Of a stretch of DNA of 64,000 nt, positions 1 through 64,000 are shown in pieces. The stretch's first letter is position 1. Each line of letters opens with the position of its first letter. The DNA lies in NCBI GenBank assembly GCA_964586675.1, contig CAZPHQ010000012.1, positions 436 through 64,435 on the forward strand, given 5' to 3'. A model generated the notes under the pieces. It ran no database searches, had not been told where the DNA came from, and saw only the letters and a list, made by a program, of their open reading frames with translations. The translations under genes and the position numbers were made by a program. Source of the stretch: an uncultured Spirochaetia bacterium (GTDB lineage: Bacteria; Desulfobacterota_D; UBA1144; Nemesobacterales; UBA2774).

Positions 1-390
1 GATGTCCTCTCCTCGCCCGAGGCCGTCCTTAAATTCGCGAGGGTGCGGCTCTCGGGCCTGAAGCACGAGGCCTTCATGGTTATATTCATGAACACGAAGA
101 ACGAGGTCATAGACTATTCCGTTCTCCAGGAAGGAACGGTGGATAACGTTGCCGTCTATCCGCGGAGGATAATCGAAAGGGCACTCGCGCGTCACGCCTC
201 GGGCCTCATACTCGTCCACAACCATCCGAGCGGGAACCCGTCGCCTTCAAAGGAAGACCGGCTTCTTACTCAGGACATCTCCGAGGCCGGCCGTACTCTC
301 GACATACGCGTCCTCGACCACATCATCGTCGGAAAGAACGGCTACTTCAGCTTCATCGAAAAGGGCATGATGCCCGGTGCGGAAAAGTAG
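1..390 (+). CDS. radC: DNA repair protein RadC (JAB/MPN domain), 5'-partial
   Basis: Frame open from base 1 (DVLSSPEAV...); motifs HEAFMVIFMN, GTVDNVAVYPR, HNHPSGNPSPSKED, LDHIIVG. Confidence 0.95.
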   Translation, partial: DVLSSPEAVLKFARVRLSGLKHEAFMVIFMNTKNEVIDYSVLQEGTVDNVAVYPRRIIERALARHASGLILVHNHPSGNPSPSKEDRLLTQDISEAGRTLDIRVLDHIIVGKNGYFSFIEKGMMPGAEK

Positions 391-508
391 TCCGGATGCC
401 TAGAGCATCGCTTTGAAAAAAGCGGGTGCCGAATGTATATTTGAGTCCTGTATCTTAACGGTCCGAAACGGTCGTCGACCCTCACAATCAACTTGTAAAC
501 GGAGCCTT

Positions 509-1069
509 ATGACGGAAGAAGCGAAAGACCCAAAAGGAAGCGCCGGGTCGGCCCCGGTCAGCGTTCTAAGGTTCATCATAACGTACGTTGTCCTCATGGG
601 GCTTTTCTTTCTCCTCATAGGCCTAAAGCCCGTTCAGGAAGTGTTCAACATAAACGAGGGGTACTCGCACGTTATCGTCTTCATGACGGCGAAGATACTG
701 GGCCTCATCGGCATACCTGTGACGACGGACGGCTCTCTCATGCACCTTCCCTCGATTTCGCTCGACGTCGAGTTCGGATGCAACGGCCTCGAAGCCGTGA
801 TGATATATACTGTCGCCGTTCTCACCTTTCCCGCTTCCTGGAAAGAGAAGCTCATTGGAATAATCGGCGGCTTTTTAGTGATACAGGTGCTGAATCTCAT
901 AAGGATCGTCGCGCTCGCGTACGCGGGCGTGTATCACAGGGAGCTATTCGACGTGATACACATTTACGTCGCGCAGGGAGTGATGATCGCGGTTGCGCTC
1001 GGCACGTTCGTTCTTTACCTGACTTATATAAACCGCCCGCGGGGAAAACGGGAAGAGGCCATTGGTTAG
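509..1069 (+). CDS. xrtH: Exosortase H-like (archaeosortase/exosortase family transpeptidase)
   Basis: Multi-TM protein with catalytic Cys-Arg-His pattern: GCNGLE, NLIRIV, IHIYVAQ. Start placed at ATG 509 after GGAG rather than the ORF-track 413. Confidence 0.8.
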   Translation: MTEEAKDPKGSAGSAPVSVLRFIITYVVLMGLFFLLIGLKPVQEVFNINEGYSHVIVFMTAKILGLIGIPVTTDGSLMHLPSISLDVEFGCNGLEAVMIYTVAVLTFPASWKEKLIGIIGGFLVIQVLNLIRIVALAYAGVYHRELFDVIHIYVAQGVMIAVALGTFVLYLTYINRPRGKREEAIG

Positions 1070-1703
1070 GTCGGTCATACTGAAGTCTGCGCTGATATTC
1101 GTCGTCGCGTACCTCATATCGCTCGGGCTCTGGCTCGGAGTAAAGGGATACTACGGGATGGCCATAACGACGATCGCTTCCCATGCGGCGGCGCTTGTAA
1201 AGAACGTGAAAATCGTCGACATCGTGAGGGAAAAGGATATAGTCGCCGTCGGGTTCATTCCGAAAAAATACGGGGTGACGATCCTGAAGACGACTATAAA
1301 GGTTCCCATATCGAACTACACGTTCAATGCGCCGCTCACGTTCGCGATAATGGCGGCGTTCTACCCGTTTTTAAAGAGGCGGCGAGTCTACGCCGAGGCA
1401 CTCCTGATAATGGTGGTCGTCCATCTCCTGTTCGTTTTTTCCTACGAGGCGCAGGGCCTCACTTCCGAGCTCGAAAAGCAGGGCTACCATAAGTCGAGCG
1501 GGGCGGTGCACATATTCTGGGAATTCCTCTGGGGATTCATCAACAACATGGTCGTCAGGTTCGAGCCGTTCCTCATCGGCGCTTACCTCTACTTCTTCAG
1601 AGACTCGGCGCAGAAACCGGCGGCCCCAGCTGGTGCAAAGGAAAAGCCGTACGTCGAGGCTCCGCCTAAAGAAGTGAAAAAAGCGAAGAAAAAGAAAAAG
1701 TAG
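1062..1703 (+). CDS. Exosortase-associated membrane protein
   Basis: Overlaps the exosortase stop; several TM helices, NYTFNAPLTFA segment, Lys-rich tail. Assignment by position. Confidence 0.6.
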   Translation: MVRSVILKSALIFVVAYLISLGLWLGVKGYYGMAITTIASHAAALVKNVKIVDIVREKDIVAVGFIPKKYGVTILKTTIKVPISNYTFNAPLTFAIMAAFYPFLKRRRVYAEALLIMVVVHLLFVFSYEAQGLTSELEKQGYHKSSGAVHIFWEFLWGFINNMVVRFEPFLIGAYLYFFRDSAQKPAAPAGAKEKPYVEAPPKEVKKAKKKKK

Positions 1704-1709
1704 ATGATC

Positions 1710-2489
1710 TCAGGCTGCGGCGCTCTTTTTCCCGATGCCTCTCAGAAAGTTGCTCCACAGAACCCCGAGAAGATAAGTCGCGTAGATAAATACCACTCCA
1801 AGCAGGAACGAGCAGGCTACGCCGCCGACGTCGGCGGCACTGTAAGGCTTTCCCGAGAAGAAGAGCTCCTTTCCGAGCTTGAATACGTCGTCGCTCCTCC
1901 ATGCCATCGAGTCTATTGCAGGAAAAATCGCCCCGGCGATCCGCGATACGACTATCGAGCCCATTTCGTAGTAATCACCGCTGAACGATATAAAAGGAGC
2001 GAACGCTATAGGGAGGGCTATTCCCAGCTTTATCGAAGCCGCGAGAGGCTTCGAGCCGGCGGCGGATCTAAGCAGCGGCACGCCTATGAATATCGTGAGA
2101 AGGAACGGGAGAAAGTCTGTGAGGAGGTATGTCAGATCGCTGCCGTTCGTGTCGAACCCTGTCAGCTGCCCTGCGTAATCCGAGCCCGAATAGACGAACG
2201 GGAAAATCTTTTCGAGGATGTCTCCCCCGTAGAGGGGGCTTATTTCGAGCCTGCTGACGCTCCCCCCGCCCAGTATGCATCCGAGCGCGTGCCCGAGCTC
2301 GTGTATGGGCACGTATATCCACCATGTCAGCGCGAAGAGGCAGAAGATAAGCGCGATGTTGAAGACGGATATTGTTTTCAGGCTTGCGTCGAGGCCTGAA
2401 AAGAAGTCTTCGAACGGCAGGGTAACTATTTTGAGGGCGGTTTTTATCATCTCGAAGGCATTTTCATCATAAATAAGAACCGGCGGCAT
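1710..2489 (-). CDS. Membrane zinc metalloprotease-like protein (M50-type HExxH)
   Basis: IHELGH at the end of a TM segment, later TM-associated SGD; hydrophobic overall. Confidence 0.6.
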   Translation of the reverse strand: MPPVLIYDENAFEMIKTALKIVTLPFEDFFSGLDASLKTISVFNIALIFCLFALTWWIYVPIHELGHALGCILGGGSVSRLEISPLYGGDILEKIFPFVYSGSDYAGQLTGFDTNGSDLTYLLTDFLPFLLTIFIGVPLLRSAAGSKPLAASIKLGIALPIAFAPFISFSGDYYEMGSIVVSRIAGAIFPAIDSMAWRSDDVFKLGKELFFSGKPYSAADVGGVACSFLLGVVFIYATYLLGVLWSNFLRGIGKKSAAA

Positions 2490-2572
2490 GTAAATATCCG
2501 GCTTTTCTTAGCGCGGTTTGTTAAGTTGAATATTTTAATACATTAATAATATACCGTAAACTCCAAGTGTTA

Positions 2573-2601
2573 TTGACAAATAAATGACAAAGAATTACAA
2601 T
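2573..2601 (+). promoter_or_regulatory. sigma70-type promoter
   Basis: TTGACA (2573-2578) - 17 bp - TACAAT (2596-2601). Confidence 0.7.
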
Positions 2602-2811
2602 TGGAATAAAGGCCGTATCCGTGCCGTTACGCGGAAAAGGCCTTTTAAAACAGCGCCGGGGATAGAGTGAGGGTCTGGGAAATCCGTTTCGCCTTCCCGC
2701 GGCGACTGACGTAAGAGATGGAGGATGGGCCTTGAAGGTTTCCGCTCTTCCGTTTAGATTGATGTGCGGCCGGAGCCCGCTTTACCGACCGGGTGAGGCC
2801 GGGGTGTCCTT

Positions 2812-3951
2812 ATGAGAAGAGGAGCGCAAAAAATATTCGGGCGCCGTTTTCTTCCCCTGTGGACGGCTCTGCCGCTTTTCCTGGTTTCGCTTCCTTCCGG
2901 CTCTTACGCCGAAACGTCCTTTTATAAAAAGGAAGTCAACGGCGTAGTTCACTATACCAACATCGATCCCAAGAGTAAGGAATTCAAGCGTATCGCCAGC
3001 CCGTGGGGCACGTTCCGCGGCACCCCGAAGAGCCAGAGGGGCTATCTCAACAACCACAAGTACTCCGACAAATTCGACGACCACATAAACATGACGGCGA
3101 GGGAGCACGGCCTCGACCCGCTTTTGGTGAAGGCGATGATCAAGGTCGAGTCCAACTTCAACCCCGACGCCGTTTCACCGGCCGGCGCGATGGGCGTTAT
3201 GCAGCTCATGCCGGGCACGGCCGAGCGCGTGGGCGTATCCGACGCTTTCGACCCCGAGGAGAATATAAAGGGCGGGATAAAATACCTGGCCATGCTTATG
3301 AAACTCTTCGACAATAACACGACGCTCGCCCTCGCGGGTTACAACGCGGGCGAGAACGCCGTTATAAGGTATAACTACAAGATCCCTCCCTACGACGAAA
3401 CGATAGAATACGTCGACAGGGTTTACGCCCACTACGATTACCTCAGAAACTATCCCGTCGACAGAAACACGAAGAGGATGGTCGCCGACAAGAAGGACAA
3501 GGTTTCGTCTCCACAGGCCAAGAAGCCCTCGAAGTCTTTCATGTATGTCGAGACTGTGGGCGAGGCCAGGGTTTACAAGAACGGGAAGGTGGTTGCGTCG
3601 TCCCGCGCCGCGCCCGCCCCGGGGACCAGGGGACGAACCCTACTCGGCCCGAACGCCGGGGCTAAAGCGCCGGCTGCTCTGAACGCGGAATCCGCCGTTA
3701 CCGACTCCGAAGGCAAATATACCGTTCAGGTGGCTTCTTTCCCCGACAAGGCTCTGGCCGAAGAGATGGAGAGGGAATTTAAAGCCAAGCGCTATCCGGC
3801 CTACACCGAAGAGGTGGAGATTCCTGGCAAGGGAACCTGGTACAGGGTCAAGATAGGCAAATTCACGACCGAGAGCGAGGCCAGCCGTTACGGGAACGAC
3901 ATGAAGTCGGCCGAGCCCGGCGTCCAGTCCGTGCTCGTAGTAATGAACTGA
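2812..3951 (+). CDS. Lytic transglycosylase (SLT domain) with C-terminal SPOR domain
   Basis: Signal-like N-terminus, GVVHYTN (DUF4124-like), IKVESNFNPDAVSPAGAMGVMQLMP, AGYNAG, YDETIEYV; C-terminal YTVQVASF...WYRVKIG. Confidence 0.9.
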   Translation: MRRGAQKIFGRRFLPLWTALPLFLVSLPSGSYAETSFYKKEVNGVVHYTNIDPKSKEFKRIASPWGTFRGTPKSQRGYLNNHKYSDKFDDHINMTAREHGLDPLLVKAMIKVESNFNPDAVSPAGAMGVMQLMPGTAERVGVSDAFDPEENIKGGIKYLAMLMKLFDNNTTLALAGYNAGENAVIRYNYKIPPYDETIEYVDRVYAHYDYLRNYPVDRNTKRMVADKKDKVSSPQAKKPSKSFMYVETVGEARVYKNGKVVASSRAAPAPGTRGRTLLGPNAGAKAPAALNAESAVTDSEGKYTVQVASFPDKALAEEMEREFKAKRYPAYTEEVEIPGKGTWYRVKIGKFTTESEASRYGNDMKSAEPGVQSVLVVMN

Positions 3952-4189
3952 CGCGCTCCCGAAAGCCGTTTCTCCCGCCGGGACGTGCCTAAAACTGAAA
4001 AACAGTTAAAATAGGTATCGGGTGTTGCCCGGGTGTCCGGCCCCGCGCCGGATGCGTCGAACGCTGTAGCGATAATATATACGACATATATACGTTATAG
4101 CTTCCGGGCGCGGGGAGAACAAGTACATTTTTTGCCGGGTAATCTTCGAAAATAGCTAATAAAGGCAAGGTGAAAAAGCGGTTTCGAGC

Positions 4190-4218
4190 TTGACTTGCAT
4201 ACCGCTTTTTTTTAAGAT
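4190..4218 (+). promoter_or_regulatory. sigma70-type promoter within an inverted repeat
   Basis: TTGACT-17 bp-TAAGAT; AAAAAGCGGT (4173-4182) and ACCGCTTTTT (4201-4210) flank the -35. Confidence 0.5.
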
Positions 4219-4273
4219 ACTACTTGTCAGGTTAAGGATTACTGCGCCCTCCGGCTCAAGGAGACGATAATTT

Positions 4274-6283
4274 ATGAAGCCAATCATAATGGCAGTTTTG
4301 ATAATAGCCGCCTTCGGGTTTTTTTCGTATAACATATACAACCTGATAAAGCTCCTTCGCCTGGGAAAGTATGAGCAGCGCTTCGACAACATCAAGGAAA
4401 GAATAAGGCTCGTCCTCATATATGTTTTCGGCCAGAAGAGGCTAGTCAAGAACTACACCTTTGCCGGCATCGAGCATTTCATGATCTTCTGGGGCTTCGT
4501 CATAATCACCATCGGCACGATAGAAATGCTCATCGGCGGGGTGATTCCCGGGTTCAAGCTCATCCCCGGAAAGGCGCACGTGGCCTACGAATTCATACTC
4601 GACATCGTCCAGCTCCTCGTTCTCGTGGCGATAATAATGGGCATCATAAACAGGACGACGATAGCCAGGAGGCGCGAGGTGAACGGGCTCGACGCCGTCG
4701 TCATACTCGGGCTCATATTCGGGCTTATGGTCACCGCGCTCGCCGCTATGGGGGCCAAGGTCGCGATGGGGGCGGCGGACCCGACGTGGCTTCCCGTTTC
4801 GAGCACCATAGCCAAAGTTTTCTTCAGCGGGATGAGCGAAAGCGGCGTTACTTTTTCGCACGAATTCTTCTGGTGGTTTCATGTACTCATAGTTCTCGGG
4901 TTCCTGAACTATCTTCCGTATTCCAAGCACAGCCACGTTTTCACCGCGATCCCGAACGTATTTTTCCAGAACCTGAATCCGAGGGGGGCGCTTAAGCCGA
5001 TAGACTTCGAAAACGCTCCCGAGGACGTCGACCACTTCGGCGCCGGGAAGCTCGAAGACTTTACCTGGAAGGACATACTCGACGCCTATACCTGCACGGA
5101 ATGCGGGAGATGCACCGACAACTGCCCGGCGTGGCATACCGAAAAGCCCCTGTCTCCCAGAGAAATAGTAGTTAAATTAAGGCATTACGCGTCGAGCGAG
5201 GGGAAGGTTCTCCTTAACGCAAACGGCAACGCGGCCGCTGTCGCCGGGGAGCTAGACACGATCCCCGGGCCGAAGTGGGTTACGGAAGACGAGCTCTGGG
5301 CCTGCACGAGCTGTAACGCGTGCGTCGAGCAGTGCCCGCTCTTCATCGACCAGATGGGGAAGATCATGGAGATGAGGCGATTCCTCACGCTCGAGGGAAG
5401 GCTCACGGGCTCCGCCGTCAAAACTCTCCAGAAGCTCCAGACGCAGGGCAATCCTTGGGGTTTCAGCGGGAGCGACCGCGCCGCGTGGCTCGCGGGGTAC
5501 GAGGGCGTCAATATTATCGGCGACGAGGGCAACGAGGACGCCAGCGGATTCGACTACATATACTGGATGGGATGCTACGGCGGCTACGACCCGCGCGGCC
5601 AGAAAATAGCGCAGTCGGTTGTGAGCCTCCTCACGCAGGCCGGTGTGAGCTTCGCTGTCCTGGGGCCGCTCGAGAGCTGCACCGGCGACCCGGCCAGAAG
5701 GCTCGGAGAAGAGGCGCTTTACCAGATGCTCGCGACGCAGAACATCGAGACGATGAACGAGCTTAAGGTGAAGAAGGTCATCGCCAACTGCCCGCACTGC
5801 TTTAACACGATAAAGAACGAATACCCTCAGTTCGGCGGGAATTTCGAGGTAATTAACCACACCCAGCTCCTTAACGACCTTGTTCAGGAAGGGCGTCTCA
5901 GGCCGACGAAGGAAATAAAGGAAGATATCGCTTATCACGATCCCTGCTACCTCGGCCGCTACAACCGCGTATTCGACGCCCCGAGGGAGATACTGAAGTC
6001 TATACCGGGAGTGAACCTTGTGGAGCTCGACAGGAAGCGCGAGCGTAGCTTCTGCTGCGGCGCGGGCGGCGGCAAGATCTGGATGGAGGAAGAGGCGCCG
6101 CGCGTCAACTGGAACCGCTTCGAGGAAGTCGAGGCGAAGAACCCGGACACGCTGGCCGTTGCCTGCTACTTCTGCGATACGATGTTCGAGGATGCCGCGA
6201 AGCACGCCGGAAACGACAAGATGCAGATAAAGGACATCTCGATGATCCTCCGCGAATCCGTCGAGCAGGATACGAAGTCCTGA
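4274..6283 (+). CDS. Membrane-bound Fe-S oxidoreductase, FadF/HdrD-like (TM domain + 2x4Fe-4S + CCG domains)
   Basis: TM N-terminus; CTECGRCTDNCP, CTSCNACVEQCP, ESCTGD, CPHC, YHDPCYLGR, FCCGAGGG. Confidence 0.9.
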   Translation: MKPIIMAVLIIAAFGFFSYNIYNLIKLLRLGKYEQRFDNIKERIRLVLIYVFGQKRLVKNYTFAGIEHFMIFWGFVIITIGTIEMLIGGVIPGFKLIPGKAHVAYEFILDIVQLLVLVAIIMGIINRTTIARRREVNGLDAVVILGLIFGLMVTALAAMGAKVAMGAADPTWLPVSSTIAKVFFSGMSESGVTFSHEFFWWFHVLIVLGFLNYLPYSKHSHVFTAIPNVFFQNLNPRGALKPIDFENAPEDVDHFGAGKLEDFTWKDILDAYTCTECGRCTDNCPAWHTEKPLSPREIVVKLRHYASSEGKVLLNANGNAAAVAGELDTIPGPKWVTEDELWACTSCNACVEQCPLFIDQMGKIMEMRRFLTLEGRLTGSAVKTLQKLQTQGNPWGFSGSDRAAWLAGYEGVNIIGDEGNEDASGFDYIYWMGCYGGYDPRGQKIAQSVVSLLTQAGVSFAVLGPLESCTGDPARRLGEEALYQMLATQNIETMNELKVKKVIANCPHCFNTIKNEYPQFGGNFEVINHTQLLNDLVQEGRLRPTKEIKEDIAYHDPCYLGRYNRVFDAPREILKSIPGVNLVELDRKRERSFCCGAGGGKIWMEEEAPRVNWNRFEEVEAKNPDTLAVACYFCDTMFEDAAKHAGNDKMQIKDISMILRESVEQDTKS

Positions 6284-6300
6284 GAGAGATAATAATCCCC

Positions 6301-6338
6301 GGGGGTGTTCCGGAGGGGTCCGGAACGCTCCCCGTTTT
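6301..6338 (+). terminator. Rho-independent terminator
   Basis: GGGGGTGTTCCGGA-gggg-TCCGGAACGCTCCC hairpin followed by a short T run. Confidence 0.6.
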
Positions 6339-6492
6339 CCCGCTAAATTTATCGCCGTCCGAATAAATCTGTTTTAGATCCCTTGGGTTCTTTCTCTAAA
6401 TGCCGCGGGACTGCGGGACGGTATTGTAAATCCGGGGTATAGGGTTAGGATTTATATCCTGTGAGTATTTATATCCATTTTGGAGCCTCTCA

Positions 6493-7728
6493 ATGAGCGA
6501 CACGACGTCATTCTCGGCGGCGTTCCTCGATTCTGGTAACGGATGGCTCGGCGCGCCGAGAGAAGAGGGCTCTGTCGTCTTCGGCCGGCCCCGAATAAGA
6601 TTAACTGTAGAGAATGGGTTGATATTAATTAATAATGATAAACAAATATCAACATTGAGGCGCGACCCACTCCAGGTACTGGAAGGCTATCTCTCCGAGG
6701 GATATATAGCCGCGGGCTATATCGGCTACGAGTACGGGGCCTTCACGGAAGACGGCTTTACGCGAAAAAGGGAAAAAACTGGTGGAAAGCTGCCTGATCT
6801 TGCCTTTCTCCTCTACAAGCCGGAAGACATGACCTCGCCGGGCGAGGATGATTTGAGTGCATTTTTGTCTTCGGATTTCCCGATACGCGGCGCGGCTCCC
6901 GGGCGACTATCCTCTAACATGGACAGCGCGGAATATGTCCGTATCGTGGAGCGCGCGAAACGATACATAGAATCCGGCGATATTTACCAAGTCAACCTGT
7001 CGCGCCGGTTCGAGGTCGATGGGCGGGTCGATGCGGGGGAATTGTTCCGGCGATTGTTTCACGTGCAACATGTCCCGTTCGGGGCGTATCTCGATTTCGG
7101 AGACTTTCAGCTCGTAAGCGGGTCCATGGAGCTTTTCCTGCGCAGGAAAAGTAAGACACTTACGACGCGTCCGATTAAAGGGACACGGGGCCGGGGACAT
7201 TTCCGCGAAGAGGACACGATCAAAAAGGCGGAGCTTCTCAGGAGCGACAAGGAGAGGGCCGAGAATCTCATGATCGTCGACCTCATGCGTAACGACCTGT
7301 CGCGGGTCTGTAAAAAGGGATCGGTGAAGGTAAACAGGCTCTTCGACGTGGAAACGTACGCGACGCTTCACCAGCTCGTTTCCGAGGTCGAAGGAGAAGT
7401 CAGGGAGGGGCAGGGGGTTCCGGAGATTCTCGGGAGCGTCTTTCCTCCCGGGTCCGTAACAGGGGCGCCGAAGAAAAGGGCGCTCGAGATAATCGACGAG
7501 CTGGAGCCGCACTACCGGGGCCCTTACTGCGGCGCTCTCGGCATCTTCTACCCGGACGGGGATTTTACACTCAGCGTCGGCATAAGGACGGCCGTGGTAG
7601 AGCCCGAAAGGACGACATTCTGGACCGGGAGCGGCATTGTGTGGGATTCGGACCCCGAAGCGGAGTTTAATGAAACCGCACTTAAATCAAAGGCGATGAC
7701 GAAGGCCCTCGGGCTCTCCGAGGGGTGA
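6493..7728 (+). CDS. pabB: Aminodeoxychorismate synthase component I (chorismate-binding enzyme)
   Basis: GDIYQVNLS, PIKGTR, KERAENLMIVDLMRNDL, PPGSVTGAPK, GSGIVWDS; adjacent to pabC-like gene. Confidence 0.85.
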   Translation: MSDTTSFSAAFLDSGNGWLGAPREEGSVVFGRPRIRLTVENGLILINNDKQISTLRRDPLQVLEGYLSEGYIAAGYIGYEYGAFTEDGFTRKREKTGGKLPDLAFLLYKPEDMTSPGEDDLSAFLSSDFPIRGAAPGRLSSNMDSAEYVRIVERAKRYIESGDIYQVNLSRRFEVDGRVDAGELFRRLFHVQHVPFGAYLDFGDFQLVSGSMELFLRRKSKTLTTRPIKGTRGRGHFREEDTIKKAELLRSDKERAENLMIVDLMRNDLSRVCKKGSVKVNRLFDVETYATLHQLVSEVEGEVREGQGVPEILGSVFPPGSVTGAPKKRALEIIDELEPHYRGPYCGALGIFYPDGDFTLSVGIRTAVVEPERTTFWTGSGIVWDSDPEAEFNETALKSKAMTKALGLSEG

Positions 7729-7740
7729 TACAGTAATAAA

Positions 7741-8550
7741 ATGGCCGAGCATATATTCATCGAGGACAAACCGGCGAGCGCGGCGCTGCCCCTGAGGTCT
7801 CTCTTTTACGGAGAGGGGCTTTTCGAGACGTTCCGGTATAAGTCGCTACTGCCCGTATTGTTCGAGAGGCATTACGACAGGATGCGAAGGGGGGCCGAAT
7901 ACCTCGGAATCCCGGCGCCATCCCTTGTGCATATTGCGGGACTGGTTGATCATGCTGTCGCGGCTTCGTGTATACCGGACGCATACGTCAAGATTTGTCT
8001 ATTCTCTGACGGAAGCTCGCTGTTCTACGACTACCCTTCGAAAAGCGCTGTTTTAACGGTTGTGAGAGAGTATAAAGCCCCTTCCGGGCCTCTTACGCTC
8101 CATTTAAGCCCTGTCAGGAGAAACCTGACCTCCCCGTTGACCGGCCTCAAATCTCTCAATTATCTAGAAAACGTGCTCGCAAGGAGGGAAGCCCTCGCCG
8201 CAGGCTTCAGCGAGTCCCTTTTTCTGAACGAAAAAGACCGCATAGCCGAATGCTCGGCGGCCAATGTGTCCTGGATCAGGGGAGGCGCGCTTTTCACGCC
8301 TTCGCTCGATTGCGGCATAATGCCCGGAACCACGCGCGAAATCCTGCTCGAAGCCGCCGAGAATATCGGTTTGGAGGCCCGCGAGGGGCATTATCCGCTT
8401 GATAGTTTATACGGATGCGAGCTCGCGCTGGCTACCAATGCCCTCATAGGCCTTTTGCCCGTTTCAAGCATCAATGATATCAAACTTGATGCCGATACGG
8501 CCATTCTCGACGACCTGCGGACGGCCCTTTTCAAGCGCCTCCGCTGGTAA
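7741..8550 (+). CDS. pabC: Aminotransferase class IV / 4-amino-4-deoxychorismate lyase
   Basis: YGEGLFET, LKSLNY (PLP Lys), ECSAAN, GIMPGTTR. Confidence 0.8.
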   Translation: MAEHIFIEDKPASAALPLRSLFYGEGLFETFRYKSLLPVLFERHYDRMRRGAEYLGIPAPSLVHIAGLVDHAVAASCIPDAYVKICLFSDGSSLFYDYPSKSAVLTVVREYKAPSGPLTLHLSPVRRNLTSPLTGLKSLNYLENVLARREALAAGFSESLFLNEKDRIAECSAANVSWIRGGALFTPSLDCGIMPGTTREILLEAAENIGLEAREGHYPLDSLYGCELALATNALIGLLPVSSINDIKLDADTAILDDLRTALFKRLRW

Positions 8551-8568
8551 TTCAGCCCGTGAAAATGA

Positions 8569-8696
8569 TGTGGAAAAAAGTGGAAGGATTGTGGATGAAA
8601 GTTTCAATCAAAGGTTAAGACACGTTGTAAGTTATTGTAATCAGAGACTAAATATGTTTCATGTTGTCTTAACAAATGTGAAATTATTTATCCACA
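8569..8696. other. DnaA-box cluster in an AT-rich intergenic gap (candidate oriC)
   Basis: TTATCCACA 8688-8696 (perfect); TGTGGATGA 8590-8598 and TGTGGAAAA 8569-8577 (one mismatch each). Confidence 0.65.
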
Positions 8697-8704
8697 ATTC
8701 CCGT

Positions 8705-8720
8705 TGTTTCACGTGAAACA
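8705..8720. promoter_or_regulatory. parS: parS centromere-like site (ParB/Spo0J binding)
   Basis: Perfect 16-bp palindrome TGTTTCACGTGAAACA, the canonical parS consensus. Confidence 0.9.
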
Positions 8721-8735
8721 TGTGTCTTTCCCGGT

Positions 8736-10139
8736 TTATTTCCCGACACAAAACTTGCTGAATATGCGGCCCAGTACGTCTTCCGTGGTGACTTCGCCCG
8801 TTATCTCTCCGAGCGAATCAAGTGCAATTCTTAAGTCGAGAGCAAGGAATTCGGGCGATTCGCCGGCGTCGAGCAGTCTCAGAAAGGACGAGAGACTCTC
8901 GGACGCCTTTTCGATGGCCAGCTTATGCCTGAGCTCAGTCAAAACGATCTCGCCCGCCTCGGCGCGTCCCGAGCTCCCCCGGAGCAGGGTGCTTGCCGCA
9001 TCCTTCAGCTCCTCGATCCCCGTTCCCGTTTTTGCCGATATGTGGACTATCCTCTCGGGCGGGCTGAATTCGAGTAAGCCGCTCCGGTCTACCCTGAGCC
9101 CGGCATCGGCCTTGTTCACGGCCAGAATGGCCTGTTTTCCCCGTAGTCCCTTCAAAACCTCGTGATCGTCCTCGTCGAGTGGGACACTTCCGTCGATTAC
9201 GGCTATTATAAGCTCCGCTTCGTCGGCCTTCTTTTTGGCGAGAGCGACACCGGTGCGCTCAATTTCGTCCCCTGTGACCCTTATGCCGGCCGTATCGACC
9301 AGCCTGAGGGGAATTCCTCTTACCTCCAGACTCTCCTCTATAAAATCCCGTGTAGTCCCCGGAACCGGGCTTACTATGGCCCTTTCTTTCATGAGGAGGC
9401 GGTTCAGCAGGCTCGATTTCCCGACGTTCGGCTTTCCAATGATGGCGGTGCCGACCCCATATTTCAGTATCCTGCCTTCTCTGTAGCTGCCTAAAAGCGT
9501 CCCGAGCCCGGCCAGTATATCCTGCGTCCTCGCGATCAGGGCGCTTTTGACTATGGGGTCTATGCCTTCTTCGGGGAAATCGACCTGGGCCTCGACCTCG
9601 GCCAGTATGTCGAGGATAATATCTTTTATTTCCAGTATTTTATTGGAGAGGGCTCCCTCAAGCTGGAGCTCCGCCTGCTTAAGGGCGTCATCCGTCTGGG
9701 CGTTCACTATGTCAGCCACGGCTTCGGCCTGCGCAAGATCCATTTTGCCGTTTAGAAAGGCCCTCAGGGAGAATTCGCCGGGGTTCGCCGGCCTCGCCCC
9801 GAGCCCGAATATAAGGCCAAGAATCTTTTTGGGGACTATGTGACCGCCATGGGAATGAATCTCCACGACATCCTGTCCGGTATAAGAGGCAGGAGATTTC
9901 ATAAATACCGCCAGAACCTCGTCTACCTTGCCGCCGTTATCAGTGTCCACTATATAGCCGTGGTACATCATCCGGGGTAAAAATTCCGGGCTTTCTTCCG
10001 TGCCGCCGGGTTTGAATATAGAGCGGAGAATGTCGAGTGATTCCGGGCCGCTAAGGCGTATAACAGCTATCCCGCCGTCGCCTGGAGGGGTAGCGAGCGC
10101 GGCAATCGTATCGTCGCTGGGGTTAAATGAGGAGCCCAT
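8736..10139 (-). CDS. mnmE: tRNA modification GTPase MnmE (TrmE)
   Basis: DTIAALATPPG, GKPNVGKSS, GTTRD, DTAG, NKAD, C-terminal FCVGK. Confidence 0.98.
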   Translation of the reverse strand: MGSSFNPSDDTIAALATPPGDGGIAVIRLSGPESLDILRSIFKPGGTEESPEFLPRMMYHGYIVDTDNGGKVDEVLAVFMKSPASYTGQDVVEIHSHGGHIVPKKILGLIFGLGARPANPGEFSLRAFLNGKMDLAQAEAVADIVNAQTDDALKQAELQLEGALSNKILEIKDIILDILAEVEAQVDFPEEGIDPIVKSALIARTQDILAGLGTLLGSYREGRILKYGVGTAIIGKPNVGKSSLLNRLLMKERAIVSPVPGTTRDFIEESLEVRGIPLRLVDTAGIRVTGDEIERTGVALAKKKADEAELIIAVIDGSVPLDEDDHEVLKGLRGKQAILAVNKADAGLRVDRSGLLEFSPPERIVHISAKTGTGIEELKDAASTLLRGSSGRAEAGEIVLTELRHKLAIEKASESLSSFLRLLDAGESPEFLALDLRIALDSLGEITGEVTTEDVLGRIFSKFCVGK

Positions 10140-10261
10140 TAAACGGATAAATTACCATAATCGGGCTTTCGGGGCTATTTTGAACCCTTCCGGCCGTTTA
10201 TGATCGCGGCCGGAAGGGGTGTCGAATCAAGTATTATGCTAAATCCGAGGGGCTTTCTTCG

Positions 10262-10969
10262 TTAAACGGCGGCTCTCGCCTTTTCCTTCTCGTTTATGGC
10301 CATGAGGGTTTCCATGGCTATGCTCGTGTGGGCGTAAGCCGACCCCGCCGCCATCACCATGGCGACGTTGATAGCCTCGGCCATTTTCTCCTTGGGGATT
10401 CCGGCGCTCCTCGCGTCCTTGACGCAGCCCCTGATGCAGTAGGGGCACTTGGTGAGGTGCGCGCAGGCGAGTCCGAGGATGCCGCGCTTGAAGTCCTTCG
10501 ACAGCGCGCCTTCGGCGAAGACCTTCTTCGTAAACTGCATGAACGAGCCCGACCTCTCGCCGCTGCAGGCGTGAAAATCATTTACCTCTTTCTGTATGTC
10601 CTTCTTGAAGAAGTGCCCTTCGGTGAGCGGTATATCGTTGTCGAGCGTGTCGTGAGCCTCGAACGCGATGCTCGAGTACGCGAATGGCGCGCCCATGGCG
10701 AACCTCATGGAAACGTAAATCGCCTCGATTATCTCCTGGTCCGTAGCCCCGAGGTTCTTGGAAAGCCTCACCCTAGACCTTATGCAGTAGGGGCAGCCCG
10801 TTATATGCGCCCCAGCGACGGCGATAAGCTGCTTCTCTTTTTGTGTGAGCGCGCCGTCCTTGAACGTGTTATCGTGAAATTCGGCCCATGCGCCGTTAAG
10901 CCCGGGGTTGAGCTCCTTGAAATATGCCATCTCCTTGCCTATATCGCTTTTATACATATGATCCGACAT
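10262..10969 (-). CDS. Tandem carboxymuconolactone decarboxylase / AhpD-like protein
   Basis: Two repeats: DGAL...AHITGCPYC and EGAL...AHLTKCPYC. Confidence 0.85.
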   Translation of the reverse strand: MSDHMYKSDIGKEMAYFKELNPGLNGAWAEFHDNTFKDGALTQKEKQLIAVAGAHITGCPYCIRSRVRLSKNLGATDQEIIEAIYVSMRFAMGAPFAYSSIAFEAHDTLDNDIPLTEGHFFKKDIQKEVNDFHACSGERSGSFMQFTKKVFAEGALSKDFKRGILGLACAHLTKCPYCIRGCVKDARSAGIPKEKMAEAINVAMVMAAGSAYAHTSIAMETLMAINEKEKARAAV

Positions 10970-10999
10970 GACTGTGCCTCCCTTTTTTATGTCGTATTT

Positions 11000-11587
11000 T
11001 CAAGCCGCTTTTAAAAGCTTCATAATCATTTCAGTTCCCGAATCCAGGGGCTCGATGGTGCGGTGAGTCTTCACCATCATGACCGCTCCCTCGAGGTGCG
11101 AAAGAATCATCTGCGCCATGAGGCGGGATGAAAAATCATTCCTGAACTCACCGCTTTCGATCCCCTCCCTGATACATCTTTCTATGGCCGCTTCCCATGC
11201 TTCGAAGAATACCGAGAGCGCTTCCCTGAAATTATCGTTCGTCCCGCACATCTCGACAGCCAGGTTGCCGAAAGGGCATCCCTTGGGCGGGGACTGGCTC
11301 CTGTGATAATTTCCGACTCGCATGTAAAATTCCGAGAGGCGCCCGGCAGGGGTGAGCGAGGTATTTCTCAGAGTGGGTTCGAGGACTTCGGCCTCGTAGT
11401 GATTTATGCGTTCCCGGAGAGTTTCGAGACCGAGCTCTTCCTTGCTATTGAAATGGTAGTAGAGGTTACTCTTCGTGACGCCGCTTTGCCTGGTGATATC
11501 GTCGAGCGAGGTCTGTTGAAACCCCTGCCTGTGAAAAAGCTCCTGCGCGCTGTCGATAATCCTTCTCTTGCTGCCGCTTATAATCAA
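11000..11587 (-). CDS. TetR/AcrR family transcriptional regulator (LmrA/YxaF/NemR-like)
   Basis: HTH segment GFQQTSLDDI...SNLYYHFNSKEEL; GCPFGNL; TTG start after GAGGAGG. Confidence 0.92.
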   Translation of the reverse strand: MIISGSKRRIIDSAQELFHRQGFQQTSLDDITRQSGVTKSNLYYHFNSKEELGLETLRERINHYEAEVLEPTLRNTSLTPAGRLSEFYMRVGNYHRSQSPPKGCPFGNLAVEMCGTNDNFREALSVFFEAWEAAIERCIREGIESGEFRNDFSSRLMAQMILSHLEGAVMMVKTHRTIEPLDSGTEMIMKLLKAA

Positions 11588-11652
11588 ATATCCCCTCCTC
11601 GATTCACATCTTTAAATATCCTCTCCACTGATGTCCCTTTCTCTAACCCAAC

Positions 11653-11707
11653 AATTAGAACTGACCACCCAGTACTAATTATATTTCGAAACGGGCGGCG
11701 CTGTCAA
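11653..11707 (-). promoter_or_regulatory. sigma70 promoter with overlapping palindromic operator
   Basis: Minus strand TTGACA (11707-11702)-18 bp-TATAAT (11683-11678); inverted repeat AATTAGAACTG-N6-CAGTACTAATT at 11653-11680. Confidence 0.7.
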
Positions 11708-11773
11708 GAGAAATTTTTTCTCCCCTTGGGACGGTTATCAAAAAAGTCTCTATTGTCGAATGATTGGAAAGGC

Positions 11774-12922
11774 TTAGGTGACGCCGAAGCTTATTGTCAG
11801 GGGTGATTCGGGATAGAATTCCTCTAATTCACCTCCGAGCCCCTTTGCCTGGAGAAGCGCCCTGAAGCTATGCCCCATCGAGCCGGGGAGGAACAGGCTT
11901 TTTATAGCCGAAAGGGCTTTTGATTCCCCGAATCGGGACTCATTTCCGGCCGAACTCTCCCTTTCGAGTATATCCAGCACCCCCCAATCGATGAGAAACT
12001 GGCCCTGAGTGGTATACCTGACCTCCCGGAGTCCAGCTGCCTCGCCGGTTTTTCGGAGGAGGCTGAAGTCCACGTGCGCCGTTATATCCTGCTCCCCGAT
12101 GCGGGCGTACGGGTCCTCGCTCAAGGTGTGCCTGTGAATGCACTTGTAAGTACCTTTCATCCTGCCGGGGCTGAAGAGCTCCTCCGCAAGATAGCCGTAG
12201 TCTATAGTCAGGACGAAGCCCCTCTTCAGAACCCGCGCTATGTCGTTCAAATATTCGGCAGACTCGAGATTGATCTCTACCTCCTGCCCCTCCTCGAAGT
12301 CGTCTTTCCATCTGAAATATTTCTCGATCTCGGGTGAGCGGGGGCTGTCTGTCGTTTCCGTAAGACGCCCATTTTCCAGCGTCACGAGTACCTCGCGGAA
12401 TCTTCCCTCCTCGAACCTCGCACGACGGAAGGGAAGGGCGTCCATGAGCTCGTTCGAGAGTACAACCCCGCTCATGCTCTCCGCGTCGAGTGAATCGAGT
12501 GATTCGGCGAACTTTACCCGCTCCAGGTGATTCTTGAGCAATGCCTCCGCCTCACGAATCGTCGCGGCGCTCCTTTCTATCACGATGTAATTCGTCCGGG
12601 AGTAAATCCCGGGCTCGCTCTCCTTCATCGCGTCCAAAATGTCCAGTGCCAGGAGGCCCCGCCCCGCGCCGGGCTCGACGATAGTAAAAACGCCATTCCC
12701 CAGGGCCTTCGCAGCCTTCACCAGAAACCGTGAAACGGTTTCTCCGAAGGCGGGGTGGACGCAGGGGCTCGTGTAGTAGTCCCTTTCCTTTCCGATGCGC
12801 GCCGCGCCCGACGTATAGTAGCCGTGGCCCGGATGGTATAGCGCAAGCTCCATGAAGCGGTCGAACCTCATCGGGCCCTTTTCGGCAATCTCTTTTTTTA
12901 TAATTTCGGTGAGGGCGTTCAT
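11774..12922 (-). CDS. SAM-dependent methyltransferase, MidA/NDUFAF7 family
   Basis: FMELALYHPGHGYY, DYYTSP, EPGAGRG, SNELMDALP, IDYG, QDITAHVDF; start placed at MNALT. Confidence 0.9.
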   Translation of the reverse strand: MNALTEIIKKEIAEKGPMRFDRFMELALYHPGHGYYTSGAARIGKERDYYTSPCVHPAFGETVSRFLVKAAKALGNGVFTIVEPGAGRGLLALDILDAMKESEPGIYSRTNYIVIERSAATIREAEALLKNHLERVKFAESLDSLDAESMSGVVLSNELMDALPFRRARFEEGRFREVLVTLENGRLTETTDSPRSPEIEKYFRWKDDFEEGQEVEINLESAEYLNDIARVLKRGFVLTIDYGYLAEELFSPGRMKGTYKCIHRHTLSEDPYARIGEQDITAHVDFSLLRKTGEAAGLREVRYTTQGQFLIDWGVLDILERESSAGNESRFGESKALSAIKSLFLPGSMGHSFRALLQAKGLGGELEEFYPESPLTISFGVT

Positions 12923-12997
12923 CGAACTGTTTACTTTCTTACGGCTGAAGTAGATTATATCTGAAACGGCCTCGGCGTAGACAACAGCCATCGTGTA

Positions 12998-13777
12998 ATG
13001 AGACATATCCTGAAAGCGCTTAAAATCGCAGGGTTCATACTCCTCGTCGTAACATTCCTCTCGATCTCGTTCGCCGTGGATGTCTTAGTCAGGAACGAGA
13101 GAAAGAAGCGCGCCTGGTTCTCACGGATATCGTCCTTTTACATGAGAATGGCGCTCGCCGTTCTGGGCGTCAGCGTAAAAGTAATAAACTCCGAAGGGCT
13201 TGCTAATGCCCGCGCCTCTTTCATGGTGTGTAACCACCTCTCCTACATAGACGTGTTCGCCATATTCTCGAACGTGCCGGCTGTGTTCGTCGCCAACTCC
13301 GAGCTCGAAGAGGCCTTCCTTCTCGGGACTATCATCAAGTATTCCGGGGGAGTGTTCGTCGAAAGGCGCGGGCGCGCACGGCTTCTCGAGGATATGGAAG
13401 GGATAACCGACATGCTCGACCTCGGGCTTAACGTCGTCCTATTCCCCGAGGGCACGACGTCCGACGGGAGCGGCATCTCCCCGTTCAAGAGCTCCTTTCT
13501 CGCCGCCGCGGAAGGTAGGGAAGTGCTCCCGCTCTGCATAAAGTATAAGTCCGTCAACGGCCGGAGCATAAACCGCGAAACCTCCCCGCTCGTTTACTAT
13601 TACGGCGAAACCACCTTCTTCGAGCATTTTTTCAGGTTCATGGGGCTAAGGTCTGTCGCGGCCGAGCTTACCGTTCTTAAGCCCATAGACACACGAGGGC
13701 TTTCGAGGAAGGATATCGCTCATATCGCACAGTCCATGATAAGCGCGAGCTACCTCGGGGATGCGCGCTTCGATTAA
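12998..13777 (+). CDS. Lysophospholipid acyltransferase (PlsC/OlsA family)
   Basis: NHLSYID (HX4D) and LFPEGTTS. Confidence 0.9.
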   Translation: MRHILKALKIAGFILLVVTFLSISFAVDVLVRNERKKRAWFSRISSFYMRMALAVLGVSVKVINSEGLANARASFMVCNHLSYIDVFAIFSNVPAVFVANSELEEAFLLGTIIKYSGGVFVERRGRARLLEDMEGITDMLDLGLNVVLFPEGTTSDGSGISPFKSSFLAAAEGREVLPLCIKYKSVNGRSINRETSPLVYYYGETTFFEHFFRFMGLRSVAAELTVLKPIDTRGLSRKDIAHIAQSMISASYLGDARFD

Positions 13778-13919
13778 ATCCCGCTATGTATTTACACGGG
13801 TTTATGTTATCTAGTTGTTATATCCGCCGGGCGGGCGCGCCCGGGCGAAAGCTTGCCCAAACACTATAGTTTAGTTATGATAAAAGCTCTTAAAAGGCAG
13901 TAATAAAGGAGAATTTTAG

Positions 13920-15086
13920 ATGGATGTGATGTGGGCGAAGCGAATCGCGGACCTTCCGCCGTACCTGTTCGCGGAAATCGACGCAAAGAAGAACGAGATG
14001 AGGGCGAAGGGGATGGAAATAATCGACCTAGGCGTAGGCGACCCTGATATCCCCACCCCGGATTTCATCATCGACGCGCTCAAAAGGGCCGTAGACGACT
14101 CCAGGAACCACCGTTATCCATCCTACGAGGGCATGCCCGCGTACAGGGAGGCTGTAGCCGCCTGGTACAAGGAGCGTTTCGGCGTCTCGCTGAACCCGGC
14201 GTCCGAAGCCGTAGCTCTCATCGGGTCCAAAGAAGGCATAGCCCATACGCCGCTCGCATTTTTAGACCCGGGCGATATAGGCCTCTATACCGACCCGGGT
14301 TATCCCGTCTATCCGACGTCCATAAGCTTTGCGGGCGGTATCCCGTATGCGGTTCCGCTGCTTAAGGAGAACGGGTTCCTTCCGGACCTCGACTCCATAC
14401 CCGAAGATATAAAGCGGAAAGCCAAAATATTTTTCGTGAACTATCCCAACAATCCGACCACTGCCGTGGCCGACGCGGACTTCTACAAGAGGCTCGTCGA
14501 GCTCGGGCAGAAGTACGACATCCTCATCTGCCACGACGCGGCCTACACCGAAATCGCGTACGACGGCTACGAGCCTTTCAGCTTTTTACAGTTCGACGGC
14601 GCGAAAGAAGTTGGGATCGAGTTTCATTCCTTGTCTAAAACGTTTAATATGACAGGGTGGAGGATCGGTTTTGCCGTGGGCAACGCAAAGGCCGTGGGAG
14701 GGCTCGGCAAGATTAAGACGAACATCGATTCCGGCGCTTTTCAGGCTGTTCAGGCCGCGGGCATAGAGGCGCTCAAAAACTACAAGCTCGGGCTCGAAGA
14801 CAGAAAGAAGATTTTCCAGGAAAGGCGCGACATATTCTGCAAGGGGCTCGACGAAGCGGGGCTCATCTACACCAAGCCCAAGGCGACCTTTTACATATGG
14901 TTCGAGGTGCCCGAGGGGCTCACCTCGAAGGAGTTTTCGACGAGGCTCCTGACAGAGACCGGCATAGTAGTGACGCCCGGCACGGGATTCGGGAGGTACG
15001 GGGAAGGCTATGCGAGAATTTCGACGACCTTCAGCACCGACAGGATAATTCACGCGGTGGAAAAACTGAAAGAGGCAAGGTTCTGA
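13920..15086 (+). CDS. dapL: LL-diaminopimelate aminotransferase (class I/II PLP enzyme)
   Basis: LPPYLFAEID, GSKEG, NYPNNPT, HDAAY, SLSKTFNMTGWRIG, KTNIDSG; upstream TTGCCC-17-TATGAT. Confidence 0.8.
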   Translation: MDVMWAKRIADLPPYLFAEIDAKKNEMRAKGMEIIDLGVGDPDIPTPDFIIDALKRAVDDSRNHRYPSYEGMPAYREAVAAWYKERFGVSLNPASEAVALIGSKEGIAHTPLAFLDPGDIGLYTDPGYPVYPTSISFAGGIPYAVPLLKENGFLPDLDSIPEDIKRKAKIFFVNYPNNPTTAVADADFYKRLVELGQKYDILICHDAAYTEIAYDGYEPFSFLQFDGAKEVGIEFHSLSKTFNMTGWRIGFAVGNAKAVGGLGKIKTNIDSGAFQAVQAAGIEALKNYKLGLEDRKKIFQERRDIFCKGLDEAGLIYTKPKATFYIWFEVPEGLTSKEFSTRLLTETGIVVTPGTGFGRYGEGYARISTTFSTDRIIHAVEKLKEARF

Positions 15087-15123
15087 ACTCTTTTCTAAAC
15101 GAAAAGGCGGCGGGAAATTAGAA

Positions 15124-16665
15124 GTGGAATATTTTATTTTAACTTCTAAAATCGTAATAACCTTACTTTACACGCTGACGCTTATACTCCTCTGCATTTT
15201 CGGCCTTCACAGGTATTACCTTTCCTACCTCTACGGCAGATCGAAGAATAAAAAGCCCGTCCCGAAGGAAAGGTTCGCTGCGCTTCCGAAGGTAACCGTT
15301 CAGCTTCCTATTTACAACGAGATGTACGTCGTCGAGAGGCTCGTCGCTTCCGTCTGCAATATCGACTATCCGAAAGATCTCATGGAGATACAGATTCTCG
15401 ACGACTCGACCGACAGGACGAGCGAAATCGCGGCCGCGTGCGCCGAGAAGTACAGGGCCGAGGGCTTTAACATCAAACAAATCCAGAGGGATAACAGGGA
15501 AGGCTACAAGGCCGGCGCGCTCAGGCACGGTCTCGAAAGGGCCGAAGGAGAGCTGGTCGCGGTGTTCGACGCCGATTTCATGCCGCCGCCCGAATTCCTG
15601 AAAAAAACGGTCGACTTCTTCACGGACCCGAAGATCGGCATGGTGCAGGTAAGGTGGGGGCATGTGAATCTCGATTACTCGAACCTCACGAGGGCGCAGT
15701 CCATACTACTCGACGGCCACTTCGTTATCGAGCAGACGTCGAGATGTAACCAGGGCATGTTCTTTAACTTCAACGGCACCGCCGGCGTCATAAGAAAGGA
15801 ATGCATAGAATCCTCGGGAGGCTGGCAGCACGACACGCTGACCGAAGACCTCGACCTCAGCTACAGGGCGCAGATAGCGGGGTGGAGGCTCGTTTATGTT
15901 AAAGACATGACGGCCGACGCCGAGCTTCCCGTGGACATGAACGCGTTTAAGTCGCAGCAGCACAGGTGGGCGAAGGGCGGGGTGCAGACGGCAATAAAGC
16001 TTCTCCCCAGGATATTCAGGGACGAGAAGCTTCCGTTCAGGATAAAGCTCGAAGCGTTTTTCCACCTCTTCGGCAACATATCGTATCTACTCCTTCTCCT
16101 CCTCTTCCTGCTCATGTTTCCCGTGGCCATGTTCTGGAGACACCTCGGCTGGGAAAACGGCATAGTCATGAACATCTTCGCGATAACGGCCGGGACGCTG
16201 AGCTTCGTCCTCTTCTACATAATTACCGTAAAGGAAGTGCACGGAAGGAACTGGCTTTCATACCTGAAATACGTTCCGCTCGCGATCTCCATAGGAGCGG
16301 GGATGGCCGTCAACAATTCGAAGGCCGTTCTCGAAGCGCTCTTCGGGAAGAAATCCGAGTTCCGCCGGACGCCGAAGTTCGCCGTAACGTCGCGCGCCGA
16401 TAACTGGCGCTCGCGGAGCTACGTCGCCTCGAAGGAGCTAACGGCGATCGTAGAAATCGTGTTCGGACTCTTCTTTACGTTCCAGACACTTTTCGCGCTT
16501 TACATGGGGTATCTCTCGTGGATACCGTTTCTCATTCTTATACAGGTCGGCTTTTTCTACACCGGGCTGCTCTCGATACTCCACGGCTCCGGGAGGAAAG
16601 GCATAGCGGCGGGCGTAAACCCCATAATGCCCGAGCCCGCTCTCGAGCGCGATAAGAAATTCTGA
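15124..16665 (+). CDS. Processive GT2 glycosyltransferase (cellulose synthase-like, CslA-type)
   Basis: QLPIYNE, DDSTD, KAGAL, FDADF, TEDLD, QQHRW; N- and C-terminal TM helices. Confidence 0.9.
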   Translation: MEYFILTSKIVITLLYTLTLILLCIFGLHRYYLSYLYGRSKNKKPVPKERFAALPKVTVQLPIYNEMYVVERLVASVCNIDYPKDLMEIQILDDSTDRTSEIAAACAEKYRAEGFNIKQIQRDNREGYKAGALRHGLERAEGELVAVFDADFMPPPEFLKKTVDFFTDPKIGMVQVRWGHVNLDYSNLTRAQSILLDGHFVIEQTSRCNQGMFFNFNGTAGVIRKECIESSGGWQHDTLTEDLDLSYRAQIAGWRLVYVKDMTADAELPVDMNAFKSQQHRWAKGGVQTAIKLLPRIFRDEKLPFRIKLEAFFHLFGNISYLLLLLLFLLMFPVAMFWRHLGWENGIVMNIFAITAGTLSFVLFYIITVKEVHGRNWLSYLKYVPLAISIGAGMAVNNSKAVLEALFGKKSEFRRTPKFAVTSRADNWRSRSYVASKELTAIVEIVFGLFFTFQTLFALYMGYLSWIPFLILIQVGFFYTGLLSILHGSGRKGIAAGVNPIMPEPALERDKKF

Positions 16666-16788
16666 CGATCACACAAAAGAGGGCCGTCGCCACGACCGGA
16701 AGGAAACAGCGCGTTTATTCTCCACGGTGTGTACACGGCGGGCGTCATCGTGTATGTTGCATCTTGTAAGAGAGGCATGAGCATATAA

Positions 16789-17547
16789 ATGAAAGTTTGC
16801 ACGCTTGCGAGCGGCAGCTCGGGAAACTCCCTCTACATCGAATACGGCGGCACCAGGATACTCGTCGACGCGGGCATCAGCCAGAGGCAGATGACCCAGA
16901 GGCTTTCAGTCATAGGGGTTTCTCTTTCGGAGATCGACGCAGTTGTGGTGACGCACGAGCATTCGGACCACACGACCGCGCTTCCGCGTCTCAATCTGCC
17001 TACTTATGTCGCCTCGGCGACGGCTCATCTCTGGAAGGAGAAGGTCTCCGGGCTGAGGGAGTTCGAGAGCGACGCGCCGTTTGCGATAAAGGATCTTTAC
17101 ATAACGCCCTTCTCCGTTCCCCACGACGCGCTCGATCCCGTGGGGTTTACGATAGAAACGGAAGACGGCGCGAAGATAGGCGTCGCGACGGACGTGGGAA
17201 CGGTTACCTCTCTCGTAAGGGAGAGGCTCAAGGGGTGCACGGTCCTCGTCCTCGAATTCAACCACGACCCGGAGATACTGCTCTACAGCCACTACCCGTG
17301 GGACCTGAAGCAGAGGATAAAAGGCCGCCTCGGCCACCTCTCGAACGGCCAGGCGTCGGAGCTTCTTTCGGGGCTCATACACCGCGGGCTCAGGCATGTC
17401 GTCCTCGCACACCTGAGCCAGGTTAACAACAGGCCCGAGGTCGCATACGAATCGGCCTTCGGGGTATTAAGGAAATTCGGCGGAGAGACCGACATTACCA
17501 TATCCGTCGCGCCGAGAAAACACGCAGGGGAGGTATTTGTAATTTGA
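16789..17547 (+). CDS. MBL-fold metallo-hydrolase (YycJ/WalJ-like)
   Basis: LASGSSGN, THEHSDH, HDA, GHLSN, LAHLS. Confidence 0.9.
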   Translation: MKVCTLASGSSGNSLYIEYGGTRILVDAGISQRQMTQRLSVIGVSLSEIDAVVVTHEHSDHTTALPRLNLPTYVASATAHLWKEKVSGLREFESDAPFAIKDLYITPFSVPHDALDPVGFTIETEDGAKIGVATDVGTVTSLVRERLKGCTVLVLEFNHDPEILLYSHYPWDLKQRIKGRLGHLSNGQASELLSGLIHRGLRHVVLAHLSQVNNRPEVAYESAFGVLRKFGGETDITISVAPRKHAGEVFVI

Positions 17548-18836
17548 TAGAGAGATATTCGAGGCCGGAAATGTCGTCCTTATGGACGGACGAGGCCAAG
17601 TATAAAAACTGGCTTAAGGTCGAAATCGCAGTATGCGAGGCCTGGGCGAAATACGGCCGCATTCCGAAGAGCGCCGTCAAGGTGATAAAGAAGAAGGCCG
17701 GGTTCGAGGTGGTCAGAATAAACGAGCTGGAAAGGGAGCTGAAGCACGACGTCATATCCTTTCTAACCTCCGTCGCGGAGCACGTCGGCGAGGAGTCGAG
17801 GTTCATACACCTCGGCCTCACATCGTCGGACGTCCTCGACACGGCGTTCGCGCTCCAGATGAGGGACGCCTCGGACATACTGATAAAAGACCTCAAGCTC
17901 GTCACTAAGATACTGAAAAAGCAGGCGTACGAGTATAAAGACACGCCGATGATCGGAAGGACGCACGGTATACACGCCGAGCCGAAAACCCTCGGGCTCG
18001 TTTTCGCGCTCTGGTACGACGAGATGAAGCGGAACACAGAGCGCATGAAGAGGGCGCGCGAGGTCATAGGCGTGGGGAAGATTTCCGGCGCGGTGGGGAC
18101 ATATGCCAACGTCCCGCCCGAGATAGAGGAGGACGCGTGCAGGAGGCTCGGGTTAAAGGCCGCGGCAATATCGACCCAGATAGTGCAGCGCGACATACAC
18201 GCCGAGTTCTTCGTCACGCTTTCGATAATCGCGTCCGGGGTAGAGAAGATCGCGACGGAGATCAGGCATTTCCAGAGGACGGAGGTGCTGGAACTGGAAG
18301 AGCCGTTCACCCAGGGGCAGAAAGGCTCTTCCGCGATGCCGCACAAGAGAAACCCTGTCCTCTCTGAGAACCTCTCGGGGCTCGCGCGGCTCGTGAGGTC
18401 GTACGCTCTCCCGGCTCTCGAAAATATTCCCCTCTGGCACGAGCGGGACATAAGCCATTCTTCCGTGGAGAGGGTGATCGGACCCGACGGCACGATACTC
18501 CTCGATTTCATGCTCTCGAGGCTTGCGGGGCTCCTAGAAGGCCTGCAGGTCTATCCCGAGAACATGAAGAAGAATCTCTGGATGACACGCGGGCTCATAT
18601 TCTCCCAGAAGGTCCTTTTAAAGCTGGTCGAAAAGGGATTCTCCAGGGAGGACGCCTACAGGCTCGTTCAGGAAAACGCCATGAGGACGTGGAAAGGGGA
18701 GGGCGACTTCAGGGATCTCCTGGCCGCGGACAAGGCTGTAACCGCCGCCTTAAAGCCCCGGGAGCTCGACGAGTGCTTCGACGAATCGGCCGACCTGAAG
18801 CATGTCGACCGCATCTTCGAAAGGGTGTTTTCGTAG
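17544..18836 (+). CDS. purB: Adenylosuccinate lyase
   Basis: MIERYSR, GRTHGIHAEP, GSSAMPHKRNP, WHERDISHSSVER. Confidence 0.98.
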   Translation: MIERYSRPEMSSLWTDEAKYKNWLKVEIAVCEAWAKYGRIPKSAVKVIKKKAGFEVVRINELERELKHDVISFLTSVAEHVGEESRFIHLGLTSSDVLDTAFALQMRDASDILIKDLKLVTKILKKQAYEYKDTPMIGRTHGIHAEPKTLGLVFALWYDEMKRNTERMKRAREVIGVGKISGAVGTYANVPPEIEEDACRRLGLKAAAISTQIVQRDIHAEFFVTLSIIASGVEKIATEIRHFQRTEVLELEEPFTQGQKGSSAMPHKRNPVLSENLSGLARLVRSYALPALENIPLWHERDISHSSVERVIGPDGTILLDFMLSRLAGLLEGLQVYPENMKKNLWMTRGLIFSQKVLLKLVEKGFSREDAYRLVQENAMRTWKGEGDFRDLLAADKAVTAALKPRELDECFDESADLKHVDRIFERVFS

Positions 18837-18949
18837 GCTAAAATCTAAATGATTATAGCCAGAAGCGACTGATTTTGGGCTTCTTTATTTTATTGCATTA
18901 TAAACATTCAATGGTATAGTTTTAGGAATCTATACCCAAGGAGGCAAGT

Positions 18950-20074
18950 ATGAGAATTAGATTTTTATCTCTTGCAATACTATCTATTACATTCCTGATA
19001 GTAAGCACGGCTGCCTATGCGCAGCAGATTTCGAAGGAGGAGACGGCAAGGCTCCAGGAGTTCTTTAAGAACAGGTTCGGTGTCAATATCCCTTCGGACA
19101 GCAAAGTTGAAATACAGGGCTTCGAAAAGAGCCCGGTGGGCGATCTCAAGTCGGGCAAGTTCGTTATCAGCTCGGTTGCGGGCTCGCAGGAAGTTCCTTT
19201 CGTCATAACCGCCGATGGCAAGTATATACTCATGGGGAACATCGTCGATACCAAGAAATTCGAAGCCACCCCGATTAAGGGCATCAAGAAGGGCGCTGTT
19301 CCGATTCCTAGGGGCGAGTTTCCGCTTCTAATGAGCGACGACGGCAAATACCTCATAATCAACAGCGAGATCGTCGATACGGGAACTTTCAAGGAATCCG
19401 CCATGAAGGGCTTCAAGGGCGGATCGTTCGTGATGGGCGGCTCACAGCAGGTGCCCATTTACATCAGCGATAACGGACAGTACCTCGTTCTCGGCACCGA
19501 GCTGATGGACACCACCATCGACCCGCACCAGGAGATAATGGAAAAGATCGTGCTTGAAGACGTGCCCTTCAAAGGAAACAAGGACGCCGAGGTAGTCGTC
19601 GTCGAATATTCGGACTTCCAGTGCCCGTTCTGCAAGAGGGGCAAGGACATGCTGCCGGAAATACTCAAGGCGTATGACGGCAAGATAAAGTTCTCCTTCA
19701 AGCAGCTCCCGCTAAGGAACCACAACTGGGCCATGCCGGCGGCCATAGCTTCCGTATGCGCCTACAAGCAGGGTAACGACAAGTTCTGGGCGATGCACGA
19801 CAAGCTCTTCGACAACCAGAAGCAGATAACCCTCGAAAACTCCGAGAAGACATTCAACGGGTACGCGAAAGAGATCGGGCTCGATACCAAGAAGTTCGAT
19901 GCCTGCATAGCTTCGCCGGAAGTGAAGGCGCGGGTCGAGAAGGACGTCGCCGAGGCGACTTCCATAGGTGTTCAGTCGACGCCGACGTTCGTCGTTAACG
20001 GAATGATAGTTCCGGGCGCTAATCCCGAAGGCCTTAAATCCGCGATCGACATAAAGCTTTCTCAGGGTTCGTAA
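18950..20074 (+). CDS. Exported DsbA/Com1-like thiol-disulfide oxidoreductase with three tandem N-terminal repeats
   Basis: Signal peptide; EYSDFQCPFC; GVQSTPTF (cis-Pro); three repeats ending D/N-G-K/Q-Y...DT. Confidence 0.88.
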   Translation: MRIRFLSLAILSITFLIVSTAAYAQQISKEETARLQEFFKNRFGVNIPSDSKVEIQGFEKSPVGDLKSGKFVISSVAGSQEVPFVITADGKYILMGNIVDTKKFEATPIKGIKKGAVPIPRGEFPLLMSDDGKYLIINSEIVDTGTFKESAMKGFKGGSFVMGGSQQVPIYISDNGQYLVLGTELMDTTIDPHQEIMEKIVLEDVPFKGNKDAEVVVVEYSDFQCPFCKRGKDMLPEILKAYDGKIKFSFKQLPLRNHNWAMPAAIASVCAYKQGNDKFWAMHDKLFDNQKQITLENSEKTFNGYAKEIGLDTKKFDACIASPEVKARVEKDVAEATSIGVQSTPTFVVNGMIVPGANPEGLKSAIDIKLSQGS

Positions 20075-20097
20075 GCATAAAATTCTGACTACAGAGC

Positions 20098-20139
20098 TGC
20101 GCCCTATCCCGACCGGGGTAGGGCGCATTTTTTATTTTT
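20098..20139 (+). terminator. Rho-independent terminator
   Basis: TGCGCCCTATCCC-gacc-GGGGTAGGGCGCA followed by TTTTTTATTTTT. Confidence 0.85.
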
Positions 20140-20178
20140 AGCGTATCTCCTTTATAATACTTCTTCCGGCAGACAGAA

Positions 20179-21063
20179 ATGAAGTGCCCTACTTGCGGAT
20201 ACAACAGCTTCGATCATCTGGACACCTGCAAGAAGTGCGGCTCCGAACTGAGGGGCGACCACAGAATAAGCCCCCCGATCCGTGGCGGCGACGAAGACGG
20301 GCATGAACCGCTCCGGAAATCCCCGCCTGAAGCCCGGCCCGAAAAGCGCTCTATCGCCGACGAGCTTCTGAGCATCCCCATAAACGACAGCCCGGTTTCT
20401 CGCGAACGCGATGCGGACGAGGGCCCTCCCGACTTCCGGCGTAAAGGGCCGAGGGAGCAGCTCGATCTGTTCCGTGAATCGGAAGACAGAGAAGAGCTCT
20501 CTAATAAATCGGCAGGGGGAGAGTCGGACCTCTTATCGGAAGAAGGCAGTCCTGAAGACTGGCTTCCGAAGAACGCGGACAGAGAGGATGAACACGGGGA
20601 CCCCTTCACGGAAGAAGAGACTTACGCGGAGCCAGAGAGACAGTATAGCGAGCCGGGGACCGAGGTATTTAACCTTGCGGGTTTTTTCCCGCGCGCGGCG
20701 GCGTTTATTGTCGATACGGTTATAGTCGCGGCTGTCGCTTACGCCACGCTTAAAATCGGCCTCTTCGCGGCGGGCGGCGGATCTCATACAGAGTATCTCT
20801 ATCCGGCTCTTTTCGTTCTCGCCTCGACCTATTTCATATTCCTTCACGCGCTCAGCGGGAGGACGATAGGGAAAATGCTGATGAAGATACGGGTGATAAA
20901 CAGCGAAGGTGAAGACGTAGGGGTATGGGATTCATTTATAAGATGGGTCGGTTATTTTATCTCGGCCGTGGTGATGCTCGCGGGCTTTTTCTGGGCGGCA
21001 TTCGATTCGGAAGGCCAGGCGTGGCACGACAAGATGGCCGGCACGTATGTTGTAAAGGATTAA
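20179..21063 (+). CDS. RDD family membrane protein with N-terminal zinc ribbon and acidic linker
   Basis: CPTC...CKKC; AGFFPRAAAFIVD, TIGKMLMKIRV, QAWHDKMAGT. Confidence 0.88.
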   Translation: MKCPTCGYNSFDHLDTCKKCGSELRGDHRISPPIRGGDEDGHEPLRKSPPEARPEKRSIADELLSIPINDSPVSRERDADEGPPDFRRKGPREQLDLFRESEDREELSNKSAGGESDLLSEEGSPEDWLPKNADREDEHGDPFTEEETYAEPERQYSEPGTEVFNLAGFFPRAAAFIVDTVIVAAVAYATLKIGLFAAGGGSHTEYLYPALFVLASTYFIFLHALSGRTIGKMLMKIRVINSEGEDVGVWDSFIRWVGYFISAVVMLAGFFWAAFDSEGQAWHDKMAGTYVVKD

Positions 21064-21071
21064 TATCTTAA

Positions 21072-22343
21072 ATGAAAAAACTAAAGGAAATTAACGCGAA
21101 AATATCTGAAAACCGGGGGAAGCTTGAATCCTGGGCCCTGGGGAAGGCGGAAAAGGAGTTCGTTCCGCTCTATTCCTCTGTCGACCTCCGAATATCGGAT
21201 CACAAGATAGCACCTGTCGATACGAACATATTCCCCGCGGGGTTCAACAACCTCTCAGAGGAATCGAGGGACAGGGCATCTCAGCTGTTCAAGGCCTACT
21301 TCAAACAAAAACACCCGAACGTAAAAAACATAACAATCATTCCAGAGCTGCACACGAGGAATCCCTTCTACTGGGAAAACGTTTCCGTGCTGAGGTCCAT
21401 AATCACGAAGATCGGCTACTCCGTCGACATAGGTATCGTGAGCGACGACTTCACACAGGACAGCGCGACATTCAAGGCGCAGGGCGGGGAAGACGTCGTC
21501 GCGTATAAAGTGAAAAAGGAAGACCACAGGGTCTTCACCTCGAACTCTGTCCCCGACCTTCTCCTGATAAACAACGATTTTTCCGAGAAGTGTCCCAAAT
21601 CTCTCAACGACATAATTCAGCCTGTGGAGCCGCCCGTCGAGATCGGCTGGCACACCAGGCGGAAGAGCGTTCACTTCGAGTTCTACAACATGCTCGCGCG
21701 CGAGGCGGCGGAGATTATCGGCATGGACCCGTGGATCATTACCGTCGAGACCGGGCCCGTCGAGGGGGTCGATTTCGACGACCCGGCCGACCGCGAAAGG
21801 GTCGCCTCCGTAGCCGGCGAAATGCTCGGAGGCCTCGAAAAGGAATATAAGGCGCGGGGCGTGAGCGACAAGCCCTACCTCTTCCTCAAGAGTAACTCGG
21901 GCACGTACGGCATGGCCGTTATAAGCGTATCCGGTCCCGAAGAGATAAGGAGCCTTAACGCCGAGGGCAGAAAGCGCATGCGCGTGAGCAAGGGCGGAAA
22001 GCCTGTCCGCGATATAGTCATACAGGAGGGCATACCGACTACGCTCGTCCACGGCGCGGACGCCGCCGAGCCCGTCTTTTACCTCGTCAATGCAAAGGTC
22101 GCCGGAGGGTTCCTCCGGATAAACAGCGGCAAGAGCGGCCTCGAGAATCTTAACACGCGCGGCATGGAGTTCGCCCCGCTCTACTACCAGGGGGCGCCTG
22201 TCGAGCCGGGGTCGGAATGCGTGATATGCTCCCCCGCGCACGAGCTCGTCTCCTGCATAGCCAGCATAGCAGCCGGTTACGAAATAGAGGAAATACTCAG
22301 GGAGGGCGGATGCAAGGAAGACGAAACCGGGGCGCGCGCCTGA
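21072..22343 (+). CDS. gshA: Glutamate--cysteine ligase, GshA (Acidithiobacillus/betaproteobacterial type)
   Basis: YSSVDLR, APVDTNIFPAGFNNL, PELHTRN, LLINND, GTYGMAV, QEGIPT, NLNTRGMEF. Confidence 0.85.
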   Translation: MKKLKEINAKISENRGKLESWALGKAEKEFVPLYSSVDLRISDHKIAPVDTNIFPAGFNNLSEESRDRASQLFKAYFKQKHPNVKNITIIPELHTRNPFYWENVSVLRSIITKIGYSVDIGIVSDDFTQDSATFKAQGGEDVVAYKVKKEDHRVFTSNSVPDLLLINNDFSEKCPKSLNDIIQPVEPPVEIGWHTRRKSVHFEFYNMLAREAAEIIGMDPWIITVETGPVEGVDFDDPADRERVASVAGEMLGGLEKEYKARGVSDKPYLFLKSNSGTYGMAVISVSGPEEIRSLNAEGRKRMRVSKGGKPVRDIVIQEGIPTTLVHGADAAEPVFYLVNAKVAGGFLRINSGKSGLENLNTRGMEFAPLYYQGAPVEPGSECVICSPAHELVSCIASIAAGYEIEEILREGGCKEDETGARA

Positions 22344-22394
22344 TGTAATTTTCCGGGCGGCGTAACAGGGGCCTGAAAGCCTCGGCTCCTGTTT

Positions 22395-23747
22395 TCACTT
22401 TTTCGCCAGATTCAGGGTCCTTCTCAGAAGCACTGTATATATCGGCTTCCCGCCGAGCCCTTCGGCTACGACGGTTGCCGTGAGGCATGTGATTATGAGC
22501 GGAAGTATGAGGAAATAATTCCCCGTCATCTCAATCGTAAGCGCGATGCCTGTGAGCGGGGCCCTGACAGTAGCGCAGAAGAGGGCCGCCATGCCGGCCA
22601 CGGCGAACAGCTCGGGCTTTATCCCAAACTCCGGGACGAATACTCCCGCATAATGCCCGAACCACATCCCGAAGAGGGTCCCGAGCGCCAGCATCGGGGC
22701 GAAGATACCCCCTGGCGCGCCCGAGCCGTAGCTTATCATTGTTGTTCCAAACCTTGCCGCGAACAATATCAACAGCATCATGACGGGAAAGCTCCCCGAG
22801 ATGGCCTCGGGTATGATCTCATATCCCCCGCCTATAGTGTCGGGGAAAAACCATGCGAGAAGACCTATCAATCCGCCCACGAGAAGGCCCGTCAGAGAAA
22901 AGAGATAACCCTTCAGGTTCGCGAAAAAATCGAGCGTTTTAACGAGAAGGAAATTGAAGAGGACGCCAAATACGCCGAACAGAATTCCGAATACGAGGAA
23001 GAGCCAGAGGGACGAGAGGGCGGGGGCGGGGAGCATTATCATAGGGATGTCGGGCTGCTGGCCCATTATCGCGCGGAGAGCGATGTCGGAAGCGGCTGAC
23101 GCCACGAGCACGGCCTGAACCGAGAGGAAGTTGTATTTGAACTCGGGGCGCATCTCCTCGAATACGAACAGGATGCCCGCAAGGGGAGCGTTGAACGCAG
23201 CCGTCAATCCCCCTCCGGCGCCCGCGGCTATGAGCGCGTGGGCGTCGTCCTTCGACACTTTAAAGAGGTCGGCTACCATCTTGCCGACGTTCCCGCCCAT
23301 CTGTATCGTCGGCCCCTCGCGGCCGAGCACCATCCCGCCGCCGAGTGACAAAAGTCCGCCGAAGAATTTTACGGGGAGGACGGCCTTCCATCTTATCGGC
23401 CTCACGTCGTCGAGCGCACCCTCTATTTCGTGAACGCCGCTTCCGCCCGTTTCGGGCGCAGCCTTTCTTACGAGCAGAAACGCGAGGAATACGAGGACGG
23501 CGGAAAACAATACGGAGGCGATGACGAGTATATAGGACGTTTGCGGGAGGCTGTCCATGAGCACCTGTCTTAACCCGCTGACTTTTTCTATGGAGATCTG
23601 AAACAGCGCGCCGAGGGTGCCTGTAAGGACGCCGGCTATCGCCGCCCAGAGGAGGAGCGGCGTGCTTTTCTTCTCGGCCGCGAGGAATCTTTGGAGAACC
23701 TTTTCCAGCCCTGGGCCGCCGGTCTTCCGCTCAGAGTGAATATCCAT
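22395..23747 (-). CDS. clcA: H+/Cl- exchange transporter
   Basis: GGSGVHE, LGREGPTIQMG, AAFNAPLAG, GGIFAP, PIY. Confidence 0.93.
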   Translation of the reverse strand: MDIHSERKTGGPGLEKVLQRFLAAEKKSTPLLLWAAIAGVLTGTLGALFQISIEKVSGLRQVLMDSLPQTSYILVIASVLFSAVLVFLAFLLVRKAAPETGGSGVHEIEGALDDVRPIRWKAVLPVKFFGGLLSLGGGMVLGREGPTIQMGGNVGKMVADLFKVSKDDAHALIAAGAGGGLTAAFNAPLAGILFVFEEMRPEFKYNFLSVQAVLVASAASDIALRAIMGQQPDIPMIMLPAPALSSLWLFLVFGILFGVFGVLFNFLLVKTLDFFANLKGYLFSLTGLLVGGLIGLLAWFFPDTIGGGYEIIPEAISGSFPVMMLLILFAARFGTTMISYGSGAPGGIFAPMLALGTLFGMWFGHYAGVFVPEFGIKPELFAVAGMAALFCATVRAPLTGIALTIEMTGNYFLILPLIITCLTATVVAEGLGGKPIYTVLLRRTLNLAKK

Positions 23748-23821
23748 CCATTCCTCCGGGGTTGAAACAATAAAATATAATCCGGTATTCCCGCCGGCGA
23801 CGAATCCGGGCCGGAGCTAAC

Positions 23822-24250
23822 CTACCAGGCCGTAACATCGCGGTACGAGATTATCTTTGAAGGGGTTATTCTGACGAGCATCTCGCCCTCCCCGGAATTT
23901 CTCTTCCCGTAAGCTTCGGCCTCTGCCTCTCCCATATACCTTCCCGCTATCCGCACCGCCCAGTGGTAGAGCTCTCCCGGGTCTTCGGACAGCTCGGCTG
24001 TGCCCTCTATCATAACGAAAGAGTAGGGCGGGGCCTGGTCGTCGACGGCCAGGGAGACCCTTGGGTCCCTTTTCAGATTCTTTCCCTTGACGGTTTCGGC
24101 CCCGGTCGTGAAAACGAGACTGTCGCCGTCCAATTCATACCACACGGGTACGACGTGGGGTGAGCCGTCTTTCCTTACAGTCGCGAGCTTGCCGGTTTTC
24201 GTCCCCTCCAGCAGGAATTTCCTTCGTTCGGCATCAGTCATTTCAGGCAT
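23822..24250 (-). CDS. PPOX-class (putatively F420-dependent) oxidoreductase
   Basis: LATVRKDGSPHVVPVW, KGKNLKRDPRVSL. Confidence 0.85.
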   Translation of the reverse strand: MPEMTDAERRKFLLEGTKTGKLATVRKDGSPHVVPVWYELDGDSLVFTTGAETVKGKNLKRDPRVSLAVDDQAPPYSFVMIEGTAELSEDPGELYHWAVRIAGRYMGEAEAEAYGKRNSGEGEMLVRITPSKIISYRDVTAW

Positions 24251-24292
24251 GGGAGTCTCCCACCCGGCTTGACCGGGATTAGTTCGAATGTG

Positions 24293-25690
24293 CTACCCTT
24301 CTTTTTTCCAGGAAGATATATCCTGTTTTGCCGTCTCTATCATTTTGAGGACGTTCTCGCCGGCAGTGCCGCCGTAGGACTTTCTGTTCCCGACGGACCC
24401 ATCGAGCGTGATATAATCGAAGAGGTCCTCGTCGAATATTTTGGAGAACATCTTGTACTCGGAGATGTGAAGGTTAAGAAGCTCCCTCCCTTTTTCCTCG
24501 GCGTAACCGACTATCTTCCCTGTCACCTCGTGGGCCTGCCTGAACGGCATCCCCTTTCGCGTGAGATAGTCCGCGATGTCTGTCGCCGTGATGAACCCCT
24601 CGCCGAGCGCCTTAGCCATGCTGTCCTTTTTGAACTCTATCGCGTGCAGCATTTCGTGAAACACGGCGAGGCACGACTTCACGGTGTCGGCAGCGTCGAA
24701 CATCGGTTCTTTATCTTCCTGCATGTCCCTGTTGTAGGAGAAGGGGAGGCCTTTCATTATCGTCAGGATCGCCATCAGGTCGCCATATACTCGGCCTGTT
24801 TTTCCGCGTATGAGCTCGGCCATGTCGGGGTTTCTCTTCTGCGGCATTATGCTGGAGCCGGTCGTGAACTCGTCGCCCAAGTCCACAAAGCCGAACTCCT
24901 TCGTCGACCAAAGAACGAGCTCCTCCGAAATCCTGCTCAAATGCGTCATAAGGTTTGCCGAAACCGATATGAACTCTATTATGAAGTCCCTGTCACTCAC
25001 CGTATCGATGCTGTTTCGCGTTACCTTCGGGAATCCGAGCAGCGAGGCCGTTTGCTGCCTGTCTATCGGGAATGTCGTCCCCGCCCCCGCGCCGGCGCCG
25101 AGCGGCATCACGTTCACCCTTCCGAAGCAGTCTATGTATCTCTCCATGTCGCGCTTGAGCATCTCGAACAGTGCGAGGAGGTGATGTGAAAGTAGAACCG
25201 GCTGCCCCCTCTGCATGTGGGTATAAAGCGGGAGTATCGCGCCGAAGTTCTTTTCCGCGAGGTCGACGAGCCGTTCCGAGACGAGCTCCAGGAGCTCTAT
25301 TATCTCGCTTATTTCCCTTCTGAGGTAGAGCCTCATGTCGAGGGCGATCTGGTCGTTCCGGCTCCTGCCGGTATGAATTTTTCCGCCGACCTCGCCTATT
25401 TTTTCGATGAGCCTCTTTTCGATGTTGAGGTGGATGTCTTCGTACTCTTCCCTGAACGGGAACTTCCCGCTCTCGATCTCCTTTTCGATCTGGCGGAGCC
25501 CCTTTATTATCTTCTCGGCCTCGTTCTTGGGTATGATGCCGTTTTCGGCCATCATGCCGGCGTGCGCGATGCTCCCTTCGATGTCTTCCCTGTAGAGCCT
25601 CTTGTCGAAGTCTATCGACGCAGAGAATTTCTCGGCCACCTTGTGTGTGCCTTTCTTGAACCTTCCGGCCCATGGTTTCTTGTTGATCAC
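24293..25690 (-). CDS. argH: Argininosuccinate lyase
   Basis: WAGRF, EDIH, HTGRSRNDQ, GSSIMPQKRNPD, YNRDMQEDKE. Confidence 0.98.
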   Translation of the reverse strand: MINKKPWAGRFKKGTHKVAEKFSASIDFDKRLYREDIEGSIAHAGMMAENGIIPKNEAEKIIKGLRQIEKEIESGKFPFREEYEDIHLNIEKRLIEKIGEVGGKIHTGRSRNDQIALDMRLYLRREISEIIELLELVSERLVDLAEKNFGAILPLYTHMQRGQPVLLSHHLLALFEMLKRDMERYIDCFGRVNVMPLGAGAGAGTTFPIDRQQTASLLGFPKVTRNSIDTVSDRDFIIEFISVSANLMTHLSRISEELVLWSTKEFGFVDLGDEFTTGSSIMPQKRNPDMAELIRGKTGRVYGDLMAILTIMKGLPFSYNRDMQEDKEPMFDAADTVKSCLAVFHEMLHAIEFKKDSMAKALGEGFITATDIADYLTRKGMPFRQAHEVTGKIVGYAEEKGRELLNLHISEYKMFSKIFDEDLFDYITLDGSVGNRKSYGGTAGENVLKMIETAKQDISSWKKEG

Positions 25691-25866
25691 GCTCGGCCTC
25701 CGCTTTAAGCCTTTATATTACCGTGATTTTAACGGCCTTAGAATATCGGGATGGTGAAACCTTCCTTGACGGTTCTACGCAGTTCGAATCTCCCTCGGCA
25801 GTAAATGTATAATAACATTATGATCGTTCAAAAATCTGAGTGTATTATGACCGCCCGGGAGACGAC

Positions 25867-26379
25867 ATGGACGTATTCGAATGTGTGAGAACCCTGAGCT
25901 CGATCAGGAGCTATATAGCCGGAGAAGTCCCCGACGAAATAATCGCGGAGGTGATGGAGGCGGGAAGGCTCGCTCCGAGCGCCCGAAACGAGCAGCCGTG
26001 GGAGTTTATACTCGTCACCGACCCCGACATCCTGGAAGCGCTCGAAAAATACTGCACAAGCGGAAGGTTCGTATCCGAGGCGGCGTTTGCGGTCGTCGTA
26101 CTGACCGACCCTTCGAACAAATGGCACGAGATAGACACGACACGCGCGGTGCAGAACATGGTGCTCACGGCATGGGGGCGGAAGCTCGGCTCCTGCTGGA
26201 TTGGGATGATAGATAAAAAGGGCCTTGCGGATTATCTCGGCATTCCGAAGTCCCTTAACATACTGACCGTACTCCCCTTCGGATACTTCGACGAAAGGCT
26301 CGCCGGCCACGAGAAGAACCGGAAGCTCCCGAGAGAAGTTTTTCACCTGAACAGGTTCGGCGTAAGGCCGCGGGGGTAG
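25867..26379 (+). CDS. Nitroreductase family protein
   Basis: SIRSY, APSARNEQPWEF, NMVLTAW..LGSCWIG; start placed at MDVFE. Confidence 0.88.
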   Translation: MDVFECVRTLSSIRSYIAGEVPDEIIAEVMEAGRLAPSARNEQPWEFILVTDPDILEALEKYCTSGRFVSEAAFAVVVLTDPSNKWHEIDTTRAVQNMVLTAWGRKLGSCWIGMIDKKGLADYLGIPKSLNILTVLPFGYFDERLAGHEKNRKLPREVFHLNRFGVRPRG

Positions 26380-26394
26380 AGTAGTCCACGGCGC

Positions 26395-27471
26395 TCAGGA
26401 GGGCAGAACGGAAGCGGCGTCGAATTCGGCGGCGGCCGTGAAGTCCCTCGTAATCATGGCGATCACGAGGTCCTTCGTGCGCCCCGTGGCGTTAAGCGAC
26501 CCTTCGTGAAAGTGGACCGGCCAGCAGAGGTTGAAAAGAAGGCCGAGCTTGTAGTCCCTCAAAGCATCTTCCTTCGTGTAGCCGCCGACACCGCCTTCCC
26601 CGAGCGCGTCGAGCCACCTGCCGACGGCTTCGTAGTGATACTTTCTCAGCTCGGATACAGGCTCGCTTCCTGCCGTCAATCTGGCGACGTCGAAAGCCCC
26701 CATGCTCTTTATCGCCAGCTGCCAGTCGATTATAACCACCCGGTCGTCGGAGCCGGGGCTTCCGAAGAGGAGGTTGTCGGCCCTGAGGTCGCTGTGGACG
26801 ATAGTCTTCGGGCGCGAGTCTATCTCGCCCGCCAGCCATGGGGCGTGCCTCCCGAGCTTCTCTCCGATGGCGAGCCCGCCGCTCCCGAGGAGCCCTCCGA
26901 AGTGCGCTGTGAAGGACCGCCACTTCTCTTCGTAATCCTGCCACACCGGGTTCTCGTAAGGCATCCAGTCAAATCCGTCAAGCTCAGGGCTGTTCCAGTA
27001 CCTCGCGTGGAGCTTGCCTATCTCCCCGATAATTCCGAGCGCTTCCTCCTCGCTTATTCCCCTGACCTGGTCCCCGGGCCTGAGCGCGCTCATGTCCTCC
27101 ATCGCGAGAGCGTAGGCCGGGGGCTCCATGACGGAGCCGTAGAGGCGCGGGAGCCTCATGGAAACGCCGGGGGCTACGCTCCTGTAGAACATTATCTCTC
27201 TCGTGAAGGCGTGGAGCTCTTCGCCCGCTTCCCTGTAGGATTCCGATTCGGGATCGATCTTAATAACGAGGGACTTCGGCGCTCCGTCTTCTATAACGTC
27301 GTAGGTCAGATCCGCCTTCACCACGCTGCTCATGAATCCCTCGACGCCGCCCAGAGGATGAATTTCGATACCTGTTACGCGGGATTTTCCGATGGAGCCG
27401 CCTTCCCTCAGAATGCTGGTCAGCCATTCGGGGGTTATCTCGTTTACGTGTAGCGGATTCCTTATGCTCAT
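26395..27471 (-). CDS. Small-molecule phosphotransferase (APH/EcKL kinase-like)
   Basis: REIMFY, HSDLRADNLLF (Brenner motif), IIDWQ. Confidence 0.85.
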   Translation of the reverse strand: MSIRNPLHVNEITPEWLTSILREGGSIGKSRVTGIEIHPLGGVEGFMSSVVKADLTYDVIEDGAPKSLVIKIDPESESYREAGEELHAFTREIMFYRSVAPGVSMRLPRLYGSVMEPPAYALAMEDMSALRPGDQVRGISEEEALGIIGEIGKLHARYWNSPELDGFDWMPYENPVWQDYEEKWRSFTAHFGGLLGSGGLAIGEKLGRHAPWLAGEIDSRPKTIVHSDLRADNLLFGSPGSDDRVVIIDWQLAIKSMGAFDVARLTAGSEPVSELRKYHYEAVGRWLDALGEGGVGGYTKEDALRDYKLGLLFNLCWPVHFHEGSLNATGRTKDLVIAMITRDFTAAAEFDAASVLPS

Positions 27472-28412
27472 TTTTTCTTCGCGCCGGTCTCTATCATGCT
27501 ATGCCCCCCGTATATAAAGCCGGAGACGGCTGATCTTTTGCTGTCGCCGCAGTCCTTGAGGACTTTTACGGAGTGCTTCGATTTGAGGACGTTTACCCTG
27601 TGCGCCTCGCCCGTGCTTGTGGACACGAAGTCGACGGCGATCCCGTCCTTGGTTTTCTTCTCGCGCTGCAGTACGAACTCTGAAATCCCGGTCTTTCCCG
27701 TTTCTGTCCGGAGAAAGTATTCCGCCGCCTGCGCCTCACTGCTGTAGCTCGAGCGTCCGCGAAGGCTCCGGAGATCGATCTCGCCGCGCACGTATTTATC
27801 GACTACTTCGTCCAGCTTTTTTCCTTCCCTCACCCTGCCGTAACATATGCCGTGCGGAAGGCAGACGAACGTCGCCGCGAACCTGTGCCCGCCAATGTGA
27901 TTTGTCTGCCATACGTTCCGACCGTGCGGTCCCGCCGCCGCTTCGAGATACACGGGCTTTCCGAATTTCCCGCAGCAGACGTCACGCTCGCCGTTCGTGC
28001 ATACGATTACCAGAGGCTCCCTTCTCTCGTACTTATCTCCCTCAAGAACGGAATCGATATCCAGCGAAAGGAGGTCGTTGTAAGAGCGGAGATTTATTTC
28101 GTAAAGCTTCGCGTCCGTATCGGACGAGCGCGCGATGAAGAGGCTTATTCCTTCCCCGTCACTCCCGTTCCGGCTCACGACCTGAAGGCGTGCGCCCTTC
28201 ACCGACTTCGAAATTTTCTTCAATTTTTCCCTGGCAGCCTTCGGGATGGAGCTGTCTTTGTAAGCGTCGCCCGACCACCTGCCCCTATACTCGATCAATA
28301 TCCAGGCATCCGCCTCGGCCGCGGTGCCGTACATCGGCTCCTCCCCGACAAGCGAATCCAAGGCGCATAAAGTGCCTTTCATTTTATCCTTGCTCAATGC
28401 ACTGCTCCTCAT
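27468..28412 (-). CDS. Sucrase/ferredoxin-like thioredoxin-fold 2Fe-2S protein
   Basis: WILIEY.GRW, CTNGERDVCCG, HIGGHRFA, YGRV. Confidence 0.85.
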   Translation of the reverse strand: MRSSALSKDKMKGTLCALDSLVGEEPMYGTAAEADAWILIEYRGRWSGDAYKDSSIPKAAREKLKKISKSVKGARLQVVSRNGSDGEGISLFIARSSDTDAKLYEINLRSYNDLLSLDIDSVLEGDKYERREPLVIVCTNGERDVCCGKFGKPVYLEAAAGPHGRNVWQTNHIGGHRFAATFVCLPHGICYGRVREGKKLDEVVDKYVRGEIDLRSLRGRSSYSSEAQAAEYFLRTETGKTGISEFVLQREKKTKDGIAVDFVSTSTGEAHRVNVLKSKHSVKVLKDCGDSKRSAVSGFIYGGHSMIETGAKKK

Positions 28413-28513
28413 ACCCTGATTGATTTCATTCCCCGGGCTTATTTACAATATGAGAACAATCGACGATATTTTACAGCATCGCGATGAATATTTAACTGCG
28501 GGCCGGGAATCGC

Positions 28514-29470
28514 ATGGGAAGAATGGTTATAGGAGTCGACATCGGCGGGACGAACCTGAGGGGCGCTCTCGTTACGCCCGAGGGCGGCATACTGAAGCAG
28601 CTCAGGATCGCTTCCGACGCGGACGACGGGATAGACACTGTCGTCGATAACCTCGCGAGACTCGTAAACGAGCTCAGCGGGGAAGGAGACGTTTCAGGCG
28701 TCGGTGTCGGCATTGCGGGCGTCATAGACTCCAAGGCCGGGGTCATCACGCAGGCCCCCAATATCGCGAAAGTCGTAAACTATCCGATACGCGATAACCT
28801 CGTAAAGAAACTCGGCAGTAATATAAATGTAGTCATAGAAAACGACGCCAACTGCGCGGCGCTCGGCGAATGGTGGATGGGCGCGGGGAAGGACGCTGCC
28901 TCCATCGTAATGATAACCCTGGGCACCGGGGTCGGCGGCGGGATCATACTCGACGGCAAGCTCTGGAGCGGGGCCGACGGCATGGGAGGGGAGGTCGGCC
29001 ACATGACTATCTACCCCGACGGCGCCCTCTGCAACTGCGGGAACCATGGCTGCCTCGAAAGCTGCGCCTCGGCGACGGCAATTAGAAGGATGGTCAGGGA
29101 AACGCTCGCCGAGCCGGGAGTCGAAACTATACTCAGTGATATAGCTTCGAAAACCGACCCCGACGACATGCCAGAGGCTGTGATGAGCGCCGCTCTCAAG
29201 GGCGACGCGGCCTCGATAAGGATATGGGAGCGGTTCGGTATCGCCCTCGGAATAGGCATGGCGAGCCTCGTAAATATTCTCAATGTCGAAATGATAGTCC
29301 TCGGCGGCGGGGTTGCCAGGGCGTGGGATATGTTCATCGGCCCTGCCAAGGCAGAGCTTAAAAAACGGGGACTGAGGGCACCGGCGGAAAGGGTGAGAGT
29401 GGAAAGGGCCAGGCTCGACGGCGACGAGGGGATTACAGGCGCGGCCTACCTGGCGCTGGGCGGGCGTTGA
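28514..29470 (+). CDS. ROK family sugar kinase (glucokinase-like)
   Basis: GVDIGGT, ENDANCAALGE, LGTGVGGG, GEVGH, CNCGNHGCLE. Confidence 0.92.
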   Translation: MGRMVIGVDIGGTNLRGALVTPEGGILKQLRIASDADDGIDTVVDNLARLVNELSGEGDVSGVGVGIAGVIDSKAGVITQAPNIAKVVNYPIRDNLVKKLGSNINVVIENDANCAALGEWWMGAGKDAASIVMITLGTGVGGGIILDGKLWSGADGMGGEVGHMTIYPDGALCNCGNHGCLESCASATAIRRMVRETLAEPGVETILSDIASKTDPDDMPEAVMSAALKGDAASIRIWERFGIALGIGMASLVNILNVEMIVLGGGVARAWDMFIGPAKAELKKRGLRAPAERVRVERARLDGDEGITGAAYLALGGR

Positions 29471-29482
29471 AGCATGGTCATC

Positions 29483-30853
29483 CTAAAAGCGAGGCCTTAT
29501 CAGTGTCAGCCTTAACGCCTTCTTTGGCTTTCCTTCAAGCTTAGCACGCTCGTCGATCCTCATTCCCCCGATCCAGATTATCTCACCCCCGGATAAGAAT
29601 ATCGGCACGCGTGCGCGCATGAAGGCCGGCAGCTTCCGGTCGATGAAAAAATCCTTCACTTTTTTACGGCTCTTCATCCCGAGGGGCACGAACCTGTCGC
29701 CGGGTTTAAAACTCCTTACCTCTATCGGGAACTTCACTGCGCCGGGGTCGAGATAAACCACGTCTTCCCTTTCCTCTTCGAGCCCCTTCGCTTGTGTCTC
29801 TTCAATCTTGACTTCGAGCTCCGGGAAGCTCCATCTGCCCGGAGAGGGTATCACGTATGAGAAGCCTTTTGCCAGCTCGTCTTTCGTCGTCACGAGGAAA
29901 GAGCCATGCCCCTTTACGAAGACGCTTCCCCCCGGGAATACGGCCTCTCCGGACGCCGCCATCGATGTCAGAAAGGCGTCCGCAGCCGTGAGGTGTATCG
30001 ACGAAATATTTTTGAGCCCCTCCCTCTTTTCAGAGAGCGCACGCATGAGGACGGCGATCCTCAACGCGCCGTGAAGACGTTTGTATTTACTGAGGTTCCC
30101 CGTCAATTCTCCGCCACCGCTTTTAAAGACACTCCGGAATTTTTTTTCAGCCTCGCGCGAAATGAAATCATCTTCGAGGCGGAGTATGTCCGCCGTCCGT
30201 GCGAGGGTCTCTTTTATCTTCGGGTTGTATTCCGAAAGGCCGGGCAGGAGGTCGAGCCTTATCCTGTTCCTGAGATAGTCTCTCTCCCTGTTCGTTGAAT
30301 CCTCTATCCACTTTATACCTTCGGATTTGAGGTAATTCTCTATCGCGGCACGCTCGGTCTCTATAAGCGGCCTCACGATATATCGTCCAGACACCGGCGG
30401 AATGCCTGAAAGCCCGCGTGTGCCGCTCCCGCGTATGAGCCTCATGAGGACAGTCTCGGCCTGGTCGTCGAGGGTGTGGGCGGTCGCAATTTTCGACGCG
30501 CCGTGCTTATTCCTTACTTCCTCGAAGAATTCGTACCTCAGCACACGGGCCGCGTCTTCGAGTGAAATTCTGGACCGCTTCCTGAGCGCGGGCGCGTCCG
30601 CCTCCCCGAGCTCGAATTCTACCCCGAGGGATTCCGCGACGCCGCGGCTGAATTCGGCGTCGCGAGCGGCTTCCTTCCCGCGTATGCCGTGGTTAAGGTG
30701 CGCGGCTACGAGAGTGAGGTTGTAACCCTTAAGCTCGTGGAGGGCGTGTAAAAGAGACATTGAGTCGGCTCCGCCCGAAAGGCCGACGACGACCTTATCC
30801 CCAGGCCGGAGCATCTCATACTTCTCGATTGTTTTTCGTATCCGGGATAGCAT
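29483..30853 (-). CDS. tilS: tRNA(Ile)-lysidine synthase
   Basis: SGGADS PP-loop, AHTLDDQAET, RPL, RNRIR, C-terminal TilS domain. Confidence 0.96.
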   Translation of the reverse strand: MLSRIRKTIEKYEMLRPGDKVVVGLSGGADSMSLLHALHELKGYNLTLVAAHLNHGIRGKEAARDAEFSRGVAESLGVEFELGEADAPALRKRSRISLEDAARVLRYEFFEEVRNKHGASKIATAHTLDDQAETVLMRLIRGSGTRGLSGIPPVSGRYIVRPLIETERAAIENYLKSEGIKWIEDSTNRERDYLRNRIRLDLLPGLSEYNPKIKETLARTADILRLEDDFISREAEKKFRSVFKSGGGELTGNLSKYKRLHGALRIAVLMRALSEKREGLKNISSIHLTAADAFLTSMAASGEAVFPGGSVFVKGHGSFLVTTKDELAKGFSYVIPSPGRWSFPELEVKIEETQAKGLEEEREDVVYLDPGAVKFPIEVRSFKPGDRFVPLGMKSRKKVKDFFIDRKLPAFMRARVPIFLSGGEIIWIGGMRIDERAKLEGKPKKALRLTLIRPRF

Positions 30854-31490
30854 TTTCTCCGGTGTTGGCGGTGAGGCCGCCCGACATTATTATCTTGAAC
30901 GCATCCTCGATGGTTATCTGGAGCTCAATTATTTCCTCTTCCGGCAGTATGACATAATATCCCGCCGTCGGCGGCGTCGCAGGCACGAATACGCCTACGA
31001 GCTTCCTATCGGACCGGTTCAAATCGGTGCCGCTTTCGAGGCTCCCCGTGACGAATCCTATCGAGTACATCCCCTTCCTCGGAAACTCAAGGAGGGCGAC
31101 TCTCTTTATATCCCTGATCCCCTTCCTCATGAAGACCGTCTCGATGACCTGCTTCGTCGCACTATAAATAGTGCGCGCGAGGGGAATCCGGGTTATGACG
31201 GCCTCTCCCACTCCTACGAGTTTTCCGCCGACTATATTCCTCGCCAGCGCACCGACGAGAAGGACGATCAGGAGTGTCCCGAAGAGCCCCGTGCAGAAGA
31301 GGACGGCTTCATATATACCTTTCGGGAGTTCAGGGGACGGCCCGCCTATGAGCCTTTCGGGGATTGCGCTTACGAGGGCGACAATCCATGAGCCGAGCTT
31401 GAAGAGTATGAATAGTGTGAGGCCGAACGGTACGGTGACCAGTATGCCGGCCAGAATATTATTCCTGAAAAAACTATAGATATGCTTCAT
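30816..31490 (-). CDS. DUF502 family membrane protein
   Basis: RIPLARTIYSATKQ, EFPRKG, VFVPATP, IIMSGG. Confidence 0.85.
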   Translation of the reverse strand: MKHIYSFFRNNILAGILVTVPFGLTLFILFKLGSWIVALVSAIPERLIGGPSPELPKGIYEAVLFCTGLFGTLLIVLLVGALARNIVGGKLVGVGEAVITRIPLARTIYSATKQVIETVFMRKGIRDIKRVALLEFPRKGMYSIGFVTGSLESGTDLNRSDRKLVGVFVPATPPTAGYYVILPEEEIIELQITIEDAFKIIMSGGLTANTGENAIPDTKNNREV

Positions 31491-31493
31491 GCA

Positions 31494-31778
31494 TCATGCA
31501 GTCTGCTTGTCTATAGCGTCGCGGAGGAACCTGCTCGGCTTGAACACGACGGCCTTCCTCTCGGCGATCTCTATCGTCTCGCCCGTGGCGGGATTACGGC
31601 CCTTCCTCGCCTTACGGTTCTGAACGCGGAAGCTCCCGAACCTGGGGAGCTTTATTCCCTCGCCCCTGCTCAGCTTTTCCTTGGCGACCTCGAAAAAGAA
31701 TTCTACTATTTCCGCGGACTCCCTCTTCGAGAGACCGATCCTGGTGTGTATTACGTCCGCCAGCTCTTTTTTAGTCAT
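31494..31778 (-). CDS. ihfA: Integration host factor subunit alpha
   Basis: MTKKELA, FGSF, RKGRNPATGE, FKPS; canonical position downstream of pheT. Confidence 0.88.
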   Translation of the reverse strand: MTKKELADVIHTRIGLSKRESAEIVEFFFEVAKEKLSRGEGIKLPRFGSFRVQNRKARKGRNPATGETIEIAERKAVVFKPSRFLRDAIDKQTA

Positions 31779-31797
31779 CTCTTTACCCCTCCTTTCG

Positions 31798-34209
31798 CTA
31801 TATTGTACGTAATTCAGCCCCCAGAGCCAATCGAAGTTTTTTAAGCGCCTTATCCTGAATTTTATTGATATCCTCTTCTGTCAGCGTCTTGTCCGCCGCC
31901 CTCAGGTGAAGGGAGACCGCGACGCTCTTCTTCCCGGCCTGCACGGAGCCGCCGGTGAACACGTCGAATATACGGGCGTCTTCTATGAGCCCCGAGCCGA
32001 GGGACCTTATCTCGTCAATTATACTGCCTGCCGACACTCCTTCATCCACCACGAGCGCGATGTCCCGCCTTACGGACGGGAACTTCGGAAGCGGTTTGAA
32101 TTCTCCCTTCTTCCCGGCAGTGAGGCGGGCTGCGGCGTCGAGGTCTATCTCGGCGACGTAGACCCTTTTCGTGAGCTCGAGCTTCTCTCTGAGCCCCGGG
32201 TGAAGCTCGCCGACATATCCCACCGCTTCGCCGTCTATCAAAATTTCCGCAGACTTTCCGGGATGGAGGAATTCGATTTCAGGAGCCGGCCTCAAAGTGA
32301 CGCCCGCCGGCACGTGAAGCGCGCCGAACGCCTTTTCGAGTATCGCCTTTAAATCGAAGAAATCGATTTCCTCCCTGTCCCAGAGTTCCGGCTGTTTCCT
32401 TCCGGTTGCGGCCGCAGCCAGTTTGTTTATTTCTTTTGGAAGCTTGTCTCCTGAAGTGGGGATGTAAACCTTTCCCGTCTCGAATATCCTTACGTCGCTC
32501 TCCTGACGGCTGAGGTTGAGGAGAACGTTCTTGACGAGCCCGGCTGTGAGGCTTGTCCTCATCACGGCCCCGTCTTTACTGATGGGATTGAGTATCGGAA
32601 GCGCGGCTTCCGGGCTGAAGAGCCTGAGAAGCTCCTCGTCCTCGAAGCTGTAGTTTATGGCCTCGTAAAATCCGTTTGCCGTGAATATTTCCTTGAACTT
32701 CTCCTGCGCCGTCCGGACGCTCCGCGGCAGCTCCGTTTTCATGGCGACGGCGGGGAGAGTGACAGGGACGTTGTTGTAGCCGTAGAGCCTGGCTGTTTCT
32801 TCTATGATGTCGATCTCGCGCGTGAGGTCGACCCTGTACGTCGGAACCTTGAACGTCAGAACTCCTTTATCCGACGACAGGAGCTCGAGCCCGAGCCTCT
32901 TCTGTATGGATATTATTTCTTCTTCGCTAATGTCTGTGCCGAGTATAGCGTTTACGCGCTTCGCGGTAACGCTCACTACGGCAGGTTCGATAATGACCGG
33001 ATTCTCGTCGATTCTTCCGGCGGCAACTTTGCCTCCAGCGAGCTCCGCGATGAGCGCGGCCGCCCTGTCGAGCGCCCTAACGACGCCCTCGGGATCGACG
33101 CCTCTTTCGAATCTATAAGACGATTCTGACTTGAGCCCGGTTTTTCTCGAAGTTTTTCTCACGGTATCGGGGCTGAAGTAGGCGCTTTCGAGGAGTATGT
33201 TACTCGTCCCATCGCTTACTTCCGTATCCGCGCCGCCCATGACGCCAGCCAGCGCGACGGCCCTTTCGGCGTCGCATATGAGAAGGTCGTCGCCACTGAG
33301 CTTTCTTTCGACGCCGTCGAGCGTTTTTATGATTTCTCCGTTTCCGGCCTGCCTCACGATAATCTTCTTCCCCTTTACGAGGTCGTAATCGAATGCGTGG
33401 AGGGGCTGTCCCAATTCGAGGAGGACGTAGTTCGTGACGTCCACGACGTTATTAATAGACCTTATTCCCGACGATTCGAGCCGCGTCTTCATCCACTTCG
33501 GCGACGGGCCTATTTTCACGCCGGTTATCACGCGGCACGCGTACCTCGGGCACTTTTCGGGTGAGAGAATCTCGACGGATACGTAATCACCCACGGGGCT
33601 CCCGGATTCGCTTATGGACGCATCCGGATACCCGGCCTTGCCGGAGAGTATCGCGGCTACCTCCCTGGCCGCCCCGACCACGCTCAGGCAGTCGGGACGG
33701 TTGGGGGTTATGCCTATTTCAAGGAGGACGTCGTTAACGCCTATTTCGTCTATCAGGCGCGTACCCGGAACGGCGCCGGGGGAGAGTATCATTATGCCGT
33801 CCGATTCGGTTCCGAGACCGAGCTCGTTCTCGGCGCAGAGCATGCCTTCGGAGACCTGCCCCCTTATTTTCGCTTTTTTGATTGTAACGCCTTCGGGAAA
33901 TTTGGGCCCGGGCGGGAGGACTGTGCCCGTCTTCGCCAGCGCGACCTTGTCACCCGCTTTCATATTGCTCGCCCCGCAGACTATCGGATACTCGTTCGAG
34001 CCGTCGGAAACCCTGCATAGAGACAGCTTGTCGGCATCCGGGTGGGGGCCCATGTCGAGTATTTCGGCTACTACTACGTTTTCGAGGGCCTTGCCGGTGT
34101 ATTCTATAGATTCGACTTCGAGCCCGGACATTGTCAGCCTGTCGGCGAGCTCCTCCGGCGAGACGGAGTAATCGACGTACTCTTTAAGCCAGCTCAGAGA
34201 TATTATCAT
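31798..34209 (-). CDS. pheT: Phenylalanine--tRNA ligase beta subunit
   Basis: SLSWLKEYV, HPDADKL, TPNRPDCLS, RFERGVD, HPG, RDIA, GAELR. Confidence 0.98.
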   Translation of the reverse strand: MIISLSWLKEYVDYSVSPEELADRLTMSGLEVESIEYTGKALENVVVAEILDMGPHPDADKLSLCRVSDGSNEYPIVCGASNMKAGDKVALAKTGTVLPPGPKFPEGVTIKKAKIRGQVSEGMLCAENELGLGTESDGIMILSPGAVPGTRLIDEIGVNDVLLEIGITPNRPDCLSVVGAAREVAAILSGKAGYPDASISESGSPVGDYVSVEILSPEKCPRYACRVITGVKIGPSPKWMKTRLESSGIRSINNVVDVTNYVLLELGQPLHAFDYDLVKGKKIIVRQAGNGEIIKTLDGVERKLSGDDLLICDAERAVALAGVMGGADTEVSDGTSNILLESAYFSPDTVRKTSRKTGLKSESSYRFERGVDPEGVVRALDRAAALIAELAGGKVAAGRIDENPVIIEPAVVSVTAKRVNAILGTDISEEEIISIQKRLGLELLSSDKGVLTFKVPTYRVDLTREIDIIEETARLYGYNNVPVTLPAVAMKTELPRSVRTAQEKFKEIFTANGFYEAINYSFEDEELLRLFSPEAALPILNPISKDGAVMRTSLTAGLVKNVLLNLSRQESDVRIFETGKVYIPTSGDKLPKEINKLAAAATGRKQPELWDREEIDFFDLKAILEKAFGALHVPAGVTLRPAPEIEFLHPGKSAEILIDGEAVGYVGELHPGLREKLELTKRVYVAEIDLDAAARLTAGKKGEFKPLPKFPSVRRDIALVVDEGVSAGSIIDEIRSLGSGLIEDARIFDVFTGGSVQAGKKSVAVSLHLRAADKTLTEEDINKIQDKALKKLRLALGAELRTI

Positions 34210-34319
34210 TGTTCAGTGACCCAAAAGTTAATAATTACATATTCTTAGGGCCGGGTCAATACTTTAGCCGGAAGTCTCTCGCCGGGGAGAGAAGCGCGGA
34301 AAGGCCTGCCTGGAGCCTT

Positions 34320-34371
34320 AAAAAAGAACGGCGGCATGACCCCGAAACCGGGTCAAACCGCCGTTTCTTTT
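34320..34371 (-). terminator. Rho-independent terminator downstream of katG
   Basis: Long hairpin AAAAGAACGGCGG...CCGCCGTTTCTTTT with A/T tails on both sides. Confidence 0.75.
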
Positions 34372-34399
34372 CACAAGGAGGATGGGCAACCTTTAGTTT

Positions 34400-36673
<2,274 letters not shown>

Positions 36674-36730
36674 TTACCTCCTCTTTAATGATATTAGCTG
36701 TTAGGATAGTAATTATGAACTCCAGAACCT

Positions 36731-36778
36731 ATAGTCGTCAAATATTCCTTATCTATAAATTGAATAGGCATAGCCTAT
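36731..36778. promoter_or_regulatory. OxyR binding site
   Basis: ATAG-N7-ATAT-N7-CTAT-N7-ATAG-N7-CTAT between divergent katG and oxyR. Confidence 0.85.
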
Positions 36779-36863
36779 ACTAACTTCACTCCTGTATGTA
36801 CAATATATAAACAAGACACGCTCTTGAATCGCCGGGCATTTAATTAACAGAGGGATAGGATTT

Positions 36864-37766
36864 ATGGAGCTTCATCGGCTTAGATACTTTGTCGCGGTCG
36901 CGGAGTCGGGCGGGTTCAGCAAGGCCGCCCGGAGGTGTTACGTCGCCCAGCCTTCTCTCAGCCAGCAGATAATAAAGCTGGAGCAGGAGCTCGGCCAGAG
37001 GCTCTTCGAAAGGCTGGGGAGAAACGTCGCGCTCACGGAATCGGGAAGGGCGCTCCTCCCGAGGGCGAGGCTCGTGCTGAGGGAGGCCGAGGGCATCAAG
37101 TCCGGCATAATAGAAGACGTCGACGCCGGGGTCGGCGTACTCTCGGCGGGGTTCATCCCCACTATAGCGCCTTACCTCCTTCCGGGAGCGCTCAAGAGAT
37201 TCTATACAGGCTATCCCCGGGCCCGCATATCGCTCCAGGAGAACCTCACCGACAGGCTCGTCCGGGGCATTGTCGACCTCGAAATCGAGGTCGCCATAAT
37301 GAGCCTGCCGATAGAAAACAGCCTTATTACCACGGAAACACTTTTCGACGATCCCCTTTATCTTGCCGTATCCCCGGGCCACAGGCTTCTTAAGTCCGGC
37401 GACATAAGGGCGAAAGACCTTAAAAATATTCCTTTCATAGCGCTCGAAGAAGATCACTGCCTCGGTGAGCAAGTGAATAACTTCTGCTACGAGAGGCAGA
37501 TAAATCCCGACGTCGTCTGCAGGACTTGGAACCTCTCGACGATACAGCACTGCGTCTCGTTCGGGAACGGGGTTTCGCTCGTCCCGCTCATGATGGTGCT
37601 TACGGATACCACCGATTCATGCGTCTACAGGCCGATAAAGGGCAGGTCGCCGAAGAGGACGGTGGTCGCGGCATGGCACAGGGACCGAAAGCTCTCCCGG
37701 CTCGCCCGCGAATTCATCGGGATGGTGAAGGACGAATACGCCTCGCTCCTCGAAAGGGCGAAGTAA
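36864..37766 (+). CDS. oxyR: Hydrogen peroxide-sensing LysR regulator OxyR
   Basis: LysR HTH; IPTIAPYLLP; DHCLGEQVNNFC matches the C199-X8-C208 redox pair; divergent from katG. Confidence 0.88.
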   Translation: MELHRLRYFVAVAESGGFSKAARRCYVAQPSLSQQIIKLEQELGQRLFERLGRNVALTESGRALLPRARLVLREAEGIKSGIIEDVDAGVGVLSAGFIPTIAPYLLPGALKRFYTGYPRARISLQENLTDRLVRGIVDLEIEVAIMSLPIENSLITTETLFDDPLYLAVSPGHRLLKSGDIRAKDLKNIPFIALEEDHCLGEQVNNFCYERQINPDVVCRTWNLSTIQHCVSFGNGVSLVPLMMVLTDTTDSCVYRPIKGRSPKRTVVAAWHRDRKLSRLAREFIGMVKDEYASLLERAK

Positions 37767-37858
37767 CGCCCGCATTCGCGCGCTGGATTCGTTACTGTCA
37801 GGCGCATCTGGTGTAAAATAAACATTGTTCCATTCCGGCAGTTTCCGGGCGATTTGAA

Positions 37859-39031
37859 ATGAAAAAGGTCTATCTCGATTATAACGCCACGACACCTCTC
37901 GACCCGAGGGTTCTGGAAGCCATGATGCCGTACTTAAAGGAGGGCTTCGGAAACCCTTCGAGCATTCACTCCCACGGGAGCGCCGCGAAGGCCGCGCTCG
38001 ACGAGGCGAGGGAGAGGACGGCCGCGCTCCTCGGGGCCGGGGCGAGGGAAATCATATTCACCTCCGGCGGGAGCGAGGGCAATAACCTCGCCATAAAGGG
38101 TGCGTCGTTCGCCGAAGGCGGCCGGGGAGGGAAGCATCTCGTAACGACGAAGGTCGAGCACGATTCCACGCTCGACGCTTTCGTGTTCCTGGAGACGCGC
38201 GGCTTCAAGGTCACGTACCTCGGCGTCGATAAATACGGCCTCGTCGACCTCGACGAGCTACGCGAAGCAGTGACGGACGAAACGAGGCTCGTCTCCATAA
38301 TCCACGCCAATAACGAGACCGGCGCGGTGATGCCCATGGAAGACATAGCCGCCGTCGTAAAGGAAAAGGGGGCGCTCCTCCACCTGGACGCCGTACAGGC
38401 GGCCGGCAAAATAGAAATGGATTTGAAAAGTATCGGTGCCGACCTCGTTTCCATATCGGCGCACAAGTTTTACGGTCCCAAAGGCGCGGGCGCTCTATAC
38501 GTAAGAGATGGCCTGGCGCGGCGGCTCTCGCTCGCCCCGCTCATACACGGCGGGGGGCAGGAGAGGGGGCTCAGGTCCGGGACCGAAAACGTCCCGGCCA
38601 TAGCGGGGCTCGGAAAGGCGGCGGAGCTGGCGCTCGGCGAGCTTGACGGCGACAGGGAAAGGGTGGGGCGCCTCCGGGACGAGTTATACGCCCGCATATC
38701 CGCCGGAGCGGGCGGGGTCACGCTAAACGGCCCGACGGACACCATAGTCCGGAACACGCTCAACCTTTCATTCCAGGGCGTTAACGGAGGATCGCTCGCC
38801 ATGGCGCTCGACCTCGAAGGGATAGCGGTTTCGACGGGCTCCGCGTGCTCGGAGGGGAACGTTGACCCCTCGCATGTCCTCCTCGCCATGGGACGTACGA
38901 GGCAGGAGGCGCACTCGTCTGTCAGATTCAGCCTCGGCAGGTTCACCACCCGGGAAGAGATCGAATACGCCGCTTCGGCGGTCGTAACGGCGGTGAACAG
39001 GATGAGGAAGCTTAAGGGAACCGGGTCCTGA
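37859..39031 (+). CDS. iscS: Cysteine desulfurase (IscS/NifS group I)
   Basis: YLDYNATTP, GNPSS, SAHKFYGPKG, RSGTEN, STGSACS. Confidence 0.9.
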   Translation: MKKVYLDYNATTPLDPRVLEAMMPYLKEGFGNPSSIHSHGSAAKAALDEARERTAALLGAGAREIIFTSGGSEGNNLAIKGASFAEGGRGGKHLVTTKVEHDSTLDAFVFLETRGFKVTYLGVDKYGLVDLDELREAVTDETRLVSIIHANNETGAVMPMEDIAAVVKEKGALLHLDAVQAAGKIEMDLKSIGADLVSISAHKFYGPKGAGALYVRDGLARRLSLAPLIHGGGQERGLRSGTENVPAIAGLGKAAELALGELDGDRERVGRLRDELYARISAGAGGVTLNGPTDTIVRNTLNLSFQGVNGGSLAMALDLEGIAVSTGSACSEGNVDPSHVLLAMGRTRQEAHSSVRFSLGRFTTREEIEYAASAVVTAVNRMRKLKGTGS

Positions 39032-39044
39032 AACGGCGCGTCTT

Positions 39045-40085
39045 TTACGGGAACATCGGAGGGATGTTGAGCCCCTCCGATTCCTCGAAGCCCATCATGA
39101 TATTCATGTTCTGAACCGCGACGCCCGAAGCGCCCTTCACGAGGTTATCGATTACCGACACTATTACCGCGGATTTCGATTCCGGGTCGCCCTTTATTCC
39201 AATATCGCAGAAGTTGGAGCCCTTTACCTGAGACGTCGAGGGATAGACCTTTTCAGGGCATATCCTGACGAACCTTTCGTTCTCGTAGTGCTTACGGTAG
39301 AGCTCTAAAAGCTCTCTGGTCGTCATGGCCTTGTTGAGTCTCACGTATACAGTCGAAAGTATGCCCCTGTCCATGGGAATGAGGTGCGGCACGAACTGGA
39401 CTCTGAGGTCGATTCCGGAATATTCCCTCATGACCTCCTCGATCTCCGGCATGTGCCTGTGCTCGCCGACCTTATACGCCTTTACGCCCTCGTTCACCTC
39501 GCAGAAATGCGTGTCGAGCGAAGGATTCCTGCCAGCGCCGGATACGCCCGACTTCGAGTCGGCTATTACGAGGCCGGGTTCTAAAAGCTGCTCCCACGCG
39601 AGGGGAAGAAGGCCCAGAATGACCGACGTCGGATAGCAGCCGGGGTTGGCGACGAGCTTTGCGGTTTTGAGCCTTTCCCTGTTTATCTCGGGGATGCCGT
39701 AAACTGCGTCCGGTATCAGCCCCGGATGGGGGTGCTCGCCGTACCAGACGGTGTAAACCTCGTGGCTCAGCCTGAAGTCGGCACCGAGGTCTATTATCTT
39801 TATTTCCCTTTCGTAGAGCTCCCCGACGACCTTCGCAGATGCCCCGTGAGGAAGCCCGAGGAAGACGACGTCGATATCTTCCGGGAGGGCCTTCGGGTCA
39901 AGCGGGCTGAGCCCGAGATCACAGAGCCCGGCGAGGTGCGGAAAAACGTCGGAAATCCTCTTTCCGGCATGCTTGTCGGCGGTTAAATATGCAATCTCGA
40001 CGGAGGGATGCGGCAGGAGGAACCTCAGAAGATCGCTCCCCGTATAACCGCTCGCCCCGAGTATTCCCGCTCTAATTTTCCGCAT
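39045..40085 (-). CDS. argC: N-acetyl-gamma-glutamyl-phosphate reductase
   Basis: GASGYTG, ANPGCYPT, SGVSGAG, HRHMPEI, DNLVKGASG. Confidence 0.97.
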   Translation of the reverse strand: MRKIRAGILGASGYTGSDLLRFLLPHPSVEIAYLTADKHAGKRISDVFPHLAGLCDLGLSPLDPKALPEDIDVVFLGLPHGASAKVVGELYEREIKIIDLGADFRLSHEVYTVWYGEHPHPGLIPDAVYGIPEINRERLKTAKLVANPGCYPTSVILGLLPLAWEQLLEPGLVIADSKSGVSGAGRNPSLDTHFCEVNEGVKAYKVGEHRHMPEIEEVMREYSGIDLRVQFVPHLIPMDRGILSTVYVRLNKAMTTRELLELYRKHYENERFVRICPEKVYPSTSQVKGSNFCDIGIKGDPESKSAVIVSVIDNLVKGASGVAVQNMNIMMGFEESEGLNIPPMFP

Positions 40086-40266
40086 AGGAATTGAAAATAT
40101 ACGGTAAAATTGTCAAATACAAGGTCGTGTGAAGAATTCTCTTCTCAATTGCGGCCACAAGGGTCTTCCGCGGCCCTTCGATACCTTGACGCAAATAGTT
40201 TGTAAAGGTAATTTTTAGAGGATTTTCATCAAATTAAAAAACATTACAATTACCTGGAGGGACTGG

Positions 40267-41274
40267 ATGTCTATCAAGGTTGGGATTAACGGGTTCGGAA
40301 GAATCGGGAGGCACGTGCTCCGTATAGGGCTCGAAAGGGAAGGCCTCGAATTCGTGGGGATCAACGATATTTCCGATTCCAAAACGCTTGCCCACCTTTT
40401 TAAATACGATTCCGTATTCGGCCCATACAAAGGAGATGTGAAATCCGAAAACGGACATATAATTGTAGATGGAAAGGCTATAAGGGTATTCACGGAGAGG
40501 GATCCGAAGAACATACCGTGGCAGGATACGGGGGCCGAGATCATCGCCGAAGCAAGCGGCGTTTTCCGTTCGAGGGAAGCCGCGGCGGCGCACCTGGGCG
40601 GCACCGTGAAGAAAGTAGTGATCACGGCGCCGGCTAAAGGCAAGGTGGATTTCACGACGGTGCTCGGGACCAACGAAGGCGAATACAGCCCGGATTTCGA
40701 CATCATATCCAACGCCTCGTGCACGACAAACTGTTTTGCAATGATCGTAAAAGTGCTTCACGAAAATTTCGGAATAAAGAGGGGTGAGATGACGACCATC
40801 CACTCCTACACGAACGACCAGCAGATACTGGACGCCCCGCATAAGGATTTAAGACGTGCAAGGGCGGCGGCACTCTCGATAATACCGACCAGCACGGGCG
40901 CCGCGAGCGCGATAGAGATAATCTACCCTGTGCTCAAGGGCAAGCTGAGCTCCGTGTCGATGAGGGTCCCCACGGCGGATGTTTCGGTCGTCGACTTCAC
41001 CTGTGAAGTGGAGAAAAACACGACACCGGAAGAGGTCAACGAAAAATTCAGGGAGGCCGCCTCGGGCGAGCTTAAAGGGTATCTCAGGTACGTCGACGAA
41101 GAGCTGGTGTCGTCAGATTTCATAGGCGACCCGCACTCGGCGATACTCGATTCCCAGCTGACTTCTGTTGTGGAAGGCAATCTCGTAAAGGTAATAGGCT
41201 GGTACGACAACGAATACGGCTACTCGTCGCGGGTCGTCGACCTCATCGAGTACATAGGAGAAAGGCTAAAATGA
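40267..41274 (+). CDS. gap: Glyceraldehyde-3-phosphate dehydrogenase
   Basis: GINGFGRIGR, SNASCTTNC, WYDNEYGYS; upstream TTGACG-17-TAATTT. Confidence 0.97.
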   Translation: MSIKVGINGFGRIGRHVLRIGLEREGLEFVGINDISDSKTLAHLFKYDSVFGPYKGDVKSENGHIIVDGKAIRVFTERDPKNIPWQDTGAEIIAEASGVFRSREAAAAHLGGTVKKVVITAPAKGKVDFTTVLGTNEGEYSPDFDIISNASCTTNCFAMIVKVLHENFGIKRGEMTTIHSYTNDQQILDAPHKDLRRARAAALSIIPTSTGAASAIEIIYPVLKGKLSSVSMRVPTADVSVVDFTCEVEKNTTPEEVNEKFREAASGELKGYLRYVDEELVSSDFIGDPHSAILDSQLTSVVEGNLVKVIGWYDNEYGYSSRVVDLIEYIGERLK

Positions 41275-42491
41275 GCAAGCTTGTGATATCCGACCTCCCC
41301 GATTCGACATACAAGGACAAGCGCGTCTTTGTAAGGGTCGACTTCAACGTGCCCATAAGGGACGGGAAGATAAGCGAGGATTACAGGATCAGAAGGGTAA
41401 TCCCGACGATCGACTATCTGGTCGAAAGGAAGGCCAGGATAATACTCGGCTCCCATCTCGGGAGGCCGAAGGGCATAGTGATGCCCGAGCTTTCATTGAA
41501 GCCCATAGCGGACCGCCTCTCGGAGCTCCTCGGAAAGTCGGTGAAGTTCACCGGCAAGGTGACGGGCCCCGAGGTCAAGGAGTCCATAGATTCTCTCGGC
41601 GCGGGAGAGGTCATGCTTCTCGAAAACCTCCGGTTCCACCAGGAAGAAACGGACAACGATCCAAAGTTCGCGAAAACGCTTTCGTCATACGCGGACATTT
41701 ACGTTAACGACGCTTTCGGCACCTCTCACAGAAAACACGCCTCGACATATGGCATGGCCGCCAATTTCGAGATCAAGGTGGCCGGCTTTCTGGTAAGCAG
41801 GGAGCTCAAGTTCCTGAGCCGCCTCCGCGAAAACCCGGACCGACCGTTCATAGTCATAGTCGGCGGCGGCAAGATCAAGGACAAGATACACGCGCTTCAG
41901 AGCCTCATAGACAAGGCCGACAAGGTCCTCCTCGGAGGGGGCGTAGCATACACGTTCTTAAAGGCCAAGGGCGTAAAGATAGGCAATTCGATAGTAGAGG
42001 ACGACCAGGTGGACTGGGCGAAGGACGCCCTCGCCAAGTACGGGAAAAAGATATTCCTCCCCGTCGATCACGTCGTATCCAACAGCCTCGAAAAGAGAAA
42101 GAACAGCATGGTAGTGGACGGCTCCATACCCGACGACCTTCAGGGCTTCGACATAGGCCCCAAGACGGCGGCGAAATATAACCACCAGATAAAGGGCACG
42201 GGCTCCATATTCTGGAGCGGCCCGATGGGCGTGTTCGAGGTCGCCGACTTCTCGGCGGGGACGACGCAGGTCGCAAGAACGGTTGCGCTCGCAACGTGGC
42301 GAGGCGCGACGACTGTTGTCGGCGGCGGCGAGACGATAGCCTCGATAAGGAAGGCCGAGGTTCTCGATTCCGAGATCACGCACATATCGACCGGCGGCGG
42401 GGCGCTTCTCGAATTCCTCGGGGGCGACGAGCTCCCCGGAATCTCCATACTCAACGACAGGGAAGAGCGCATATCTCTCGTCGCCAATTGA
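41271..42491 (+). CDS. pgk: Phosphoglycerate kinase
   Basis: [35 protein letters not shown]. Confidence 0.95.
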
Positions 42492-42597
42492 AGGCCGTGT
42501 TAAGCGGACTTTCGTTCGGGGAGAATTTATTTTAAACTTCTCGCAGTCTCTGGCAAAGCTGTATCGGCTACCTCAAAAAAAATCAACGGAGTGCAAA

Positions 42598-43683
42598 ATG
42601 GCAAAAGTGAAGAGTACGGGAGGGATAGATTCGATAACGAAGCTACTCGGAAACGAGGCCGACTACCTTCTCGACCACAAGTGTAAAACAGTACCCAAGA
42701 GCCAGCTCCATCTCCCCGGCCCCGATTTCGTCGACCGCATTTTCATTCCTTCAGACAGGCCGAATTCCGTTCTCCGTAACCTCCAGCTCATGTACAACAC
42801 GGGCAGGCTCGCGGGAACGGGCTACATGTCGATACTCCCTGTCGACCAGGGTATAGAGCATTCGGCCGGAGCGTCATTTGCACCCAACCCGATTTACTTC
42901 GACCCGGAGAATATTGTGAAGCTCGCTATCGAGGGCGGCTGTAACGCCGTCGCCTCTACTCTCGGCGTTCTCGGCTCGGTCTCCAGAAAATACGCGCACA
43001 AGATCCCGTTCCTCGTGAAGCTTAACCACAACGAGCTTTTGACGTATCCCAACAAATTCGACCAGATAATGTTCGCCAACGTCGACCAGGCGTATCAAAT
43101 GGGCGCAGTTGCCGTCGGCGCGACGATATACTTCGGCTCCGAGGAGAGCGACCGACAGATACAGGAGGTGAGCGAAGCATTCTCCTACGCCCACACGCTC
43201 GGGCTTGTGACAGTCCTCTGGGCCTATCTCCGTAACGCGGCGTTTAAAACGGAGAAGGTCGACTACGACCTTTCCGCCGACCTTACGGGACAGGCGAACC
43301 ACATAAGCGCCACGATAGAAGCCGACATCGTAAAGCAGAAGCAGGCCGAGAACAACGGCGGATTCCTCGCCCTTAAATTCGGGAAGACCGACCCCAGGGT
43401 TTATTCCAAGCTCACGACGGAGCACCCCGTGGACCTCACGCGCTACCAGGTCGTTAACTGCTACATGGGACGCGCAAGCCTGATCAATTCCGGCGGCGCT
43501 TCGACTGGCAGCGACCAGGACGACCTGGCACAGGCTGTAAGAACCGCCGTCATAAACAAGCGCGCGGGCGGCATGGGCCTCATTACCGGGCGGAAATCCT
43601 TCCAGAAGTCGATGAAGGAAGGGGTCGAGATACTGAACGCCGTTCAGAACGTCTACCTCTGCGAAGAAGTCTCGATAGCCTGA
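42598..43683 (+). CDS. fbaB: Class I fructose-bisphosphate aldolase
   Basis: [33 protein letters not shown]. Confidence 0.95.
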
Positions 43684-43812
43684 GTCCATCCATTCAGGAC
43701 CACTCCACTTATCGCCGCGGAGCCGCATTATTACCCGCGCAGGGGATTCCTACACTATTTTCGCCGCCGGATTTATAATTGAGTGCGGGCGGGTAAGCGC
43801 CAGCACCTCGCT

Positions 43813-44952
43813 ATGAACTGGAAAACAGAAGGGCTCAAAAGGATCGACGGCATACTCGGCGGCATTGCGTGCGGAGCTTCGAGGCTTCTTGTAAGCCCGA
43901 GGAAAGGCTTTCGTGACCCCTCCCCTAAAATACTCGTTATAAGGCCGGGGGGGATAGGCGACGCCGTACTTCTTTACCCCGCGCTCGCGGCGTTGAGACA
44001 GGAATTCCCCGGCTCTATAGTTCACGTTCTCGCCGAGAAGAGAAACGCCGGGATACTCACCGGCTGTCCCTACATCGACAGCGTTCTCCTCTACGACACC
44101 TCACCGCTTAAAACGCTATCCGCTGTTATAAAAGAGGGATACGGCATCGTAATAGACACGGAGCAGTGGCACCGCATGACGGCCGCGCTCACTTATCTCA
44201 CGCGCGCCGCCGTGAGGGCGGGTTTCGCTACTAACGACGAGAGGGCGAGGCAGTTCACGCATCCGGTCACACACAGGCGGGAAGACTACGAGGCCCAAAG
44301 CTTTTTAAATCTTGTCTCGGCAGTTACGGGAAAGGAATACACGTTCGATGAGGACAAACCGTTTCTGCCGGTCGACCGTAATAAATACGCCGGGGCCGTT
44401 TCGATGGTCGAGGAATTTAAAAGCGGTAAAAGCGGAACCGTCGGCGTATTCACCGGCGCAACCGTGAAAGAAAGAAGGTGGGGCACGGAAAAATTCGCCG
44501 CTCTCTCGAAGGCGCTTTCGGAAGAAGGACTCGGCATAGTCCTCCTCGGCGGGCCGGGGGACATGGAAAGCTCTGCCGAGGTTAAAAAAGGTCTCGATTC
44601 TAAAAGCGTGCTCGACCTTACCGGAAAGACCTCGCTCATGGAAACGGCGGCGGTCATCTCCGTGCTCGAGGCGCTCGTCTCCGCCGATACCGGCCTCATG
44701 CACATCGCCTACGGCTCCGGCACACCGACCGTATCACTCTTCGGGGCAGGCATACAGGAAAAATGGGGCCCGCGTGGGAGGCGTAGCGTCATCGTAAACA
44801 AACACCTCCCCTGCAGCCCGTGTACAGAATTCGGATACACGCCTCCATGCCCGTACGGAGTCAAATGCCTCCGCGAGATTGGCGTGGACGAAATGAAAGA
44901 GTCGGCGCTCAATCTTCTCTCCCTGACCGCTAAGAGCGCCTCCTCCGTTTAA
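43813..44952 (+). CDS. Glycosyltransferase family 9 (LPS heptosyltransferase-like)
   Basis: IRPGGIGDAVL, RRW, DLTGKTSL, DTGLMHIA, CSPC. Confidence 0.88.
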   Translation: MNWKTEGLKRIDGILGGIACGASRLLVSPRKGFRDPSPKILVIRPGGIGDAVLLYPALAALRQEFPGSIVHVLAEKRNAGILTGCPYIDSVLLYDTSPLKTLSAVIKEGYGIVIDTEQWHRMTAALTYLTRAAVRAGFATNDERARQFTHPVTHRREDYEAQSFLNLVSAVTGKEYTFDEDKPFLPVDRNKYAGAVSMVEEFKSGKSGTVGVFTGATVKERRWGTEKFAALSKALSEEGLGIVLLGGPGDMESSAEVKKGLDSKSVLDLTGKTSLMETAAVISVLEALVSADTGLMHIAYGSGTPTVSLFGAGIQEKWGPRGRRSVIVNKHLPCSPCTEFGYTPPCPYGVKCLREIGVDEMKESALNLLSLTAKSASSV

Positions 44953-45830
44953 ACACCCTTTTCTTCGAGCCCGAGCGGCACTTCGCCGTAGTAGATCGAG
45001 TCCTCTTCGTAAAGGGCCCTTATCTTGTCCTTCGGCATGTCGGGCATGTCTTCCTTGTAGCCGAACATCCTGCATACGTGCCTGAGCTCCTCTTCCCTGC
45101 CGGGGAGCGGGTCCTTCGGCTGTATCATCATCTCGGCCATGAGCTCTTCCTTCACCGTCTGGTCTTCCTTTAGGGGGTTGCCGTAGGTGTTGTAGTGATA
45201 AAGCCTGTCGAAGCGCTTTCTCGGCCTCTGACCGGGCGTCTCCGCGGGATAGCCGACGGCCATGATCCAGAGCGGAACTATATTCTCCGGCACGCCTAGC
45301 ACCTTCGGAAATTCGGCGGGTTTTCTGCCGGTCGCAAGGAGGCAGCACCCGAGCCCGAGCTCTGTCGCCGCGAGGAGCGAGTTCGCTATCGCCTGCCCTG
45401 CCTCGACCCTTAAAAGGTCCTCCGCTTTCTCCCTCGGAAAGCTCATGAGGCGGGGATACGTGGTCTCTGTCAGAATCTTGTACGTCCAGCCGTGGGCAGC
45501 TGTGATGGCTCTCGCCGGGAACAGGACGGCGAAGGACTCTACAAGTTCTTTATACCAGGCGTCCATATTCACGAGCCACGCGATTACTATCGGCGCTGTC
45601 CGGAGCTGTATCTCGTTGAACGTCGATGCGCACTGAATGAGCTCCTCGAATTTATCGGCCGGGTAGGTCTTCTTCTCGATGACAATAGCCTCTGTCGAGC
45701 CGCAGTTGCCCTGGCACGACGCATGCCGCGCGGCCTGCAGCATGCGCTGTATCTTCCAGTCTTCGACTTCCATCCAGGGCTTGAAGAATCTTATGCTCCT
45801 TCTGCTTCCTATAGCTTCCATAAGTTCCAT
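44949..45830 (-). CDS. Nitroreductase-fold protein with C-terminal extension
   Basis: RRSIRFF, LAATELGLGCC, MAVGYP. Confidence 0.8.
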   Translation of the reverse strand: MELMEAIGSRRSIRFFKPWMEVEDWKIQRMLQAARHASCQGNCGSTEAIVIEKKTYPADKFEELIQCASTFNEIQLRTAPIVIAWLVNMDAWYKELVESFAVLFPARAITAAHGWTYKILTETTYPRLMSFPREKAEDLLRVEAGQAIANSLLAATELGLGCCLLATGRKPAEFPKVLGVPENIVPLWIMAVGYPAETPGQRPRKRFDRLYHYNTYGNPLKEDQTVKEELMAEMMIQPKDPLPGREEELRHVCRMFGYKEDMPDMPKDKIRALYEEDSIYYGEVPLGLEEKGV

Positions 45831-46000
45831 GATGCGTTACCTCCTGTAGTTGACGCTAATACACCATTTAACAACACGAAACTTCCTTGTCAACATGGTC
45901 TTTCATTGCCGGAAAGCCGGGAGCCTCATTTTAAATCCCTCACGGCTGGGTTATTGTAATATCCGGGCGGTTCAGCGCCTCCCGGAAAGGGCAATAGCGT

Positions 46001-46768
46001 ATGGGCATAATCACTCTCATGACAGATTTCGGCTACGGCGATCACTACGCAGGAGTGATGAAGGGGGTTATAGCGGGCATTGATCCCTCTGCCATCGTTA
46101 TAGATCTAACGCACGGTATAGAGAGCTATAGCTTAGCAGAGGCCGCGTTCAAGCTCTACGCCTCTTACGCCTACTTCCCGGAAGGAACTGTCCACGTCGC
46201 CGTGGTCGATCCCGGAGTCGGAAGCGCGAGAAGGGCACTAGCAGCAGAGTCCGGCGGCTACCGCTTCGTAGGACCCGATAACGGAATATTCTCGCTTATA
46301 TTCGATAAGCGCGGCGTAGACTGTATTGTCGAGATAACGAACCCCGCATTCATGCTCCCTAACGTGAGCAGCACGTTTCACGGAAGGGACATATTCGCCC
46401 CGGCTGCGGCGCATCTTTCGAAGGGCGTAGCGCTCTCTGATTTAGGAGAAGGGCTCCAGTCTTACGAAAGGCTCGATATTCCCCGGCAGGAAGAGGACGG
46501 CGACGTCATAACAGGTAAAGCCATATACGCAGACAGGTTCGGTAATCTCGTGACGAATATACCGGGGTTGCTTATTACAGCCAGGACGCGAGTATGCGTC
46601 GGGGATGTGATTATAAAACAGACCTCCGTCAGCTATGCCGGCGGGGAAAAAGGCGAGCTTTTGGCGATAGTCGGAAGCTCGGGATTCCTCGAAATCTCCC
46701 TTAACAAAGGCAGCGCCCTCGAATTTTTCGGGGGGAAGCTTCCCGCAGTGAAAATACTCAAAGGGTAA
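46001..46768 (+). CDS. SAM hydroxide adenosyltransferase (DUF62; SAM-dependent halogenase superfamily)
   Basis: TLMTDFG, VVDPGVGSAR, GPDNG, TFHGRDIFAP, DRFGN. Confidence 0.9.
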   Translation: MGIITLMTDFGYGDHYAGVMKGVIAGIDPSAIVIDLTHGIESYSLAEAAFKLYASYAYFPEGTVHVAVVDPGVGSARRALAAESGGYRFVGPDNGIFSLIFDKRGVDCIVEITNPAFMLPNVSSTFHGRDIFAPAAAHLSKGVALSDLGEGLQSYERLDIPRQEEDGDVITGKAIYADRFGNLVTNIPGLLITARTRVCVGDVIIKQTSVSYAGGEKGELLAIVGSSGFLEISLNKGSALEFFGGKLPAVKILKG

Positions 46769-46819
46769 ATGTATCCCGGGACTGTAGCGCCTGGAATAGA
46801 GAAAGTATCCGGCCCGGAT

Positions 46820-47281
46820 TCAGGCCTCCCACTCTATCCTGTACTTCCTGCCGTTGACCTCGAGCTCCCTGACGGACTTGTATGTGAAAATATTCTCCCA
46901 GAAATGGTCCTCGGGCTCCTTAATGCCTTCGCTCCCGAGCTTTTTTATCATCTGCCAGAAGGTGTTGTCGTCCGGAAGGTCGGGCAGGAGATCGAATAGC
47001 GTTGCGATGTCAGGCCGGTTCACGGGCTCTATCTTCTCCCAGCTGACCCAGTCCCTGCTTCGTTTTGATATAAAGAGCTTGTCGCCTGAATTGTTTAGAA
47101 GTGTCTGATTCAGCGTCCATGCGGGTATATATTCCGTGTAGTAGTAATCGAATGCGCTTTCGAGCACGTCGCTCCATTTAAGCCTTACTACCCTCGAGCC
47201 GTCGGGCTCCGGTTCCGTCATGTTTAAAAATTGCCTTCTTATCATGTTTGCTCCGAAATCGGCCTCTTCGTATTTGCTCAT
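46820..47281 (-). CDS. Hypothetical protein
   Basis: 153 aa filling an otherwise empty interval; GAGGA upstream; protein-like composition. Confidence 0.7.
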   Translation of the reverse strand: MSKYEEADFGANMIRRQFLNMTEPEPDGSRVVRLKWSDVLESAFDYYYTEYIPAWTLNQTLLNNSGDKLFISKRSRDWVSWEKIEPVNRPDIATLFDLLPDLPDDNTFWQMIKKLGSEGIKEPEDHFWENIFTYKSVRELEVNGRKYRIEWEA

Positions 47282-47542
47282 ATGTATCTTCCGTCCTCAC
47301 TCGTCCGCCAGACCCCCCCGATGTTTTCGTTTCATATATCTTGAAATAGATGGGAGCAAAAACTATGCCAGAAGCCAGTTATTTCTAACTAACTGTAAAC
47401 TATGTTCTTTTGTTCTATACGATAGTGATACTTCTTTTTGTCTTAACAATTTTCGTCACCGTGTTATGCAATTCAGGGTATAGGTAATTGAAGATACCCA
47501 GGGCTTTATATGTGTTCAGCCGGGTTAAGGCGCCGCCGCTTT

Positions 47543-48484
47543 TCAACCGCCCGGGCGCGCATTCCCGCCGAATATCCGGTCGAGCCATTTTGTGACGGCT
47601 TCTCCGAGCGTTTCCTCGCACCCTTCGAAATCGTGTCCGGCGTCCAGATACAATGCGCTCGCGTCGCGGTTTCCCGCTTCGGTCGCGAGCCCCGCGAGGT
47701 CGGCCGCTTCGTCCGGCCTGAGGTCAGTGTCTTCGTGCCCCTGTATGAGGAGGAGCGGGATGTTTATTCCCGTTATCTGCTTATAGCACTTGGCGGGCTC
47801 GGCCTCGGGCCCCGCGAGAAACCACCAGGTTTTATAGGTATACACCTCGGCGTGCTCGGGGTTAAGCGTTTCGCCCCGGGCCCTGTATATCACTACCGTC
47901 CTGTCTTCGGCAGTGTGCATCGGGTCGGGCTTCAGAGTTTCCTTAACACGCCTGTATATCTCGTCGTAGGAAGGGTTACTGCCGCATCTTTGCCACCTCC
48001 GCCTTACGGAATCGGGGTTCGAGTAGGGCGTGGAAACGGCGATCACGCCCTTAAGCGAAGGAAACTTGGAAACGTCGCTCCGGAGGGACGCGTATCTGAG
48101 CACTATGCTCCCGCCGATGCTGTACCCCAAGAGCACGATGCTCGTGTAGCCGAGCTTCTTCAGATAGACGATGGCGGCGTCGAGCTGCGGTATGGTGTCG
48201 TCGATTATCCCGTATCCGAAGAAGAGGCCGAACGTCGCGAGCCGCGTATTGATGCAGAGGGACGAATAGCCCGCTCTCGCAAGCAGCGGGGGCAGAAATT
48301 TCTGCGAGCCTTCGAGGAAATTCCCTAAAAAGCCGTGGACGTGAATTACCACGGTCTCTCTTCCCTCTCCCCGGCGCGGGACTGTGCTTTTGTAGTAGAG
48401 AGCGTCGATCTTTCCCGCCCCGTAGGGTATGGAGATGAGCTCCTGCTCCATGAATTCCGGTATGTTCATATCCGGTATGTTCAT
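47543..48484 (-). CDS. Alpha/beta-fold hydrolase
   Basis: VHGFLGNF oxyanion loop, GYSIG nucleophile elbow, QGHED, AGHDF. Confidence 0.85.
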   Translation of the reverse strand: MNIPDMNIPEFMEQELISIPYGAGKIDALYYKSTVPRRGEGRETVVIHVHGFLGNFLEGSQKFLPPLLARAGYSSLCINTRLATFGLFFGYGIIDDTIPQLDAAIVYLKKLGYTSIVLLGYSIGGSIVLRYASLRSDVSKFPSLKGVIAVSTPYSNPDSVRRRWQRCGSNPSYDEIYRRVKETLKPDPMHTAEDRTVVIYRARGETLNPEHAEVYTYKTWWFLAGPEAEPAKCYKQITGINIPLLLIQGHEDTDLRPDEAADLAGLATEAGNRDASALYLDAGHDFEGCEETLGEAVTKWLDRIFGGNARPGG

Positions 48485-48501
48485 ATATCGGCGCCGCGGC
48501 T

Positions 48502-49863
48502 TCAGTAAGTGATGGTTATTACGTTCTTATCCGTGTCGGTCTCGACCTTCGCCGAATCGCCGCCGGTTTCGATCTTCGGCTTTTGAGCCGTGTCTATCAG
48601 CTCGCGGGACGGTCTTAGTATCACCTGTTTTATGTTCTCAGTGGCTGCGCTGAGCTGCTTCTTCCCGTTCACGTCCGCCTCGACCTTTATCGGCCTCGTG
48701 AGCTCGTAGGGCATGAACTCCGTCCAGTAGGCCCTGTTCTTGAAAACCCCGAACGGAGCGGTGTAGTAAACGGACTTCGGATACCTCTCCAGCCTGAAAT
48801 TCCCGAACCACTCGAAAACGTCCGGGAGATCGTCGTCAACCATCATCCAGGTGTGCCCCTCGTCCGGATAAAATTTGAACTTCACCTTCGCCCCGAGCTT
48901 TTCGAGTATCTCGTTAAGGGCCACGGCGTCGGCCGCGGGCACCGCTTCGTCCGCCCCGCCGTGGGAGATGTATACCGGTAGGTTCACGAGGTTGAGAATC
49001 ATCCTGTGCGGGAAATCGAGCCCTCCGACGAATTTCGCGACAGCGTCACCGTCCATGCCCTTCACGGCGTCCTTATAATTTCTGAGCTTGTATGGGCCGA
49101 ATACGAACGCCGAGGCCGCTATCACGTCCGGAAAATACATCGACACCAGAAACGCTTCGAGCCCGCCGTTGGACATCCCCGTGAGATACAGCCTGCTCTC
49201 GTCTAGCCTGAATTTTTGCTTCACGAACGCGAGGAGCTCGGAGAATATGTCGAGCTTCCCCTGCCTGATGAAATCCCCGCCCAGCTCTGGCGCGGGCATT
49301 ATGCCTATATAGCCGTTCCTCCTGCAGCAGGTATCTATCTGCTGGGATTTTACGTAGTTGTTGAGGCATATGACGGCCGGAGTCGCCACGCCGTCGTCGT
49401 AGTTCTGCGGGAGCACGTAAAAGAGGTTAAAGCGCCTCCTGTATTTGGCCGAATCGAAGAAGGTGTGGGATATTCCCCTCCCTTCGAGGGTGAATTTTCG
49501 TCTTTCGGGGTTGTCCGCCAGAAGGACCTCGCCGCTCCCCGCTATGTAAACGACGGAGTTCGCGCCGCCCGAAGTGTCGGGGTTAAGGTCGGGGTTGTTG
49601 GGGTCCGTTATCCAGCTGCCGTCCACTATGAACTTGTAGTCGTAAGACCTTCCCGGCCTCAGGCTGAATACCGCGCGCCACACGTCGTCGCGCCCCTTGA
49701 CGAGCCTGCTCGCATCCTGGTTCCATCCGTTCATGTCTCCGGATATGAAAACGTTCTGCGCCCCCGGTCCGTAGTAGCTGAAAAGGACGCCCTCGCTCAC
49801 GTTCCTGGGCCTGCCCGCCCACTGTCCCTCGTATTTCGAAACTATTCCACTGTAGTCTGTCAT
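48502..49863 (-). CDS. CBM48/AMPK-type glycogen-binding domain fused to an alpha/beta hydrolase (esterase/peptidase)
   Basis: GDMNGW...YDYKFIVDGSWITDPNN; GMSNG, HGGADEAVP, EGHTW. Confidence 0.8.
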   Translation of the reverse strand: MTDYSGIVSKYEGQWAGRPRNVSEGVLFSYYGPGAQNVFISGDMNGWNQDASRLVKGRDDVWRAVFSLRPGRSYDYKFIVDGSWITDPNNPDLNPDTSGGANSVVYIAGSGEVLLADNPERRKFTLEGRGISHTFFDSAKYRRRFNLFYVLPQNYDDGVATPAVICLNNYVKSQQIDTCCRRNGYIGIMPAPELGGDFIRQGKLDIFSELLAFVKQKFRLDESRLYLTGMSNGGLEAFLVSMYFPDVIAASAFVFGPYKLRNYKDAVKGMDGDAVAKFVGGLDFPHRMILNLVNLPVYISHGGADEAVPAADAVALNEILEKLGAKVKFKFYPDEGHTWMMVDDDLPDVFEWFGNFRLERYPKSVYYTAPFGVFKNRAYWTEFMPYELTRPIKVEADVNGKKQLSAATENIKQVILRPSRELIDTAQKPKIETGGDSAKVETDTDKNVITITY

Positions 49864-50030
49864 GGCGAAGTCTCCGGATTAGGTCTTTACATTTACTACA
49901 TAATATTCCAATTCTTTTAAAAATCTATCGCCGGCGTCCGAATCCGACTCCCCGCGAAACGAACCGGACAGTCTCTCCCCGCTCCCCGGTGTTGGACAGG
50001 AGGGCTTTTTTTAATACACTAAGTGAAGAC

Positions 50031-51149
50031 ATGTCAGGCGCCATACCGGAATCACTCAAACAGTTCGCAGACCCCTCTCGGCCGAAAGAGCTTCGCCTGA
50101 TGGCCGCCCGCGGCCTGGTTCCCGCTTCCCCGAGAGACCTCTCGCGAATACTCTACTACCTCACGCTCGACGGGGACGAAGACGTATCCCGCGAGGCCGG
50201 CGAGACGCTTTCCGGCATGCCGCGCGAGGTCGTATCGGGCATCCTTTCGGACACGGGCGCAGAGTCGGGCCTCCTCGACTTCTTCGCGCACGCTCTCGCC
50301 GACGAGGCAATGCTCCAGAAGATCCTTCTCAACAGCTCGGCCACGGACCGGACGGTCGCGTATCTCGCGGAGCGGGTGCACGACCAGAACGTTATAGACC
50401 TCATAGCCAATAACCACGAGAGGATCGCCCGCTCCTACGAAATAGTCGAAGCCCTCAGCAAGAACCCGCTGATAACCCGCTCCACGATGGACGGGGTCTT
50501 AGATTTCCTCAAGCTCTATATGGGCGACAAATTCGGTTTGCCTCTCGGTACGGATGCCGGAGAGGGCGAAGATGCCGAGCCTGTCCCTTCGGAGACAGCG
50601 CTTTCGGGCGAGGCTCTCCCCGAAAGCTCCTTTCTCGATGATTTCGAAATCGACAGCGACCTTATCGAGGAAGAAGAAGCCGACTATGAAGCCGACGAAT
50701 CGGCGGAAGAGCAGCGCACTCCGGACGCGCTCAACCAAAACGCCTACATAAAAATAAGCGCCCTTAACGTCGGACAAAAGATAAAGCTGGCGCTCCTCGG
50801 GAACAGCGAGGCGCGGGCCATTCTTGTAAAGGACCCGAACAGGATAGTCTCACGCGCCGTGCTCAAGAATCCGCGAATTACGGACACCGAGGTCGTACGG
50901 ATAGCTCAGTCGAAAATAGTGAGCGACGAAATACTCAGGGAAATATCGGAGGGAAGGAAGTGGACGAGGCTCTATCAGGTGAAGCTCGCGCTCGTCACCA
51001 ACCCGAAGACGCCGCCGCATATATCTATAGGCCTCTTAAAGCAGCTCCGGGAGTTCGACCTCAGGAATTTAAGGTGGAACAAGAATCTCTCTGGCGTCGT
51101 CGCGACGGCTGTGAAAAACATGATGAAAGAGCGGAATGAGAGAAAATAA
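50031..51149 (+). CDS. Conserved hypothetical helical-repeat protein with acidic linker
   Basis: LMAARGLVP; QKIKLALLGNSEARAILVKDPNRIVSRAVLKNPRIT; repeated N-P helical motifs; start placed at ATG 50031. Confidence 0.75.
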   Translation: MSGAIPESLKQFADPSRPKELRLMAARGLVPASPRDLSRILYYLTLDGDEDVSREAGETLSGMPREVVSGILSDTGAESGLLDFFAHALADEAMLQKILLNSSATDRTVAYLAERVHDQNVIDLIANNHERIARSYEIVEALSKNPLITRSTMDGVLDFLKLYMGDKFGLPLGTDAGEGEDAEPVPSETALSGEALPESSFLDDFEIDSDLIEEEEADYEADESAEEQRTPDALNQNAYIKISALNVGQKIKLALLGNSEARAILVKDPNRIVSRAVLKNPRITDTEVVRIAQSKIVSDEILREISEGRKWTRLYQVKLALVTNPKTPPHISIGLLKQLREFDLRNLRWNKNLSGVVATAVKNMMKERNERK

Positions 51150-51179
51150 ATTCAGGCCTTTTTCTCGGCGGGTCCGCGC

Positions 51180-52160
51180 ATGACGTCCGGCGGTAAAACA
51201 CTCACGCTCGTAGTCCCCGCCAGGCTCTCCGGAAAAAGGGCGGACGCCGTACTCCCCGATTTACTTCCCGAGCTTACGCGCTCCCGGATAAAAAAGCTCA
51301 TCGAAGAGAAGAATATACTCGTCGACGGGAGCCCGATAAAACCTTCGAGAAAGCTCGGCATCGGGGAAACCGTTCACGTCACCATACCCGCGCCGGCCCC
51401 CCTCGAAGCCGCGCCGGAAGATATTCCGATAAGCATTATTTACGAGGACGAATACATCGCCGTAATAGACAAGCCGGCGGGCATTACTGTTCACCCCGGC
51501 GCGGGCGTTCCGGGCGGGACGCTCGTGAACGCGCTCCTTTATCATCTCGGCGGCCTCTCGGGCGTGGGGGGGAAGGTTCGGCCGGGAATAGTGCACAGGC
51601 TCGACAAAAACACCTCCGGGGTTATCGTCGTAGCGAAGGACGATGCCTCCCACAACTCCCTCGCCGCGCAGTTCAAGTCACGCACCGTGGAAAAGAGATA
51701 CCTCGCTATCGTCGAGGGCGTGATGAAGACGGATTCCGGCTCCATCTCCTCACGCATCGGGAGGCACCCGGTCGACAGAAAGAAAATGTCGTCCAAAGCG
51801 CCCTCGGGGAGGGAATCGCTGACGCTCTGGAAGATGAGAAAAAAACTGAGAGGCGCGACGCTCGTAGAGGCGCGTCCAAGAACGGGAAGGACGCACCAGA
51901 TAAGGGTCCATTTCGCCGAAGCCGGACACCCGCTCCTGGCCGACGATGTTTACGGCGGGAAGGGAAAAAAGCCTCCCGTCATATCCACTGCGGCGGAAAT
52001 TACAGGGAGGCACGCGCTTCACGCCTGGAAGCTCGCTTTTGCGCATCCCCGGACGGGTGAGCGCATGGAATTCATGTCCCCCATACCGGAAGACATGAAA
52101 AAAGCGCTTAACTTTCTCTCAGAAGCCGGGGAGAATAATTCACTGAATGAGCTGGATTAA
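51180..52160 (+). CDS. rluD: RluA-family pseudouridine synthase with S4 domain
   Basis: KPAGITVHPGAG, RPGIVHRLDKNTSG, TGRTHQIRVH; followed by pgeF as usual. Confidence 0.9.
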   Translation: MTSGGKTLTLVVPARLSGKRADAVLPDLLPELTRSRIKKLIEEKNILVDGSPIKPSRKLGIGETVHVTIPAPAPLEAAPEDIPISIIYEDEYIAVIDKPAGITVHPGAGVPGGTLVNALLYHLGGLSGVGGKVRPGIVHRLDKNTSGVIVVAKDDASHNSLAAQFKSRTVEKRYLAIVEGVMKTDSGSISSRIGRHPVDRKKMSSKAPSGRESLTLWKMRKKLRGATLVEARPRTGRTHQIRVHFAEAGHPLLADDVYGGKGKKPPVISTAAEITGRHALHAWKLAFAHPRTGERMEFMSPIPEDMKKALNFLSEAGENNSLNELD

Positions 52161-52827
52161 ATCACGCATATTGTCCTCGATACCGGGCGTCGTTCACGGC
52201 TTCGGGCAGAGAGATTCCGGCGGCCGGGATGGAATTGCGGGTGTTTTCGGTCTAAGGAAAGTCGCCCGTCTGAAACAGGTCCACGGTAACGGGATAGTCT
52301 TCACGGACGACGAGGGGATATTCGAATCTCCTCCCCCCGAGGGCGACGGGCTCATAAATTCACTAAGAGGGTTCGGCGTCGCCGCCGCGGCGGCGGACTG
52401 CGTACCCGTTCTCTTCGCGGACGAAGACGGCACCGTGACGGCGGCTGTCCACGCGGGCTGGCGCGGTACGCTGGCCGAAATATCCGCCGAGGCCCTTCGT
52501 CTCATAAACGAGCGCTACGGCGTTCCGCCATCCAGAATGCGCGTCGTTATAGGGCCGTCCATAAAATCCTGCTGCTACGAGGTGGGTGAGGACGTGGCCT
52601 CCCTTTTCCTCGGCAAATACGGCGACGACGGCGATTATATATACGAGAAGGGAGGGGGAAAATACATGCTCGACCTCCCGCGTATGAACGCGATAATACT
52701 CGAAAGGGAAGGGGCGGGAGCGATAGAAACCCTGGCCTACTGCACGAAATGCGACGGAAGCTTTTACTCCTACAGGAGAGAGGGCAAGGGCGTCCCGAGC
52801 CAGCTCAGCTTCATCGGCCTCCTTTAA
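52147..52827 (+). CDS. pgeF: Peptidoglycan editing factor / purine nucleoside phosphorylase YfiH
   Basis: QVHG, ADCVPV, HAGWRG, GPSI..CCYEVG, YSYRR. Confidence 0.92.
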   Translation: MSWIKSRILSSIPGVVHGFGQRDSGGRDGIAGVFGLRKVARLKQVHGNGIVFTDDEGIFESPPPEGDGLINSLRGFGVAAAAADCVPVLFADEDGTVTAAVHAGWRGTLAEISAEALRLINERYGVPPSRMRVVIGPSIKSCCYEVGEDVASLFLGKYGDDGDYIYEKGGGKYMLDLPRMNAIILEREGAGAIETLAYCTKCDGSFYSYRREGKGVPSQLSFIGLL

Positions 52828-52910
52828 TCCGGCTTGAAATAGGTGTTATTTTCATGCTTGGGTATAATATCGGGGTTTTATCCGAAAAATAAAACTGACT
52901 GGAGGCGAGC

Positions 52911-53354
52911 ATGCTTCAGATACTGTGCTGGATCGATACGGAGGATTACCTCTATCTCCAATCGATGAACGAGCAGAACCAGACGCTTAACTACTACGGC
53001 TACACGTTCGAGGTGGAAGGCGGTGCGGAGGGCATAGGCACGAGCGTAATAAGGCTTTTGGTCGTCGAGTTCGTAAGCGCCAAGATGGCTGTGGGGTTCG
53101 TGCTTCCGAATAACTTCGTCATCGAGGGGAAGGAGCTTACGTTAAGGATCGTCTCGCCCGAAAACCCTTCGAAGGACATCCCGGTCGTCTGCAAGATCTC
53201 GGACGAGATTAAAAAGGCGAACTACATGGGCGACGACCAGGAAAAGATAGAGTATATAGGCTTCACACTGGAAAAATTCTACGAGAACAACAGCGCGAAA
53301 TTCTACCTTCACGACCTCCGGCCCCCAACAGAGCAGAAGGGGCATCAGGAATAG
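52911..53354 (+). CDS. Hypothetical protein
   Basis: 147 aa, GGAGG RBS, upstream TATAAT; no motif recognised. Confidence 0.75.
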   Translation: MLQILCWIDTEDYLYLQSMNEQNQTLNYYGYTFEVEGGAEGIGTSVIRLLVVEFVSAKMAVGFVLPNNFVIEGKELTLRIVSPENPSKDIPVVCKISDEIKKANYMGDDQEKIEYIGFTLEKFYENNSAKFYLHDLRPPTEQKGHQE

Positions 53355-53493
53355 ACCGGATTCCCGGCGCGGACGCTTTATGAAATAAAGAACAGCATCA
53401 CGATTGGCGAACGCCGGCAGGGCTCCGGGAGGGTTGCGAATAAAATCACGGCTCCACGGCCGGCTTAAAGATAATTCGGAGGAACATCATATA

Positions 53494-54702
53494 ATGGCAA
53501 AGAAAAATAAAATTGTGCTTGCATACTCGGGCGGCCTCGACACTTCCGTCATTCTCAAGTGGCTTGCCGAAAAGTACGATGCGGAAATAATCGCCTTCGT
53601 CGCCGACCTTGGCCAGGGAGAAGACCTCGAAGCGGCGCGCGAGAAGGCCCTTAAAACGGGCGCGAGCAAGGTATATATCGAAGACCTTCGCGACGAATTC
53701 GTCCGCGACTTCGTCTATCCCGCCATACAGGCCAACGCCGTTTACGAGGGGGTTTATCTCTTGGGAACGTCGCTTGCCCGCCCGCTCATCGCGAAGCGGC
53801 AGATCGAGATCGCGAAGAAGGAAAAGGCCTTCGCCGTTTCCCACGGCGCTACGGGCAAGGGGAACGACCAGGTGAGGTTCGAACTCACTTATTACGCGCT
53901 CGACCCGTCGATAAAAGTCATCGCGCCGTGGAGGGAGTGGGATTTGAATTCCCGTACTGCCCTCCTCGAATATGCGAAGAAGCACGGGATACCCGTTCCT
54001 GTCACCGCCGCCAAGCCCTACAGCTGCGACAGGAACCTCCTTCACATAAGCTATGAGGGCGGCATTCTGGAAGATCCGTGGTCGGAGCCGCCGGACGACA
54101 TGTTCGAGCTCACCGTGTCCCCTGAAAAAGCCCCCGACGAGCCCACATATATCGACATAGATTTCGAAGACGGCGTCCCGGTGAAGATCGACGGCAAATC
54201 CATGAAGCCCGCGAAGCTCCTCGGCACGCTGAACAAAATAGGCGGGGCGAACGGCGTCGGCCGCGTCGACCTCGTCGAGAACAGATTTGTCGGTATGAAG
54301 TCGAGGGGCGTATACGAGACCCCGGGCGGTACGATACTTCATGTTGCACACAGGGCGCTCGAATCCCTCACGATGGACAGGGAGGTCATGCATCTCAGGG
54401 ACTCGCTCATACCGAAAATCTCGGAGCTCATCTATTACGGCTTCTGGTACTCCCCCGAGATGGCCATGATAAAGGCGGCGCTCGACGAATCGCAGAAGAA
54501 TGTTACGGGCACGATAAGGCTCAAGATCTACAAGGGTAACATCATACTCGCGGGCAGGCGCTCGCCGTACTCGCTTTACAACCCTGCGCTCGCGACATTC
54601 GAGGAAGACAGCATATACAACCAGGCCGATGCGACGGGCTTCATAAAGCTGAACGCGCTCCGGCTCTCGATGCGGAAGCTCCTCGAAGAGAAGAAGAAAT
54701 AA
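53494..54702 (+). CDS. argG: Argininosuccinate synthase
   Basis: [38 protein letters not shown]; start placed at MAKKN. Confidence 0.98.
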
Positions 54703-54715
54703 AAACGGCTTCGAC

Positions 54716-55723
54716 ATGAAGACCTCGGATTTCGATTACGACCTCCCGGAGGAGAGGATTGCCGTCCGCCCCCTTCCCGGGAGGCAGGATTCGAGGCTTC
54801 TACTCCTGGACAGGGAAGACGGCTCCATAACTCACCGGAAGTTCCTGGACCTGCCAGGTCTTATCCGCCCGGGCGACCTGCTCGTCCTCAACAATACACG
54901 TGTCCTCCCGGCGAGACTCTACGGCAAAAAGCCGTCCGGGGCCGAGATCGAGGTCCTTCTCGAAGAGAAGGCCGGGGACAGGACGTGGAAATGTATAGCG
55001 AGGGGCCCGAAACAGAATCTCTTGGTCGATTTCGGAGAGGGGCTTAGAGGGACGCTTACACAGCTCGGCGATGATGCGTGGCACATCGAGTTTAACGACG
55101 ACGTTCTGGCTTTCCTGGACTCCCTCGGTCACATGCCGCTGCCGCCCTATATAAAACGAAGGGCAGACGAGGAAGACAGAGCGACTTACCAGACTGTCTA
55201 CGCCGAGAGGGAAGGGGCAATAGCCGCGCCGACGGCGGGGCTTCATTTCACGGAGCAGCTTTTATCGGAGATAGAAGGGAAGGGCGTCGGGGTCGCGCGC
55301 ATAACGCTACACGTCGGCGCGGGTACGTTCCTCCCCGTAAAATCGGAGAACATCGAGGAGCACCGTATTCATTCCGAGTGGAGAGATGTCTCACCCGAAA
55401 CGGCGAAGATGGTGAACGATACGCGGTCCCGAGGCGGTCGCGTAGTCGCGGTCGGCACGACTGTGCTAAGGTCGCTCGAATCGGCCGCCGGGGAAGACGG
55501 CACAGTCTCGGCTGCCAAAGGCCGAACAGACCTCTTCGTCTATCCGGGCTACAGCTTTCGCGTGACGGACGCGCTCGTCACCAACTTCCACATGCCGCGC
55601 TCGACGCTCCTCATGCTGGTTTCGGCATTCGCCGGGCGGGAGCTTATACTTAAATCTTACGCCGCCGCGCTCGAGAGCGGGTACAGGTTCTTAAGCTACG
55701 GCGACGCGATGTTTATAATCTAA
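54716..55723 (+). CDS. queA: S-adenosylmethionine:tRNA ribosyltransferase-isomerase
   Basis: DFDYDLPEE, PLPPYI, AAPTAGLHF, LHVGAGTF, YRFLSYGDAM. Confidence 0.98.
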   Translation: MKTSDFDYDLPEERIAVRPLPGRQDSRLLLLDREDGSITHRKFLDLPGLIRPGDLLVLNNTRVLPARLYGKKPSGAEIEVLLEEKAGDRTWKCIARGPKQNLLVDFGEGLRGTLTQLGDDAWHIEFNDDVLAFLDSLGHMPLPPYIKRRADEEDRATYQTVYAEREGAIAAPTAGLHFTEQLLSEIEGKGVGVARITLHVGAGTFLPVKSENIEEHRIHSEWRDVSPETAKMVNDTRSRGGRVVAVGTTVLRSLESAAGEDGTVSAAKGRTDLFVYPGYSFRVTDALVTNFHMPRSTLLMLVSAFAGRELILKSYAAALESGYRFLSYGDAMFII

Positions 55724-55737
55724 ACCGGGAGAATAAA

Positions 55738-56994
55738 TTGCAGGTAGAAATCGAGAGCATAGCGTTCGGGGGGAGCGGGGTCGCAAGGGAAGGCGGGAAG
55801 GTGATTTTCGTCAAGGGAGGCGTCCCGCGCGACGTGCTAGCCGTCAGGATTATCAAGGACAAGGGCAGCTACGCCGAGGCCATAATCGAAAGCGTTATAA
55901 CGCCCTCGCCCGAAAGGGCGGAGCCCGCGTGCGAAGTCTTCGGCACATGCGGCGGATGCCAGCTTCAGAATCTCGGCTACAGCGCTCAGCTCAGGGAGAA
56001 AGAGAACATGCTCCGGGAGACGCTCCGGAGGACGGGCGGCTTCGACGATCTATCAGTCGAGCCGATATTCCCCTCGAAGAGCGAATACTCCTACAGGACG
56101 CGCGTCAGGCTCGCAGCCTGGTATTACGCCGGCAGGTGGCACATAGGATACAACATAGGCGGGACGCACAGAAAAGTGGGAATAACCTCCTGCCCGATAT
56201 CCGACGGGCCGATAAACGGGGCCATAGGCAGGATAGCCTCCGTTCTATACTCGTTCGACAGGCCGGAATTCCCTCTCGAATTCGTGCAGATATCGTCAGG
56301 CGGCAGCACTGCGTATATATCCCTCGTCGCCAGATCCGGGAAGCAGCCCGGGGCGCTTAATGTTCTCGCGAAACATCTCGGAAGGTTTCCCGAAACGGAG
56401 AATGTATCCATAAGGGGAAGGTCGGAAGCCGAGTTCGAGTTCGGGCTTTCGGGGATGAAATTCCTGGCGAATCCGTCGGTCTTCACGCAGTCGAACCCGG
56501 GCGTCAACGAGGCTATTGTCCGTACCGTTCTCGAATGGGCCGCCCCGCTTGAGGGGCTCAAAATTCTCGATCTTTATTCCGGGATAGGCAACTTCTCTGT
56601 GCCACTCGCGAGCGGGGCGGAGAAGGTCGTGTCCGTCGAGATAAACAGGTTCCCGGCGGCGCTCGCCCGGAAGAACGCGGAAATAAACGGCGTCAAAAAT
56701 GTCTCGTTCGTGACTGCTCCCTCCGCCGAAGCGGTAAGCGAGCTCGTCCAGAAAGGAGAAACGTTCGATCTCATAGTGCTCGACCCGCCGAGGGAAGGGG
56801 CGAAGGAGATTCTCGAATGTATAGCGTCGCTGTCCACGGGGAAAATTATATACGTCTCTTGCGATCCGGTGACGCTGTCGCGCGACCTCAAACGTCTAAA
56901 AGAACTTGGTTGGAGCCCCCGCCGCGTAAGGCCGTTCGACATGTTCCCCCAGACGTATCATGTGGAATCGGTTTCGCTGCTCTCAAGACTCTGA
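55738..56994 (+). CDS. rlmD: 23S rRNA (uracil-5)-methyltransferase, TrmA/RlmD family
   Basis: TRAM N-terminus, C..FGTCGGCQLQ, DLYSGIG, LDPPREG, YVSCDP, DMFPQTYHVE. Confidence 0.88.
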   Translation: MQVEIESIAFGGSGVAREGGKVIFVKGGVPRDVLAVRIIKDKGSYAEAIIESVITPSPERAEPACEVFGTCGGCQLQNLGYSAQLREKENMLRETLRRTGGFDDLSVEPIFPSKSEYSYRTRVRLAAWYYAGRWHIGYNIGGTHRKVGITSCPISDGPINGAIGRIASVLYSFDRPEFPLEFVQISSGGSTAYISLVARSGKQPGALNVLAKHLGRFPETENVSIRGRSEAEFEFGLSGMKFLANPSVFTQSNPGVNEAIVRTVLEWAAPLEGLKILDLYSGIGNFSVPLASGAEKVVSVEINRFPAALARKNAEINGVKNVSFVTAPSAEAVSELVQKGETFDLIVLDPPREGAKEILECIASLSTGKIIYVSCDPVTLSRDLKRLKELGWSPRRVRPFDMFPQTYHVESVSLLSRL

Positions 56995-57025
56995 GGCGAG
57001 GATTAATGCTGCAGCGCCATGGGCT

Positions 57026-57859
57026 TCAGGCTGTGCACCCGGGCATTCTTCCCGAGTTCCCGGTAATGTCCGCCCGTTCCAGACGGCGTTCGCCACTATA
57101 GGCGGAGCTGATTATGTTATGCAGCTCGGATGCGAGGTCCTTTCTGGAATTCGATGAAGACGCGTCCACGGGCTCCAGGATCTTGAGCTCGGCGTCTATG
57201 GATTTGACGGTCAGGAGCGTATCCGCGTGCTTGAAGAATTCCATGTCGCCGTAAAAGTAAACGAGGTCCCTGTTGTGAGGGCCGATATCCTCCCCGTCTA
57301 TCTTCGTGTACTTTATGCAGACGGGCAGAATCTCCACCCCGGCTTTTTGCGCGACGCTTAGAAGAGGGACTTTAAACGGCAGCACCCGCTCTCCGCTGGA
57401 CGTGGTCCCTTCGGGAAAGAGCACGACGTTCAGGCCCATTCTGAGTATATCTACTATGGATTCTATTTCCGAGCGCAGGTTGGTCCTGTTCCTCCTTTCC
57501 ACAAAGAACCCGCCGCTGAGCTCTGTGGCCCTGCCCAGGAGGAAAGTTTCCTTTACCTCGTCGACGCTCGCTATAAAGCAGGCCGGAAACTCCGAAAACA
57601 ACAGGAATATGTCGAGATAGGACACATGGTTTGACAGTACTAAATAGGTCTTTTCCCTGGAATAACTGCTTCCGCTTTTATCCATGCGGACCGTGATTCC
57701 GAAGTTCTTCTTCATGAGCTTCGAGAAAAAAGATGTCAGCCTCATACAAGTGTAGAGCATCTTTTTTCTGTCGCGGAGGATCTTTCTAGCTACCGTGGTG
57801 CTGATCAGAAATGACGAGACTATGCCAAAGAAAAAGAATTTCTTTAAGAGCTTTTTAAT
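57026..57859 (-). CDS. olsA: Lyso-ornithine lipid O-acyltransferase (OlsA-like, PlsC family)
   Basis: NHVSYLD, LFPEGTTS; coupled to an olsB-like gene. Start uncertain: ATT 57859 or ACG 57862 inferred, ORF track uses TTG 57907. Confidence 0.7.
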   Translation of the reverse strand: MKKLLKKFFFFGIVSSFLISTTVARKILRDRKKMLYTCMRLTSFFSKLMKKNFGITVRMDKSGSSYSREKTYLVLSNHVSYLDIFLLFSEFPACFIASVDEVKETFLLGRATELSGGFFVERRNRTNLRSEIESIVDILRMGLNVVLFPEGTTSSGERVLPFKVPLLSVAQKAGVEILPVCIKYTKIDGEDIGPHNRDLVYFYGDMEFFKHADTLLTVKSIDAELKILEPVDASSSNSRKDLASELHNIISSAYSGERRLERADITGNSGRMPGCTA

Positions 57860-58712
57860 CGTTTGCTCCCTTGTACCTCTTTTCAAATGATTTTGAAAGG
57901 AGCTCAAGGTCGAGCACGGTGAAGAAATCGGCGCACTTGAACTTCATGTCGATTGCGGGCTCGCCGCATATGACGGACCCCGCCTTTAGATAGCTCTTTA
58001 AAAGGGGAGGTATAAATTCCTCTATGGATTCGGTCTTTATGCCGAACTTGTCGAAGGCACTTATGTAATGGTCGAGCTCCTTTATCCTGTGTTTTTCCTT
58101 CGGGAAAACCCTGAAATCTTCAGGCGACAGGTAAAGCTCCTTTATGTACTTGTATATAAGGCTTATCTCGACAGGGTTCGTCGTCCCTATGCTGGAGCAG
58201 CCGAAGAGGTACTTTGCCTTTATGGCCCTGAAGTATTCTGTCAGCCCTTTCCATAGGAGCGCGATGCCGGTGCCGTTCCTGTAGTCCTTGTGAACGCAGG
58301 CCCTTCCGAGCTCGAGCTTTATGCCGCTCGCGTTTTTTACCTGCTCGATATCGAACTCGGACTCCGAATAAAACTTGTCGGAAAAGGTGGACGATATGAA
58401 CCTGTATGTTCCGATGACCATGTTCTGCTTCTTCTCGAGTATTATGAGATGGTCGCAGATGGAGTCGAACTTGTCTATGTCGGTCCTGGTGAAGTTGTCC
58501 TTGTTGAGAGTCTCCCTGTAGAAGACCTCGTATCTCAGGTCGAGAGCCTGCTCCAGCTCGAAAATGTTTTCGACAGTTTTTATTACGAAGCGGTTACTTT
58601 CTATATAAAGCGGGACCTTGGGCCGGAACTGCCGCAGCTTCCACTTGAACGCGCTCCTTAGGACGTTCGAGCCTGTGACAGTATTCTTCAATGATGTGAC
58701 TTTTTTCGTCAT
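57855..58712 (-). CDS. olsB: GNAT-family ornithine N-acyltransferase (OlsB-like)
   Basis: LRYEVFY.E, DKFDSICDHL, GTYR, FYSESEF, LELGRACVH.DYR, LFGCSS, PPLLKSYL..G..ICGEPA.D..F..ADFF. Confidence 0.8.
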   Translation of the reverse strand: MTKKVTSLKNTVTGSNVLRSAFKWKLRQFRPKVPLYIESNRFVIKTVENIFELEQALDLRYEVFYRETLNKDNFTRTDIDKFDSICDHLIILEKKQNMVIGTYRFISSTFSDKFYSESEFDIEQVKNASGIKLELGRACVHKDYRNGTGIALLWKGLTEYFRAIKAKYLFGCSSIGTTNPVEISLIYKYIKELYLSPEDFRVFPKEKHRIKELDHYISAFDKFGIKTESIEEFIPPLLKSYLKAGSVICGEPAIDMKFKCADFFTVLDLELLSKSFEKRYKGAND

Positions 58713-59191
58713 ACGATTGTTTTCTCCGGTAGCCTTTCTAACACAGTTTTATAACATCCAAATATTTAGTTTCAGCTAATCAGCGGTTAATTCACCGTTT
58801 ACAAGACGTATCCATTATATCTAAAAAAGGGATATAAAGTCCAGATGCGAACGGGGCGAATTGTTCGGGACGAACCTGCATTTCCTCTAAATATTCCCTT
58901 AATAAAATGGAATTACAATACTTTGCGGAAAGTGCCGCCGCATATGTGCCATACTACACTATCGCTTTTAATCGACCGAAAAGAGTGGAGAGCATCCTCG
59001 CGGAGCCCCCACCTTCGCTTCGGGGACGGGCCGCTTGGAATAAAAAGCGCGATGGAATATAATTTGGTTTCTCCCGCAGGCGCGGCTCGTTCATTTAAAA
59101 TCTGTTTTCGGGGCGGATTCGGAGCGGCTGCCGTAGCGCTCGCCGCATATCCGTTCCGGAGCCGCCGTGGCCACGGCCTTATAGATCTGAC

Positions 59192-60256
59192 ATGAAAGTA
59201 CTGTTCGGCATACAGGGTACAGGCAATGGCCATATCTCCCGCTCACGCGAGCTCCTCCGCTATCTCCGGGAGCGCGCGAGCGTGGACGTTCTCCTGAGCG
59301 GATACCATCACGAAGTCGATCTGGGATTTGAGGTCAAGTACAACCTCCCCGGGCTCGGGTTCACCTTCGGCAAGAGGGGGGGCATAGATTACGTCCAGTC
59401 TTTCAGGCATTTAAGCCCGCGAAAGCTTATCTCGGACATATACAGTCTTCCGGTCGAAAAATACGACCTCGTGCTCACCGACTTCGAGCCCATAACGGCC
59501 TGGGCGGCGCGCGTTAAGAGGCGCCCCTCTGTCGCCATATCGCACCAGGCGGCGCTCCTTTCCCCCAGGATCCCTCGTCCGCCCGGCGGCCGCAACCGGT
59601 TTCAGGAAATGGTGCTCGAATGGTACGCCCCCGCGCCAGTTCTTATAGGGCTCCACTTCGAGCGCTACGACGATTTCATATTCACGCCGATAATAAGGGA
59701 AGAGGTGAGGAAGCAGGAGCCGCGGAACGACGGTCACTATACCGTGTATCTCCCTTCCTACGACTACGCCCGCATATCCGGGATACTGAAAAAAATAGAC
59801 GTGGAATGGGAGGTCTTTTCAAAGCACCACAAGGGCGAGGCGTTCGAGGACGGTAACGTTACTGTCCGCAGGGTCGATAACGCCGGCTTTGTGCAAAGCC
59901 TAGTCACGTGCGAGGGCATATTGTGCAACGCCGGTTTCGAGGCGCCGGCCGAGGCCCTTTACCTCGGGAAGAAGATAATGGTCGTCCCGATGAAAGGGCA
60001 GTACGAGCAGCAGTGTAACGCAGAGGCGCTCGGAAGAATGGGTGTGCCCGTGATAAGAAGGGTCGACGCCGGATTCCCGGACATCTTATCCGGCTGGATA
60101 AATTCCGGATATTCCTACAGGCCAGATTACCGGAACAACCTTCCGGAAATAGTCGACAGGATACTCGAAGGCCGCCCGGACGCAGGGCGCGCGGACGAGC
60201 TTAACTCCGAAAGCGGACTCGGCGGCGACAGGGCCCCCTTAGGCCAGCCGGAGTAA
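59192..60256 (+). CDS. GT-B glycosyltransferase, MJ1255/Glyco_trans_1_3-like
   Basis: GIQGTGNGHISR, TDFEPITAWA, NAGFE.PAEALYLGK, PMKGQYEQQCNA. Confidence 0.85.
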   Translation: MKVLFGIQGTGNGHISRSRELLRYLRERASVDVLLSGYHHEVDLGFEVKYNLPGLGFTFGKRGGIDYVQSFRHLSPRKLISDIYSLPVEKYDLVLTDFEPITAWAARVKRRPSVAISHQAALLSPRIPRPPGGRNRFQEMVLEWYAPAPVLIGLHFERYDDFIFTPIIREEVRKQEPRNDGHYTVYLPSYDYARISGILKKIDVEWEVFSKHHKGEAFEDGNVTVRRVDNAGFVQSLVTCEGILCNAGFEAPAEALYLGKKIMVVPMKGQYEQQCNAEALGRMGVPVIRRVDAGFPDILSGWINSGYSYRPDYRNNLPEIVDRILEGRPDAGRADELNSESGLGGDRAPLGQPE

Positions 60257-60301
60257 AACCCCGGCGCGCATTTCCGGCCCCGCTATTCCCCGCGGCGGTT
60301 T

Positions 60302-60874
60302 TTACTGCTTTGATTCGCCGCCCCTGGTCAGGAGCGAAAGGTTTAAGAGCTTCTCGGCGATGTTTTTATATATCTCGCCTATCTTGAGGAGATTCAGGAC
60401 TTCGTCCATGTTGTGCCAGTCCTGGACGAGATATGTCAGAAGCACTCTCTTGTGCTGATCCTCTATCGACTCGATGAGAGCATAGTCCTCTTCGAGCTTT
60501 TCCGAGTTTGGTATCTCCTTTTTCCCGTGCTCGACGAGGGAGATAAGGTGCGGGAGGAGGATATCGAGCATCTGTTTCGTATCGAATTCCCGGCAAACAG
60601 GTTTTTTCGATTTCATATTCTCCATGAGCTGGACGGAATAGTCGAACTTCTGGATAATGGACAGCATGAGGCCGAATACTGCCACGTTATCCTGATTCTT
60701 GTGCTTTTTGTTTTTTTCCAGCTTGGACTCGAGCTTCAGCTTGAGGTGTATGAGATCGTTTCTGAGCGCGATGAGATCGCTTTCGCTGCGCGAGTTGATG
60801 TAATTCTTAGACTTCGAAACCAGTCTCTCGAATTTGCTCTCTATGAGCAGCTTCTCAATATCGTCGGTTTCCAT
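60302..60874 (-). CDS. All-helical protein, divergent PhoU-like
   Basis: GGGAG RBS; C-terminus IESIEDQHKRVLLTYL...LNLLKIGEIYKNIAEKLLNL resembles a PhoU helical repeat. Confidence 0.55.
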   Translation of the reverse strand: METDDIEKLLIESKFERLVSKSKNYINSRSESDLIALRNDLIHLKLKLESKLEKNKKHKNQDNVAVFGLMLSIIQKFDYSVQLMENMKSKKPVCREFDTKQMLDILLPHLISLVEHGKKEIPNSEKLEEDYALIESIEDQHKRVLLTYLVQDWHNMDEVLNLLKIGEIYKNIAEKLLNLSLLTRGGESKQ

Positions 60875-60926
60875 CGGATTCTCCCTGGAGTTCTTTTTGG
60901 CTGAGGAAGGTAGTCTATCTGTGAAT

Positions 60927-60955
60927 TGTTAAGACTATGTTAAGAATTTGTTAAG
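60927..60955 (-). promoter_or_regulatory. Pho-box-like direct repeats
   Basis: Three exact CTTAACA on the minus strand with an 11-bp period (60927-33, 60938-44, 60949-55). Confidence 0.75.
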
Positions 60956-61000
60956 AAAATCTGCCTTAGGTCCCGGCGGAAATCGGCCTGAGCCGCTTTT

Positions 61001-61984
61001 TCACGCGAGATGGTTCACGAACTGCTCGGCTATGGAATCCCAGCTCTGAGACCGCGCATACGCGAGAGCGCCGGCGGAAACGTAATCCAGGTTCCCGAAA
61101 GCGTTTTCTATATTTTCTTCGAGGTTGTCCCCGAGGTAACCCGTGGCCCCGTGCCTCACGATATCGCTCGGGCTCGGCACGTCGTACGCCGCCACGGGAA
61201 GCCCGCACGCCATCGCCTCAAGAATGACCAGGCCGAACGTGTCGAGCCTGCTCGGGAAGACGAATACGTCGGCCCTAGCGTACATCCGCCGGAGCTCACC
61301 GTGGGGAACCGGGCCGGTGAACTCGACGTCCGGGTATTTCGCCCTGAGCGCGGCGAGATAAGGCCCGCCGCCAACGAGTATTTTTTTGTATCCGCGTATC
61401 CTGCAGAAGTCGTCGAGATTCTTGTCCCTGCTCACCCGCCCGACGGTTATGATCGTTCTCTCCCCCCGCGGCTTGGTTTCGGGTTCCGGGTAAAAGAGCT
61501 CCGCGTCGACGCCCCGGCCCCACACCATGCAGTTACTGAGTCCGAGCTCCCTTGTTATGCTCCTCGTCGTGACGAGCACCTTCCGGCTGCACATGTGGAA
61601 CCATCTGATGTAAGCCCACGTCATGAACGCCGGAACTTTATAGAGAAGCCAACCGTAATCCGCGATCCTCGTATGGTAGGAGGTGTTGTAGCTTATCCGG
61701 TTCTTCCTGCAGAGCTGCCTTACGGCGAACCCCAAAGGCCCTTCTGTTGCGATATGCACCCTGTCGGGCGAGCAGGCGCCCAGGTACCTGTCCGCCAGGT
61801 CGGCGGCATTCGTTACGACCGGTATGTTGTGTATCAGAATGGGAAGCGTTTCCGACCCCTCGACGTAGGGATTGAGCACCGTAATGTCGTGCTCTCTTCG
61901 AATGAGATCCGTTATGTAGCTCAACGTATGCGCGACGCCGTTTATCTGTGGTGGCCACGCATCCGTTACGAGCAGGATCCTCAT
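61001..61984 (-). CDS. GT4 glycosyltransferase, Agt-like (candidate glycosyl-diacylglycerol synthase)
   Basis: MRILLVTDAWPPQINGV..TL, HIATEGPLG, SYHTR, WGRGVD, VGRVSRDKN, DTFGLVILEAMACG. Confidence 0.85.
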   Translation of the reverse strand: MRILLVTDAWPPQINGVAHTLSYITDLIRREHDITVLNPYVEGSETLPILIHNIPVVTNAADLADRYLGACSPDRVHIATEGPLGFAVRQLCRKNRISYNTSYHTRIADYGWLLYKVPAFMTWAYIRWFHMCSRKVLVTTRSITRELGLSNCMVWGRGVDAELFYPEPETKPRGERTIITVGRVSRDKNLDDFCRIRGYKKILVGGGPYLAALRAKYPDVEFTGPVPHGELRRMYARADVFVFPSRLDTFGLVILEAMACGLPVAAYDVPSPSDIVRHGATGYLGDNLEENIENAFGNLDYVSAGALAYARSQSWDSIAEQFVNHLA

Positions 61985-62035
61985 CGAGTTATCCTCCGAT
62001 TGAAAACCTCTCCGGGTTCTTCGGGCGGCTCATGT

Positions 62036-62674
62036 TCATAGCGAGTTGGTAAGGTAGAGAATGCCGATAACGGTAACTGCGCCGAGGAAGCTGCCGGCGA
62101 TTGTCTGGTAGAGCGTGTGCCTTCCGAGCCTTATTCTCGACCACGCTATGACGGGTATTATGAGGGTTAATGGTATCACCGCCTCACCGTAAAGCGCTAT
62201 AGCCAGGAACGAGAGCCCCGCGGCCGAGGTGCAGTGACCGCTGATCTTCCATTTAAGCGTTATCAGGAAGACGAGCAGTATCTGAATGAGCGCGACGGCC
62301 GTTACGATAATCATCAGCCTCGGCGCGTCGAGAAGAAAAGTTACGATGAAAACGAGCGAGGCGTATGTAAAAATCACGAGGAGCGGCTTTGCGCGCTCTT
62401 CCCTTCGGCTCAGGTGAAAATCGCTGACGGCCCCTGAATGGACGAGCGAGAAAATGTAGAGCGTCGGCGGTATTATCAGAAGCGCTATGAAGACGAATAT
62501 CCACGAGAGCGACGAATCGGCCTTCGCGGCGTGCGCCGTTACGACGATGCATGCAAGCGCTATGAGCGGGGGGCTGAAGACGTTGGAGATGAGACGCGCC
62601 GACTTGTCTCGCCATCCCTCCGGGATGACTATCGGCTCCGCCGACTGCTGATATAGTTTTTTGTCAGTTTCCAT
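62036..62674 (-). CDS. PAP2-like integral membrane phosphatase
   Basis: About 6 TM helices; KISGH (C2-like) and WSRIRLGRHTLYQ (C3-like); start placed at METDK after GGAG. Confidence 0.7.
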   Translation of the reverse strand: METDKKLYQQSAEPIVIPEGWRDKSARLISNVFSPPLIALACIVVTAHAAKADSSLSWIFVFIALLIIPPTLYIFSLVHSGAVSDFHLSRREERAKPLLVIFTYASLVFIVTFLLDAPRLMIIVTAVALIQILLVFLITLKWKISGHCTSAAGLSFLAIALYGEAVIPLTLIIPVIAWSRIRLGRHTLYQTIAGSFLGAVTVIGILYLTNSL

Positions 62675-63398
62675 TTCGGAACTCCGTGTCCGAATCGTAT
62701 CCGCGCCAGTATCCCCAATCGCCACCGCGCCATCTATCCGGAATCAGCCCGAAGTAAAGCGCGGTGCATCTCGTGAGAGAGTGAAGGGTCTTTTTCGTCC
62801 TTCCCATTTCCACCCGCCTGTGGTCCTTCGCGTAAACGACGAGGTCGAAGGTGAAGTGCGCTGTAAATCCCGAGCGCTTCACTCGCCATGCGAGCTCGGA
62901 GTCTTCGTTGCACGCGAGCGCCGCATCGAAGCCCCCCGATTCGAGGTAGGCTTCCCTTCGTATAATGAAGTTCGACCCCGAGGCAGCCGGAACACCCAGA
63001 AGGTGTATCAGGAATTGTCCGTAAGCGAACCATTTATAATAGCCCGCGTACCTGTCGCGGGAGAGCTTTGGTCCGTAGATCAAATCGTATTCTTCGAGCT
63101 TCCGGATGTTGCTGAAGTACTCCTCGGAGAATACGACATCGGCGTCTGTAAAGAGGAGCCAGGGTGTATTGGCCGCGTCCGCTCCCGCCAAACGCGCTTC
63201 TGTTACGGTGCCCGGATACCTGATAAGTGTAGTATAATGCGGGCGCGCCCGAGAAACAATATCGGGCGTCGAATCCGTGCTGGCGTCTACCACTACCAGC
63301 CTTATCCCGTCCGGTATCGAGCCCAGGAAATTTCCGATGTTCCTTTCTTCGTTTCTGGTGGGAACAATTACAGTTAAATCGCCGGGATGAATCGCCAT
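62664..63398 (-). CDS. GT2 glycosyltransferase
   Basis: VIVPTRNEE, VVDAS.D, FTDADV, GGFD, NEDSEL. Confidence 0.9.
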   Translation of the reverse strand: MAIHPGDLTVIVPTRNEERNIGNFLGSIPDGIRLVVVDASTDSTPDIVSRARPHYTTLIRYPGTVTEARLAGADAANTPWLLFTDADVVFSEEYFSNIRKLEEYDLIYGPKLSRDRYAGYYKWFAYGQFLIHLLGVPAASGSNFIIRREAYLESGGFDAALACNEDSELAWRVKRSGFTAHFTFDLVVYAKDHRRVEMGRTKKTLHSLTRCTALYFGLIPDRWRGGDWGYWRGYDSDTEFRNGN

Positions 63399-63423
63399 TA
63401 CGATTAATATATTAATGACGGCG

Positions 63424-63462
63424 TATTAAGGCGCTTTTAACGAAGTGTGAATTTGCAGTTAA
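63424..63462 (-). promoter_or_regulatory. Pho-box-like phased repeats
   Basis: Minus strand TTAACT, TTCACA, TTAAAA, TTAATA starting at 63462, 63451, 63440 and 63429 (exact 11-bp period). Confidence 0.6.
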
Positions 63463-63484
63463 AGGACGGCGCTTTCAGGGCGCC

Positions 63485-64000
63485 TTATTTCTTTGTCGTT
63501 TTCGGCGGCTTCTCGAATGTTATCCTGAGCACGCCGCCCTCGAGGTTCGCCTTCTCGACGTTGAGCTTGGCTAAAAAGCCCGGGAGGAAAATATTCCTTC
63601 TCTGATTTTCTATCTGTATCGTGAGCTCGTCGGCCACCTGGTGGAGCTTGACCTCGTCCTTCGCCACGAAGGGGAGCTTCAATATAAGGTTGTAGACACC
63701 TTTTTCCTTTACTATCTCGTAGGGCTTTATGTTCGAGAATATCGAAACGGGGTCCTTCTTTGCGAAAAGGGAATCGCCGAATTCGAGGAGCGCGTCCGCG
63801 CCCATGATTTCCTTCCGGTGGAGCGGCGCCTCGAATATCGGCACCGAGCTGAAGAGCTCCTCGACTTCCTTTCTGTATACCGCCTGGGATTCCCGCCACT
63901 CCCTGAAGAACGGGTGGTCGATGTCTGTCGGCATGGTCCTGTTTACGATGACGGAATCGACGTTGTAGCCATAGAGGCTGAGATAGGTGTACGCCCTCTG
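63485..64000 (-). CDS. ArsA/Get3-family ATPase with C-terminal HSP20-like domain, 5'-partial
   Basis: Frame open to the window edge: QRAYTYLSLYGYNVDSVIVNR...WRESQ...; C-terminal LKLPF...DELTIQIENQRRNIFLP...A.LEGG.L.I.F. Confidence 0.85.
   Translation of the reverse strand, partial: QRAYTYLSLYGYNVDSVIVNRTMPTDIDHPFFREWRESQAVYRKEVEELFSSVPIFEAPLHRKEIMGADALLEFGDSLFAKKDPVSIFSNIKPYEIVKEKGVYNLILKLPFVAKDEVKLHQVADELTIQIENQRRNIFLPGFLAKLNVEKANLEGGVLRITFEKPPKTTKK

Follow-up and report, generated by a model that had tools for sequence, protein, structure and literature searches.

The PhoP box of Bacillus subtilis has the consensus TT(A/T/C)ACA, on which our literature search returned nothing relevant, and the acidic E(X)3D motifs in the repeats of PhoU are metal-binding. 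In cyanobacteria, the SphR box is described as three to four tandem repeats with an 11-bp period, present at pstS and at nuclease and phosphatase genes (PMC1906773, PMC4195498), and the Pho repeats of Synechocystis are placed 61-182 nt upstream of start sites (PMC4195498). The PhoB box of E. coli is reported to consist of 11-nt direct repeat units that precede the -10 element by about 10 bp (PMC4415409, PMC1906773). In Pseudomonas, genes for lipid glycosyltransferases and for a metallophosphoesterase have been described as preceded by Pho boxes (PMC8528852), and the induction of ornithine lipid by low phosphate has been described in Pseudomonas and other proteobacteria. According to PMC11522486, phosphate-induced small RNAs are few, and PhoS of Bacillus combines Pho repeats with an extended -10 and has a C-rich 5' part. 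The control of PhoR by PhoU is still described as unclear (PMC13577022).

Analysis of a 64,000-nt stretch of DNA (the window) revealed a locus of a system whose kind is known but whose host lineage is unstudied. The new parts of the system are a PhoU-fold protein encoded at the locus and a candidate small RNA encoded elsewhere in the genome. The relatives compared carry the label Candidatus Dadabacteria, for which our literature search found no paper describing an operator model or a Pho regulon. On sequence comparison, it is very probable that the repeat arrays of this locus are Pho boxes bound by the sole OmpR-family regulator of the genome, a PhoB-like protein, and that they drive lipid genes together with the PhoU-fold gene. 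The features of the locus are as follows, in window coordinates.

57026..57907, minus strand: olsA-like acyltransferase (PF01553)
57855..58712, minus strand: olsB-like ornithine N-acyltransferase (PF13444)
58748..58753, minus strand: predicted extended -10 (TG-n-TATAAA) of a Pho-type olsBA promoter, 9 nt after the last array 1 repeat
58801-58763, minus strand: array 1 in its favoured reading, TAAACG/TTAACC/TTAGCT/TAAATA, towards olsBA, overlapping the plus-strand series 58765-58803
58814..58843, minus strand: conserved sigma70-like promoter TGGACT-N18-TATAAT, adjoining array 1 on its upstream side
58887..58904, plus strand: fourth array, CTAAATA/CTTAATA, facing the MJ1255-family glycosyltransferase, with a weak third unit at 58876
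58914..58919, plus strand: predicted -10 (TACAAT) for the fourth array, separated from its last repeat by 9 nt
59035..59063, plus strand: conserved sigma70-like promoter TTGGAA-N17-TATAAT
59192..60256, plus strand: MJ1255/VC2487-like glycosyltransferase (PF13528)
60302..60874, minus strand: 190-aa diverged PhoU-fold protein, a second PhoU paralogue by profile and structure model
60912..60917, minus strand: predicted -10 (TAGACT) of array 2
60955-60949, 60944-60938 and 60933-60927, minus strand: array 2, three copies of CTTAACA, the top three-unit site of the genome
61001..61984, minus strand: GT4 glycosyltransferase (PF00534/PF13439)
62036..62674, minus strand: PAP2-like membrane protein (PF01569, 32.3 bits, over the cut-off); its start may be 62725
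62664..63398, minus strand: GT2 glycosyltransferase (PF00535)
63409..63414, minus strand: predicted -10 (TAATAT) of array 3
63463-63424, minus strand: array 3, four units (TTTAACT/ATTCACA/GTTAAAA/CTTAATA), upstream of the GT2-PAP2-GT4 operon

Profile searches assigned three of the lipid-related genes at NCBIfam scores under the family cut-offs. The best NCBIfam matches were lyso-ornithine lipid O-acyltransferase for the olsA-like product (123 bits, cut-off 300) and OlsB for the olsB-like product (139 bits, cut-off 350), and the plus-strand glycosyltransferase matched TIGR00661 with 148 bits (cut-off 196); a literature search on MJ1255/VC2487 function returned nothing relevant. The GT4 glycosyltransferase, which may be Agt-like by resemblance, and a metallophosphoesterase encoded on another contig (C21:37222), a possible PlcP counterpart, show general GT4 and calcineurin-like matches in searches against family profiles.

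A sequence-only reading of the window had described three exact copies of CTTAACA at 60927-60955 and the series TTAACT/TTCACA/TTAAAA/TTAATA at 63424-63462, and both were found at these positions, on the minus strand. The heptamer CTTAACA occurs 169 times in the genome, counting both strands, and the chance expectation is 0.005 pairs per single spacing and about 1e-7 triples; a gap of 4 nt gave three observed pairs, of which array 2 accounts for two, and none was seen at any of the 11 other gaps tested. In a footprint comparison, array 2 kept at least two units in 27 of 30 loci, the misses being L045, at a contig end, and two other-family loci. Array 3 was conserved in all 13 GT2 loci tested, and it precedes the PAP2 gene in five of the six loci without GT2. 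The resulting unit model consists of 11-bp tandem repeats of yTT(A/C)AC(A/T), in which A or T prevails over C at the sixth base.

The check proposed in that reading, a genome scan with a matrix built from the window sites, was run with matrix A, trained on the three window arrays alone. The pstS promoter ranked second genome-wide and was the best non-training match, followed by a CHAD-ParA-CYTH operon (3rd), the gene divergent from pstS (4th) and the phosphate-selective porin O/P (5th), with a 5'-nucleotidase in 10th place. These matches support, at the level of predicted binding, the proposal that the arrays define the Pho box of the lineage. Matrix B, trained on the pstS arrays of relatives (28 distinct ones), ranked array 3 sixth and array 2 seventh when four units were used, and array 2 first with three units. 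In 18 of 20 other-family genomes, pstS likewise has the Pho box, with at least 16 bits. Further boxed targets comprise an ExeM/NucH-like nuclease fragment and the metallophosphoesterase at C21:37222, and several top sites precede genes without a known phosphate role, among them one for a Ysc84-like protein and ORFs that lack a Pfam match. A search of this 97%-complete genome found no phoA, phoX, phoD or ppk1, and one of its two ppk2 genes has only a weak two-unit site. At phoB, the only signal is the porin box seen in mirror image, and a -10 is missing from the 9-nt gap. Genes outside the window (2660 in total) were called with a simple in-house program, so some of their starts are wrong.

The position of the repeats relative to the predicted promoters was also analysed, with -10 scoring weights taken from E. 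coli frequencies. A -10 match at a 9-nt gap was found in 7 of the 15 top sites, delimited automatically, with at most two at any other gap, and in 2 of the 25 sites ranked 16-40. All 13 loci examined for array 3 have the pattern TAnnnT at the gap of its predicted -10, and the corresponding position at pstS reads TTTACT, a poor match. The transcript starts predicted from the -10 elements lie near 60905, 63402 and 58741 on the minus strand and near 58926 on the plus strand.

The candidate regulator is encoded elsewhere in the genome.

C32:3002-5516: PhoB-like regulator (C32:3002-3691) and PhoR/PnpS-like kinase

The regulator combines a receiver with an OmpR winged helix, and the adjoining kinase has a PAS-HisKA-HATPase arrangement. 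One Trans_reg_C protein was found in the 97%-complete genome and one in each of six same-genus genomes; this single match per genome leaves little room for another OmpR-family regulator. Binding by a different member of that family had been named as an outcome that would refute the proposal, and the only candidate found is PhoB-like. Its best NCBIfam match is PhoB (240 bits, below the proteobacterial cut-off of 296), and the kinase has PnpS/PhoR as best matches, with 308 bits for PhoR (cut-off 334). The regulator gene is divergent from porin O/P, and in 16 of 23 other-family genomes no more than 10 kb separates its counterpart from pstS. The recognition helix, RTIDVHIKNLR, presumably differs from that of E. 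coli PhoB at a basic pair.

It could be argued that this single regulator binds the arrays in response to another signal, such as envelope or wall stress in a WalR-like manner, the pst and lipid genes being part of that response. The kinase matches WalK with 329 bits and contains a Cache_WalK domain, both proteins score under the proteobacterial PhoB/PhoR cut-offs, and many targets are membrane related. This explanation is nevertheless very unlikely in view of the top matches to PhoB and PnpS/PhoR, the linkage to pstS, and a target set that includes pstSCAB-phoU, porin O/P, the nucleotidase and the nuclease fragment. A reading of the phased TTAA hexamers as elements of a bending or UP-like type, or as targets of an unrelated regulator that binds repeats, is in turn extremely improbable. 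The hexamers are rich in AT and have a phasing close to the helical repeat, and their partly palindromic sequence makes them score on both strands, but 19 sites exceed 16 bits at period 11 and none does at period 10, and the sites are strand-specific, fixed relative to the -10 and concentrated at phosphate genes. At more than 20 bits, matrix B returned 12 sites at period 11 and 1, 0, 0 and 2 at periods 9, 10, 12 and 13, with 0.2 in the shuffled control, which bears out the 11-bp phasing noticed in the sequence-only reading.

The third explanation to be weighed accepts arrays 2 and 3 as Pho boxes, with array 1 being either non-functional or a plus-strand site for the glycosyltransferase. The earlier reading had placed the hexamers of array 1 on the plus strand, at 58765, 58776, 58787 and 58798; they are present there, but the minus strand reads better. 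With a matrix independent of the window, the plus reading reached 10.8 bits (rank 73), a level with 75 real matches against 32 in shuffles, and the minus reading 14.8 bits (rank 27), where 26 real matches of at least 14 bits stand against 3.6 shuffled, so that about 1 in 7 would be due to chance. The array is thus weak in the genome, in keeping with its description as the weakest of the three, and its scores stay low within the host genus (10.9-14.8 bits). The plus reading is moreover followed by CATTAT at a 9-nt gap and is the best plus-strand site in two same-genus loci. Against these points, the minus reading scores higher in all 14 relatives that retain olsB, reaching 18-21 bits in nine of them, and a hexamer starting with TAT is found at the identical 9-nt gap in 14 of 14. 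A plus-strand operator is therefore disfavoured, and the plus series is probably a mirror image, since the TTAA core is palindromic and the minus reading outscores it. The glycosyltransferase has, in addition, a conserved plus-strand array of its own at 58887-58904. The sequence-only reading had counted three arrays in the region, all of which were located, but had missed this fourth one, which shows three full units in eight genomes of another genus and retains its -10 TACAAT in 12 of 12 correctly aligned relatives (L061, a mis-trimmed row, was left out). On this evidence an array 1 without function, or with a plus-strand function, appears unlikely, and we favour its reading as a Pho box directed towards olsBA. 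The conserved sigma70-like promoters at 58814..58843 and 59035..59063 are predicted to be second promoters of olsBA and of the MJ1255-family glycosyltransferase, respectively.

The strongest box of the genome sits at the promoter of the lineage-restricted PhoU-fold gene, which lies outside the pst operon; this operon has its own normal phoU. The 190-aa product has no Pfam match, and PF01895 was absent among the 25 families listed for 25 of its members (E up to 1). A profile match to PhoU 1t72 was obtained at E 4.4e-4. The alignment-based structure model (pLDDT 84; the single-sequence fold was poor, pLDDT 57) consists of two tandem three-helix bundles in the PhoU fold, and compares with PhoU at Z 17.6 and rmsd 2.8 over 189 residues, with an identity of 12-19%; Foldseek gave no match at E 0.001 or better, PhoU entries occupying ranks 1-9. 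The C-terminal repeat retains D130, E135, E138, R143 and a TYL stretch. In an alignment whose N-terminal half is of low identity, a gap and non-acidic residues stand opposite the first PhoU motif, ERIGD, and the second, ERVAD, is replaced by KNIAE, in which the Lys is invariant; the acidic E(X)3D motifs of PhoU are altered in this protein. A literature search on PhoU paralogues found nothing relevant.

The Pho matrix also revealed, on contig C21, a conserved candidate small RNA of about 95 nt with four Pho repeats, an extended -10, a C-rich 5' part and a sharply defined promoter and terminator; its predicted start is near C21:31973 on the plus strand. The RNA alignment included 27 of 29 sequences, 21 of them folded, with L157 and L161 omitted as near-duplicates; short DNA matches in G001 and G044 were not counted. 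An Rfam scan gave no match at the gathering score, and its one 15.5-bit match (cut-off 45) lies over the promoter repeats. A 41-codon reading frame over the RNA was rejected because close relatives have indels of 1 and 2 nt that disrupt it. The phoU mRNA ranked 35th among 2647 start regions as a target in this genome, and was discarded because no more than 2 of 24 genomes placed it in the top 2%, its rank being average or weak elsewhere. Whole-genome duplex scans gave no convincing target, and hfq was not found in the 97%-complete genome.

The predicted features suggest a model in which the PhoB-like regulator, phosphorylated under phosphate shortage, would bind the 11-bp repeats, cover the -35 position and recruit the sigma70 polymerase, in the way that Pho promoters of E. 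coli work. The genes so activated would be olsBA (ornithine lipid), the MJ1255-family glycosyltransferase, the GT2-PAP2-GT4 operon and the PhoU-fold gene, and the likely outcome would be a membrane in which phosphorus-free amino- and glycolipids take the place of phospholipids, with the PhoU-fold protein probably tuning Pst/PhoR signalling. It is conceivable, although rather doubtful, that a Pho feedback pair operates in Dadabacteria, formed by a starvation-induced PhoU-fold decoy and a family-wide, PhoB-activated small RNA of about 95 nt. The decoy, with most acidic metal/phosphate motifs lost, might displace normal PhoU or pair with it and thus keep PhoR switched on during membrane remodelling, and the RNA might work by base pairing in a genome where Hfq was not found.

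For Candidatus Dadabacteria, the arrays provide a workable operator model and a draft of the Pho regulon, and they extend, as a prediction, phosphorus-free lipid remodelling under PhoB beyond proteobacterial models. Unlike the PlcP-Agt and OlsBA models, a single locus here gathers olsBA, three glycosyltransferases of different families, and the PAP2-like and PhoU-fold genes, and the boxed metallophosphoesterase, unlike that of the Pseudomonas PlcP-Agt system, sits on a different contig. The modelled 190-aa protein appears to share the double three-helix fold of PhoU over its full length (Z 17.6), and a paralogue with a kept fold, changed acidic motifs and its own Pho promoter offers a ready test of the relevant PhoU surfaces. 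The candidate RNA on C21 shares four Pho repeats, the extended -10 and the C-rich 5' part with Bacillus PhoS but is not located downstream of phoR; PsiR1 of Synechocystis is a further phosphate-induced small RNA with which it was compared. With regard to the box itself, the hexamer matches the B. subtilis PhoP consensus given above, and the yTTAACA unit is nearly identical to the SphR box of cyanobacteria (CTTAACCT, PyTTAAPyPy(T/A)), the difference being that A or T is favoured over C at the sixth base. The 11-bp period, the three to four repeats and the presence at pstS and nuclease sites are likewise shared with SphR boxes. The unit differs in sequence from the CTGTCAT of E. coli PhoB, a system that also governs pstSCAB-phoU and a phosphate porin, and the resemblance is closer to the SphR box, as had been proposed from the sequence. 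Unlike those of Synechocystis, however, the Dadabacteria repeats end 9 nt before the -10 hexamer, and the box thus pairs a cyanobacterial-type sequence with an E. coli-type promoter geometry.

All three repeat series that the sequence-only reading had placed at 58765-63462 were found at these positions. Array 2 (60927-60955, minus strand) consists of three exact CTTAACA units with a period of 11 nt, 53 nt upstream of an ORF for a 190-aa protein, array 3 (63424-63463, minus strand) comprises four units and precedes a GT2 gene, and array 1 lies in the intergenic gap between olsB and an MJ1255-family glycosyltransferase gene. Given the 169 copies of the heptamer in the genome, about 1e-7 CTTAACA triples would be expected at the spacing of array 2, and CTTAACA pairs were seen in the genome at the 4-nt gap only. 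The neighbouring genes were assigned by family scans, those for OlsA, OlsB and MJ1255 being best matches that each fall below their curated cut-off.

Genes neighbouring the arrays in the window
Minus strand: olsA-like and olsB-like genes
Plus strand: MJ1255/VC2487-like glycosyltransferase gene
60302-60874, minus strand: 190-aa ORF, no Pfam match
Minus strand: GT4, PAP2-like protein and GT2 genes
Upstream of the GT4, PAP2-like and GT2 genes: ArsA-like ATPase gene

The proposal that these arrays represent the Pho box of this lineage was borne out by scans in both directions. A matrix derived from the window's 11 units alone and applied genome-wide (2660 genes, simple-model calls) ranked the pstS promoter second, as the top site outside the training set. 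The top 10 also contained the CHAD-ParA-CYTH operon, the gene divergent from pstS, porin O/P, the 5'-nucleotidase, a Ysc84-like gene, a phosphoglucomutase-family gene and one site without a gene. Conversely, a matrix from the relatives' 28 distinct pstS arrays, in which the rank of pstS itself is circular, placed array 3 sixth and array 2 seventh with four units, and array 2 first with three units. Sites above 20 bits numbered 12 at period 11 and 1, 0, 0 and 2 at periods 9, 10, 12 and 13, respectively; the shuffle control for this threshold, in which 1681 intergenic regions were dinucleotide-shuffled ten times, gave 0.2 sites. A box of at least 16 bits was present at pstS in 18 of the 20 other-family genomes scanned, out of 23 with pstS. 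Searches of the source genome did not find phoA, phoX, phoD or ppk1; of the two ppk2 genes, one is preceded at 357 nt by a site that is weak and has just two units. We are highly confident that the arrays are real and that the Pho-box interpretation is correct, with binding by the regulator as a prediction.

Of 30 loci, 27 retain two or more exact units of array 2 between diverging flanks; the exceptions are a contig end and two loci from other families. All 13 GT2 loci tested carry array 3, with TAnnnT following at a 9-nt gap in every case, and the array precedes the PAP2 gene in five of six loci without GT2. A -10-like hexamer, scored with E. coli -10 frequencies, lies 9 nt past the last heptamer at 11 of 17 hand-delimited sites, and no other gap accounts for more than 2; with automatic delimiting, this gap was found in 7 of the top 15 sites, in 2 of the 25 ranked below them and in 3 of the following 40. 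In such promoters, PhoB~P would take the place of the -35 element. The source genome has one Trans_reg_C match, as does each of 6 same-genus genomes; this regulator (contig C32:3002-3691) has PhoB as its best NCBIfam match (240 bits vs a cut-off of 296), and the adjacent kinase matches PnpS best (387 of 400), followed by WalK (329 of 725) and PhoR (308 of 334). The pair (C32:3002-5516) is divergent from the boxed porin. Coordinates place an OmpR-family gene no more than 10 kb from pstS in 16 of the 23 other-family genomes with pstS.

The gap between olsB and the glycosyltransferase (58713-59191) required a change of strand. The repeats reported at 58765 are present, and a -10-like hexamer accompanies the plus series in the source genus as well; the plus-strand register was nevertheless outscored by the minus-strand one (58763-58801) in 14 of 14 relatives. 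The latter reaches 18-21 bits in 9 of these 14, and an extended -10 comes after it, 27-37 nt ahead of the olsB start, so the plus series is probably a mirror of the minus-strand array. Facing the glycosyltransferase is a fourth array (58887-58904, plus strand) with TACAAT at a 9-nt gap. It has two good units in the source genome; 8 genomes belonging to a different genus have three, and most loci from the rest of the genera show no evident fourth array. Each direction has two predicted promoters, one Pho-type and one conserved sigma70-like. Towards olsB, the sigma70-like -10 is immediately followed by the Pho array, and PhoB bound there could therefore shut off one start and open the other.

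The 190-aa gene was found in 28 of the 32 genomes of the family and in 2 of the 28 outside it. The relatives that have it go under the labels Candidatus Dadabacteria or Thermodesulfobacteriota, or carry only a loose label, and the lineage of the window is inferred from them. The protein matches only 28 representatives among 1.84 billion, its profile hits Aquifex PhoU with an E-value of 4.4e-4, and its alignment with the PhoU encoded in the same genome is weak. An alignment-based model (pLDDT 84) matched PhoU structures over its full length (Z 17.6, rmsd 2.8, 189 residues), five of the top seven rows being PhoU or PhoU-like by title; Foldseek agreed on PhoU, but below its threshold. ERIGD-type motifs of PhoU have a role in metal binding. 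The first of them has no counterpart in the alignment of the 190-aa protein, the second reads KNIAE, and D130, E135, E138 and R143 are retained. PhoU is described as a bridge between PstB and the PAS domain of PhoR (PMC13577022). Our guess is that the 190-aa protein is a PhoU decoy; it may instead be a second brake, or act in lipid remodelling.

Elsewhere in the source genome (G000; C, contigs; L, loci), boxes precede the following features.

Boxed features outside the window
G000:C21:31902-32070 (L006:1402-1570), plus: candidate small RNA with box, extended -10 and terminator
G000:C21:37112-37953 (L009), plus: calcineurin-like metallophosphoesterase, four-unit box
G000:C1:208079-208856 (L005), plus: secreted Ysc84/SYLF-like protein, strong box
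G000:C5:96639-99549 (L002), plus: CHAD, ParA-like ATPase, CYTH operon
G000:C28:28030-31123 (L007), divergent: 5'-nucleotidase and ExeM/NucH-like nuclease, a box each
G000:C9:60553-63484 (L008), plus: choice-of-anchor I protein with inserted phytase-like domain
G000:C29:32632-33275, plus: ORF without Pfam match, divergent from pstS
C39:16213-16505, minus; C4:72338-72663, minus; C7:96327-97029, minus: ORFs without Pfam match

The C21 site is among the strongest boxes, with an extended -10 and no gene behind it. The box is followed by a conserved CU-rich stretch of about 95 nt and by a hairpin plus U-run (z -4.1), and the terminator shows compensatory changes at 6 of 13 pairs. Of the 32 family genomes, 28 gave full-length matches; no reading frame is conserved among the relatives, and Rfam gave no match. 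In the relative G009 such an element adjoins the PAP2/PhoU-fold locus. On these sequence features, it is a candidate PhoB-activated small RNA. Cross-genome comparison ruled against phoU as its target, and a search of the source genome did not find Hfq.

The metallophosphoesterase, on a contig apart from the lipid locus, is a candidate PlcP; its four-unit box was present in 18 of 20 loci examined, one of the others being too short and one without a box. The Ysc84/SYLF likeness of the C1 protein (Atlas 0.92, family on 58-100% of members) makes it a possible lipid-binding regulon member. A perfect TATAAT stands 9 nt after the CHAD-ParA-CYTH box; CHAD and CYTH are linked to polyphosphate. The nuclease was called as several ORFs by the simple gene caller, and its gene may be broken or mis-assembled. 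The choice-of-anchor I protein is possibly the phosphatase of this genome, where searches found no phoA, phoX or phoD. A PF01451 low-molecular-weight phosphatase/arsenate-reductase-like gene (G000:C29:25945-26373, minus strand, L003) sits between pstB and phoU.

Induction of ornithine lipids by low phosphate has reportedly been observed, and Pho control of lipid glycosyltransferases is established (PMC8528852). With the query used, pstS had no match in five of six genomes of family f7 (G044, G048, G052, G056 and G059), in agreement with the reported absence of phosphate transporters from most marine pelagic Dadabacteria (PMC8115339). That study, the main genomic one on Dadabacteria, mentions transporters, and none of the matches listed in our literature searches dealt with a Pho box or Pho regulon of Dadabacteria. 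Pho boxes of 11-nt repeats with a lineage-specific consensus are established (PMC4415409), and the arrays are a further example of this operator type. In layout, the closest analogue of the C21 element is Bacillus PhoS (PMC11522486). The repeat unit resembles the cyanobacterial CTTAACCT; however, in Synechocystis 61-182 nt separate the boxes from the start downstream (PMC4195498), whereas the repeats of the source genome end 9 nt before the -10, much as in E. coli promoters the -10 follows the box at a distance of about 10 bp (PMC1906773).
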